A stretch of DNA of 63,847 nt, filler included, from Globobulimina sp. (GCA_003354225.1; 57 parts of 57 records of this genome joined end to end with filler, not necessarily neighbours in it), one strand, 5' to 3'. Positions 1 through 63,847 are shown, numbered from the whole stretch's first letter. Notes: generated by a model not told the origin, from the letters alone. Numbers and translations: made by a program.

Positions 1-977
1 CATGCTAAACAATATGAATGACTAGTTGCCAATGTTAAGATTACCTTGTTCAAATGACCTATCTCATTGTCCAAATGAGTAAAACATTTCGAAATGGGCT
101 ATCAGATCATTACTGTGTTGCACAGAATATGATTGGATGATGTTATTATATACTTATATGGCATAGAAAGTAAAAAAGAACAACAAAATTGTGTTTAAGA
201 TCATGTATTTAGAAAAAAAAAACATTTATCTTAAATAGTTTAAGGATGTGTTGATTGTACAGGAGTGTTGAAACACAAAGTTTTGTTCATTACATACAGG
301 CATGTGCCATTCTATCCCTCCAACATATAAGGTGCATTGTTAATAAATTGTATGGGTTTTCCTCTTCTTTTGGTACTTCTAGATCTTGAATAAAGGGTTA
401 AACTTTTCTATTCTTTGTCTAAATTTATGATGTATTTCATTAGGCATATGTTTCAATATCTCCTTACAGTGATCTCTACACAACAAAGTTTGCTTTACAC
501 TAGATATTTTAATTCATATCACATTATCATCAATTAAGAATCAACCAAATTTGTCGCAAAACATGCACAAGTATATTTACTTATGATGAGAGCAAATATT
601 CTGATATTGGCCTTACGTATGTGGCACAAATCATCATCTAAACTATGTATACAGCAATCTGCCGAACTTTGAATGAAGTAAACTCTCAAATCAAACATTG
701 TCATCATCAGAACATGAAATAATATCAAGAGTATCGCCACATAGGTCATGATAGTCATCCTCAATAATGTTATAATTATCTATTACATGCACAAATGAAG
801 AAATACTTACCATGATCTCTGTGTGGCTCTCTTTGTTTGTGTATTTATATTTCTACACATCCTTACACAAATCGGAGCACAGCTCACTCGCACTTTACAG
901 TGTCGCAACGCATTCAAAATAGCTTTACACGTATACACCCGGTGACTAGTTGTGCACTGACTGCTATTGGCTCAATC

Positions 978-1021
978 CAGACTGTGATGTCCCACATGAT
1001 TGCGTAGGACATCACAGTCTG
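978..1021. repeat. Perfect 15-bp inverted repeat with 14-nt loop
   Basis: cagactgtgatgtcc (978-992) and ggacatcacagtctg (1007-1021). Confidence 0.9.
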
Positions 1022-1023
1022 CA

Positions 1024-1123
1024 NNNNNNNNNNNNNNNNNNNNNNNNNNNNNNNNNNNNNNNNNNNNTTAATTAATTAANNNNNNNNNNNNNNNNNNNNN
1101 NNNNNNNNNNNNNNNNNNNNNNN
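1024..1123. other. Artificial contig linker (44 N + TTAATTAATTAA + 44 N); first of 56 such linkers
   Basis: The same 100-nt spacer recurs every ~1122 bp and has stops in all six frames. Flanking contigs shrink monotonically from 1023 to 1021 bp. Confidence 0.99.
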
Positions 1124-2119
1124 GTAATAATTTTTTGTTAATTTTATTTTTAGCGATTATTAAGGCACCACAACATATACAACCACATGTCAATAATATA
1201 CATAACGCCAATATGCCACCTAATTCTGTCCAAAATGCATATGGCGACTTTTTGTCATCAGTTTGTACGGTTATTGAGGTATATAACACCGTTTCTGTCG
1301 TTGTGAGTGTATTAGTATTACCACACGTTTCTGATAATATATATTGGTTACAATATGTCACACCATCTGCAGTGTTAATGGTGCATTGTAATTTGTTATC
1401 GGTGATGACGAGTTTGTTTGTATGCTGTTGACATCCATTACTGTGACAGTACCAATTCATTTTACAATATGTCGTGTCTGTTGGTGCTATGTTTCTGATG
1501 TATGTTGAGATTGATTTGCACGATGCAATGTCCTTACAATCGACTGTTAGCTGGTTTGTATTATTCGCAAATATTGATATACCATCACAGCTATGCTCCA
1601 ATGAGCATATTATTTGTATGCTTGCGCTCTCTGTTAAATATAAAGCCGCCTCAATCAATGCAGCGTTGGATACGAAATCTCCATCAATGGGGCCATAAAT
1701 ATCTAAATGTTATATATAACCATCGATCAATAAAAGCAAATTAAAATGCATATAACCAACGAACCTGTTGCAGCAAAATAAAAATCCATCGAACTGTGCA
1801 ATATTAATACATTCGAGTGAGCAGCATCAATAATTGTCTGTGCGCCACAATCTATTCCCATGCAAATAACTGTACATTGCGTGGAGTGATTACAGTGTAC
1901 AGTTTGAGCAATATCCAAGTTCATAAATACTGTACAAAGCTCATGGGATTCATCACAGTTTAATTGCCGCATATTATTCTCAAAAGGCAATACCATTTGC
2001 ATCTGGTTAAAATGTGACGGTGCAGCACATATAACGGCACAATCCGTGCCAACAATGCACGTTTTATTCAAAGTATAACCACAATGCATTTGGAAGTTAT
2101 TTACATTCAATGCGTTCAT
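1124..2119 (-). CDS. Cys-rich type I membrane protein, partial; intron 1703-1764
   Basis: Repeated Cys-spaced modules, a Thr-rich stalk, and a TM segment (LGGILALCILLTCGCICCGALII) followed by a basic stretch. A GT..AG intron joins the two ORFs in frame (AAT/DIYGP). Confidence 0.7.
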
Positions 2120-2408
2120 GCGGATAGATCATGAATGAGAATCGGANNNNNNNNNNNNNNNNNNNNNNNNNNNNNNNNNNNNNNNNNNNNTTAATTAATT
2201 AANNNNNNNNNNNNNNNNNNNNNNNNNNNNNNNNNNNNNNNNNNNNAGCATCTGGTTCTCCCTCATTTTCATTAATTTCAATGATAATATCTTCATCTGG
2301 ATCTCTAATTTTATCTAATAAATCCATACTGATTCTCAGAGTAGTGAATTGTTGAAATGTTTAAAAAACAAACTTCACTAAAATCATATTATCATTTTTG
2401 TCATCATC

Positions 2409-3269
2409 ATGGCGTCTGTTTGTGACAAAGAACATTACCTGGAACCTCAGTTGTTTCTATGCCTTCATTGCGGAGCTGGAGGTATGCTTTGATTATATAT
2501 CAAAATCCAACAAATAATCAATGCATGATTTACAAACACTAAACAGCATTTGCAAAAGATAAATACAAACAATACAAACAAGTAATGAAGAATGCATGCA
2601 ATATCGCAAATATTGAATTCAAAAAAGTTATACTTTCACACCTTATATTACATACTTATATTTATTGACAAAAATAACAAAACAAAAAGACAAAATGTGT
2701 GCGCACAGCGGTCGTAGCAGCAACAGAATATTTAGAAGACTCTCCGTTAGTAAATGCAGGACTTTCTGGTTCGAGTGTTACTATAAACGGTACAATAGAA
2801 TGCGACGCAGGAATATTAAATGTAAACACACAAAAATGGGCTGCAATAACTTCCGTGTCGACTATAAAAAACCCAATTTGTGCCGCAGAAGCATTGCATT
2901 TAAAATCGCAACAACCATTAAGTAATGGTCGCATATCACCGATTTTTTTATGTGGTCCCGCTGCACAACATTGGTGCCAAGAAAATAATGTTGCCACCAA
3001 CAATGCATATAAACTTTCATCCACTCAACAAAGTTTATTTGATGAATATTCCAAACAAATATCACTGGCGAATCATAAGAATGACAGTAAAATTGAAAAA
3101 CGCAAATTATGCGACACCGACAGTCGTACAGATGATGGATATATTGCACCACCATTAAAAAAGAGAAAATTGAGTGATTTGGCAAGAAATAAGCATGGTA
3201 CCTGCGGTGTGATTGGATTTGATATTGATAGCAAGGTAATGTACGTGAGTTGTAGCAGCGGTGGGATAT
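2409..3269 (+). CDS. TASP1: Taspase1-like threonine aspartase (asparaginase-2/Ntn hydrolase), 3' partial; introns 2482-2546 and 2627-2689
   Basis: LHCGAG, LEDSPLVNAG, IECDAG, KNPI, GRISPIFLCG, GTCG nucleophile and SSGG motifs. Both introns restore frame. Confidence 0.8.
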
Positions 3270-3692
3270 NNNNNNNNNNNNNNNNNNNNNNNNNNNNNNN
3301 NNNNNNNNNNNNNTTAATTAATTAANNNNNNNNNNNNNNNNNNNNNNNNNNNNNNNNNNNNNNNNNNNNGATATCATACCAGATATCAAATATAATCAGG
3401 ATTACTATCCATTGACATGGCTTCAACCGCATAATGTATTGAATGTCGCGTCAATCACTGCGAGAGCCATTGAAACATTTGATTTGAGAGGACAAATTTG
3501 ATGAGATTTTTGGGGAACAGTTGGATTCCTCAAATGCTGCAAAATATCGATTATTTGCTTGATATATTCAATTTTTCCATTCTGAGATTCAAGTTCTGTT
3601 TTTTTTGTTTGTTTGCAAGTATGCTGTTTACTTCGAGACAGAGTTGATATTTGTTTAGTGACAACCAGTCTTGAAGTTTTTTAACCTGTCCC

Positions 3693-4103
3693 ATGGCATA
3701 CTTCAATAACCTAAACATAAACACCGCAAACATGTGGAAAAATGGTGGCACAGATAATCTTGTAATTAATGGTAAAACTAAAATCATAGTTGGTGCAGCT
3801 GGTTATTGTAATAATACCATCTCAACAACAACAGGACAACAACAACAACCACCACCACCACCAGCATCACTCCAGCCATATTTTGAAAATCTATTCATTC
3901 CTATCCCACCAACACAACCACAGCAACCCGAAACGGACAACATGGCCATGGCTCAATTTAATGGCGTTGACATCCAACAAATGAATCGAGCCAACAATGG
4001 CATGAATAATGGAACCATATACAATGGCGACCAAACAATAGTAAATAATGGACATTTAATCAACGCGAATGGTGCACGTAATACTCAGATCGGAGTTAGT
4101 TAA
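3693..4103 (+). CDS. Q/P/N-rich low-complexity hypothetical protein fragment
   Basis: 136-aa ORF with QQQQPPPPP and N/G-rich tail; no recognisable domain. Confidence 0.35.
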   Translation: MAYFNNLNINTANMWKNGGTDNLVINGKTKIIVGAAGYCNNTISTTTGQQQQPPPPPASLQPYFENLFIPIPPTQPQQPETDNMAMAQFNGVDIQQMNRANNGMNNGTIYNGDQTIVNNGHLINANGARNTQIGVS

Positions 4104-4823
4104 TTAATTTTGTCTGTTGATTTGCATAAATATTTTAATTATACAATTAATATTTTAGTGTACTTATAGTACTACAAACGTATGTATTAATAATTATTAT
4201 TTACAACAAGTACAACCTCAAAGGAATAAAGTATTGATAAATGGCATTGCATATTGGATTGAAAGAGGTATGTTCAGAAGATAACAGATTTCATTTTAAA
4301 TATTGGATACATCACAACCTACTTAGCAGTGCCATCCCAACCTATCAATCCGCCGACTTTGTTTAATACACAATGTTCGTCATCAATTATTTNNNNNNNN
4401 NNNNNNNNNNNNNNNNNNNNNNNNNNNNNNNNNNNNTTAATTAATTAANNNNNNNNNNNNNNNNNNNNNNNNNNNNNNNNNNNNNNNNNNNNTTTAGACC
4501 CTGGCTGAATGCTGCTACTAAAAAACTGGAAAGTGATACTGTAAGTCGAGAAAGTGGTACTTTTCTTAAACAGTAATTATGATCAAATTATGCAAATTTG
4601 CATCTCTTTGGGATTGGTAACCACTAATTGAGAATTGTCCAATTAAGCGCTAGCACATTGTCCAATAGCTATATCCAACAAATTATTGACATTCATTCGC
4701 ATTGTAAAATGGTGTTTAATTGCAATTTGTAATGTTTTTTGTCTTTGATTGCGAATAAATGAATCCATTCACCTCCAATAAAAGACTCACTAACTTGTAC
4801 AATAATATTGGGTAAAATGGGAA

Positions 4824-5270
4824 TCATATTTCATTTGTTAGAGCGCCACCGATCAATAACAATATATTCTGTGACTTAACATATATAAAAGCTCCTTTAT
4901 TATGACATGAAGCAAATTCATACATTATATCAAGTTCCTTGGTGTTTTCATTAAAAATAAAATGAAAACATTTAAACGTTAGCGATCCATATCCGTAGCG
5001 ACTTCCTGAGGTTGATACGATTAAATGATATTTTCCATCGGCAAACACAGATAATATATCATTTGCAATCCATCGGAAATAATATTCATCCACATATCCC
5101 GTAGTTAAATTCCTTCCAATTATCCAAAATCTGGACGATGAGTAATAATTATAATCGTTTTCATAAATTATTCCGTATGTTTGCGTTTTATTACAGTTTA
5201 TTGAAAGGGAGTCATATTTTGAGGGTTCAGGAGGAGTTGAATGAAATTCTTTTTTCCATTTATTTGGCAC
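4824..5270 (-). CDS. Kelch-like beta-propeller protein fragment
   Basis: FIYVKSQNILLLIGG blade resembles the kelch protein at 8985-9785. Confidence 0.55.
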   Translation of the reverse strand: MPNKWKKEFHSTPPEPSKYDSLSINCNKTQTYGIIYENDYNYYSSSRFWIIGRNLTTGYVDEYYFRWIANDILSVFADGKYHLIVSTSGSRYGYGSLTFKCFHFIFNENTKELDIMYEFASCHNKGAFIYVKSQNILLLIGGALTNEI

Positions 5271-5681
5271 AATAAATCCAATTCTTTACACCGCGCTTAT
5301 TTTGTAGAAAAAGCTGAATATGGCTTTTTTTTCACATCCACTACAATTGTATCCAAAAGCCATGATATCGCGTACTAATGTTTTTTTTTTGGATGATAAA
5401 CTTTATCGCGATGGTTTCATCCAACCAAGTTAAATAATGATTTCGCATATTCCACCACAGTTATTTGCACTGCTATTGTTAGGTACAATTAATAACGTTT
5501 TTATTATCTTTAAATNNNNNNNNNNNNNNNNNNNNNNNNNNNNNNNNNNNNNNNNNNNNTTAATTAATTAANNNNNNNNNNNNNNNNNNNNNNNNNNNNN
5601 NNNNNNNNNNNNNNNCAAATCTAGTGTATTTTTAGATGTACTTTTGGTGATATTCAACAGATGCAAATTATCGAAACTTTG

Positions 5682-6638
5682 CGTGATATTAAAGCCACAA
5701 AACATATTACTCTCAAAACATGATGTCATAAAATTATGTGACTTTGGTTTTGCCCGCGCATTGTCTGCGGAATCCACAATGGCGACCTCCATAAAAGGGA
5801 CACCGTTGTATATGGCACCGGAATTAGTTCAAGAGAAACCATACAATGACAAGGTGGATTTATGGTCATTAGGTGTCATTTTATATGAATTATTTTACGG
5901 GAAACCGCCATTTTATACCAATTCAATCTACAAATTGGTCAAAATGATTGTGAAGGACCACATACGATATCCAATAAATCCGTGTATTTCCAAAGAATTT
6001 CGGCATTTTATCTCCGGATTGCTACGAAAAAATCCACTCAAACGATTTGACATTGAACAGTTACATAGCCATCCATTCCTACACATTGCTGACCAAATAG
6101 CTGAACAAAAGGATGTAGAAATTGTACAAAATATAAATAAATATTCCAGTCCATCGCCTGAAGCAATAAAATGTTCCTATCCTTCATCCACAAAATCTGC
6201 AAAATCAATAAAATGTACATTGAGTCCATATCTATCATCCACATCTGATTCAGCTGCAGATAATGTTAAACAAAAAGTATTTGAAATATTAGATTCAAAT
6301 GACATGAGTTTTATTAATAAAATATTAATTGTTTTGCCACAGAGATGGCAGACTTTGTGTTCACTATCAAATGGACAAAATATGCAATTTGAATTGAAAT
6401 TGTTTCAGAAGTTATATATTTTATTGACCAAAACAGAAAATAACTCATTTTTAAAAAATATTATAAATGTTATGCATTTAACTATTGTTCGAATGCAAAA
6501 ATATGAGAAATATGAAATAAATTATGTCATTTTACAAAACACATTAACTCATATCACAGAAACAACATATTTTCACTCGTGTCAGTTATTTCCGAGTATA
6601 TGCAAATTAATAAAAGGTATTATCAAGTTAAACGATGA
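5682..6638 (+). CDS. STK36: Fused/STK36-like Ser/Thr kinase, partial; 1-nt indel at ~5691-5693
   Basis: RDIK-PQNILL (one extra A), KLCDFGFARA, SIKGTPLYMAPELVQEKPY, DLWSLGVILYEL..GKPPFYTNSIYKLV. Confidence 0.85.
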
Positions 6639-7898
6639 NNNNNNNNNNNNNNNNNNNNNNNNNNNNNNNNNNNNNNNNNNNNTTAATTAATTAANNNNNN
6701 NNNNNNNNNNNNNNNNNNNNNNNNNNNNNNNNNNNNNNTCAAATTGAGAGAAACGATTCAAAGTTGAGACACGTCTTATCAGAATATAACTGAACAATTC
6801 AGTATATTTTGACACTATGGATACAGCAACTATTCACGTTGATGTTCCTTTCGTTTATGCTACTACACCAATTATGCTTTGAGTGTGTCACTAAAAAGTT
6901 TTTCACTTAAAATTGTTATTAAAAAGAAGAAAAAAAAAAGGAAGAAAAAAGTAAGAAAAAACAAAAAAAAAACAAAGAAAAAAGAAAAAAAAAGTTTTAG
7001 ATGGTTTTGTTTTACGAACCATACGCTTGGTAGTTACGATAGGAGAGACTGACATATTGAGGGTGTGGACTGTACGACTGGTGGGTAGGGTGAATTTTGA
7101 ATCTAGGTTTTCTGAATTTAGTGAATTTTGAGCTCAGTCAAACAAGAATTTTGTGAATTTACTGAATTACTCAACTAGATCATGTTCAGTGTCCATCACT
7201 GCTAAAGATGCATTTGGATTTTTGGGAATCATTTGAAATGTTGATGAATAAATACAACTTGAAATATAATATAATAATAACAGAGCGTGGCCTACAATGC
7301 ACACTCCCGTTACAAAAAGAAAATAAGTAAACTCTGTCATTGAAACATGAAGGGCGAGTAAAGAAAGTTTTTTGTTGATGAAACATCTCAAAAACTATCT
7401 AAGTGACACTCAACCAAAAATTAACAGTCTACATAAACATTGAAAAACAGATTGAAAGCAGTTGGAAATATCAGATTGCTGTCCACAAACACTAAAATTC
7501 TGTTCGTTTGGCCGGCAGGAGTGCCATGACTGCCATGACTGCCATCACTATTCAAGACTTTGAAAATGTTATCTAAAACAATAAAAAGTTTGAGTTTCTT
7601 TAGTGAAACATGGAACATTTGTGTGAAACCTATCCAAATGAGTCGATATTATTTTTGAAACGTGCAATTTGTACAACAATTGTAACAGGCTTTGTATTGA
7701 CAACACCGATTATTATTTGCGTATGGAATTCACCAAAGAACGAATCCGATGAATCATTGCGNNNNNNNNNNNNNNNNNNNNNNNNNNNNNNNNNNNNNNN
7801 NNNNNTTAATTAATTAANNNNNNNNNNNNNNNNNNNNNNNNNNNNNNNNNNNNNNNNNNNNTCAATAGAGTTGCAAATTTGCTTCGTTTTAAGAGAAT

Positions 7899-8381
7899 AT
7901 GGCCATGGATAAGAAAGAGAATCAGTTGGAGACATTATTACAGGTTGGAGACATTAAATGTGGTGATAAAATGAAAATAATAAATGGAAAAACAGTTACA
8001 TTTAATGGAGGATGGGGTAGGTGTAATACAGCATATTCACCATCGTTATCAGGTGCTGGAATCCATGAAATTAAATTTAAAATAATAAAAAAAAGTGATT
8101 GTGTGATATGTATTGGTATTTCATCGACCACAAAGCATGCAAATAATTGGTGTTTTGATCAAGGTAAAGATTCATACAATTATGGATACCATTCTGATGG
8201 AAAGAAAGTGAGCCATGAATTTGAACGTCAACAATATGGAGTTAGCTATGGTTTAAATGATATTATTATTCTTTATTTGGATTTTAATAATTTGCAAATA
8301 TCTTTTAAGAAAAACGGACAAAGTTTCGGTGTTTTGTTGAGTTATACAAGATTTAGAAGAAAGGGAGAAAGGATAAGATAA
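7899..8381 (+). CDS. SPRY/B30.2 domain protein
   Basis: GIHEIKFKI..ICIGI..YGYHSDG..YGVSYGLNDIIILYLDFNNLQISFKKNGQSFGV; the 3' end looks chimeric. Confidence 0.75.
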   Translation: MAMDKKENQLETLLQVGDIKCGDKMKIINGKTVTFNGGWGRCNTAYSPSLSGAGIHEIKFKIIKKSDCVICIGISSTTKHANNWCFDQGKDSYNYGYHSDGKKVSHEFERQQYGVSYGLNDIIILYLDFNNLQISFKKNGQSFGVLLSYTRFRRKGERIR

Positions 8382-8984
8382 TAATTTAATATAATAATAG
8401 AATACAATAATAGAAAAATGGTCTAATAAAAGGAATTATGATATTGAGGAATATAGAGGAGCACAACATCACTCCGTTCCAAGATTGTTCAGTAACAATC
8501 TTTTATAATGAAATACTAAAAATACTAAAATTCCTTAATATTTATATAGAAAGTTTTTGAAACTAATATTTGAAGGTAACTAGTTCCAAAACTATTTCAA
8601 AACGCCCACTTTAAAGCGTCTTGTATGAGCTGGTCACTTTGTTGCTAGATAGTTACAAATTGAACTGCGATCGTTGAGTCTGTAAATGTAATAATGATCG
8701 GTGTAAATCAATTTGTTCATTGACCAATAAATCATGTAATATGGGATAGGAATTAATGTATGTTGATGCTATCATAGATGAATTCACGCGATTATCAATA
8801 ATGGCAGGCCTATTCTTGTGTCAACGTGATCAATAGCGCGGTACAGTATTTTTATACTGAGTATTCGTTGATATACTCCGTGGANNNNNNNNNNNNNNNN
8901 NNNNNNNNNNNNNNNNNNNNNNNNNNNNTTAATTAATTAANNNNNNNNNNNNNNNNNNNNNNNNNNNNNNNNNNNNNNNNNNNN

Positions 8985-9785
8985 AATATAAATATCATTG
9001 GAATACGTGTCATTTCCATACTTATTCCGTCTCATTCTCCCACCAAAAAATAAAATACGGGTTTCATTTTTGTTGATAACACACCCAAAATCTACAATTT
9101 TGAGTGGCAAAATAATATCTGAATCGTTCCATTTTTGGCTCACCAATGAATATGAATATATTTTCCAATCTTGATCAGTTGGATCGTAATAATTAAAACC
9201 TGCACGACCTGTTCCTCCAAATAGCAACAAACGTTTTTGTGATTCAACATATATTAAACTGGAACGGCCGTGATAAGCAGTCTCGTGTTCAAACGAATGC
9301 ATTGTTTTCAGGGATAGTTTGTGATCTGCAGTCAAAGTGATGTGCGATTTGTGATGTGTTCCGCCAATTAAATGCATCGTTCCATCCAAAATAAATAAAG
9401 AGCAGTTTTCCAATGATAAGCTATTCAGACCGGTGATATTGTGTCTTACACCAAAACTACGTCCCGAATTTAGATCAAGTTTGATTATTTTCTTTGAACT
9501 CAAACAGCACAATATATTTAATTGTTGGTCCACAGCCATAAATGGGCCAATTTCATAACCATTAATTGCTGCAATAAGTATACTGTTGGTGCGAGTCCTT
9601 TTCATTGGACATTGCAACCATTGTTTCCATTGATTTGTTGTAGCATCATACTTGTACAGAGTGCATTCTTCTTCCTTTTGGTCGCATACAGTCAACTCAT
9701 TGTTCCACACTGTCGGTTCAAAGTCCTTGTGTCTATCACTAAATTTAAAAGGTATTGTTGCTTGTTTCACCCATTTTGAACCCAT
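8985..9785 (-). CDS. Kelch-motif protein, 3' partial
   Basis: HLIGG, RLLLFGG, W..LP..DFGCV..RILFFGG..SNDIYI blades. Confidence 0.8.
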
Positions 9786-10107
9786 TATTTAAACTTGAGC
9801 AATATTTTCCCCGCAAAGTGGACGACACTCAAAGTAAGGGAATTGATTAAGTAATTAAACTACAAATCATCATGTTTTAGTATTGGTATATTATATAGAT
9901 AACCATTTGGAGAGTTGGAATTTTATGATATTTGATGAGGAGTTGGTGCAATTCATGATATTTATGTGTTGGAGATGATATATATGATTGTTGAGACTGT
10001 GGGTGTGNNNNNNNNNNNNNNNNNNNNNNNNNNNNNNNNNNNNNNNNNNNNTTAATTAATTAANNNNNNNNNNNNNNNNNNNNNNNNNNNNNNNNNNNNN
10101 NNNNNNN

Positions 10108-10452
10108 CGGTTTTGAGCGATTATCAGTATCTGGATAATTCCATCCATGATTTAAATTTAAATCAATTTCTTTAATATTAAATATTTTATCATATAATTT
10201 CCACAATAAATATGCAGATAATGTTAAACCCGATGTCCATGCGATAAGAGGAGAAACCTGCAATGCGCCAATATTTTCTCCCTGAGCGTTTCGTACTGTT
10301 TCTACCCAGAATAATGGAACAGTCACTGCCAAAACAATAGGACATTTTCTCTGGAATTGATACGATTTATATTGGAAAGATGGCCATTTTGACGCTGAAT
10401 GATTCTGCCATCGATATCGACCTCTTATTTGAGATGCGACTCTCCTCCACAT
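10108..10452 (-). CDS. Hypothetical protein with mitochondrial-type presequence and TM helix, 3' partial
   Basis: Arg/Ser-rich, acid-free N-terminus (MWRRVASQIRGRYR) followed by a hydrophobic segment. Confidence 0.5.
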
Positions 10453-10546
10453 TTATTGCTAGTTAACTAACTTCGAAGCTTTAAAAGTTCGGATTTCGGA
10501 ATACAAGATAACTAAATAAGTTTACTACAAACAACTGTACAAACTA

Positions 10547-11130
10547 TTAACTGACAAAAACCACACCGCCTGCCACATTGTATTTTTTGACAGCAGTTTC
10601 AAGAGATTGGTTCTTTGTCTCTGGAATGAATTTCCACACGAACCACATGCAAAATATAATTATTACCGCAAATGCGAAGTATAAATGAGAATATGAATTA
10701 TTATCCGTATAATTTTGTCTACCAAATTCTAACAATTTCAAAACAGAATCTACGCCCAATGATAATGCTGCATTGAACGACCATTGGACAAAAACACAAA
10801 TACTTCCAAACCTTATCCGATGAGAAAATGGAAACAGCTCACAATTTACAATCCACATATATGCTCCTAAAGATATGGCAAATCCAATCAAATAAAATGC
10901 TAATTTGGATATTAATAATGTATTAATCAATGCTTCATTTGATCCATCATTGTAATTTAAATCAATGATTCCGAGAAAAATTAAACTGAAGCACATAATA
11001 AAAATTCCCATATAAATCATTGTTTTGTTTTTGATGCCTTTCGGCCTCGCACATATTAAACAAACTATAGTCGATAAAAAATTAATTAAATATAATACAA
11101 AAATCATGGCATAAACATTCATCTTTGAAT
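10547..11130 (-). CDS. MFS sugar porter family transporter, C-terminal half
   Basis: FAISLGAYMWIVNCELFP..R..GS, W.FN and FIPETKNQSLE signatures. Confidence 0.9.
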
Positions 11131-11260
11131 NNNNNNNNNNNNNNNNNNNNNNNNNNNNNNNNNNNNNNNNNNNNTTAATTAATTAANNNNNNNNNNNNNN
11201 NNNNNNNNNNNNNNNNNNNNNNNNNNNNNNGTTATACAAGAACCAACGCGGTTTTTTTGT

Positions 11261-12190
11261 TCAAATAATATTTTCCCAATCTTTCGGTTGATTATCTTTT
11301 TCCATTAAAATTGGGAAAAAATGCTTTGCATCTTTCACAGACTTATAATTGTGCATTGATATCAAATATGGAGAGCAACAATTTTCACCTGTACAATATT
11401 CAAAAATTGCAGAACAACAATGTCATATTAAACAGATACATCAAACATACCTTCCCCAACCCCGTCTGGCTTATACTTCCAAAACCATGTATCTTCCCGA
11501 TATATTTTCGCATGATCCGTGTCACGAAAAATCAAGAATCTCTCTCTTAAATTGTGATCCAATGTGTTATCTTATGTCATATTTAATTATTTAGTAAACA
11601 CAACATAAAGACATATATAATTACCTGGCCGTATACCAACGCCTAATAAGCATATGCCAGTGGTCGGGTCTTCCCCCGCACCGTCACGGTCAATGCAGTG
11701 CGATCTACCGGTCGTAGTGGCCAACGTTGGTAAATGTTGCTGATAGAAACCGATTCTACGGATGGTTTCGCGTGATATTACATAACATATTCCGGAATTA
11801 AACACAACATTCTCTGAGCTCCATCGAGACCGAATTGAATGTCCAATGTAATGTGGAAATGATGCGTCGTAATATTGCAAAAAGCCAAATAGATTTTGTG
11901 TGGCAACAAAGGTGTCGTCATCTGCCTTGATGAACCACTCGAAATTGTTGTATAACGATTCTGTGGAATACACTTTTGTCCACATTCTATGCACTTTTTC
12001 CCCTTCATCAAATAAATAAAATGCATTATTCATTAATTGTAAGATAACTGATAACTTAACATATATTGCGGACATGTTTCTCGTTGTTTTGTGTGCGCGT
12101 CAATGGTATTATTAATGTTTGGAACCCAGCATATTGATCTGGTGCGTCCTGAGCTTCATCAATGACCCACATCAATTTGCTGCAGCCTAC
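11261..12190 (-). CDS. C1GALT1/Fringe-like (GT31) galactosyltransferase, 5' partial; introns 12003-12060, 11571-11624, 11389-11450
   Basis: The spliced product reads RNIWEKV..WFIKADDDTFV..NSG..YVISR..ED..G.CL..DNTLD..ERF..CCSPYLISMHNYK, with stop at 11261-11263. Confidence 0.85.
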
Positions 12191-12578
12191 TTCTATGATA
12201 TCAAGCAGGCCGACGTAGTGCAGCATAGCAGCAGCATGGCAATCTATCCAGCGNNNNNNNNNNNNNNNNNNNNNNNNNNNNNNNNNNNNNNNNNNNNTTA
12301 ATTAATTAANNNNNNNNNNNNNNNNNNNNNNNNNNNNNNNNNNNNNNNNNNNNAGCTGGTACATTACTGAATGGTAAAGTATATATATCACATAAGTTAA
12401 GCATTTGTATAAGAAAGCCGTATTTATATCATTTCAAATGCACGGTAATGTTATAATAATAATAAGTTAAACTCTTTCTATTTATACTGTGCTACATTTT
12501 AGGTTGCGATATTTTGCGTGTTGTTAAACATACATATTTTGCGTGTATTGCATAATTACACGGATTAGGTAGTTTATC

Positions 12579-12629
12579 CTCCTGGGTAAAAAAGCAAACG
12601 AAGTGTAACGTAGTTGCTTTTACTAGGAG
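12579..12629. other. Y-shaped hairpin with two GNA-triloop mini-hairpins
   Basis: Outer stem ctcct..gtaa..aagcaa / ttgctt.ttac.aggag encloses AC-GAA-GT and AC-GTA-GT. Confidence 0.6.
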
Positions 12630-13320
12630 TTCTAACATGTTTAGTTCCACCACCAAAAGTTGCTTAGAATGTCTTCATTTTTGAATATGTTATTATTTAA
12701 AGTCCTATTTTATTTATAACAATCAATGGAATTGAATAGTATGAGTTTAACTGTATAATTGTTTGTTCTTGACAACTGTATATCAATTATCACTGATATG
12801 TAGTATCACTGTGGATTGTAAGAAACCAAGTATACGTGCGCATGCAGAAAGGCGTCTTTTGTTGCTATCTAACAATCAAGCATTAAAAAAGAAAAAGATT
12901 TGTGCCGTTAATGATATCATTGTTGAAATATGGCAATAATCATTGCACATTTTTTAAATGATGAAAAATCATTAAATATCGCTAAAACCACCAAAAACCA
13001 AAGAAAAATCGCTAAAACAAAACAGATCGCATTTTTTTTTCTAGCCTGCTGCAAAATGCACACAACACGACTCCTAGATTTTATTTTATTTTTTCCAAAA
13101 AAAGTCAGTCTTACTTTCCCATGGAAGTTTAATTAGACAGGAAGCTTTTTATATATTATAAAGTCAGATGAGTCGCATATGAGTAGAATTAATCAAGTTG
13201 GATTAATAACTTCACAGTTTCTAATATGCACAAACTTTATTATAACGCAAATACATGGTATTTATGTCAATAAATGGTTGTATTATTTATATATATATTT
13301 TTTTTGTTGCGTGAAAACAT

Positions 13321-13365
13321 TAGGGGTCTCCGATAAGTACTGATTTTTTTGGCTGTTTGAAAAGG
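13321..13365 (+). repeat. Interspersed repeat end, copy 1 (possible DNA transposon/MITE terminus)
   Basis: 36/45 ungapped identity to 40191-40235; both begin TAGG. Confidence 0.6.
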
Positions 13366-14599
13366 TTTTTTTTTTCNNNNNNNNNNNNNNNNNNNNNNNN
13401 NNNNNNNNNNNNNNNNNNNNTTAATTAATTAANNNNNNNNNNNNNNNNNNNNNNNNNNNNNNNNNNNNNNNNNNNNAGTCGCCATATCGGCCCAAACTAT
13501 TATAAATATAAAAATAAATTATTTTTGGTTTTTGTACCTTAAACCGCTGGGAAACAGATACCAATCACCACAACACATTAAATGCAATTCTTACTCATAT
13601 TATCGACTAATTTGTGATTGCAATGACTGGCATCTTCTTTCCGTCTGCGGTTTTAGATGAATCACTTAACGATTCTCAAGGATGGACTGGATGGTATTCA
13701 ACTAATTCAACTCACCAAAACTGTTTTGTTTTTTTGTTTGTTTGTTTGTTTGTTTGTTTTCCTTTGTCAAATGTTCTAAAGTATGTGGCAACCTTCATAC
13801 ACCAATTCTGACTTTTTATTGTACCGAGTCTGAAAAGAAGCTGCAAAATACATATTATTATGACATCAGCATACAATCAAAGATGTATAAGTACTGCTTC
13901 TTTATATCATTGATAAACTTATGGGTATGATATTTCCATATAGAAATAAAGTATCATAAAACATAACGTTTTGATATTATAATTACTTTGCAACAATGCA
14001 CAGAATATAAATATTTGCAGAGTAACATAGCAATGGCTGGGAGTAAAGATGCTGTTTTGATGGAAGTTCCTGTGAAATTGAAGAATTTTACAGTTGCATC
14101 AATGTTCTGTAGTAATATATGACAATGATATGATATGTAATTTTATATGCGATGATGAAGACATTTATATACCAATATATTCGTGTCCATATGACTCAAT
14201 ATATGCAGCTGATGTATATCCGCAAACATATGGACTGTATAATGGCATGCTTTGCAAAGAATACATTTACTGTGATGTACATAATATGATTGTGGCTAAT
14301 TTTAGTTTTAGTGAATGCCATGAGCCATATTTTAATTTATTGCCTTTGTCATTTAAGTTATCAAGGTTGTTGTCGGGGTTTTTACCGATTCGACATGTTG
14401 TAAAAAGGATATTGCTGCCATGTATTGGATATAATACAATGCACTATATTTCAATGGAAAGTTGTGTGCATTTTGAAAGTGAGAAGAAAGAAATTGGATN
14501 NNNNNNNNNNNNNNNNNNNNNNNNNNNNNNNNNNNNNNNNNNNTTAATTAATTAANNNNNNNNNNNNNNNNNNNNNNNNNNNNNNNNNNNNNNNNNNNN

Positions 14600-15433
14600 G
14601 CACCACCACCAGTGCTACCACCGCCTACCACACCCCAAGCTTCAGAATAACTTATTTTGCCATCATGGGCGGTCGTTGTGGTCCAATACGCGCCGCCGCA
14701 GCAATCGGCGGCATCGCTTTTGAAGATCGATTTGTGTCATTTGCGGAGCATAAACAAGAGAAATCGCAAGGTAAACGAAGATGGTCTGGTCTTCCAGAGA
14801 TTGAAATATTGAATCAAAATGGCGATGTTGTCACAAAATTTGCTCAGTCCGGCGCTATTCTTAGATATGTCGGTAAGTGAATATATAGCATACACTACAA
14901 TATCCACACATAATTGCACACATTTTAAAGGTGCTATGTCTGGATTATACCCTGAAAAGAATGTGTTAAAATGTGCTCTTATCGACGAGATAACGGACGC
15001 CGTCGAAGATGTAATGGCTATTTGGGTGCCTGCTTATTTTGCGAGTTCGAAAGGAGACAACGAACAGAAAACAGCGCAAGAAGCCATACTCAAAGAGGAT
15101 AAAATGCCATATTGGATGGACAAGTTTAATAATCGCTTGGTAGAGAACGAGAAGCGCGGAAATAAAAATGGATTTGTTGTTGGTGACAGTTTAAGCATCG
15201 CCGATTTGAAGTTGTATTATGGCCTTGTTGTGTTTTTGAAAGGTGGTCCATTTAAATATATTGATCCACAAATAATTCATTCGCATGCGGCGCTTAGTGC
15301 TTTTGTTCAAAAAATCGCTGAAGTTGAGGCATTAAAGAGATTTGAGAAGGTTATATTTGCAAATTCGCAGAAAGAGAATAAGGAAAATAATAAAAATAAT
15401 TTTAGATATGAGGGTAAAGGCGTGTATCAGTGA
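14600..15433 (+). CDS. Glutathione S-transferase (sigma-like); intron 14873-14930
   Basis: TYF..GGRCGPIR, LP, AQSGAILRYVG/AMSGLYP, FVVGDSLSIADL; GTAAGT..AAG intron restores frame. Confidence 0.92.
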
Positions 15434-15722
15434 TGTGGTTTGGATCGTAAATGTGTGCATAATTATATGTGCAAGGATGTGTAGAGAAACATTTGTTTAT
15501 TTGATTATTAATTTGTAAAACTGCATGTAATTTAATTTAATTTTATTCAATTCTTAAGATATTTGACGAAAAATTAATTCGTGAACCTTGCAGTTTGCTT
15601 AAAACAGTCTGACATTAATGTANNNNNNNNNNNNNNNNNNNNNNNNNNNNNNNNNNNNNNNNNNNNTTAATTAATTAANNNNNNNNNNNNNNNNNNNNNN
15701 NNNNNNNNNNNNNNNNNNNNNN

Positions 15723-16238
15723 TGCCGTCAACATTAACTCGCCAGCATAATAGAATCGAATCTTGCATTTAGGTTCACGTCTTGTGTCATCAATAAATGA
15801 ATCATACACATTTGTGGTTAAATGCGGAAGGATTGCTCTTTCCTCATCCTCCAAACTTGGATCCCCAACTGCAGGAAAAGTTTTTGGATGCGAAAGAATC
15901 CGGTTAAATATGCAAATGAGTGTAAAAATGACTCCTACATTTATGCCTATAAAATCAAATTTAAGGTTATCTTCTTTTGTATTTGTATATGCGAATGCAT
16001 TTAGATCACCCTTGCATATAAAAGCAAATTCAATATCTCTCGGCTTCTCAGTGTAAAAATATTTCTTGGCATATTCCACATGTCTTTTAAATCGGTCCTC
16101 TATAACTTTGAATAATCGAACATTAGTTTCTGAATGGTCGCCTTCTAACCAAAAAAGCCCACCACGTTCGTTTATATAACGGTTCAGTTCGTCATTCAAT
16201 CTTGTCGGAATCTCAGGTATTGGTTTATTTATTTTCAT
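15723..16238 (-). CDS. First integron cassette ORF; putative Lit/peptidase-U49-like zinc protease, 3' partial
   Basis: ATG lies a few nt after the GTTAGCT core site, divergent from intI. LNAFAY and FIGINVG motifs; HEXXH not reached before the contig end. Confidence 0.55.
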
Positions 16239-16243
16239 AATGG

Positions 16244-16278
16244 AGCTAACAGTGTTAATAGGCGGAAAATTTTTCCAT
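16244..16278 (-). other. Putative attI recombination site
   Basis: Minus strand reads ttttccgcctattaacact-GTTAGCT, between intI and the cassette ATG. Confidence 0.65.
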
Positions 16279-16353
16279 GATATCAGACGATATATATGGA
16301 AAGTATTTCCATGTATTCGTATATTAAGATTGATAAATGGAAAATATTTTCAT
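16262..16353. promoter_or_regulatory. Three palindromic sites, consensus ATGGAAA-N3-TTTCCAT
   Basis: 16262-16278 GCGGAAAattTTTCCAT; 16296-16312 ATGGAAAgtaTTTCCAT; 16337-16353 ATGGAAAataTTTTCAT. Confidence 0.6.
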
Positions 16354-16416
16354 AAAATTGTTTGACTCTTTTGTCTATTTGAAATTTTCTGTCTAATAGT
16401 ATAATGGAGGCAAAAC

Positions 16417-16744
16417 ATGGAAATCAAGGTAAAGTTCAAACCGAATCCGGATTATCGTTTGATGGATCAGGTCCGTGAAGTTTTACGATATTATCATTAT
16501 GCATATAAGACAGAACAGACTTACTGCTCCTGGATATTACAGTACATAAGATTTTATGACAACAAAACTCATCCCAGGGATATGGGTAAAAATGAAGTTG
16601 AACGATTTTTAAGCTTTCTTGCAGAAAAAAAACATGTTGCTACGGCGACCCAAAAACAGGCCATGAATGCACTGATATTTTTATATAAAAAAGTTCTTCA
16701 TATTGATTTGGGAGAGGATATTGCCCCTACTCGGTCAAAGCGCA
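16417..16744 (+). CDS. intI: Integron integrase, N-terminal domain (bacterial), 3' partial
   Basis: LMDQVREVLRYYHYAYKTEQTYCSWI..HPRDMGKNEVERFLSFLA..VATATQKQAMNALIFLYKKVL; GGAGG RBS at 16406-16410. Confidence 0.93.
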
Positions 16745-17966
16745 NNNNNNNNNNNNNNNNNNNNNNNNNNNNNNNNNNNNNNNNNNNNTTAATTAATTAA
16801 NNNNNNNNNNNNNNNNNNNNNNNNNNNNNNNNNNNNNNNNNNNNTACAATGATTAATGAAAATCATGTACATTTTAGAATTTGGATTTTGAACTCAGGAG
16901 CTATGTAATCAAACTGATGTAATCAAATTTACTCGCGATATGCATTATAATTTATGAATCGTCAAATTGCATACAATAACAGAGACCAAATATCACCAAA
17001 TTCAATAACAGTGCGAACAGACTGAATTTGAAATCATAACAGGCTGGAAATATGACACTTGATTACATCTGAAATGCGGTTGGTGTAATCACTCCTTACA
17101 GCAACACAAAATCGATATAGTTATACCGAGAATCAAATACGAATTGGTAATACTGTTACACAATACAGTCTCGTAGAAACTAATAAACGGCTGCAAGCCA
17201 ATCCAACCCAACCAAACAAGCAAAAAACTTATTGAACTATCACGACATTTGCACTGGAGCCCATAGACAGTAGACATGATAATAACAGCTTCGGACAGGG
17301 TTTTATCCATTCAAATTGTGTCTACATATAAATTTCCAGGCTTAAAACCGGAATCAAAATGTCAATTGTTGAGTGTATATGTATGATCTCTTGTCAAGCG
17401 ATGCACAATCGCAAACTACACAAATAGTAGCTTCAAACATACTTCGAGCCACGTTCAGACAATTAAAAGTATACGAACAGTAATGCAGACAAAATCGAAA
17501 CGTTACAATGTTAATCGATAGGTAAATAGCGACATTTATTAAACCAACAATTCGGTGTTTGAATAGGATGGAGTCACAATAGTATAGTAGCAATCTCATT
17601 GATATGATATACTCAGTCGTTCGACACTTGCGTCTTGCGCGTAGTAATTTCTGGTCAGTAAATGTGATATATTAATGGCACAACACCGAACGCGAGCAAT
17701 TAATGCAAATGTTATCGCTATTGCGAATGACAATCTTGGATTTCAAAAATAACATGCACAGAAACTGATATTGTCCACGAGTATGTGACAAAGGACGAAT
17801 TATTTGGCGAAATGTTAAATAGAGATACATGAACATCCAGTAACAATATCTCGGACTGGGATCAAANNNNNNNNNNNNNNNNNNNNNNNNNNNNNNNNNN
17901 NNNNNNNNNNTTAATTAATTAANNNNNNNNNNNNNNNNNNNNNNNNNNNNNNNNNNNNNNNNNNNN

Positions 17967-18229
17967 TTTTTAGCAGGAGAAAAACCATCGAGATACCATG
18001 CGTCTATAGGGCCGTTCAATTGAGGTAGTGCTGAACTGACATCATCAAAAATTAACGTAAGGGTTAAATTTTGATCCTTGAATTGCAGGCTATGAAAGCC
18101 TTTTACTAATAGCGGATATTCGGCAATGAGCTGATCGCTAAGGTGCTTAAGCTGAGGGAAAAGACCCAGGGCTTGAGTGAGTTGATCTTTATTTAAGGGA
18201 AATTTTTCAATACTTATAAAATGTAAGTG
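17967..18229 (-). CDS. mnmC: Bacterial tRNA mnm5s2U34 methyltransferase domain of MnmC, internal fragment (absent from the ORF track)
   Basis: Hand translation: HLHFISIEKFPLNKDQLTQAL..GFHSLQF..LTLIFDDVSSALPQLNGPIDAWYLDGFSPAK. Confidence 0.88.
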
Positions 18230-18237
18230 GTTACTTA

Positions 18238-18579
18238 CTTGTTCTGAATTATTTCTCTGGAATTCTCGCCATTGCCTAACCAGATACGGGAGCGTATTTG
18301 TGTGGGATGCGAAACTTTGTGCTCATCGAACTCCATTTTTTCAATCATCTCATCGCAATAACTGCAATGGATCAGGCTGCCTAAGATAGTCATTGGGCGC
18401 CGGTTGGATGACTCCTTGACTCTGGTGTTTTTGCGCAAAATTTTGGCGCGTTGCCGTTTTTCTTCTGCAGCTTTTTGCTTCGCTAATTTGGCAGCTTCTT
18501 GTTGTTGTTGACGTTTTTGACGTGCCTTTTTTATATGTTTTTTTTGGATGTTTGTGTTTGTGGCGCATATAGAGTCCAT
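18238..18579 (-). CDS. Eukaryotic exon with C2H2-like finger and start of a dual-specificity phosphatase-like domain
   Basis: CSYC..DEHKVSHPTQIRSRIWLGNGENS followed by a GTAAGT donor. Confidence 0.5.
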
Positions 18580-18753
18580 ACAAAAAGTCGTCGGCCTGCT
18601 ATTGTTGAGGGCATTGTTTTGAGGTTCGGTAGAGAGCTGCGTCGATGATGAGTATTTGATTTGTTTCTGCCACTCATGGTTGAAAGTATTGGGAAGTGAA
18701 GAGGTGTCTGAGTTTTTTGTGATATTAATCCTCCACACACACCATTCTCTGAA

Positions 18754-18988
18754 ATGGAACAAGAAAATATTGAATTTGATATTACTGATATCGATACAAA
18801 CAATAATATTCCAATGAACTATACCGTCACACCAAATAAAAAAAATAATTCCGATCTCGGTGATTGCAGCGAGATAAGTGATGGTGTAATGTGTCGTTAT
18901 TGTTTTCGTGAGGTAATGGATGATTATTCTTCATGTACGTGTCGAACCGCATTATGTCGAAAATGTTTAGAACAAGAATTGTGTCTAA
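18754..18988 (+). CDS. RING-variant-like zinc finger protein, partial
   Basis: MCRYCF..CTC..CRKCL. Confidence 0.45.
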
Positions 18989-19088
18989 NNNNNNNNNNNN
19001 NNNNNNNNNNNNNNNNNNNNNNNNNNNNNNNNTTAATTAATTAANNNNNNNNNNNNNNNNNNNNNNNNNNNNNNNNNNNNNNNNNNNN

Positions 19089-20110
19089 TGACATTGAATG
19101 AAAAACCTTTGATAATTCAAACTGGAAAGGACTTGCAGCTCATTTACGAACAAATTCGTGGTCTGGATTTCCGAGAAAAGATGGTCAACTATGCTGCTCC
19201 AAATTCTCGCTTTGTTTTCCTTCAACCTACAAACATTCAAATAGAAGTTATTCCAATTGACGGTTTTCCTCTTCGTGGTGGCTTGACACCCACTGACTTC
19301 CCCAATTCATTGGTGAAACAGAGAGATTTGTACTGTTTTATAAAAAGCTGCCATGGAAAGGATTTGTTACATGACAATTTATGTCTTTTTCGTTGTTTGG
19401 CAGTTTTCCTATCAAAAAAGGGGCCACAGTATTGTGAAAAGGAAGCAAAAAGGTTGGCCAAAATATATTGTGTTGAACGGGGAATTTGGTTTCCCAGATT
19501 CTCCGGTGTTACAATGGGAGAACTTGAATTTGTAGAATGTTGTTTCGATGTTGGATTGAAAGTGTATGCAAACAATGGAGACTCAAAGTTTCTTTGTCGA
19601 CTTCCTCAGGAAGGGAAGAATAATGGAATTTGTCAATTATTCAGATTCAAAAACAAACATTTCTGTCTGATTAAAGATGGAAAAGAAGAAAGTTTCCTTG
19701 GTGTTTTTCAATGCAACTTGTGTAAAAAATTTTCTTGTACTAAATGGGATGCCAATAGACATGAAGCTAAATGCAGTTCAAGGCGGTTCAAGTCTTGTGG
19801 TCAAATCTGAAAAGTACCTGACCAGATCAAGTATGATAGACCAATTGTCAAAAGTTCGTATATTTGTAAAAAATATCGTTGACGTGTTTCAACCATATTT
19901 TGTTGTTTTTGATGCTGAGAGTTGTATGGAAAAACCAGCAGATGAAATGACAGCTGCCAAAACAGTGTATGACTTTAAACACAAGGCAATTGTCGTTTGT
20001 GCGGCGACAAATATTCCTGGTGAGTCAGTTAAGTTATTTATCAACAATGGAGACCAACTTCAACCTGACAAATATCTGCGGGAATTTTTGGATCAAGTAG
20101 AAAAATGGCG
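19089..20110 (+). mobile_element. Polinton/adintovirus-like protein-primed PolB, N-terminal region; frameshift at ~19770-19790
   Basis: PNSRFVF..TN, DNLCLFRCLA, HFCLIKD..FQC..C..RHEAKC, then ExoI motif PYFVVFDAES in the next frame. Confidence 0.7.
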
Positions 20111-20604
20111 NNNNNNNNNNNNNNNNNNNNNNNNNNNNNNNNNNNNNNNNNNNNTTAATTAATTAANNNNNNNNNNNNNNNNNNNNNNNNNNNNNNNNNN
20201 NNNNNNNNNNTTAGATTTGCAGGGGGCGCCGATTGAGGCGCTTGATGCATGGATTAGTCACCGCCGTTTCAAGTTGGCGCTGCGGCATCTACTAACACGC
20301 GCTGCAAAGCTCCAAGCTGCCATTTAGTACGGTTTTTCGTGATGTTATTTAGTCATTTATTCGGCGCACAGAAACAAATTAAATGACGCACGGAATCAAA
20401 CTTCAGCAGCAAATAAATGCAAATATATTTTATTCAAAAAATTAAACAAAATGTTTTTACTCAAAACGATGAAAATACACGATTTATATCACCGCCTAAT
20501 AAAGTAAACAAATATTTCATAATCAATATCACTCACAACATATAACAGATGGAATTTTAACATGACAAGTATGACACTATTTAATATCACGATCACAACA
20601 TATA

Positions 20605-20727
20605 ACATGAGTATTATTATATTTTAACATAAGAATAATATACATAGGACATGAGTATTATTATATTTTTACATAAGAATAATATACATAGGACATTAGC
20701 ATTATTTTATTTTTACATAAGAATAAC
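20605..20727 (+). repeat. 44-bp tandem repeat, ~2.8 copies
   Basis: acatgagtattattatattttaacataagaataatatacatagg units start at 20605, 20649 and 20693. Confidence 0.9.
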
Positions 20728-20761
20728 AAGAAATGAAACGAAATCACCTGAACAAGAATGT

Positions 20762-21060
20762 TTATATATCTACTCCCAACTGCTCCCATAAATGACGTTT
20801 ATGTTCAGGCGTTAATTGCCGACGAGTTTCAGGTGAAATATGTAGCCAGTGCACGGAGAAGTATGGATATCTGTTGACGATACAGTTGTACCGAACATGG
20901 GTCAACCTTGTCTGTAAATTCTTTGGAGTGGAATAACATTTTTGTGAAGGGTTCCAAAACCTCTCTTTGTGAGCAATAGCCATGTCCTCTGGCGCAATAA
21001 AAGTGCTTTTTGGAAAGTAGCCCTGAAATAATAATCGGTTCAAACAAAACTTGGTACAGC
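20762..21060 (-). CDS. C-terminus of a Cys/His domain protein (PEDMAIAHKER..HVRYNCIVNRYPYF), possibly transposon-associated
   Basis: Resembles a domain I recall from invertebrate transposon-derived proteins; the 5' side is chimeric. Confidence 0.4.
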
Positions 21061-21620
21061 GTATGGAACATGAAAAATTCCACCATGGACAGGCTCGATC
21101 AGCCTGGGGGTTCAAAGTCCAAAATTTAGAATCGGGGGTAGGAAAAATCGAAAATTTCGAGACAGGGGTCGGGAAAAATTCGAATTATCGAAAATGTTTC
21201 GCCAAAAATCGTATTTTTTTGAAAAAATAACTNNNNNNNNNNNNNNNNNNNNNNNNNNNNNNNNNNNNNNNNNNNNTTAATTAATTAANNNNNNNNNNNN
21301 NNNNNNNNNNNNNNNNNNNNNNNNNNNNNNNNCAAACGGATAAATCATGACTGTCCTCATCGATATCCTCATTTTTAAATTTCAGACTACGAAGACCCAA
21401 ATCAAATAAATGAAATAAATAATAATGAATTTTATATCACATTAATATTCATTTTATATTATATACATTTAACAAATTCATACTTCACTAACTTCAGTGA
21501 TGTTGCATAATTATAAACATCATACTTTCCACCTCAACAGGGGCGTGACTTACAGGCACAAAAATAGAAACGATTTAATTACAGTAAAAATATATGTTTT
21601 ATGTGTCATTTTATTTCTCA

Positions 21621-22352
21621 TTATTTCCCCAAAGTCCATGATTTTAAAAAATCCTCAAAATGCAAATCAATGAGAGATAACGTATCAATCTCTTTTTGTA
21701 TTTCTTTATCTTTTTTGAATTTATTATTTTTTTCATAATCATTTTCATCATAAAACCAAATCGGAAGTATTGTGTTTAAATCTTTTGTGCTAAATCTCAT
21801 AAATGAGTTATCCCACCACAGATATGTCTTAATTTGGTTATTTCTTTCACAGTGAAAGGAAATGGTAATGCCATACGATAATCTGGTCCGAATATCAGCT
21901 TTTTCATCGCCACACGGTATCAGACATTCCATTGAATTCATGTGATACATTTCCGGTATCAAATGATCAAAATCTTTATCAACACCACTCGGCAACTTAC
22001 AACATATTGGTGTTTCATACAAAAACCAGACATCCGTCTTATCACTGTTCGTTTTCCTCCGATCGACGGTAAAACATATTCGCCGATTTTGCGGATAATC
22101 AGCACCTTCTTTGACTGGTAATGTGCGGCTAATATTCTTTCTAAATTCAGCATAAAATCCTCTTAAAGTCTTTAATATAAATTCACTGCCAATAATACCA
22201 TCAGATTTTATTTTTTTCGTATTATAAAAACATTGATTAACTTTTAATTTCTCTTCAATATCACCAACAGTTTCATACACACTCTTTTTCACCGTCAATA
22301 TCGGAGTTGTCCCATCTTTATACACCACGCCATCCATTTGGAATATTTTATA
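21621..22352 (-). CDS. Hypothetical protein with unrecognised DRR..YL..RF..P domain, 5' partial
   Basis: Open to the contig end; shares four ordered motif blocks with 31771-32451. Confidence 0.65.
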   Translation of the reverse strand, partial: YKIFQMDGVVYKDGTTPILTVKKSVYETVGDIEEKLKVNQCFYNTKKIKSDGIIGSEFILKTLRGFYAEFRKNISRTLPVKEGADYPQNRRICFTVDRRKTNSDKTDVWFLYETPICCKLPSGVDKDFDHLIPEMYHMNSMECLIPCGDEKADIRTRLSYGITISFHCERNNQIKTYLWWDNSFMRFSTKDLNTILPIWFYDENDYEKNNKFKKDKEIQKEIDTLSLIDLHFEDFLKSWTLGK

Positions 22353-22821
22353 AANNNNNNNNNNNNNNNNNNNNNNNNNNNNNNNNNNNNNNNNNNNNTT
22401 AATTAATTAANNNNNNNNNNNNNNNNNNNNNNNNNNNNNNNNNNNNNNNNNNNNCATTTAGTTCTTGATGATCGCTTTTTTGATCTTTTCATATAAACTA
22501 ATACCTTAGGTTGTTTAGTGTGATCTGTCGAACGGAGATGAATTTTTGGCTCTGATACAAATTTATTTTAAAATGTTGATAACAACATTTCTAGTATTTT
22601 AGTGAGTATAACAAATTTTTGTATATATATATATAACAATAAAATGAATTTTTTTGTAAAAAGATAAAACAAAAATATAAGTTTAGTAAAAAAATATTGC
22701 GAGAAAACTATAGTTTTTTGGAAATAATGAGCACATTTTGAAAAATAACAAAGAACAAAGAAATTTAACAAAGTGTAGCCAGTTCTCGGCAAATCAACCT
22801 CCTGTAGTTGCTCTTGTGAGC

Positions 22822-23450
22822 ATGTCCCAACAAAAAAGTGAAGATGAAATTGGTCCAATAATAATTGATCATGGATCTGATACGATAAAAGCAGGATTTA
22901 CTGGAGACGATGTCCCACGTTCTATTTTCCCATCAGTTGTTGGTAGACCTCGTCATAAGAGTGTCATGGTAGGAATGAATCAAAAAAATGTATATATTGG
23001 GGATGAAGCGGAATCAAAGAAAGGTATTTTAACTTTGAACTATCCGATAATTAATGGCATCATCACATCATTTGATGATATGGAAAAAATATGGCATCAT
23101 GCAATTTACAATGAATTGAGAGTTGAACCACAAAATCATTCAATATTATTAACAGAATCGCATCATTCAATGTCAAATCCAAAATCAAACAGAGAAAAAA
23201 CAGCAAAAATAATGTTCGAAACATTTAATGTCCCATCAATATGTATGAAAAACAAATCTGTTTTATCACTGATTGCATGTGGAACAAGAACAGGAATTGT
23301 ATTAGATTCAGGATATACGGCGACTGAATGTGTACCAATTTATCAAGGTCGTGTGTTGAAACATGCTGTATGTACCATGTATTTAGGTGGTAAAGATATT
23401 GATAAATATTTGATAAAGTTATTGGGAGAAAGAGGTTTCTATTTACAAAG
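22822..23450 (+). CDS. Divergent actin paralog, N-terminal half
   Basis: [71 protein letters not shown]. Confidence 0.93.
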
Positions 23451-23681
23451 CATGGAATGTGCTCATTCTCATTGATNNNNNNNNNNNNNNNNNNNNNNNN
23501 NNNNNNNNNNNNNNNNNNNNTTAATTAATTAANNNNNNNNNNNNNNNNNNNNNNNNNNNNNNNNNNNNNNNNNNNNCTATCTACGCATCTTGAAATTACT
23601 CTTTCCTATTCCTCGCAAACCTATATCAAACTAGCAAGTCTCTACATTGTTATTCAATTATTAACATCACAGAGCGAAAAT

Positions 23682-24598
23682 ATGCATCGATTATTCCTGT
23701 ACTTTGTATTATTGCCAAATTTAATTCAAGCAGCAATAACCGTAATAGATGGAGTATGGACTGATGATTATTCGCAGGCAACAAATGCAAGAGATGGTTG
23801 GTATTTAGAAAATGAAAGGGATGGAGATTTAGGCAACCCGACGATTCAAGGTGATCCCTATAAATATCATGGCTGGTTTCAAAGGGAAGGTACTAATTAT
23901 AATGATGGTGGCTGGTATAATCGGATGGAGCGATATTTTCAATGTCACAAAACATCCGATGTGTATATCTCATATATATTGGCATATTGTGACGAAGGAG
24001 AGGCAGAAGACAAATTATGGTTATATGTCGATGTTGTACAAATTAAAGAAGATAGTATGGCTGCTACTACAAACGATTTGTGGCATATTGAAACAGGCAA
24101 TACATTTGAAAATAATATTAATGGTATAAACACTGATTGTGATAGTTTATATGAATGGCAGTACAAGGTAAGATCCAACCTTGCTATCGGTATAAAAGAT
24201 GAAGGGGTTGACTTTTTCGTTAAATTTCGATCTTATATGAATGGTAATGATGAAAGACATGTTATTGGTGATGTAGAGATAGAATGTATACCCACACCCT
24301 CTCCAACAACTGTACCTACATTTCAACCAACCAGTGTTCCCACAGGTAATCCGACAGTATCTCCCAGTCACACACCCAGTACATCGCCAACCACACTACC
24401 ATCCAATGCACCAACTATATCTCCATCAAATCCGCCAACCTTTGCCCCATCAATAGCTCCATCATATCCTCCTGGACACCCAACAAATTCACCCACTTCA
24501 ACACAAAAATATGTATACGTTAGAAAGAGTGGATGTGATTATGCGGATTGTAGCTCATCAACAACAGACTATACATATGAGTGTGTACATGAGATCCC
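23682..24598 (+). CDS. Secreted protein with signal peptide and PTxxPT/PSxxPT mucin-like repeats, 3' partial
   Basis: Hydrophobic N-terminus MHRLFLYFVLLPNLIQA; Pro-Thr/Ser repeats from ~24290 to 24500. Confidence 0.75.
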
Positions 24599-24698
24599 NN
24601 NNNNNNNNNNNNNNNNNNNNNNNNNNNNNNNNNNNNNNNNNNTTAATTAATTAANNNNNNNNNNNNNNNNNNNNNNNNNNNNNNNNNNNNNNNNNNNN

Positions 24699-25720
24699 TG
24701 AATCCATCAGAAAATCTAATTTTTTAAATGGTAAATCACTAATCTTTTCCAGCATTCGTTGATATTGATATTGATCATCATTTTTATCCTTGTCATCCTC
24801 ATCCATTTCCAGGTTAAGAATGGGATATATTCGATCATCCACATTGCCCGCAATATTGCTGTCAAACAAATCATAAATCGAATGACAATCAATATTAATA
24901 TCGTCGAATGTCGACGGGATGCTTAAAATATGCAATTGCAAATTCTGCCCAATCTCTGGCAATTTGTCATGGATTATTTTCATTAATGTTGAAATTGGCT
25001 CCCTTGCGTCACATTTTATAAATATCGAATTTTGTTTATAATGCTCTTGAACAATTTTATCAATCTCTATGGCATTCATATTAGTCGGCCATTCTCGCTC
25101 TAAATATAATTCATTGATTGATATTTCACACTCTTTTAATTCCCCTGTTTCTTTTTCTTTTTCTTCTTCTTCTTCTTCTTCGTTTTTCTTATTATTTATA
25201 ACTTTATCAATTTTCTTTTTCTCTCTGGATAATGTTATTATTTTTTTTAATAAACATTCAATGAATGGATTCATGGTTAATTTGTCTTCATTTATTTGAA
25301 AACAGTTTGGATGTACAATTTGAATGGTCATTTGGTTTTGTTTTGCTTCTCGTTTTTCTTTTTCTTGCTTAATTTTTATATTCATTTTCTTAACATATTC
25401 AACCAAATCATTTGGCAATGATACGTCTGGCAATGATTTGTTACTCATTTTCCTATAAACCAGCATATAGGCACACTCATCACAGCAAGAGCCAGAACCA
25501 CCATATTGCTGCGCCACCTTATTCACCGGAATACGATACACCGCCGAATCATTAAAGTCATACCAGATCTCCTTCGCCTTCTCCTCCTTCGCCTTCTCCT
25601 CCTTCTCCTCTCTCTCTGTCATAAAGTCTTTTAAATATGCATGGTAGTGGCCGGCATGCGGAGTGCCGCGATGTATGACAACACCGGTCAATGCATATAA
25701 ATGTTTGGAATCTAAATTGA
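24699..25720 (-). CDS. Ubiquitin-specific protease (C19), His-box region, partial
   Basis: LYALTGVVIHRG..AGHYHAYLKD..WYDFNDS.V..AYMLVYR. Confidence 0.9.
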
Positions 25721-25820
25721 NNNNNNNNNNNNNNNNNNNNNNNNNNNNNNNNNNNNNNNNNNNNTTAATTAATTAANNNNNNNNNNNNNNNNNNNNNNNN
25801 NNNNNNNNNNNNNNNNNNNN

Positions 25821-26842
25821 ACCATTTACTAAATATCACTGCATTAATTGCGGCAAACAGTATCATTTTAGGCAGCCATAAAACTGCCACAACCAGCAAT
25901 GCTGCAGCTCATTTTTTGGACACTGTGTTTGTGTGCAATCATCCATCAGGCTGTTTATATGAATGTTTGCATGCAGCTGCATGTTTAGAGGCAAAAATAT
26001 ATTGCCACTCAATAACAGGATGCCGGGTTAGATGCACCGGTAATTTAGCTTGTGATTCGATGAAATTGTATGCAAACACTACAAATCCAAACACAAATGT
26101 TAATATCGAATGTTATGGTTCTGGATCCTGCCAAAACATGGAATTATTTGTATCTGATGTAACCAGAGCTGATGTTCATTGTGTTGGGGTTGATTCGTGT
26201 CAAGAGTTGGTGGCGTATTACAAAAATAATACAAACACATCGGTATCATGCTACGTTAAAGATGCATGTATAAATTTAAAACTTATTGGTGATGGAGATT
26301 TGAACACGTTGAAGATGTATGAATATTCATTTGGAATCACAATGAATACAAGTAATGCTCTGGTTGCATGTGATTTGTTCTCAAAGTTTATCAAATATGC
26401 CTTCAATAGCAACCAAAGCATAGAGACACTGGTTAGAGCAGAATATGCATCTGAAATGTTGCCGTGTGAGGATATCACAGTTCTTTGTTATGATACAAAA
26501 TCATGCCATATTCAATATGTGTTTGAAGCAGAAGCAACGTTCAATAATTTGCATGCTCAGAATGTTAGGTTTCAAAATGAGCATTGTATTTATTTGGCAT
26601 TATACGATGTCATTTCTTTGCAATACGTTGTAGCCACAGCAAACCCAACACGAGCTCCATCAAATAATCCAAGTCAACCATCTTCGGAAATAATGTCAAA
26701 TGCTACTTTAACAGCAATACAATCCACAATCCACCACTCTCCACATTATGAGGATGGCGATATTTGGCAATATGCAGAATGGACAAGAGCTGGGATTATA
26801 GATTTTCAAATTTGTTCAGTATTTAACGACGTGGAGTTGGCC
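25821..26842 (+). CDS. Cys-rich secreted/surface protein, 3' partial
   Basis: Repeated (I/V)xCxGxxSC modules plus a PTRAPSNNPS linker; same style as 1124-2119. Confidence 0.7.
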
Positions 26843-26942
26843 NNNNNNNNNNNNNNNNNNNNNNNNNNNNNNNNNNNNNNNNNNNNTTAATTAATTAANN
26901 NNNNNNNNNNNNNNNNNNNNNNNNNNNNNNNNNNNNNNNNNN

Positions 26943-27964
26943 GACGCCAACTCCAATCGGATCGAATTAGAATTATATAACCAAGTTATTTACGGATTTT
27001 TGAAGCAGAAACGCAAGCACGAAGCCATTAAAATCTTTGATAAAATGATGCAAATCGATGGCCAACATCCCAACACCAAAACGTATACAATTATGATGGA
27101 GTATTATCGTCAGACACGTAACGTAAACGGCGCCATTGATCTATTGCGCGAGATGGAGGATCGCGGCTATATTCCCAACCAAATGACTTATAATGCCGTG
27201 GTATTGGCAGCGGCCTATGGCGACATTGAAGATTATTCATACAAGAAAATGTTTGAATTGTTTGATGAGATGATAATAACAAAGGAAATACCGCCGACCC
27301 ATCACACCTTTGGCGCATTGATTATTGGCTGTGGCAATATTGCCGACATTGAGACTGCCACGAAATGCCTGCATTTGATGGACAAAATGGGTATAAAACG
27401 GAGTGTAAATGTATACGAAAAGTATTTGAAAGCGATTGCGAACACAGTGCGGAAACGGAACAATTTTATACAGATTGGCAGTACAAAGAATTTAAAAACA
27501 AATGATTTGATCCGATTAAGTGAAGGCATTATAAAAAAGATGCAAAGCGACGAAGAGTTGCAAGACAAAGTCGATATAAATATAGTGAATGCGCTGTTGA
27601 GTGTGTACACTTACTCTCAGACTATAAATCGAGCGCTGATGTTTTACCAAACTATGCCTATTCGCTTTGACAATGTCGAGGCAAACCGTGATACATTGCA
27701 TTTGCTGTGGAAGGCTGTGATGAAATCGCGGAGATATGACGCCGCCAAGTATGTATTCAACATATTGAAAGAGAATGAGGTGGATAATAAGAAGGGATAC
27801 GGCGCGATCAATGCCGATATGTATCGGGAAATGATACGGTTGGCCTCATATTATAAGGATTGTGACGGTGTGGTGAAATATTTGAATATGATGAAAGAGC
27901 GGGGATTGAATATACGAGGCAGAGATAGGGCGTATTTGGCGATGATTTATGGCACAAAGGGGGA
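26943..27964 (+). CDS. Pentatricopeptide repeat (PPR) protein, partial
   Basis: ~35-aa repeats: PNTKTYTIMM..A..L..EM..RGYIPNQMTYNAVV..PPTHHTFGALI. Confidence 0.88.
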
Positions 27965-28064
27965 NNNNNNNNNNNNNNNNNNNNNNNNNNNNNNNNNNNN
28001 NNNNNNNNTTAATTAATTAANNNNNNNNNNNNNNNNNNNNNNNNNNNNNNNNNNNNNNNNNNNN

Positions 28065-29086
28065 TGATACGTATGATAAAGAACAAGAAGCAAAATTCTC
28101 AAAATATATTCAACCAAACCAGCATCCACAAAAAGACATTGATTTAATTATAGATGAAATCGTGCAAATTATCAATACAAATAAAAACAAAACAAATCAT
28201 ACCACAAATAACGAGAATAAAACCGAAACTGTGGATTATTTGCCCAAAATAGATACAGATCCATCCGATGAGGATGAGATAAATCAAAGAGCGCTCGTTA
28301 GAACTGAGGAAAACAACGATATGTCAACGGTATCCACCCACGCTTCCATGCCAAGGTATAAATACATAAAAAATATAAAACACAATTATAAATAATACAA
28401 TTTATAGTTTAATGAGCGACGATGAGTCCGATGATGCCGATGATATCGATGACGACGATGACACCGACAATGCATCTGACGATGTGCCAGAAACTAAGGA
28501 GAATATATTGGACACATCCAGCAATGAGGAGGAACCCAAAAAAACCACTGTAAAAAGTAAAAAAACAAAATTAAAGAAAAAAAAGGACGATTTTTTAACT
28601 GGAATGGGAGCTGGTTTCCTAAATAAAAAAAATAAGCCAAAGCAAACACCGAAAACACCCAAAACCAAACCATCAAAAAAACAAACTCCCAAAATGCCAC
28701 CAAAGGCAAAGCAGAAAAATAAAACCAAAGTGGAAAAAAGCCAGCGGAAACAATTGAAAATAATGGGATATTCAGACGCGACCATTAATAAAATATCAGC
28801 AAAAATAGGCGAAGCTGCGAGTATTAACGAGTTTGTGGATGAAATTGCACGATTAAAAGCGTCTGAAAACGCAAAAAACAAACCCATGCGAGAAGACAGA
28901 AAAAAAGTAGGTTTTCGCTTATCGCCTGAAAATATCGACGCTCACAAGTCGAGTGATGGTGATTTGTTTTTATGTGTTGGAGCGAGGCCAGAAAAGGCGC
29001 GATTGAGTGGGTATAGACATTTAAAATGTAATGTATCATTGAAGTGGAAATTAAAAAAAAAAGCAAAGAAAAGACCTTCGTACGCT
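28065..29086 (+). CDS. Asp/Lys-rich hypothetical protein, partial; intron 28356-28407
   Basis: A GT..AG intron joins ORFs 28162 and 28412 in frame; poly-D and K/P-rich tracts. Confidence 0.55.
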
Positions 29087-29186
29087 NNNNNNNNNNNNNN
29101 NNNNNNNNNNNNNNNNNNNNNNNNNNNNNNTTAATTAATTAANNNNNNNNNNNNNNNNNNNNNNNNNNNNNNNNNNNNNNNNNNNN

Positions 29187-29988
29187 GTGTAGTTCATTTC
29201 GATTTGTTAGCACCGTTTAATCGATGGAAATGTGTTGGGCAATATATCGATGAAGACGGCATGTTACATCTTAACCCCTTTAATATTATGAGAGATTTTG
29301 CATTTTATCGCAATGAGATAATGATATTAACTGCAAATAACAATGTAGCACGTTTGTTTATTATTGATTTTATGAATTATTTAAATGGAAGAGACATTTT
29401 TAAATCTAAATATATCTCAAAGTTAAGTATATCAATATGTGTCATTACAAATCATACTTACATTTTTGTTCAATGTTTTTTTGGTTTTTCAGATCTAAAC
29501 AGAAAGAAGCAATGATTTGTAATGAATTAAATGGAATGGAATGCCATCAACAATATGCAAATGAAATGGCAAGCACATATTTTAAGTGTTTACTTGAAAA
29601 AAGATTTAAAATTGGTGTGCATAGAAATTGTATACTTATTAATTTAGAATCAAAAAATGGATCAATTTGTTACGGTGTATTTATACCGTACATAACAATG
29701 AAAACAGCAGTTATACCCATTATAAATCAATTGGGATTTCGTTGTATTAACAGAGCGTCAGAGACATTGATCGATGTCTCTTTTGATTGGATAAAATCTG
29801 AATTTAAATCAAAAGGAATTATAAAAAAATACGGTGATGGAGGCGTGTCTGTTTTAAATATGACAAATGACACATTAAGGTTTAGGTATATTATTAAAGA
29901 GAAAACATTGGTTTTACCAAAATTTGGATATAATAATTTCAACAAAGAACAATGGAAAGTAAAGCAAAAATTATCACAATATAAATAA
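29187..29988 (+). CDS. Hypothetical protein, 5' partial; intron 29422-29492
   Basis: A GTTAAGT..TTTTCAG intron joins ORFs 29204 and 29437 in frame (YISK/SKQKEAM). Confidence 0.6.
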
Positions 29989-30308
29989 TATTAACTTGTT
30001 TTGTTTATACACATTAAGCAGTTTAGTATTTAAATAGCACTTTTTTTTTGGTAGCATGCGGATTCAATTAAAATAAAAACAAATGTTGACTAATATTTGC
30101 TATAATTTGCTAATATTTGCTATAATAACACTTTAAAAGCTGCAATTTAAAAGTTACTGGCCATTTTCACTTTGCATCATTTTCACTTTGCATCATTTTC
30201 ACTAGCTANNNNNNNNNNNNNNNNNNNNNNNNNNNNNNNNNNNNNNNNNNNNTTAATTAATTAANNNNNNNNNNNNNNNNNNNNNNNNNNNNNNNNNNNN
30301 NNNNNNNN

Positions 30309-31330
30309 AGAAATCATTTAAATCGGACTTATTATATGACAATAAACCAGTTTTTATCACTCCAATTACAATGAAAGGGATCAATCCGAAATTAATAATT
30401 GGTGACGAATCATTAAATTGCCCCCGCTATGAAATTTACATTTGGCGCTACCGATAAATATATGCTATTATTGAGAAGCAATTTATATTCGGAGTTTATC
30501 GCAACTGCACCGACCTGTGTATGCGGGAAGAAATTCACGGTCCATTTTAAATGCCCAGAACAAGCCAATTATGTGAAAAAAAGAATCAATGCAATTAAAC
30601 AAAGATGTAAAAAAGGAAAAATCACTCATAAACAGGCGGAGATCGAAATACATAGAATTTTATCAGTCAAATGTATAAAATGTGGATTTTGGGGCCATTT
30701 TATTAATCAATGCAAATGTGATGAACCGTCTTGTATTTGCTGTCATAAATCGCGCCATATTCGGACTTTAAATATTTTGGTATGTACAGATTCGTATAAT
30801 TTGGTGAAATTATTTGAAAATTTAGATACAATTATTACGCATTGGAAAGATGTTGATTTTGGGAAAATTGATCATTACAAATTAATTCATTGCTCATTAT
30901 CCAATGAGTTAACATTATCGGATATATATAAAGAAATTGCGCCAAAATCAAACAACCAAATCACATTAAATCCAAATAATCAGAATACAGAGAATAAGCA
31001 ATCAAATTATTGTGATGCCGCCCAACGTAATGCCCGCGAACAAAAAACAAAGCCACAAAATACCAACAACAACAATAACAATTCAGCGCCTTTACAGACA
31101 GACAAATTAATACCAAATGATATATTATCATCGGCCGATGAACTATTATTAAACCATGGATTGGTGGCGGAGGATTTTAATAATTCTCCTGAACAGAACA
31201 TAGAGTTTGATGAGGCAAAAATTATTGAGTTGCCCCCAAAAGAAGCAGTGACGAAGAAACAGAGCCAATCCACCAATCAGAATATCCCAACTCCGACAAA
31301 TCCATATATCGATGACGAACTATTAGCGGC
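30309..31330 (+). mobile_element. Non-LTR retrotransposon ORF1 (gag-like) with zinc knuckles, partial
   Basis: CIKCGFWGHFINQC (CX2CX4HX4C) followed by CICCHKSRH and a disordered N/Q-rich tail. Confidence 0.6.
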
Positions 31331-31770
31331 NNNNNNNNNNNNNNNNNNNNNNNNNNNNNNNNNNNNNNNNNNNNTTAATTAATTAANNNNNNNNNNNNNN
31401 NNNNNNNNNNNNNNNNNNNNNNNNNNNNNNATCTGAAAGAACATTAGCAGTCCATGCAAAACCAAACAAACGCAAACCAAAAGGCACAGGTGATTATGGA
31501 GATCAATTGACAGAGGCTTTGAATATTCAAGCTAATGCTAAGAAAAGATATGCAGATGGTGCTGCTGTGTGCAATGTGAATGCTATTTTGATGATATTGT
31601 TGTTCATAAGTGTTGTTGTTGTTGTTTAAAAGTTGTATCAACGTATTAACTTTTTTTGCTTAACGATATATTAAATAAATATAATGTTACCTTTGGGTGA
31701 CATATTTTTACCAAATAATGTTACTTTTTTACCAGTCATACTTCTTTGATGGTACCAATATTCATACTTT

Positions 31771-32451
31771 TTATACTCGAAAGAATAATATTTGTTTGGC
31801 TGCAGAATATTCGCCATCTAATAATGTACGATTTACATTTACAGAGATATGGCAATGTCCAGTTATCATTTTATAATATTCATCAAATACTCCATCATTT
31901 AAATCAACATTTAGGCCTTGTTTATATTTGCGAGAATATATTTTATCCAATAATGCTGCTTCTGAAATATCGACGGCTTTCACGAACATTCGAGGAATTA
32001 TAGAGACCAACATTTCTGGATAAAATCTTAATTTCTCTGCAATTCCATAACGGAGATACGCACGAACAATATTTTGATTATTTTCAATTGGAATTATTTT
32101 GAAATCAACACCAATGAAAAAATTGGTATTTATCTCATTAAAATCTTCAAATGTATCACATGGAAATATATATACAATGTTTTTTACTTTTTTATGTCGT
32201 CGATCGATAATTATAATTAATTTTGTTATGTTGTCTTTAATAATGTGTTTAATATCATATTGATTGTGGAATTTTGTCGCATTTATATTGTTGGTAAATC
32301 GTTGATAATTATAAGTGTTATTTCCATGCAAATATTCTCCCATTTCTGCAATGTCATAATGATAAATAATATTTTCGTCATATACACTGCGCACTGTCTT
32401 TGGTATTATCATTACTTTTAACTCAAAGGGTGTGTTTCTGTCTTTTTGCAA
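31771..32451 (-). CDS. Hypothetical protein with unrecognised DRR..YL..RF..P domain, 5' partial
   Basis: Shares motif blocks with 21621-22352. Confidence 0.65.
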   Translation of the reverse strand: MQKDRNTPFELKVMIIPKTVRSVYDENIIYHYDIAEMGEYLHGNNTYNYQRFTNNINATKFHNQYDIKHIIKDNITKLIIIIDRRHKKVKNIVYIFPCDTFEDFNEINTNFFIGVDFKIIPIENNQNIVRAYLRYGIAEKLRFYPEMLVSIIPRMFVKAVDISEAALLDKIYSRKYKQGLNVDLNDGVFDEYYKMITGHCHISVNVNRTLLDGEYSAAKQILFFRV

Positions 32452-33674
32452 ANNNNNNNNNNNNNNNNNNNNNNNNNNNNNNNNNNNNNNNNNNNNTTAA
32501 TTAATTAANNNNNNNNNNNNNNNNNNNNNNNNNNNNNNNNNNNNNNNNNNNNAATCATTTTTAGATATCGACTCTTTGGATTCCTGAGATAATGACGCCA
32601 TGTTTGGTGAGTGCTTAATTCAATTTATTAATTGTGAAGTTGAAGAAAACATTACTTGCAACTATCATTATTGTATCATTGCTATTATGCCAAGTGGTTC
32701 TTTTTGTGGCTTCCATTATAAGATAAGTTGACCACAATCAAGATTAGTTATTACATTCATTCAAAAATGTCTGAATCATCCAATGTAGGAACAATCAGAA
32801 AAATACCAAAATCGCATACATCATATTGTCCAGAAATGAACATATTTCTGTACTCAAATCAGTCAATCCCGAAATTTTATAAGTTAGAGGTTATTTTTAT
32901 TTATACTCTTGCAAAAATGAACCAGTTTCTATACTGTTTCAATAACAGTCATCAACCGAATTCTGTTAACACTTTAAAAACGTGGCGACAAATTAAAAAT
33001 GATATTCAATCACAACACCAAATGATGCAGCAAACCATAAACCATCCAACAAATACACCATCTGAAAGATGATTGCATTGCAGCATCCATTCAAATAATT
33101 AATCCTTGATTTTAATGATTTAATGACACAATTTGTTATATTTATTGTGCAGTGTATTATTTTTTTTTAGTTTTCACATTAATTTTTTTTATTAATAAAT
33201 CAATTGTTTTTGGGGGAAAAGTATTTTTGGGGATACTTTTGGTGTCTGTTACCACAGCGACTAATCAATATATTTACTCTCTGGTTTATTTTCTAGCGCC
33301 TCGTTTACTATGCAACTTAGAAGAAAACTTAAATGTCGAAAACGCTACAAGATGTATTTGACGATGTTTTAATTGAAAATCAAGTAAAGTTATCTAACTT
33401 ATCTTTAACAAACAACACAGGTTCTGACCTACTCCGTATTAATAGGCACAAAATTACTGCCAAAATTACTGCCAAAATTGAGATGCCTGCAACCAAAATC
33501 CAACCAATTGGCCCAATTCCCAGTGTATTCGCATTGATATCTGCCTGGTGGTTATTTGTGCGTATCTGGTGTTGNNNNNNNNNNNNNNNNNNNNNNNNNN
33601 NNNNNNNNNNNNNNNNNNTTAATTAATTAANNNNNNNNNNNNNNNNNNNNNNNNNNNNNNNNNNNNNNNNNNNN

Positions 33675-34560
33675 AAAATCAACACTGCGCGGCAATAACA
33701 ATGAAAATGGGAATCCCGGCACAGACAACACACCATATTTAATATCTGTACTCAATGACATATAAACACTGCCATAAATCCCACCTAAGCTGTTACCAAA
33801 ATAATTCCTATTAAATGGTTCATTGATTATTCGCTGTTTGTTTGCATTTTTAAAAAACTCTGCATTATAAAATGAAGGCGACAGCATCAATTTCATTAAA
33901 AATAATGCATTTAACATTCCTTGATGTGACCGATCTGGAACATATACAAAGTTTGTTAAATTTGTCAGGATAATATCAGATATAATTGGCACATCTTATG
34001 ATGATAAACCAAGCCATGACACTGCACATAAAATATAACCAAATGCATTTGCTTCCTGTGTAATATATTCATGTTCAACTTCTCGATAATTATGAAACAA
34101 ACCATGGCCAAATTGAACATATCTGCTATTATTTGGATGAAGGGCACCATTGAATATATTTAATGGTATAATTACTTCGAATTCAACCTGTTCCTCTCTT
34201 TGATAAACCGGTAGAAAATAATTATTTATGTTGCGAACAATTCTTACATTTGGTTGTGGTAAACGTGAATTTAAATACCATGGCACCGACATTGTGCCAA
34301 CAATTTTCCTGCCGGCATATGGAATATCAGTCGGATAATCGATGATTTCTTCAATTTTATACTTAACATTTCCATCTTTTATTCGAGAAAAGGCATCGTC
34401 TCTCATGTGCAGCATTGTACTGGTCATAGTTTGTGTTGATTGTACTGTAAAGTCCCAACTTAATTGCAATGTTTCTCGATTTATACCATTTGCTGATAAA
34501 ATATTAAATATATATTTGTTAAAATAATCTCTTCTCTCATTAATTCCTGTTATATTGCTG
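33675..34560 (-). pseudogene. Alpha/beta hydrolase-fold protein with one in-frame TAA (33996-33998), partial
   Basis: VQFGHGLF and YFGNSLGG (GxSxG). ORFs 33996-34469 and 33627-33992 are in the same frame (WLGLSS*DVP). Confidence 0.65.
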
Positions 34561-34878
34561 GATATATTATATCACATCGATCTATTTTTTCATTCTTGTT
34601 CATAGGATTGTGATATATCGAAATATTGACATGGCTGTAATTCCTTCATTTTTTGAGATATTGAAAAATAAAAAGTGGCATGTCACATTATTTTTTNNNN
34701 NNNNNNNNNNNNNNNNNNNNNNNNNNNNNNNNNNNNNNNNTTAATTAATTAANNNNNNNNNNNNNNNNNNNNNNNNNNNNNNNNNNNNNNNNNNNNCTTG
34801 GCTACATATTCTTCTATTTTAGTATTCTTGTATTACTAACTATATACCACTCCAAAAACTCTAAGCTAGCTAACTACA

Positions 34879-35818
34879 ATGGATATCGCTAAAAATTCAC
34901 ATTATAAATTCATGAAAAAAATGCTTGATGATACTCACCTAAAAATAGCAAATCCGCAGTTTGCCCCAAAATTCCTGACATGCCTTGCGAAGGGCGACAA
35001 AAACAGTGGTGGATCCATAATTGATTACGTAATCACTGAGAAGTTAGACTCGATTAAGTCGCTGCGCATTGATACCCACCCGGTCTTCATGGACCACCGA
35101 CCTGTAATCTTCACATTGAATAACATTAAATGCCAAACTGATGTCATCGATAAGCATTTTGTACTCCGCCAATACGCACCAAATTACACATTAATGAAAT
35201 TGCACCATAACATCCTAAAAAACAAAGCCAAACACCTAAAAAAGTTTGGCCACAACGCAACATTTTATCATAATCAGTCAGAAAGAGAATATATATCAAA
35301 CATAACTTCTCTCACTGCTCTGTACATAATACACCTTGCAACCATTAAAGCCTTTGGCATTGTTGACTTTGATGTGGCCAATAATTGGACCAACATGACC
35401 ACCAAACAAATCTCCCTAAACATAAAACAACGACTCTTCATGAACACCAATTCGAATACCAATGAGATGCATAATCTAATAATTGAAGCTGAAAATGAGT
35501 TTGTGCGCAATAAACAGAATCAATTGACCCAAAACACCATCCGTTTCAATAACCTAAATCATTCCAATAAACTAAAAACATTCAAAACTTATAATAAAAG
35601 CAAGGATTTCATTGTAGACGAACCATTCCTGAAATATAAAGACAAAATAATGGATAAAAATACTGCGCTGCAACAATTCTTTGGTTCCATTTGTGGTCCG
35701 ATGGCAGACCCAACCACCAATAATGAGATAGATGACATAAATCAATTTGCAAATAAACTGAATAATCATTTGATAAATCCGCTGATTTTCATTCCTAACA
35801 AACCACAAAAACACAATG
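34879..35818 (+). mobile_element. Non-LTR retrotransposon ORF2 fragment: end of APE-type endonuclease plus linker
   Basis: T..GSIIDYVI..MDHRPVIFTL match the C-terminal motifs of EEP/APE endonucleases. Confidence 0.65.
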
Positions 35819-35918
35819 NNNNNNNNNNNNNNNNNNNNNNNNNNNNNNNNNNNNNNNNNNNNTTAATTAATTAANNNNNNNNNNNNNNNNNNNNNNNNNN
35901 NNNNNNNNNNNNNNNNNN

Positions 35919-36940
35919 AACAAGATATATTCACGCCAATCTATAAACGATTAGCATTGAACAACGTTGTTAATAATAACAACAGCAGCAACATTGTCGA
36001 CGACCATGCTAAAAAAAGGAGGTTGTCCATGCGCAACGATCTACCCTTTGTCAACAGCTCCAATCCACAGCAGAATCGATCCTTTGATGTTCCCTTAATG
36101 ACTAACGACGAAACGCAAAATATTAAAAAATATATGGCGATTTGTGGCGTTTCTATCGATAATATCCATTTATTAGAAGCAAAATTGATGGAGAAGCAGA
36201 GGGATATTATGAGGGAAAATATCCATGCTTTCCAAGGCAATGAGCAGAAATTGGATCTCTTATTAGATAATATCGACGATTCCATAGAGTCTGTACAGGA
36301 TTTAGTTAAGTTCCATCCTCGCACTTTGCAGTTTGAATAATATATACATCCATTATCCAGCAAGCGAGCTTGAACCAATATAAACGACATATTAATAAAA
36401 TGGCGAGCGGGGTGAGTCGGATTAAAAAAAAGAACCATTCGCTAGCCATTCAAGACCAAAATAACACCAAATTGACAGCAAAGTTAACAGAGATATGCTC
36501 CCAATTAAAGTTGCATGCAAAATATGAACAGACGCTCAAGAATCCGTCATTTAAACCGGACACAGAGTACAAGCGCTCATTGAAAGCAGTGGATATATTG
36601 TCTACAAAACTAAATCTGACGTTTACCGATGGTTTGGAATCTATGAAGGCCGTGAAATCGCAGCGAGATCATTTTAAAACTTTAAATGAGAGATTTTGCA
36701 GTGAGGCTACAAACTTTTTAAACGACTTATTTAGTAAAAATAGTCGAATTCAACAAAGTAAGCCAGAAACTAATCGGCCTCGAAATAAATATGACAAACA
36801 GCGATTCATTGGCCCACATACTCCGATCCATGCCGTATTATTCAAATATGATGAATTGTTAAAACATATTGGTGCTTTGCATGCGGATAAATTTAAAGAT
36901 ATTATCATTTTTTATGAACGAGCCTTCAGTAAGTTATATG
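35919..36940 (+). CDS. SEC3: Exocyst component Sec3/EXOC1-like, partial; intron 36305-36360
   Basis: Spliced coiled-coil ENIHAF..QDL/QASLNQY..I...N..L.IQ..N..KL, and GLESMKAV. Confidence 0.65.
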
Positions 36941-37092
36941 NNNNNNNNNNNNNNNNNNNNNNNNNNNNNNNNNNNNNNNNNNNNTTAATTAATTAANNNN
37001 NNNNNNNNNNNNNNNNNNNNNNNNNNNNNNNNNNNNNNNNACTAAGTAGACTAAACGATATAATCAGATAGATAACCCCACATGCAGGCAGA

Positions 37093-37848
37093 ATGACGTC
37101 AAATATAACGAAGATTCTCTATGTACATGGACTAGAAAGTGGTCCTGTTGGAACTAAGACCATTGTATTGAATAAAAACTCACGATTTCATGTTGATGCA
37201 GATGATATGTATATGTCACGTTATGATTTACGTAAAAAAAATTCAATGATTCGAAATGTAATTCGTCAACAAACAGTACCAATGATAGGTTGTACTGTTG
37301 CTATGATTGCTGCAATGAAAGGGATGTATCCACGGTTTATAATACCATCCGTTGGCTTATATGGCGGTGTAATGTATTATTACAGAGACCAACTATATAG
37401 AGATGGACTAAAAGCGTCATTGGAACAATGTATTGATGTCCAAGTCAATGCAATTAATAAATATAAACCAGATTTAATAATAGGTTCTTCATGGGGTGGA
37501 AATGTCACATTAGAATTGTTAAAAAGAAATCTATGGAATGGACCAACAATATTATTATGTCCAGCATATTATGCATATCAAAAATATATTAATTTTAATG
37601 AATATACAGAGTCGTTGGCTGAATTTGATGCAAAAACATTGAATTTACGCTTGCAAAATAAGAAAAAGCATCTAATTGTTCATGGAGATATTGATGAAGT
37701 GGTAAGTGTGGATCACTCACAATTGTTATATCAATTCAATCCAAATCAGTTTGATCTAACAATAGTTCCCAATGATGATCATGGATTGACTGCATTAGCA
37801 ACGAGCGGACACATATGTGACATTGTAAGCGAATACATGAGAAAATAA
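37093..37848 (+). CDS. Alpha/beta hydrolase (YqiA/UPF0227-like), complete and intronless
   Basis: HGLESG..G.K, GSSWGG (Ser), HGDIDEVV (Asp), DDHGL (His). Confidence 0.85.
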   Translation: MTSNITKILYVHGLESGPVGTKTIVLNKNSRFHVDADDMYMSRYDLRKKNSMIRNVIRQQTVPMIGCTVAMIAAMKGMYPRFIIPSVGLYGGVMYYYRDQLYRDGLKASLEQCIDVQVNAINKYKPDLIIGSSWGGNVTLELLKRNLWNGPTILLCPAYYAYQKYINFNEYTESLAEFDAKTLNLRLQNKKKHLIVHGDIDEVVSVDHSQLLYQFNPNQFDLTIVPNDDHGLTALATSGHICDIVSEYMRK

Positions 37849-38162
37849 AACAATAAGCAATCTACCTAACATTTCTTGCTTGTTCGGTGATTCGCATTAT
37901 TGCGGACTTATAAATTATAGACGTAGTTACGTACTCCAAGGCGGGACAGATTTCTTTATCCACAGATCCTTGTTATCAATAGATACACTCCATTGATTGG
38001 CTTGGAATTGTTTTTGAAATCTATCCAAAAAATCTTGTTTTGGATCCAAATTCTGATATTTTNNNNNNNNNNNNNNNNNNNNNNNNNNNNNNNNNNNNNN
38101 NNNNNNTTAATTAATTAANNNNNNNNNNNNNNNNNNNNNNNNNNNNNNNNNNNNNNNNNNNN

Positions 38163-38999
38163 CTTACCTTCATAAAAGGTGTTTTCTCTAGCCATTAAGC
38201 CTTCCCAGCCACCTTTTGCTGAAATAACTTTTTGTTCTTCAAATACCTTTTCGGTGTATTTGATTTGCTGTAATACATCAACGTGTTGCATATAACCAAT
38301 TATCGATTTTTGTAATCGCTCATATCGTTCCATTAATGTTTCAGTTGATGTTAAATTATTAAAGTCGGTTTCTGATATCATATCAAACACCTTGAACTTC
38401 GGGTTAGGTATTGTATAATTCTTACGTTTTACCGCGCCCACTATTCCTTGAAAATCTTCGTTTCCAAATTCATCTTCTAACACAATTTCTCCATCCAAAT
38501 ACACATTGCTGGATAATGGTTGAGGTGTTGGAGCTTTTAATAAATTATTAATTGCATCGGCATTTGCGTTATAAATATTATCTAATTCTGATTTAGATTT
38601 GGTTGATGTGGTTGATTGCGGTTTAATCGCGCCTAAGATTTCTTGTCTGATAACATCTAACGTATGAAACTCATTTCCGGCTCTTGAATAAAACTTAACG
38701 GTTTGTTTAGTAATATCAACTGCGCACAAGCATCGCACGCCATCTAATTTCCGTGAAATATACCAATCATTTTTTGATTTATTAATTCTCTTAACATCGA
38801 ATTTGTTCGCTAATGCAACTTTAAACACTGGAATGAGCCCTGGAAATATTTTATTTACCTCTGTCCTACCAAGTCTAATTTTTAATTTCTTATCCAGAAT
38901 ATCATATATCATAACCTTATGTTGTGGATATAAATTAATAAAATGTAATGCACATAATAATGCTGTATCGCCAGTAATTTTTCTATTAATCAACAGGTA
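38163..38999 (-). CDS. ATP-dependent DNA ligase (phage/giant-virus-like), internal fragment
   Basis: Motif I SRKLDGVRC, YSRAGNEF, motif III YLDGEI, IIIa FKVFD, IV WEGLMAR..YEGK. Confidence 0.9.
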
Positions 39000-39029
39000 T
39001 TAGACATACATCACACCACCGAAGGTATT

Positions 39030-39184
39030 AGTAATACTATTCTTGAGCGTTTGTATATTATTCCTATCATTCTCTTAATTGCAGGTATATTTATCCTTTT
39101 GATCACCAAACCGTTAAAACGGCTCACTGATAAAATTCAGTTACTAGAGCAAGGTAATTTTGAACAAGGTGTGAGAACAACATC
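39030..39184 (+). CDS. Bacterial TM + HAMP domain fragment (sensor/chemoreceptor)
   Basis: Hydrophobic helix followed by ITKPLKRLTDKIQLLEQGNF. Confidence 0.65.
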
Positions 39185-40190
39185 NNNNNNNNNNNNNNNN
39201 NNNNNNNNNNNNNNNNNNNNNNNNNNNNTTAATTAATTAANNNNNNNNNNNNNNNNNNNNNNNNNNNNNNNNNNNNNNNNNNNNCAATATTGATAATATT
39301 TTCTGTGAGGCACGCAGGCAATGCAAAAAAAAGTTTATTTTGCTGTTTTTGAAATTGTAAGGCGGGCAGGCAAGCACTTTATTACTAAAAAAAGTTTTTT
39401 AGTTAATCCTGACAATTAATGTCTGACAAGCCCAGTGAAAATGATGGAGAAGGAATATGGGAATGTAAATGTGGAAAAAAATATGAAACATCTGAGAATT
39501 TCTTTGCAAAGCAACAAACAGCAAAGGGAATATACCAATTTATTTATTCGTTATTGTTGAATTCTAAATTCACGAAATATATCTCTGAATTTAAGGTATT
39601 TTTGCTTCATTTGCAAAGCCAAAGTCTGGAGGTATACATATAGGTTGCACCACTTGCAAATCACATAAATATACAATAAAAAATACATCCGCTATATACC
39701 AGGCTAACAGTACCCAACCAAACAAAAAATACATTTACTACATTTAATCCAATTCGAATTGATATTTGCCGGAGGAAAATGGCCGGGATTTGTTTTAGCC
39801 CCAACAGCAGCACCAATCAGCGCGCCATCGACAAATTGTTTTACATCTCCATGTAACTTCGCCTGAAATTGCTGGGAAATGTAGCGTCTGTAATTTCGGC
39901 TAATATTGTTTTACAAGATGGGCACTGGAATTTGTATGAATTTGCTTGCGCCATAGTTGAAACATGAATACATGTATTAAAATCAGTAGGGATGTCTTGA
40001 TAATCATTAGAATGCTGCATTTTTATTGCGGCTGGTGCAGCCATATCAACGTACCGAGTTTTGATAATTTTGTTGCTCATCTTTTGAAGTTGCTTAGATG
40101 AAAACCAGCTTAAATAAATCTTTCCTTCCGACAGAGGATTAAAAACTCCGAGCAACAAATAATTAAATTCAGCAACGTTGTTTCGTCCAA

Positions 40191-40235
40191 TAGGCCTCCC
40201 CGATTAGTACTGATTTTTTTTTCTGTTCAAAAACG
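40191..40235 (+). repeat. Interspersed repeat end, copy 2
   Basis: 36/45 identity to 13321-13365. Confidence 0.6.
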
Positions 40236-40406
40236 CTTTCACTAAAAGTCACTAATGCTATCGAACAGGTCTGAAAAAATTGGAAAAAAAGAAGGAAATG
40301 ATTGGTNNNNNNNNNNNNNNNNNNNNNNNNNNNNNNNNNNNNNNNNNNNNTTAATTAATTAANNNNNNNNNNNNNNNNNNNNNNNNNNNNNNNNNNNNNN
40401 NNNNNN

Positions 40407-40651
40407 GGAGGAGGGATAAAGTGCTAATAATGGATAATGAACCACGTATATTGGAGACAGGCGATTGGATTGAGATTATATTGGATTTTAATCGTCAGAC
40501 GCTTAGTTTTGTGATGAATTGCGATAGTTGCTGTGTAATAGAAAATATTCAAACTACAAATAAAAAGTATAGATTAGCTGTTTCTATATCAAATATATCC
40601 ATTTCGTTAAAACAATTTCAGAATAATCCATTTCAAGCAATTTTGTCATAG
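40407..40651 (+). CDS. SPRY/B30.2 domain, C-terminal fragment
   Basis: GDWIEIILDFNRQTLSFVMN..KYRLAVSI. Confidence 0.7.
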
Positions 40652-40756
40652 ATATTGTTGTTCGGATGTTTGGATGTTTAATATGTGTTGCTTGCTTTAT
40701 TTTTACCTATCAATAAAAGTTTTTTAGGTTGACTCAATAACTCACTAACCAGTATC

Positions 40757-41365
40757 ATGGGCTGTATGCAGCAACGTCCACAAGGCACACCAGGATATGT
40801 GTCAAGCTCCCAATTGTATAGTTTGCTAGAATCAAAGTGTGCAGATTTACATAATACCATAATAATTGATGTTCGAGACGCATTGGTAGATTACGGTGGT
40901 GGGCACATAGAAGGACATATCAATATCTCTGACAATGATTTGCATCAAAAAATATCTGAGATAGTGAGCAAATATCATGATAAAAGAATAATATTTTATG
41001 ATATGTATGGCTCGAAAATAGGCCGCGCCATTGCCTGCAGTCGGGATTATGCCATTTGTAAAAAAGAAATTATATCGCATTATTCTCGCAAAACGCAGTC
41101 ATCATATTATTACATTCAGGATGGAGATGAAAAGGAGGCAAAAAGTGTTCCGCGAAGAGTGGAAATTGAGTGTAGTAAAGAAATCATTTCAGATTTATCC
41201 AAACAGCGAGTATTAGTGTTACAAGGCGGTGTTTTCGAATTAGTAAACAGTTCATTTTCAAATATGGTGCAGAATTTTGATCAATCCAAATGGGAGCAAT
41301 TGGAGTTAATGCAAGAGGTTTGCCCTTTTGAGAAGAGGAGGAATTATATTGAAAAAACTATATAA
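40757..41365 (+). CDS. Rhodanese/CDC25-ACR2-like domain protein lacking the catalytic Cys
   Basis: IIIDVRD..DY.GGHIEG..NI and VLVLQGG; IFYD sits at the FHC position; N-terminal MGC. Confidence 0.75.
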   Translation: MGCMQQRPQGTPGYVSSSQLYSLLESKCADLHNTIIIDVRDALVDYGGGHIEGHINISDNDLHQKISEIVSKYHDKRIIFYDMYGSKIGRAIACSRDYAICKKEIISHYSRKTQSSYYYIQDGDEKEAKSVPRRVEIECSKEIISDLSKQRVLVLQGGVFELVNSSFSNMVQNFDQSKWEQLELMQEVCPFEKRRNYIEKTI

Positions 41366-41527
41366 CTGGTTGTCGTGCTATCTGTTAAAAATTGAGTAAA
41401 AAAAATGATTTTATTCTAAATAGTCCANNNNNNNNNNNNNNNNNNNNNNNNNNNNNNNNNNNNNNNNNNNNTTAATTAATTAANNNNNNNNNNNNNNNNN
41501 NNNNNNNNNNNNNNNNNNNNNNNNNNN

Positions 41528-42440
41528 CGATATTTTCTTATTCTCCACACATTTGTCATTGTTGTTAATATCCATATCATTGTCTCATAATCCCTCCTTT
41601 TCACACGTATCCATTGCACTTTTATTGGTATCTAAATCCAAGATAGAATTATTTGTCAATAAACCTAAACAATATCCATTATCATAACACAGCAAACCGC
41701 CACTATGACCAGCATGGATATCTGCAGATGTTTTTAAAATAACAACATCAGTCTCATGTTCTACCACTTTTGATAAAATGCCGGCACTCACAAACGGCGA
41801 CAATCCGCGCGATGGATGAATTAAACCATAACCAATCACAAAAACGTTGCTTCTTTGTGCAAATATATTTTTATATTGTTTATTCAGATCAGATTTGCAT
41901 TTATAATTTACTTTGATTGGCTGCATAAATGCTTGATATTCCTCATTATATTCAATAATTCTGCACCAGGCCACATCCCACGGGGAATCCTCATGTGTTA
42001 CATATATTATTTTGCATTGCAACCATTTCCTGTTATTATCACCGATATAAATACCTATTTTCGGTGAATCATAACGCGATGTCCCTTTCAGTTGCACTCG
42101 CTTTACATAATCCTTTTCATTTAGGTTTGTCAGATATGGTCGGATAATATGTGCATTTGTCAATATATGGTCAGTGCCTATCAATACAGCACTGCCCCAA
42201 TGTGAGCCAATGCAAATTGGTAAGACGCTCTGTGTCGCTCTATATATCATTGAATTTATGGCAGAAGAATGAGAGGATTTGTTTGACGATGTATTTGATG
42301 ATGATAAATGCTGCACATTTGATGAAGCAAAATTATTCATCAACCATGAACATATGATATTGGATGGGATGATTGTGGTCAATGTGGCATTTTTGCCAAT
42401 CATCAATGGGATGGATAGCATACCAATGAATTGAAAAACG
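41528..42440 (-). CDS. Trypsin-like serine protease (TYSND1/DEG15-like), partial
   Basis: SHWGSAVLI..ILTNAHII (His), WDVA (Asp), IHAGHSGG (Ser), IGYGL..P.VSAGILSKVV. Confidence 0.8.
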
Positions 42441-42442
42441 CA

Positions 42443-42548
42443 ATGGATGAGAAGGAAACTGGCAAATCGGATTTTGATTTTATTACAATCAAAGTCGATG
42501 ACCGAACATTCAGGACATATCGCAAGACATTAACACAAGTCCAAGGGT
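42443..42548 (+). CDS. BTB/POZ (KCTD-type) N-terminal fragment
   Basis: Hand translation MDEKETGKSDFDFITIKVDDRTFRTYRKTLTQVQG. Confidence 0.55.
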
Positions 42549-42648
42549 NNNNNNNNNNNNNNNNNNNNNNNNNNNNNNNNNNNNNNNNNNNNTTAATTAA
42601 TTAANNNNNNNNNNNNNNNNNNNNNNNNNNNNNNNNNNNNNNNNNNNN

Positions 42649-43669
42649 ATCATCACACACATTTCAGGCAGAAACACGGCAACTTTTAGACATTGTATCC
42701 AAATCATTATACACTGATAAAGAAGTATTTTTACGTGAATTATTATCAAATGCATCCGATGCAATGGAAAAAGTGCGTTATAATGTCACTAAGGATTCCT
42801 CCAAAATTATAAATTCTGAATTACCGTTAGAAATAAATGTATTTACTGACAAAGAAAAAGGTCAAATTATAATACAAGTTTCGTCTGTTTTAACACTGAA
42901 ATTTCTATAAATTTCCCGAATAAATTTAAAAAAAAAAACTTTCTTTGCTTTATTTCAAAAACTCTGCACCATGCAACTACTTTGTAAAGGACACCGGAAT
43001 CGGTATGAACGAGCAAGAATTAATCGACAATGTCGGTACAATCGCACGTTCCGGTTCTAAAGCATTTGTACGTTCATTGTCAGACAGTGCAAGTGCTGGT
43101 ACTGCGAGTTCTGGAATCGGCGAACATATCATTGGCCAGTTTGGTGTTGGATTTTATTCTGTATTCATGGTCTCAGATAATGTCGAAGTATACTCCCAAT
43201 CTGCAAATATATGCGACAAAGACAATGCATATTATTGGGTCTCAGATGGTACCGGCTCTTATTCCTTGGCAAAAGCCAAAAATGTGGAAAGAGGCACCAA
43301 AATTGTGATCAATTTAAAAGCAGATTCAATCGAAGAATTTGCAGATAAACATCGCATTGAAGGCATCATTAAGAAATATTCCTCGTATTTGGAATACCCC
43401 ATCAAATTAAATGGCTCTTTAATAACCAGCGCCGGTGCAATCTGGGCGAGAATGCCCAAAGATGTGACAGAATTTGAACACAAAGAATTCTATCAATTAA
43501 TCTCAAATCGCTATGATGATCCATTGTATACTTACCATTCGCATTTTGATTCTGCCAAATTCTCTGCGCAAGTTTTGGTATATTTACCATCCACACATGA
43601 AGGTATTATGTGTTTCTATGTCGGATTTACTGTATATATTGTTAAAAACGAATGTTTTTTTTAGAGAAA
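42649..43669 (+). CDS. TRAP1: Mitochondrial-type Hsp90 (TRAP1/Hsp75), N-terminal ATPase domain, partial; introns 42878-42989 and 43603-43664
   Basis: FQAETRQLLDIVSKSLYTDKEVFLRELLSNASDA, IIQ/DTGIGM, GTIARSGSKAF, IIGQFGVGFYS; no charged linker. Confidence 0.9.
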
Positions 43670-43769
43670 NNNNNNNNNNNNNNNNNNNNNNNNNNNNNNN
43701 NNNNNNNNNNNNNTTAATTAATTAANNNNNNNNNNNNNNNNNNNNNNNNNNNNNNNNNNNNNNNNNNNN

Positions 43770-44790
43770 GGTTTTTACTGGATTTGCATCCGATGAATTT
43801 ATCCAAATACCAAAATTGTTGCATGCGACGCTTAAATATCTCTCAACCACTTATAATTTATCCGATATTAGTTCACCTTCCAAAGAGATTTATTCCGCAT
43901 TCAAATCCAAATTATCCATTTATTTTATCCTCAATGCATGGCAAAATGCGATGGACTTTGTTCTCTCTGCTTTGAACACTGTCCCATATTCCCCACGTTT
44001 TACCCGTTTATTAATCGGATGGGTACAAATGGTAAAAGCCAATATTCAAATGTTTCATAATAAAATCACGCCGTTCGCGCGCAAGCAACATACCAATGCC
44101 ATTATTTTCTGGTCGATAGTCATTAAAATCTTGAAGATGTATATGGCTAACAATAAGCCGATCTGTTTTCTGATGGATAATAATGCGGTGTTACATTCAT
44201 TCAATGATCATACTCAAAGAAACATTGTCCAATTCCTATTATGCACATTTGCGCAATTTAATTTGGATGAATTTGAAAAAGGGAAAAAGATTAACATCTA
44301 TATTGACGGCAAAAATCAAGTTTCCACTACGAGCCAATACCCTGAGGCTCACAAATCGACCGTCAAACCTGTCCCACATAAAAAAGAACGACGTCGTTAT
44401 GGCCATCGCAATGAGGATAATCGGGATGGGGCCAATCATCGTGGTGATAAATCAAGAGATGACATATCACGTCGCCGCAATCGTAAGCCGGCTTACTCCA
44501 ATCGCCCTCCATCGTATTATCAATCAAATGATAACATGTCGTTGCTACGCAATGTCACATGGGATTGCATGGAGGAATATGGCGCATCGTGCCCCAGTGA
44601 CATTTGTATGTTTTATTTTGGATTTGATGAATGTAAAAATCCACGCAATCAATGCGAGCCATCCCCAGAGGCGCGATTTAAACACAGATGCGCATTTCAT
44701 CCGGATCAACAACATTCATTTCGCAATTGCCAAACAGCCAAATTAAAACCTAATATTTATAAAAAATGCTTGGAAGCATTCGAATCTATT
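43770..44790 (+). CDS. Gag-like protein with Arg-rich tract and Cys/His finger (DIRS/Ngaro ORF1-like), partial
   Basis: R-rich region followed by IC.FY..EC..C..FKHRC..H...H....C. Confidence 0.4.
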
Positions 44791-44890
44791 NNNNNNNNNN
44801 NNNNNNNNNNNNNNNNNNNNNNNNNNNNNNNNNNTTAATTAATTAANNNNNNNNNNNNNNNNNNNNNNNNNNNNNNNNNNNNNNNNNNNN

Positions 44891-45908
44891 TTGGTGCTAA
44901 TAATACTAACGGAAGTATAATAATGCTATACTTTGAAACGCGTTGTACAAACCATAAACCAGTTTGCCACTGTGCTTGTAATATTAAATTGGAAACCAAT
45001 TTCATTAATCTTTGTGAAGTATAATATTTTTCGCACTCTCCAGCACCATAAAAAGCAATCGCTTCACTGTTGTCCCTCGTACGTATTACACCCGCACGGA
45101 AATCAGCGCTATATTTCGAATCTAAAAATGCCAGCAATGTTAATTTTGATACAAAAGCAATAACAGAAATAGCGACAGCCGCAGTTGCGATAACAAATCC
45201 ATATAAAATTAGTGTCGCGCCAATATACAACATAACTCCGCACCAACCAATCAATCTGAAAAATGCATAAATTATAAGTGTAGAAAAATTGACAACTCCC
45301 CATGTCCAACTCTCAACATCTTGGTCTAATCGCTGTCCTGGATTATCAACACTGTCATATGATAACATATGATAATAATTATAATTTGAATGATATTTAT
45401 TCAGTAACACTTTTGTCACTGCCTGGCGGAAACGGACATAAAGTAAGTTTGTTAAATAATGATCAAGTGTTAGTATTGGTATTGCTAATATAACTGTTAA
45501 TAAATACCAATTTACACATACTTTAAAGACATTTAGCTGTTTATGCTGTAATGCAGTCATAATCCAACCAAACGGAAAACTGATTGCTAATTCTAGGCCA
45601 ATAGCGATAAATAGCCATACCATTCGAAATATTACTAACCTCTTTATTGGATCACGCAAATGAGTTATGTAAAATGGATCATTTATTAATGTACTAAAAA
45701 TGTAATAAGAATCTTTATAAATTGATGTAAGTGTTCTAATTGATTTTAACATTGATTCAAAACATCCACTAACTTCGTCGCTATCAAAATCGTTTGCATC
45801 TGCATTGTTTTGATCAGCTTCACTTATCATTGGAAACACAAGATATTGTGGTATGCGTCGATTGTGTTTTCGAAAGTGTATAAATGAAGAGATTATGAGA
45901 GGTATCAC
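44891..45908 (-). CDS. ABC transporter subfamily D, transmembrane domain, 3' partial
   Basis: DNPGQRLDQDV loop, ADFR, and EAA-like RDNSEAIAFYGAGECE. Confidence 0.88.
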
Positions 45909-46011
45909 TCANNNNNNNNNNNNNNNNNNNNNNNNNNNNNNNNNNNNNNNNNNNNTTAATTAATTAANNNNNNNNNNNNNNNNNNNNNNNNNNNNNNNNN
46001 NNNNNNNNNNN

Positions 46012-47032
46012 TTTACATTAATTACATCTGGCTGCTGATGGCATGTTGGTGCATAAATATCATACATATCAAACCCTGCTGTTGGTATATAATCAAATGC
46101 TTTATTGCATGCATCCAAACATGCAGCACTTGGCTGGTCATATGCTGAGTTATTGCATGAAGCAATGAATCCACTCCAATTACATGCTTTATACGCATCC
46201 AAATATGCGGTTTGTGGCATCAATGCATGGCTCCATAAATACGTCAAATATGCAAAGTAATTTGGTCCAGTAAAACCTTTAGACATTAATACATTAAACA
46301 AATACACTAAAAATGAAACAAAAATACAACATAACCATTATTGGCACTTCTTGGATTTGTTATTAAGATTCCTTTGAGATTGAAGTCTTTGACCTTGTTT
46401 TGCTGAATTATAAAATTTGCTAATTGTGTGGTATAATGACCGCTATAACTCTCCTAAAGTGGATTGATGCAATTAATATTGTTGCATGTTGCGATAATTT
46501 GAAAAGAAAATGTTTTAACTTAACGCCCGTTAAATAGAATGGATTGCTGTTGAACGCTGTAAATACATTAAAGAATTGTTGTAGAAACATAAAATTAATT
46601 TGCTTTGTTTTTTCATCACTGCACTCATAGCCACTTGTTTTGTTGCTGTAGCTATATCCCACACCACTTGGAGTCTCCAAATAAATTACATTTGCAATCT
46701 TATTCCACGCATATTCGAAGTTGTCATTTACCCCAAATGCGAATTTCTGTAATTTAAATGGGCCATGTTCTTGGAAGAAGCCATATTCCTTTATTGTCAA
46801 AATGGAGTTAATATCAATTACAAGCGCAACAATTAAGGTACATATAAAGGTACTAAACAATGGATGAAGCGCCAGGGCCGCCATTGTTCCATATCACTAT
46901 AGGATCTGTGGATGGATTATTTTGTGATTCGACAAACCAAAAGAATAACGACGTTTCATCTGCATCAGGTAATGGCATATATCCTGCATACATTTTAAAT
47001 GGAATCTCTGAAAATGATCCATTGTACAATGG
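46012..47032 (-). CDS. Serine carboxypeptidase (S10), partial; introns 46789-46858, 46454-46524, 46277-46335
   Basis: Spliced: [72 protein letters not shown]. Confidence 0.93.
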
Positions 47033-47269
47033 NNNNNNNNNNNNNNNNNNNNNNNNNNNNNNNNNNNNNNNNNNNNTTAATTAATTAANNNNNNNNNNNN
47101 NNNNNNNNNNNNNNNNNNNNNNNNNNNNNNNNTCTTTGAGCTATCATCACAAGAAGAGATTTGTAGGTGGCAGCTGTCCACGGCGCTACGTACGCCGTAC
47201 CATAATAAATAGCAGCGGTTCCAATGGCTGCTGTACGTACCATAATAAATAAAAACTGTTCATCCACAC

Positions 47270-47711
47270 CATCACCAATATTAATCCTATCCCCTCCACA
47301 GCCAATTTGTCCACATCTATTATCACCAAATAACCAGCAATGTCCATCGAAATTCAATTTCTTTGGAAATATTTATGTTGTTTTACTCCAATTATTTGAT
47401 TTCTTGATGGCAATAACATTGTATTTGAATTACAATCATTCTCATTCCATTTATATAGGTACAATTTGTCCATTTTCATTACACCCAAACACAAATAATT
47501 TATAATCGCTGGAAAGGCATAAATTATGATTGGATCCGCAACAAATATCCATAATTATAATATTATTTTCTATTTGAATTAATTTGGGATAATAAATATT
47601 ATCATTATCAATCGATTCATATCCACATTGATTGAATGTATTATTTCCAAAGCCATAAATAAATCCATTTCCCATATACTTTATTAGTATGCATCGATCG
47701 ATGCATTCCAC
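47270..47711 (-). CDS. RCC1-repeat protein fragment, disrupted or chimeric
   Basis: IYGFGNN.FNQCG, DICCGSNHNLCL, VFGCNENGQ, WLFGDNRCGQIG. Confidence 0.7.
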
Positions 47712-47835
47712 AACCTGCCATAACCACAGCCATTATGGTTCCTTTTCATTCATATTATTAACATGTTCTTGCCACAGATATGGTGGCTCTTTCTTAACCA
47801 TATTATTACCACGTTTGGTGGCTGGTTATATATTT

Positions 47836-47938
47836 ATTCTCTCATTCTAGCCGCCTTAATATATTATATGACGGATTCTTTCTCATTATCGCCGCCTTAA
47901 TATATGACGGCATTCCTTCTCATTATCGCCGCCTTTAT
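47836..47938 (+). repeat. Imperfect 37-39 bp tandem repeat with internal dyad
   Basis: Units attc(t)ttctcattatcgccgccttaatatatgacgg start at 47836, 47875 and 47912. Confidence 0.75.
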
Positions 47939-48085
47939 GGCCATGCAGAAGGCCATCATAAAATTCATTTTTTAATTCATTTTTAATCCATTTTCAATCA
48001 CTTTTAACTCATAATATAGTAAATATACGGCATCGATAACCGTTTTAATTCATTATAATATCCAATTTTAATGCTTGTATTTTGT

Positions 48086-48153
48086 TGGAGTTGCCTCAGG
48101 ATTTGAACCTGAATCTCTGGACGCATCCAGTGTTCTGCTTGAGCTAGGCGACG
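48086..48153 (-). ncRNA. tRNA-like element (pseudo-tRNA or SINE head) with a 4-nt anticodon loop
   Basis: GTCGCC TA GCTC AAGCA GAAC A CTGGA TGCG TCCAG AGAT TCAGG TTCAAAT CCTGA GGCAAC TCCA; cloverleaf with A-box-like and B-box sequences. Confidence 0.7.
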
Positions 48154-48359
48154 NNNNNNNNNNNNNNNNNNNNNNNNNNNNNNNNNNNNNNNNNNNNTTA
48201 ATTAATTAANNNNNNNNNNNNNNNNNNNNNNNNNNNNNNNNNNNNNNNNNNNNTGTTGAACAAAATTCACAACATGTTCAACATGTTGCTGACCCACAGA
48301 ATGAAAATCTCTTAGAAAGTGTCCACACTCTTCAATAAAAAACTAGTTAATTAAAAAAA

Positions 48360-48590
48360 AACAAACAAAAACAAAACAAAAAAAAGCTATAAAAATAAGA
48401 GAAATGTATGGTACATATTATACTATTTAAACAAAAACAAAACAAAAAAAAGCTATTAAAAACTAGAGAAATGTATGTTACATTATGTAGTTATTATTAT
48501 TCAACAAAAACAAAAAAAAAAGCTATAAAAATAAGAGAAATGTAATTATTGTAGTTATACTATTTAAACAAAAACAAAACAAAAAAACAA
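48360..48590 (+). repeat. A-rich ~65-75 bp imperfect tandem repeat, ~3.5 copies
   Basis: Repeated aaacaaaaacaaaa..gctataaaaataagagaaatgta. Confidence 0.8.
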
Positions 48591-48644
48591 AAACTAAAAC
48601 TTTTTTCAATTATAACACATACAAATAAAATAAAAACTGTATAA

Positions 48645-49274
48645 TTATACTTTATTTTTTGCAATGGATTCCATTTCAATATGAGCATCAACAACATTTG
48701 CATTTTCTTTCTCATCATCATTAATTCCATCAACATTTGTCATTCTACGATCATATCCATCAAAATTAATACGAGCATTTGCAATGTTATCCATAATAAA
48801 TGTTCTTCTTTGATTTGGGTCATCATATTTTAATGTTTTTTTTTCCATTAAATATTTCACTTTATTATGAATTGCCAATATATCGTCCTCTTCTTTCTCC
48901 GCATCTCCACTAATTCCCACTACTTCCGCCACGAAATCAGAAGCGATGTTAAAATGTTTAGAAAACATTTTATTAATCGATTTATAATGCGCTTTATATA
49001 ACTCTTTAACATAAATATGTCGGTTTTGCGCTTGAATACCAATAATAAACTGTATAACCATCATATTGACACCATATTGCGTAATACTTGCTTGTTTACC
49101 TATTTCTATGCCGTTTGGTGGCAGCGAAAATATCCCACATAGCCCTAATGCCATTTTCTGTGTTAATCCTTTACAATGCTCAAATTGTTTCTTTTCTTGC
49201 TCTGTGATTGCACAAAATACTGATACCGTCTTTTCATTTAGTTTTGGGAACGCGGGATCAATGATATTGCTCTC
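48645..49274 (-). CDS. Hypothetical protein C-terminus
   Basis: Long open frame ending in a stop followed by an AT-rich 3' region. Confidence 0.5.
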   Translation of the reverse strand, partial: ESNIIDPAFPKLNEKTVSVFCAITEQEKKQFEHCKGLTQKMALGLCGIFSLPPNGIEIGKQASITQYGVNMMVIQFIIGIQAQNRHIYVKELYKAHYKSINKMFSKHFNIASDFVAEVVGISGDAEKEEDDILAIHNKVKYLMEKKTLKYDDPNQRRTFIMDNIANARINFDGYDRRMTNVDGINDDEKENANVVDAHIEMESIAKNKV

Positions 49275-49374
49275 NNNNNNNNNNNNNNNNNNNNNNNNNN
49301 NNNNNNNNNNNNNNNNNNTTAATTAATTAANNNNNNNNNNNNNNNNNNNNNNNNNNNNNNNNNNNNNNNNNNNN

Positions 49375-50395
49375 AGACACCCACGGCATTAAACAGAGCA
49401 ACATAGCCAGAGATCCCCGCCACTGCCAAGGTGCCAATCGATTGACAGTACGTCAACGCACTGAACTCCTTACACATAAAATCCACGGTCTTGTCAAACC
49501 ATTTGCACTTTAAATACCAGGTTCGATCCTTGGTGGCCACATTCACCTTCTTTTTCTTCCTTTTCTTCTCTGCTTTTTTGCGTTTATTATCGTACCATGA
49601 GTCATAATCTGCAAACTGCGTCTCATCGCCACCCAAATCCTCCTCCTCCGCCTCATTCATATCCACGCTGATATGCGTAGTGAAGGCCCATACAAAGATC
49701 ATGCATTGCTTAAAGGCGCTCATATCGTGGGTATTGTCACTGGTGTTGTGATGTTGGGATTGTTGTTGTGCTGCGGCCCGTATTCTGTCCACGTCGTAGA
49801 TTAAAAACTCTTTGTGTATGGTATGGATGGTAGGGATGGAATATAAGACATCGTTATGACTATCAAAGTTACTCACTGTTCCAAATATATTCTCACAGCC
49901 CATGGCTTGCTTAGCTCTCTTTGCCGGCGGCTCATTACTATGATACTTATATTTCTGTCCTTTGTACGGATTTATGATCTCATCTTCTTTATCCTTTTCG
50001 TCCACAGTGATATCATTCTGCTGTATATTGGCCACCGAGGCCTCCAACACCGCACTGACGGAGATATTGGGCCGTGTCACATTGAACTGCTTCGAATACC
50101 GGAGATGTGCCAGTGTCAAATACGGCAAATTGGTCGGAATAAACAACGAGTCTTCAAACTTAATCAAATCTGTCACAATGATATCCTGATTCAACTTATT
50201 CGTCACATTCAATATCTTCTCCTTTTGCTTGGTGATCGTAGTCGAAAACACCAACTCATCGAAGTACATTTCGTACGCGGTGTCCGCCTCTACGCCGATC
50301 CGCATCGGCACCGACAACGTATTCTCGTGTTCCTGTCACAAGCCATACGATTTTAACTCATTCTGAGTCTCCAACTCCTCATCCAACGCTCCTTT
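49375..50395 (-). CDS. Hypothetical protein, internal fragment (possible beta-propeller)
   Basis: More than 330 codons open; acidic and basic tracts; FSALTYCQSIGTLAVAGISGYVALFN is blade-like. Confidence 0.55.
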
Positions 50396-50495
50396 NNNNN
50401 NNNNNNNNNNNNNNNNNNNNNNNNNNNNNNNNNNNNNNNTTAATTAATTAANNNNNNNNNNNNNNNNNNNNNNNNNNNNNNNNNNNNNNNNNNNN

Positions 50496-50698
50496 GAAGC
50501 AGATATAATCGAGGAAGGCACAGAGGATATAATAGAGGATACAGCAGAGGAAGAAGCAGAGGAAGAAGCAGAGGAAGAAGCAGAGGAAGAAGCAGAGGAA
50601 GAGTATATAATCGAGGAAGAAGCAGAGGATACAACAGAGGTGCAAGTTATAATAAACGTGCTGTATATTATTGATTGCATGAACAATAATCTGTATTA
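50496..50698 (+). CDS. Glu-rich (EEEA repeat) protein C-terminus
   Basis: 12-bp gaggaagaagca repeats in a frame reading EADIIEE..EEEAEEEA..NNNLY*. Confidence 0.45.
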
Positions 50699-50807
50699 AT
50701 ATTTTTGTTTAGTAAACAGTTTTTTGTGTTCACTGAATTCGAACCAAATGTGGTTAAATATTTTAATATAAATACAAAAAACATTAATTAACAATTTATC
50801 TATGACT

Positions 50808-51515
50808 CTATGTAAACATTACCAATCCAAGATTATCAAACAATTGATACATTTCTTGAAATATTAAAGGTTTTCGTAAAATAATATGGACACCATATTT
50901 TTTTGATATTTTGAATAATTTTTGACAATTTAAACTATTTGTAACTAGAAATAATAAATTTACTGCCGATTTTACTTTCGGATTTTGAATTAATTTCAAT
51001 GTATTTTCAATCTGTATGATATCATCACTATCAATGAGAATAAGTTCGAAGAAATCTTGAGAAATTACAGTATCAATATTGGGTTCTGTAATTTTATGAA
51101 ATGTAGGTTTGTATCCTAATTTGTAAAAGATTAACTCGACAGATTCGTTAAATCCGGAAGCTGCCGATTCTGTATAGCTGGAGATATATAACAATCTATT
51201 TGTTAACTCAATATTTGAGATTGTTGCCATTGGCGCTGTGTCCGTATTGCACCTATTATATTGTTGTTGGTTCACTTTTTTCCGATGAAACGAATTTTGA
51301 ATGGTTACTTTCAATGATTCTTCAGATTGAATAAATGTAAAGGCTCGAAAAAAGGAATTCATATTATTTTCAATCTCTTTCTCGACATCGTCATTCGAAT
51401 TAAAATAACTGTTTCTTTCATATTTATCCGAAAGGAAACTATATTGTATAACTTTGCGTAGTTTCGTTATTTTGGGCAATAATGCTTTCTCTCGAATGCA
51501 TTTAATATAATGCAG
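50808..51515 (-). CDS. Protein with C-terminal atypical receiver (CheY-like) domain, 5' partial
   Basis: FELILID (Asp site), LFLVT, and G...ILRKPL; the acidic pair after beta-1 is absent. Confidence 0.5.
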   Translation of the reverse strand: MHYIKCIREKALLPKITKLRKVIQYSFLSDKYERNSYFNSNDDVEKEIENNMNSFFRAFTFIQSEESLKVTIQNSFHRKKVNQQQYNRCNTDTAPMATISNIELTNRLLYISSYTESAASGFNESVELIFYKLGYKPTFHKITEPNIDTVISQDFFELILIDSDDIIQIENTLKLIQNPKVKSAVNLLFLVTNSLNCQKLFKISKKYGVHIILRKPLIFQEMYQLFDNLGLVMFT

Positions 51516-51616
51516 TNNNNNNNNNNNNNNNNNNNNNNNNNNNNNNNNNNNNNNNNNNNNTTAATTAATTAANNNNNNNNNNNNNNNNNNNNNNNNNNNN
51601 NNNNNNNNNNNNNNNN

Positions 51617-51975
51617 CACTTACAATTTGTACTAAATCCACAAATGCCTTCCGTACAACAAAGACAATTTCAACAAATTCAACCGATTCATGTGCAACAA
51701 ATACAATCTGCTGCCATTCCGCAACAACAATTTGTTTTAAACCCAGTTAAGTGTTTTAGATGTTTTGTTTTTGTGTGGTTTTACTTTTACACAACATAAT
51801 GCACAGAGTGCTGCATCGTTGCCCAATATGATTGCAAATAAGAATAAGAATGTCACATTTCCAAAGAGTGTGAATCGTAATCATAATAACAATAACAGTG
51901 AGTTAATGGATGACGATTTAAACACTGCGGCTGCGTTGCTGGCAAGTTTAAAACATAAAATTACGCCCAAAATGG
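51617..51975 (+). CDS. Eukaryotic Gln-rich protein fragment; intron 51746-51806
   Basis: Q-rich exon joined in frame (VLNP/SAASL) by a GTTAAGT..CACAG intron. Confidence 0.55.
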
Positions 51976-52240
51976 AACCGAAATGTTAAAGTATTTGCCA
52001 AATGGTTACCAGACAATTCTAATAAACAGAGGACATGCGGATATAGGAATGGATGAGCCAAAGGCCTACTACCACATGATAAATACATTTTTGCAAACAG
52101 GAGAATTCGATGATTCAGGATTTACTGAAGTTCCAATAGATTTTAGTTCCCCAAAAAATTCATTTCAAAAAATGGGAAAAAGATTTTATATAATTAAGAA
52201 ATTACATTTAACTGGACTTGTAATGAAATTTATGCAATAA
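51975..52240 (+). CDS. Bacterial alpha/beta hydrolase C-terminus
   Basis: LKYLPNG..IL...GH.D..INTFLQTGEFDDS. Confidence 0.55.
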
Positions 52241-52404
52241 GTGTAGTAATTCAAAATTTATCATATTCATAGTTAATAGTTTTGGGACTATAAATCCATA
52301 ACATAGAATCTTAGAGCACTATTTTTTTTGGAAATTGGTTATTGTGTGCAAATTACTATTTCGTAAATTGCCCTGCCAATTGATATTAACAAGAATCTAT
52401 ATTT

Positions 52405-52637
52405 ATGAGAACTATTGATTTGAAAACCTGGAAAAGGAAAGAGCATTTTGATTTTTTCACTCAATTTGATGAACCTTTTTCAGGTATTGTTACTGAAGTT
52501 GATTGTACAATAGCACGAAATACGGCTAAAAAAAAGAATGGCTCCTTTTTTTCATATTATTTACATAAATCGTTGTTAGCTGTTAATCAAATTGAAGAGT
52601 TTCAATATCGTATTCATGAAAATAGGGTTGTGGTTTA
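52405..52637 (+). CDS. cat: CatA-family chloramphenicol/O-acetyltransferase, 3' partial (Bacteroidota-like)
   Basis: IDLKTWKRKEHFDFF..FDEPF..EVDCT..SFF.YYLHKSL.AVN.IEEF.YRI; no Shine-Dalgarno sequence upstream. Confidence 0.88.
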
Positions 52638-52737
52638 NNNNNNNNNNNNNNNNNNNNNNNNNNNNNNNNNNNNNNNNNNNNTTAATTAATTAANNNNNNN
52701 NNNNNNNNNNNNNNNNNNNNNNNNNNNNNNNNNNNNN

Positions 52738-52982
52738 TGCTTATAATCAATAGTATTAAGTCCATATTGTTTAGGTTTGATGTGGCCACATATTATATTT
52801 ACTTGAATCATGAATCGCGTCGCTTCTTTTTTTGTCAAATACAGATTGTTTATCAACATTTTGATATTTCTCAGTTTCAATTTCCCCAAATCAGCAAGCG
52901 ATTGTACACCATATTGAATTAATTGTTGATACACAATATTGTCAAAACTTAATCTGCAACACCACTGTTTCAAATCTTCCAT
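52738..52982 (-). CDS. SAM-domain-like protein, N-terminal fragment
   Basis: LKQWC..L....Y..L...GVQSLADL..L....I..L. Confidence 0.45.
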
Positions 52983-53024
52983 ATTTAAAAAACGTTTCTG
53001 TATTTTCTAAGTAGTTAACAATTT

Positions 53025-53758
53025 ATGCGTCACAAGTACCAAAAGTTCCCCAAAGGGCCAGAAGAAAACAGAAAATTTATAATCAAGATCGTATCAGAAG
53101 ATTTTACATTAATTACTACATCCGATGTCATTCTTTATTTTTATTTCCAACAAAGACTATTCCATCCAAATGAAGTCGAAATGATTGAGTTGATGCCCAA
53201 CCAGGATATAAAATTAATATTCCAACTTCAAGAATTAGCGTTGATGTTTTTTTTGAAATGCTTCTATGCAAAGACTCAGCACAATAACAACGATTTTGAC
53301 CTTCAAAATGTACCAAACAAAATAGCCCAATTCAATAAAAGCAAATATGTTTATCGCAATGCCTTTGCATTGAATGCCTGCGTGTTACAGAGGCCAATCC
53401 ATACGGACTTAGACACAGCACGCACCCGAACAAAATCGCGATGTATCTCGCGTTGGAATGGCGTCGTTTCAATGAATATGCGCAGTCCCGGTTTCGTTTC
53501 TTTTTTTGTTTACGAGCAGCCATACTCAGACCCACGAAATAAAAACCATCCCTTATATCAATTGCCACCTCCAATTGTTGAAAAATTTGAACTTTCGTAC
53601 GAAAATGTGGAAAATTATATTATCGAGGAAAGTGCAGATTGTCTGGTTATCGACTTTTCACTTTGCAAACTACCAACTTTTCATCAATATGGATTTATTG
53701 CGACGGAAATTAAGAGTGATACAGAACGGCTGCGTAAAAAATATGATTCCTATGATGA
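53025..53758 (+). CDS. Hypothetical protein fragment
   Basis: ~245 open codons; no recognisable motif. Confidence 0.45.
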
Positions 53759-54074
53759 NNNNNNNNNNNNNNNNNNNNNNNNNNNNNNNNNNNNNNNNNN
53801 NNTTAATTAATTAANNNNNNNNNNNNNNNNNNNNNNNNNNNNNNNNNNNNNNNNNNNNTTTATCTTTGTGTTTGTCTTTGTGATTGGATGAACTGTGTGT
53901 TTCTCCAAACTATATTTTTATAACATATCTATGTACAGATACAATTTTGTTATATTATTCCCTTTTTCTTTTTCTTTTACTTTTGATTGCTTTGAATTGT
54001 ACTGTGTCATATTTATTGCTAAGCTTTTGTGTTTTCACAATAGTTTATGTTAAATTCATCTAATCTAATCTAAT

Positions 54075-54533
54075 CTAATCTAATCGCTCAATAAAATCAG
54101 CCAAAAGTTTATGCTTTTTTCTGAGTTGCAGGTTCGAGTCATTTCCTGTTATATTCATGTAATAAAAGATGTCATCAATAAAATGCCCGTCCTCGTCCTC
54201 GTCCTCGTCATCCTCATTCTTCTGGTCCTCCTCCTGCTGCGGGTTATTCTTCTGATCATCCTCCTCCTGGTCCTCATCATCTGCAGCACCTACGACATTT
54301 ACAGCAGCAGCGGCATTTGCGAGATTGGAAGCAGCGGCATTTGAGAGATTGGGGGCAACCGCCTTTGCGACATTGGCAATATTTGCGATATTCTCCTCAT
54401 TCTCACTATCAGTATCACTATCAGTGTCAACAGCCATCATACAGCGGTTACGGTTATCCCGACTTTTTCTTTTTCGATGGTGAGTGACCTCAAGATACGG
54501 CAAAAGACTAAACCGTCGACCATATTTTGCCAA
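54075..54533 (-). CDS. Acidic low-complexity hypothetical protein C-terminus
   Basis: D/E- and A/N-rich ORF ending within a TCTAA microsatellite. Confidence 0.35.
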   Translation of the reverse strand: MAKYGRRFSLLPYLEVTHHRKRKSRDNRNRCMMAVDTDSDTDSENEENIANIANVAKAVAPNLSNAAASNLANAAAAVNVVGAADDEDQEEDDQKNNPQQEEDQKNEDDEDEDEDGHFIDDIFYYMNITGNDSNLQLRKKHKLLADFIERLD

Positions 54534-56175
54534 TTAAATTCATTAAAAAATTTGCGCACATGCAGGCTATCCAACATATAGCCAAGCACTGATATCAAAG
54601 GACACGCAACGACATCATACCCTTCGAATAGTTCCATTTGAAAAAGTCATTGTTACCTCACAATTCCATTCCTTCTGTTTTGTGTCTGTTTTGAAATTAT
54701 TTGTTTGTTTATATTTTACCAAATCGTCTCGGTGAGACTCACTTCCCTTTTTAATTGCATCGATATGTCACACATATGACAGGTGCCTTTATCCCAAAAA
54801 TAAATTTTGAAAAAAATAGCGCCTTTACCTTTCTGGCGACCTGGCTTGCCTTCGTTAAATATCCCATCAATTTGAGCAANNNNNNNNNNNNNNNNNNNNN
54901 NNNNNNNNNNNNNNNNNNNNNNNTTAATTAATTAANNNNNNNNNNNNNNNNNNNNNNNNNNNNNNNNNNNNNNNNNNNNATGATGGTGATGAATACTGAT
55001 GATGAAGATGTGAGATGTCATATGAATATTCATCATATCCATCATAATCCTCATGTTTTTCTCATCTATTCGATAGTATGATGATGTATGGTGCACTTCA
55101 TGATATTTTTCATCATTTATTCCAATTACAAAAATTCAAACAAATATAATTAAATCTTAATTTTTTTTTAACAAATATTTAGAACACCGTTTGAACTTTA
55201 TTGAACAACTGGTTTTAATGTGGTTAAGCACGTTCTTAATGATTTTGATGGAAGTTAAACAAAACACAGAGTAAGGTTTGGTTTTAAAATGCAAGTCTTC
55301 ACCTGTTATAATTAGTTGACGCTAACTTGCGTGTATTGTTAGCCAGAGCAAATTGCTGCAAATGCGGTTGTGTGTAGCACAAATCACCAAAAATGTTTAA
55401 CGCGATTTTATGTAATATATTATAAATCTCTTGTGTTTTTAACACAACAGTTGAATAATTATATATATTGTTTGACTGCATATCTTCATTATTAATAGGC
55501 GGTTTATACACCATTACTGATTTGCCAGTACAATAATCACTTTGGCCATCATTGGTTGCTAATTTCATGCATTGATTATCGCCAAGGTGTTGTTGAATTT
55601 GATCAAGTGAGTATATATATATCTCTGATATGATCTGAATTTTAAACGCATGTTTGTTATCGAAATTGTAGTATAACCGTAGCGGTAAAGAGATTGAGAA
55701 ATCGGCATCATTCCTCGCATTGCTAATGATTAGATTGACAGGAAAAGTAAAACTAAAATTTTGGTAGCAGATTAGTGAACACCGTTTAATTTTGCAGATA
55801 TTACAGTTAATTAACCCGGGGGACCTTCAAAATATGTTTGATGTCGAATCAAATGGGGGAGGTTTATCTAACACACTTATATAAAAATGAAACAAAACAG
55901 ATTCATTTTTTATGCAAATTACAAACATCCTCCAAAGCATTTAAAACATGGTCAGCATATTGTTCTTTTTCATGTCCATACCACACATCAATCTTAAACA
56001 NNNNNNNNNNNNNNNNNNNNNNNNNNNNNNNNNNNNNNNNNNNNTTAATTAATTAANNNNNNNNNNNNNNNNNNNNNNNNNNNNNNNNNNNNNNNNNNNN
56101 GATATTTCTCAACTATTTTATATGCTGTATTGTTATGATATAGATACATAGACACAGTTCATCACAATACAGCAT

Positions 56176-56841
56176 ATGTCATCAATGTACGTTGTACTGT
56201 CACACTTGAAAAAAAAGGGTCTTCTTTCATTGGATGATCCGTTATGCAAATACTGGCCGGAATTTGCACAAAATGGTAAAGAGACAATAACAGTTCGTGA
56301 TGTATGCTCCCATCAATCCGGATGTTGTATCACTTCTGACGTTAAACCTGAGCAACCACCCAATTATAACCAAGTTATAAAATCATTAGATCTAGAAAGC
56401 ATGAAACCGAATTTTACTCCGAAAAAAGGTGTGGCATATCACACATTTACAATTGGTTATTTTGTAAATGAAATTACAAAACGTTTATCAAATATGAGTG
56501 CCTTGCAATATTTTTAAAAATATATTCGAGAGCCATTAGGCATAAAAACAACAGAATTAAATTTCGTAAATGCAACACCAAATTCCTCATTGTATTGCCA
56601 GATATTGGACTGTAAAATATCTGTATCATTGAGTCATTTTGCATGTGATGATAATGCCAATAAATTATTGAATGGTAAAGGCGTGTTTAGTGCTGGAATA
56701 GGACAAAGTTTTGCTTTTTTAAATGAAGAAGAAAATATTGCGATTGGTTATTGTCCATCGAGAGCCCATAAAGGATTGATCCCTCCGCATGCAGAATGGA
56801 TTGCAAATGACCTATTTCCTGCAATCAAATCAGTCTTATAA
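56176..56841 (+). pseudogene. Beta-lactamase-family serine hydrolase, degraded
   Basis: LDDPLCKYWPEFAQNGKETITVRD..SHQSG, YH, EPLG. In-frame TAA at 56515-56517, no SxxK seen, middle of the domain appears missing. Confidence 0.75.
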
Positions 56842-57221
56842 TTCTTGTAAATTATGTTGTGTTTTCTACATAATTTGTTTCGATGCCACATCTAAAAAAA
56901 CAGTGCAAAGTAATTCATAAAAACAGTGCAAAATTAAATTAAACAATGTGTGAGCAGTGTGAGCATATAATTTATATTAATCCGGCCTGCTGTAAGCTTG
57001 TACTAATTATCGTGTGCTGTGCATCATGAAATATCTTTGTCATTAACGTAATATCTGTACCATTTACGCAATCCGGATAAATATTTCTACTTTCATTGGC
57101 ATTCAACGCTAAAAATTTGCGNNNNNNNNNNNNNNNNNNNNNNNNNNNNNNNNNNNNNNNNNNNNTTAATTAATTAANNNNNNNNNNNNNNNNNNNNNNN
57201 NNNNNNNNNNNNNNNNNNNNN

Positions 57222-57327
57222 TGGTGACAATGTTGGTTGAGGTTTATCCCGGGCGACCACCGCTGGTGACATGGTGGTCGAGATTTATTTATGACGGGGC
57301 TTGGTGACAAAGTTGGTAGAGGTTTAT
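57222..57327 (+). repeat. Three ~26-bp degenerate direct repeats with short unique spacers
   Basis: tggtgacaa.gttggt.gaggtttat at 57222, 57264 and 57302. Confidence 0.65.
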
Positions 57328-58342
57328 TTGAACCAAAGCCTAAGAGGAATGTGGTCCAAGTTAGCCTAAGGTGAAGGTGACAGTTTCCCATTCAAAATCA
57401 TGCCCAAGTTGAGTTTAAAAATTTGATCATATATTGATCATATATTTTGATAATATATTTAAAAAATATATATATATTATCCCTTGACAGGTCCACCATT
57501 TATTCAATATATTAGCAGTATTTTTTTTTTAAGGAGACGGAAAACAATGCTTTAGAATTTGTGTTAATTAAAGTCGGGGGTTGGCATCTCTTCTGCTTGT
57601 CTCCTTAAAGGATTTAACGGCCAACACTTCCCCCCAACAATACCACATACATAACAATATTAACAATCACAAAAAATAATAAAAAACCAAATAAAATAAT
57701 AAAATAAAATATAAAAAAACAATAAAATACAATCATAAGATATGGATTGGAAAAATAAAAAACTACACAAAGCGGTGTAGAACCCAAAAATCATAATTTT
57801 ATGTCTTTATGTCTGGTGTGTTATTTCATTACTTACTCAAGGCATTGCTGTTAATTCTCTGGATTTTTTATGGATATGATGAAATGACCACCATTGTGGT
57901 GATTCAGTACACTTTTCGGTTATATTATTCTTCTGTGGATACTGTCTTTTTTTGATATTAGCTACATATGGTATTTTTTGTTATCTACGCAAAAAGCTAG
58001 ACATTGCCTTGCAGCATGTCTATATTTGCGCTGAAGTAATTGATGAACAAGAAGGATTAAATGATAATATTGAAAAGAATGCTTCTTTAATTAGAAAAAC
58101 TTTAATTATTAGTGAGGCACAAACTGAAGATCCAGTATTGTCTGTACTTAAAAAAATTAAAGAAAAAATTTCATTTCAAAGCACTAGTCCACAAAATAAT
58201 TCTAAAATAAATAAAGAACCTAACTCTGAATTAATCAATGAANNNNNNNNNNNNNNNNNNNNNNNNNNNNNNNNNNNNNNNNNNNNTTAATTAATTAANN
58301 NNNNNNNNNNNNNNNNNNNNNNNNNNNNNNNNNNNNNNNNNN

Positions 58343-58995
58343 GGACTAAAAGCATAATGAAAATATGTCACTTTCATTATTCGCAAGCGCTAACAACAAA
58401 CATTGGAGCAAAGGGATTGAAAACATATTATCAATCCAATGGTAAACAATTTGATGTGAATTTTTATTATCACCATAGATATTATTATTCTCTTGCTATG
58501 TTACCGCCAGTGTTGGTACCAAGAGCATGGAATTTGGTCGCTGATCGGCGGTTGGCTGTGGCAGGAAAATGTGCACAGAAAAGCAAAGAATTTATGGATT
58601 ATCATCGGAAAGAATATATGAAGTCTGGTGAGTATATTATGGAATGGAACCATTATAGGAATTATGTTCGGACAAATAATCAATTGGAAAATACAAATGG
58701 GAAAATCAATAAATCATTTGGAAGTCATCCGTTTTTATATAATTTCCAATACAAATTGGCCGAATATTATAATGACGGTTTGATTGAATATCAACAATAT
58801 AAACGACATGGAGTTACAAATAAAAGACATAAAAAAGAGATATTAAAGAATAAATTATTGGAAAAATGTTGGGATTTTATTGATTCGAATCAAACGAATG
58901 AGGATATTTTGATATTTTTGAAATATGCGTCAATTGCATTGAAAGGGAAACCAGAATTAATTGCAAATATCTTGAAAAGAAAAACTTTAAAATGA
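58343..58995 (+). mobile_element. Mutator-like (MULE) DDE transposase, C-terminal half
   Basis: CHFHYSQA (CxxH), LAMLP..V..AW, F.DY...Y, WNHY..RTNNQLE.N (catalytic Glu), HP.LY.F. Confidence 0.85.
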
Positions 58996-59463
58996 TAAAA
59001 AAAACTTGTCTCTCAATCACTTCTTTCCTCTCCAGAATTACCATGGTCCATTAAATTAAATTATTAAATCCATTAAAATTATTAAATTGGATATTAAATT
59101 ATGTTGGAATCCATTAAAATTATTAAATTGATATTAAATCCTAATTTAATCAAATCCAATTAATTTAATAAAATGTGTAATATTGGTTAATATTGTATTT
59201 GATTAATATTTGAGTGCTTGGAAGGAACATTCATCATGTACTCTGTATAAAAGTTATTACTTTCAATGCTAACATCATATTTTTTTTTCTTTCTCTGTTT
59301 TTGCAGCATTGGAAAAAAAATATTCAATATAAACGTTGGTTAAATCATATATTTCATAACCGANNNNNNNNNNNNNNNNNNNNNNNNNNNNNNNNNNNNN
59401 NNNNNNNTTAATTAATTAANNNNNNNNNNNNNNNNNNNNNNNNNNNNNNNNNNNNNNNNNNNN

Positions 59464-60404
59464 GATCCCCTTTGACTACCATTATGATATCCTTGATGAG
59501 CTCTCTGCCCATTGAATCTGCCATATCCATTGCTATTACCGTTTCCTCTTCTTCCATTTCCACGATAGCCATTATTGTTGTAATGATTTCCTGAGGCATC
59601 TCGACCTTCCTTCATCAACTGCGCTTTCGTAATAGTCATCTCTTGTATCTGCCGAAATGTCTTTTCTCCTTGATCCGCTCCCATGGTAGTGACCATTTTC
59701 TCTCGAACATCTCGTCTTATCATTCGTAACCATGTAGCTTTCTCGATATCCTGTAATGTTGTCCGATTGTACATCTTCTGATAACGTTGTAATGCATCGA
59801 CCATTGATTCATCTTCTTCTTGATTCATCTCCATTATCTGGAGTGCCGCCAATGTTGGGGTTATGATTGGTCTGACCAATGGTCTCATACGATCGACTGC
59901 GTCTTGATACGTCCGTCTCTGATCGGCGGGGATTGACACAAATGCTTCTATTGCATTCCCTTCTAGATTCCTTCTTAACACATCGATCTGCGGTTCACCC
60001 GTCTTCGTTGAATATGTCACTACGCTGACCAACCAAGCGTCGAAGTCTTCAGAGTCCTTTGCGTCGTCTGCATAGAACATCTTCGGCGGCGGGATATGAG
60101 CTGTCATTTGTACTCTTCCTTGTCGGTCGTTTATTTGTCCAATCAACAATGCCATTTCTTGACGGTTTGCTTCGTCCCTCTGCCGGTTTTCTTGATCCCT
60201 TCGTTCATCTCTTCGTTCCATTCGTTCATCTCTTCGTTCCATTCGTTGCATGAATGCCAATAGTCTATCATCGTTGTTGTGTCCTTGTTGATATGATGAT
60301 TTTCCAATGATAGGTGTCTCTTCTTCGTGTTCTTCCTCATCGCTCTCTTGTGGACTGTTGTCTGTCGATCGGGATTGTGTCATTGCTCGTCTTGTTTTTA
60401 CCAT
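59464..60404 (-). mobile_element. LTR retrotransposon gag (Ty3/Gypsy-like), 3' partial
   Basis: Coiled coil, P..F...DF..WL, L.G.A, Q...ES..Y capsid-like motifs, then an RG/N-rich tract; PBS upstream. Confidence 0.7.
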
Positions 60405-60450
60405 GCTTGAGATTCGGTAGAAGATCTGTTGATCGGATCGTGTCCCGTTG

Positions 60451-60468
60451 TTCTCCACCAAAACTGTA
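60451..60468 (-). other. LTR 3' end (..TACA) and tRNA-Ala-type primer binding site TGGTGGAGAA
   Basis: Minus strand ccctACA gttt TGGTGGAGAA, ~47 nt upstream of the gag ATG. Confidence 0.7.
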
Positions 60469-60834
60469 GGGTTTGAGGCGAATGNNNNNNNNNNNNNNNN
60501 NNNNNNNNNNNNNNNNNNNNNNNNNNNNTTAATTAATTAANNNNNNNNNNNNNNNNNNNNNNNNNNNNNNNNNNNNNNNNNNNNATTGCATTCTCATTAT
60601 TGAAAGGATACACATTTTAATATGTTCGATGCAACACAAAAAAAACATGTGTGAAAGTGCAAGGATTATGTGATATTTTTTGTGAATGTTTATTTGTTTT
60701 TTGCAATATCTGCTATGGGTGCTTATATAAGTCATGTTACACATTCTTGTTAAGATTCTGTAATATAAAAAAAATGAAAATACTTATTGAACTGATTGCA
60801 TTTTTGAGAACTGTTCGATAAGTTTTTGAAAAAA

Positions 60835-61068
60835 TCAGTACTTATCGGAAAGCCCTATTGATCGTGGTTTCGGTGTATGTTCTTCTGAGTGTTCTTCAGT
60901 GTGTTTATTATTATTTTTTGACAGTAAATCACTTACTCTTTTTCGGATTGCACTTTCTGTTCTTTCTAATTGTTTTGCAATTGTATGGATCGGTGTATGT
61001 GGATCATCGTATAATTGTAATAATTGGGTCTCTTCATCTGCTGTCCATCGACATCTACGTCTAGTCAT
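60835..61068 (-). CDS. Small Myb/SANT-like HTH protein
   Basis: RWTADEETQLLQLY..IAKQLERTESAIRKR. Confidence 0.7.
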   Translation of the reverse strand: MTRRRCRWTADEETQLLQLYDDPHTPIHTIAKQLERTESAIRKRVSDLLSKNNNKHTEEHSEEHTPKPRSIGLSDKY

Positions 61069-61180
61069 TAGACGATGCTGTTAACTAAAACAAAAAACTT
61101 TGCTTTGCTGAAACTGAAAGGTTTTCTCAGATCGTATTGAATTGATTTAACACTATATTTAACAAAATAATGACACGCTT

Positions 61181-61605
61181 TTAGACTTTAAATATTTTAA
61201 TCCTATGATCAAGGAAATGTATTCCAGAATGTTTACAAATTAATCTCCAAATAAAAGGTAAAAAAAATTCAATGGAAGCTTCATTTTCTGCATATTCAAA
61301 TTTATTATTTCTTATTGCTGTATCGTTGATTATTTTTCTTTCAGTATTTAAATTCCATAAATATGCATATTTATTAATTATATTTAAAACAACTTTAATA
61401 TCCAATGCTGTTCCATGTGTATTGGCTTCATCCCTTACTTTATCATGAAAATAATTAACAGTGTCAAAAACCACTGATAACTCATTCTTCAGATTGGATA
61501 TCAATGATACAAACTTTGTATTTTTACCACAGCCAATATCCATAATACATTGGGAATGAACCAATTTCAAACATGTATTCAGGTCTTTTTCTATGTTCAT
61601 TTAAT
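61181..61605 (-). CDS. Hypothetical protein C-terminus
   Basis: 139-aa open frame; no motif recognised. Confidence 0.35.
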
Positions 61606-61733
61606 NNNNNNNNNNNNNNNNNNNNNNNNNNNNNNNNNNNNNNNNNNNNTTAATTAATTAANNNNNNNNNNNNNNNNNNNNNNNNNNNNNNNNNNNNNNN
61701 NNNNNTTACAACAATATCAATAATGTCAGCTTA

Positions 61734-62651
61734 TTATGCTTTTGTAGTATCTTCCACAATTCCTTCGCCTTTAACTATTCTTAATTTCATAGTATTATGG
61801 TTTGTATATATACACATATCGCCAGCAATTTGCATCGCTTTGGCAGCTACGTCATCAGCGGTTAAATCCGATCTATCCATCAAAGCACGCGCTGCCGCTT
61901 CGGCAAAATTGCCCCCACTTCCAATTGCCATTATACCTGTATCAGATTCTATTAATTCCCCACTTCCGGTCAATTGATACGTTGCCTTCTCATCGGCAAC
62001 AATTAAAATTGCGTTCAAATGTCTCAATATTTTATCCGTTCGCCACATACGTGAGGTCTCTACACACGCTCTGCGTAACTCATCTCTTTCCGATAACTTC
62101 TTCTCCAATAAATCCACCAACGCTATGCCGTCCGCTGCCGCACCTATTCAGAGTGGAATGTTTTCGCTTTGCAATTTGATACAGGAATTTATAAGAAATT
62201 TCTATGCAAGAAACAAACCGGCAAAGCCACACACTGCTTTCTCATTATTTAATTTCCTCAATTTCCGACCATTTGGCTTGGCAACAACCGTTCCTATGGT
62301 CATTTGCCCATCGCCAACCATTACAACTTCGTCGTCTTTACGTACACAAATTATTGTGGTGGAATGTATTTCAATGGGATTGTTTGTTTGTGCTGTTAGA
62401 GGGTGATAGAACTGATACGGTGACACGAATTGTTGATTATAAAATCTTTTGTTGGTTGTAGTTGTAAGTGCGTTGTATGGTGATAGAGGTTTGGATGTTG
62501 AGTTTGTGGTTTTGTTGCTTTGATGTATCAATGGTGAACAAGTGTTATTGTAGGAACGGATGCATTGGGATTGTTTGCGTAATGCGTGGATATTTGTACG
62601 AGATACTTTTGAGTTAGTAATTGAGGCTCTCATGGAGCGTAACAGTGCCAT
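61734..62651 (-). CDS. hslV: Mitochondrial HslV (ClpQ) protease, complete; intron 62144-62218
   Basis: Basic presequence, mature HS/TTIICVRK..GDGQ, GFA/GAAADG, WRTDKILRHL, AIGSGG.FA, A.D.CIYTN. Confidence 0.95.
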
Positions 62652-63847
62652 TGGATGATGTATTTAAATGTTTTTACCTAAACAGTTTTTATTAGTGTAT
62701 GAATAATGAACAACAACACATTTGCANNNNNNNNNNNNNNNNNNNNNNNNNNNNNNNNNNNNNNNNNNNNTTAATTAATTAANNNNNNNNNNNNNNNNNN
62801 NNNNNNNNNNNNNNNNNNNNNNNNNNTTGCATTTTTTTTTTGTATTTTGTGATTTTTTTGCGGTGTTTTTACCTTTATTATTTTATTTAAACATATGCTA
62901 AATATTGTGCCCACTAATTTAATTTTTATATTGCTAATAGCATGGGCTGAATTCCTCGAACTCGCTCTAGTTAGTCTCTACTCGCTATAACTCAGACTAG
63001 TCCTTAACTTATCTCAAAAACGTATATACAAACTTATGTACGTGTACCTCACTTTAACTTTCTTATATTATGCATATATAACCAACATATATTTACCAAC
63101 ATATATTTACCTTCTTCTTCTTTTCTTTTTACGGGTACAGCTCTATATCGTGAATAGGTTGAACACTTGACCCCCCAAATGTAGAGACTTGCTAGTTTGA
63201 TATAGGTTTGCGAGGAATAGGAAAGAGTAATTTCAAGATGCGTAGATAGATAAACTAAGAAAAACTTTAAGTTAGAAACATTCTTAGTCACATATATAGA
63301 AAGTAGTCAACAAAGGTGTAGAAATCCACATCACCCTTTTCTCAAAAGAAAGGAAAGTAATAGTCAGTTTTGTAAGTTACCAACATTTTAAGCTTCCAAA
63401 ATTTAAACTTCTTTCATTTTTCTAAACCATTCTTTCGTCACAGTCAAATAGCATTTTTCCACACCCATGAGGTGTAAGTCGTCTTTAAAGTCAAGATCAA
63501 TATTACGGTCGATATATTGGGCATTATTAATGGTTATATTGCAATGGGTAATTAATGTGATATATACAGCAGCTCCTGAATCAATGTCATGCTTCATTTT
63601 AGAATTAAATAAATTTGATAATTGTGCTAAATATGTACATAATAATTGTGTTAAAAATGTGTTCAGACACAACTCAATCCATCGCAACATATTACCATCA
63701 CCACCACCAACAACAACTACGTTTATACCACCATCAAAATACAGTTCAAAGCACTCAAATTCATCACCAATAATACCAACAATATCACAATACATTGAAT
63801 CAAATGAATCATTGATATTATGTTTTAAAAATAAAGTATTATTTAGA

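Follow-up and report, generated by a model that had tools for sequence, protein, structure and literature searches.

Extra-T 5' splice sites, in which a T at +3 moves the usual GT from +5/+6 to +6/+7 (GTT-NN-GT), are real splice sites and form the largest donor class in the DNA analysed here. The supporting set consists of 10 verified introns from 6 genes, with three of the introns coming from a single gene. Six of the 10 donors are of the extra-T form (GTTAAGTT three times, and GTTTAGTA, GTTATGTT, and GTTTCGTC once each), three carry GT at +5/+6 (GTAAGT, GTATGT, and GTTTGT), and one has neither (GTAATT). What is new here is that out-of-register 5' splice sites, a rarity in humans, appear to be the commonest form in this window. 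The genes were reached from the list of a first-pass annotation of the same sequence, which had assigned about half of 17 reconstructed introns to the extra-T type. In the window, the proportion is 6/10 for the verified introns and 8/13 when three candidate sites are included; the other five introns of the original count had not been listed. All eight extra-T donors named in that annotation are present with the coordinates and strands given for them, namely GTTAAGT at 12060(-), 29422(+), 36305(+), 46524(-), and 51746(+), GTTTAGT at 46858(-), GTTATGT at 46335(-), and GTTTCGT at 42878(+), as are the four normal-register donors at 14873+, 11450-, 1764-, and 62218-. Six of the eight proved to be splice sites, and those at 29422 and 51746 remain candidates. 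The suggestion that extra-T sites are a major donor class holds in this 57-kb window and is unproven for the genome.

By the window, we mean the whole stretch of 63,847 bases, which consists of 57 separate contigs of 1,021-1,023 bases each, joined by N44-TTAATTAATTAA-N44 linkers. Because the contigs are joined by linkers, adjoining pieces are not genome neighbours, and each gene fragment stands alone. The G+C content of the window is 28-36%. Pfam analysis of 40 open frames from multi-frame contigs left the majority as orphans. The eukaryotic-type matches comprised protein kinase, RCC1 (contig 47133-48153), Kelch, DNA ligase, UCH, PPR, and trypsin-like peptidase, together with S10 carboxypeptidase, HSP90/TRAP1, Sec3, rhodanese, a Fringe-like glycosyltransferase, and GST. 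A few open frames of the window are bacterial in type. In our reading, neither the sugar-transporter contig (10108-11130) nor the SPRY/rhodanese contig (40407-41427) needs an intron. A PDB search with the second half of an esterase gave no match.

The closest named homologs point to the host. The Sec3 fragment is 83% identical to a protein from the transcriptome of Bolivina argentea (EukProt), and the closest named homolog of the actin-like protein, at 74% identity, is from the same species (EukProt). The actin homolog search was dominated by fused actins, and P0101 was the sole useful match. The Fringe-like protein of the window is 88% identical to P0128, which falls into a 90% cluster with a protein of Nonionella stella (EukProt); a metagenome scan with P0128 found no relative. 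Judged by these closest named homologs from Bolivina and Nonionella, the host is most likely a foraminifer, and the rhizarian origin envisaged earlier fits with these two foraminifers.

Open frames are a poor guide to introns in this DNA. Across the whole window, 17,824 GT..AG pairs keep at least 25 codons open on either side, and 5 to 61 frame-compatible pairs compete at each junction, among the junctions listed in full. Since frame restoration is this ambiguous, the junctions were checked by evidence that is blind to the donor motif. Spliced contigs plus the homolog P0001 fixed 3/10 junctions, and homolog or PDB alignments fixed the other 7/10. A motif-blind codon-score path picked the same pairs at 36305, 42878, 62218, 14873, and 29422; this path has little power, and the carboxypeptidase introns were not reported by it. 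The introns it placed at 28323, 19692, 34039, 56483, and 61236 are doubtful, and two of them merely step over in-frame TAA codons.

The contig at 46012..47032 carries on its minus strand a partial serine carboxypeptidase (S10) gene with four exons (47032-46859, 46788-46525, 46453-46336, and 46276-46012). Its intron 1 (46789..46858, minus strand, 70 nt, phase 0) starts with the donor GTTTAGTA and ends with the acceptor ATAAAG. Intron 2 (46454..46524, minus strand, 71 nt, phase 0), which stands between LTG and the ESYSGHY exon, has the donor GTTAAGTT and the acceptor CTTTAG, and intron 3 (46277..46335, minus strand, 59 nt, phase 1) has GTTATGTT and CTAAAG. As reference for the joints we used P0001, a 483-aa S10 protein (PF00450) from a public assembly. 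Its identity to the window's protein is 82% over exon 2, 73-82% over three of the four exons, and 64% in the alignment spanning exon 3. P0001 aligns without gaps across all three joints, at residues 104/105, 192/193, and about 231/232.

Contigs of four public runs (X4, X5, X6, and X1) were then aligned to the carboxypeptidase contig. The X4 contig is unspliced over 46179-47032 and shows 0 differences from the window. X5, X6, and X1 have zero depth within all three introns. At intron 1, 70 nt are skipped in X5, X6, and X1, and reading the cut at +1 yields GT..AG on the minus strand. The joint at intron 2 runs 46453>46526 in the same three runs, with 72 bases skipped and one other letter inserted; that letter reflects a synonymous difference in the exon's final base, 46525, where the codon is GGC in the window and GGA in the spliced contigs. 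At intron 3, 59 nt are skipped in X5 and X1, a cut at +3 gives GT..AG, and X6 yielded no joint contig at this intron. Two of the joints are positionally ambiguous, with GT..AG as the sole canonical placement, and in the third, after the 46525 difference is taken into account, no letters are shared. We read the X5, X6, and X1 contigs as RNA-derived, solely from their skipping of the introns. On that reading, precise removal from transcripts is observed for 3/10 verified introns, all of them in the carboxypeptidase gene. Both the spliced contigs and P0001 agree with the earlier assignment of all three introns to the extra-T type (GTTTAGT, GTTAAGT, and GTTATGT), and the transcript check of the cleavage sites that had been proposed returned, for this contig, the same three donors.

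Three further extra-T donors lie in three other genes. The TRAP1/HSP75 contig (42649-43669, plus strand) contains an intron of 112 nt in phase 0 at 42878..42989 (plus strand), with the donor GTTTCGTC (GTTTCGT) and the acceptor TGTAAAG. Exon 1 ends with ...KGQIIIQ and exon 2 starts with DTGIGM, which corresponds to the consecutive residues Q88 and D89 in the chain ranges of zebrafish TRAP1 (6d14_A); we derived this placement from the PDB chain ranges listed for each exon match. In the Sec3 (exocyst) contig (35919-36940, plus strand), a 56-nt intron in phase 0 at 36305..36360 (plus strand) has the donor GTTAAGTT and the acceptor ATCCAG, and P0124, the Bolivina argentea protein with 83% identity, has its residues 1035/1036 joined at 36304/36361. 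The third gene encodes the Fringe-like glycosyltransferase (contig 11231-12253, minus strand), whose three introns were fixed by P0128. Its intron 1 (12003..12060, minus strand, 58 nt, phase 1) has the donor GTTAAGTT and the acceptor GATGAAG. P0128 reads VRNI-W-EKVHRMW at this point, and the W codon is split T/GG exactly at the intron ends.

The Fringe-like gene also supplies two of the four remaining donors. Intron 2 (11571..11624, minus strand, 54 nt, phase 1; donor GTAATTAT, acceptor ACATAAG) appears in tblastn against P0128 as an 18-codon gap with stop codons between GIRP and NTLDHNLRERF. Its donor has no G at +5 or +6, and the intron is absent from the sites named in the first-pass annotation. 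Intron 3 (11389..11450, minus strand, 62 nt, phase 1) has the donor GTATGTTT and the acceptor TGTACAG; P0128 reads GVGEG/LDCCSPY and the window GVGEG/ENCCSPY, which are of equal length. Both spacings thereby coexist in one gene, with GTTAAGTT, GTAATTAT, and GTATGTTT as the three donors. A normal-register donor, GTTTGTTT, starts the HslV intron (62144..62218, minus strand, 75 nt, phase 1, acceptor GAATAG; contig 61706-62726, minus strand). Here, the alignments of the two exons to E. coli HslV converge on G48: it is the last residue matched by exon 1 and the first matched by exon 2, and it corresponds to the split codon G/GT. The GST intron (14873..14930, plus strand, 58 nt, phase 1; donor GTAAGTGA, acceptor TTTAAAG) in contig 14600-15622 (plus strand) is weakly verified. 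The alignment of exon 2 with GST P starts at G-RTLGLY, and the motif-blind codon path selects the same pair; the support is weaker because exon 1 had no PDB match.

Three introns were kept as candidates. One lies in an orphan gene (29422..29492, plus strand, 71 nt, phase 2; donor GTTAAGTA, acceptor TTTTTCAG) and is backed by the frames and the motif-blind codon path. The second, in a Q-rich orphan gene (51746..51806, plus strand, 61 nt, phase 0; donor GTTAAGTG, acceptor TGCACAG), and the third (1703..1764, minus strand, 62 nt, phase 1; normal-register donor GTTCGTTG, acceptor ACATTTAG) come from the frames only. Frame-compatible GT..AG pairs number 23 at the 51746 junction and 27 at the 1764 junction.

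The spacing of the second GT is strongly biased. Six of the seven verified GTT donors have GT at +6/+7, compared with 22 of 525 internal intron positions (4.2%), which corresponds to a binomial probability of 3.7e-8. This test is in-sample, as the hypothesis was drawn from the same donors, and the 6/7 enrichment is far beyond what choosing among a few hundred patterns could yield. The two donor forms also differ at the last exon base. G at -1 precedes 4/4 verified normal donors as compared to 1/6 extra-T donors (Fisher p = 0.048); with the three candidate donors included, the values are 5/5 and 1/8 (p = 0.0047). Written with the -1 base and with a slash for the cut, G/GTAAGT and /GTTAAGT are one seven-base word save for the second letter, and the cut falls before the first GT in each.

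Pairing of the donors was scored against the standard U1 5' end, AUACUUACCUG (PMC4856993), with G-U pairs counted; this sequence may not be that of the host's U1. No snRNA genes were detected in the window with Rfam, either at gathering scores or at E <= 1. In the canonical register, the six extra-T donors form 2-6 of 11 pairs with the standard U1, and in the shifted or U+3-bulged register they form 6-8. The four normal donors form 7-10 of 11 pairs in the canonical register, and for them the shifted and bulged registers are not better. Predicted duplex energies with the standard U1 are -1.4 to -4.0 kcal/mol for extra-T donors and -4.7 to -10.1 kcal/mol for normal ones. In short, extra-T donors pair poorly with the standard U1 in the canonical register and gain pairs in a register displaced by one base. 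Pair counts hardly differ between the shifted and bulged registers (6-8), and a G at -1 that a bulge could use is present in 1/6 extra-T donors.

These patterns suggest a model of recognition. The 5' splice sites come in two forms, a normal G/GU-NN-GU and an extra-U /GUU-NN-GU, the latter most often GUUAAGUU, and in either case the 5' end of U1 snRNA would meet one common seven-base word, G-(G/U)-U-N-N-G-U. On the extra-U form, U1 would pair one base out of register, with G+1 replacing G-1 opposite U1 C9 and U+2 lying opposite C8. The cut would stay before the first GU, since GU at +1/+2 would be needed further on, by U6, U5, and the catalytic centre. The register would be the shifted one, or its near equivalent with U+3 bulged, and its use would be routine here. 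Loss of G-1 is expected under the shifted register because G+1 takes the place opposite U1 C9, while a bulge does not predict this loss; the -1G contrast may thus weakly favour the shifted over the bulged register. Judged from the sequence, the chances that shifted-register U1 pairing, or the U+3-bulged near equivalent, is routine in this lineage appear to us about evenly balanced.

Shifted-register 5' splice sites of human genes were reportedly described by Roca and Krainer in 2009 (Nat Struct Mol Biol 16:176; cited in PMC9311317 and PMC4856993). The human sites, as far as the accounts consulted describe them, resemble those of the window in several respects: they have GU at +1/+2 plus another U1-matching block one base off, are of the GUNAAGU type, are cut at the first GU, and do not need G-1. 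They differ in that they are rare and atypical in humans, whereas 6/10 verified introns have such a donor here, and in that their register was proven by suppressor U1s, whereas ours is deduced from the donor sequences. According to PMC4856993, all validated noncanonical registers together account for 1.5% of 201,541 human donors, and the predicted human sites include 68 with a bulge at +2/+3 and 349 with an asymmetric loop at +3/+4. Experiments in human cells have established the shifted, bulge +2/+3, and asymmetric-loop +3/+4 registers (PMC4856993; reviewed in PMC9311317), and the model site for the shifted register was ACA/GUCAAGUAUA (PMC4856993). The bulge and loop registers (Roca et al., 2012; Tan et al., 2016) could also accommodate the window's donors. 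GUUAAGU would fit a one-base bulge at +2/+3, GUUAUGU and GUUUCGU would fit with U-pseudouridine mismatches, and the window's GUUUAGU is literally the tested asymmetric-loop +3/+4 model site, GGUUUAGUAUA (PMC4856993). The human bulge and loop examples given in the consulted parts of these sources keep G at -1, unlike five of the six donors here (1/6 with G).

The low stability of the predicted extra-T duplexes leaves room for a variant U1 and for recognition independent of U1 pairing. Weak pairing with the standard U1 would be odd, and unexpected, for what is the commonest class, and it may fit a variant U1 as well as shifted-register pairing or better. Such a U1, or a second U1 gene, would have a 5' end that departs from the standard AUACUUACCU and would match GUUAAGU in register, for example through an A that replaces or adjoins C8; there could be two U1 species or one that tolerates both donor forms. 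We consider this explanation possible, if somewhat unlikely. The extra-T donors look like a cognate consensus, with GTTAAGTT exact in 3/6 verified cases and GTTAAGT in both candidates, and in humans there are variant U1 genes whose 5' ends are altered (PMC3561869, PMC10870369). On the other hand, 4/10 donors are near-consensus canonical sites with 7-10 of 11 pairs to the standard U1, which requires a U1 function of the standard type as well. The first ~10 bases of U1 are, in addition, among the most conserved RNA sequences in eukaryotes, which speaks against a variant. A broader version of the idea is that in foraminifera, or in a clade of them, GUUAAGU is cognate to a changed U1 (or U6) with which it co-evolved, while the old G/GUAAGU was kept alongside. 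We put this forward tentatively, as a rather unlikely extension.

Recognition may instead not be driven by U1 at all. The GU at +6/+7 could be read by a displaced U6 ACAGAGA box, by U5/Prp8, or by a lineage-specific protein, and these very short introns would be recognised whole (intron definition) and not via the U1 register. The verified introns are indeed short and narrow in size, with 54-75 nt for 9/10 and one of 112 nt, the predicted U1 duplexes of extra-T donors are weak, and cases in which U6 rather than U1 fixes the cut site are cited in PMC4856993. However, the -1G contrast is what the U1 C9 contact predicts. We know of no expectation for this contrast in a U6-only model. Overall, we regard recognition without a U1 lead as improbable.

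Could the extra-T class be an artefact of a small sample and of ascertainment? AT-rich introns, one gene with three donors, and donor-like words picked from among many pairs might conspire to produce it. The 5 to 61 frame-compatible choices per junction, among the junctions listed in full, and the fact that three of the six cases come from one gene are in favour of such a view. The enrichment of GTTAAGT is modest, with 10 copies in the window versus 5.2 expected from a second-order Markov model. Three of these copies are verified donors, two are candidates, another four simply encode Val-Lys (4880, 20028, 34367, and 38699), and one is without frame context. Six of the 10 lie in an intron-like ORF context, compared with 1018/5444 for all GT (p = 0.0045), and among the six, 34367- appears to be ordinary coding sequence. 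Against an artefact, the six extra-T junctions were fixed by RNA contigs or homologs that are blind to the donor word, the excess of GT at +6/+7 (6/7) is too large, and the cases are spread over four unrelated genes on four contigs. For this window, the artefact reading is largely refuted, and we hold it to be very unlikely.

A mobile, introner-like intron family that took its GTTAAGTT donor along as it spread through several genes is barely credible: the same octamer does start three introns of similar length (56, 58, and 71 nt), but outside this octamer the similarity among the introns does not exceed that of shuffles (mean pairwise identity outside the donor 0.53 vs 0.52 for shuffles, maximum 0.65 vs 0.69), no second copy of any intron occurs in the window, and introns that share nothing beyond the donor and have no second copies do not make up a mobile family.

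With more than half of the verified introns starting GUU-NN-GU, the way in which this lineage finds the beginning of an intron may be unusual. Tolerance of out-of-register U1 pairing is known from few human donors, where it bears on disease mutations and on the prediction of splice sites. If a lineage really has such sites as its majority class, it would provide a large natural sample from which the rules of register choice could be learned, and it would reveal whether snRNAs and splice sites co-evolve. Gene finders trained on GTRAGT would then be likely to mis-annotate foraminiferal genes, for which genomes are few and fragmentary. Should the snRNA itself have changed, it would be a rare natural case of a rewritten code between U1 and the 5' splice site, with two spacings within the same genes.

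Donor consensus sequences that are specific to a lineage are familiar, such as GUAUGU in budding yeast and GUUUGU in Entamoeba. As in these organisms, a whole lineage here may depart from GURAGU, and T at +3 is common. The protist and yeast consensus sites, however, keep the normal spacing with G+5/U+6, whereas most donors in the window are one base off and both spacings coexist. A literature search whose scope excluded supplements, which possibly contain donor logos, found no report of extra-T donors in foraminifera, nothing pertinent on the foraminiferal splice-site consensus or on rhizarian or foraminiferal U1 snRNA, and no paper linking GUUAAGU to U1 snRNA. The introns in NirK of Globobulimina have canonical flanking splice sites (PMC6783311), those of Reticulomyxa filosa have a mean length of 87 bp with 2 introns per gene (PMC13746701), and 2.1% of R. 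filosa introns are 'minor-like', with no minor-spliceosome snRNAs in Rhizaria according to the same source (PMC11347168). Our introns resemble these described foraminiferal and rhizarian introns in being short and of the GT-AG type; they differ in their extra T, since the consulted sections of the three papers mention neither an extra T nor a donor consensus beyond GT/AG (PMC6783311, PMC13746701, PMC11347168).

The introns of the window are ordinary U2-type GT-AG spliceosomal introns in nuclear genes. All 10 verified introns begin with GT and finish with AG, and their G+C content is 19-36%. A U12-type (minor) identity was rejected, as none of the 13 donors resembles /RTATCCTT. At the acceptor, the base at -3 is A in 6/10 verified introns, which is unusual.

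We analyzed the acceptor sites of the ten verified introns, whose junctions had been fixed by spliced contigs or protein homologs independently of the donor motif. The base at acceptor position -3 was A in six of these introns (giving AAG) and T or C in two each; examples from this set are the acceptors at 46789, 46277, 42989, and 14930. In most eukaryotes, a pyrimidine is favoured at this position. The first exon base 3' of the acceptor was G in eight of the ten introns.

Position 46525 (minus strand) is the final base of carboxypeptidase exon 2 and lies immediately 5' of the GTTAAGT donor. All three public runs whose contigs skip the carboxypeptidase introns (X5, X6, and X1) carry A at this position, whereas the window and the unspliced contig of a further run, X4, carry C. 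The difference is synonymous (GGC to GGA), and it is accompanied by other, scattered differences. The base change at 46525 likely reflects another allele, a paralogous gene, or the presence of a second species in the samples; RNA editing is a possible source of the A.

Within carboxypeptidase exon 4, a 40-base piece (46205-46244) was also present in other contigs of all four runs (X1, X4, X5, and X6). These contigs showed deeper coverage and had unlike sequence on both flanks of the block, which is probably shared by paralogous carboxypeptidase transcripts as a common conserved element.

Two coding frames, both unbroken otherwise, are each interrupted by a single in-frame TAA. The first TAA, at 33996-33998 on the minus strand, reads ...SWLGLSS*DVPIISD..., and the second, at 56515-56517 on the plus strand, lies in a beta-lactamase-family esterase (Pfam; PDB) and reads ...SALQYF*KYIREPLGI.... 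No sensible intron that would remove either TAA was found. Each TAA could stem from an error in the assembly, from an allele that is a pseudogene, or from read-through of the stop; a changed genetic code is an unlikely cause because TAA is absent from long frames elsewhere. Two further long frames on the plus strand, 19091-19807 and 19671-20108, overlap by 137 bases, and neither had a Pfam match. Of the 38 GT..AG pairs that fit the frames at 19091-20108, not one starts at a convincing donor; the overlap could represent a frameshift error or an intron with ill-defined ends.

The window (1-63847) is not a single genome stretch; it consists of 57 contigs of 1,021-1,023 bases each, sorted by decreasing length and separated by linkers (1024-1123, 2147-2246, and so on) of the composition N44-TTAATTAATTAA-N44. 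Gene-neighbourhood readings across any linker would be wrong. Amid the eukaryotic contigs, we observed three bacterial-type frames, encoding a phage-integrase SAM-like domain (16405-16743, plus strand; E = 6e-29), an MnmC-type methyltransferase domain (17969-18322, minus strand; E = 9e-15), and a chloramphenicol-acetyltransferase-like N-terminus (52390-52635, plus strand; E = 4e-8). These frames may belong to associated bacteria, may sit on a chimeric contig, or may have been acquired by gene transfer. The chloramphenicol-acetyltransferase-like frame shares its contig with the Q-rich orphan gene that holds a candidate GTTAAGT intron.
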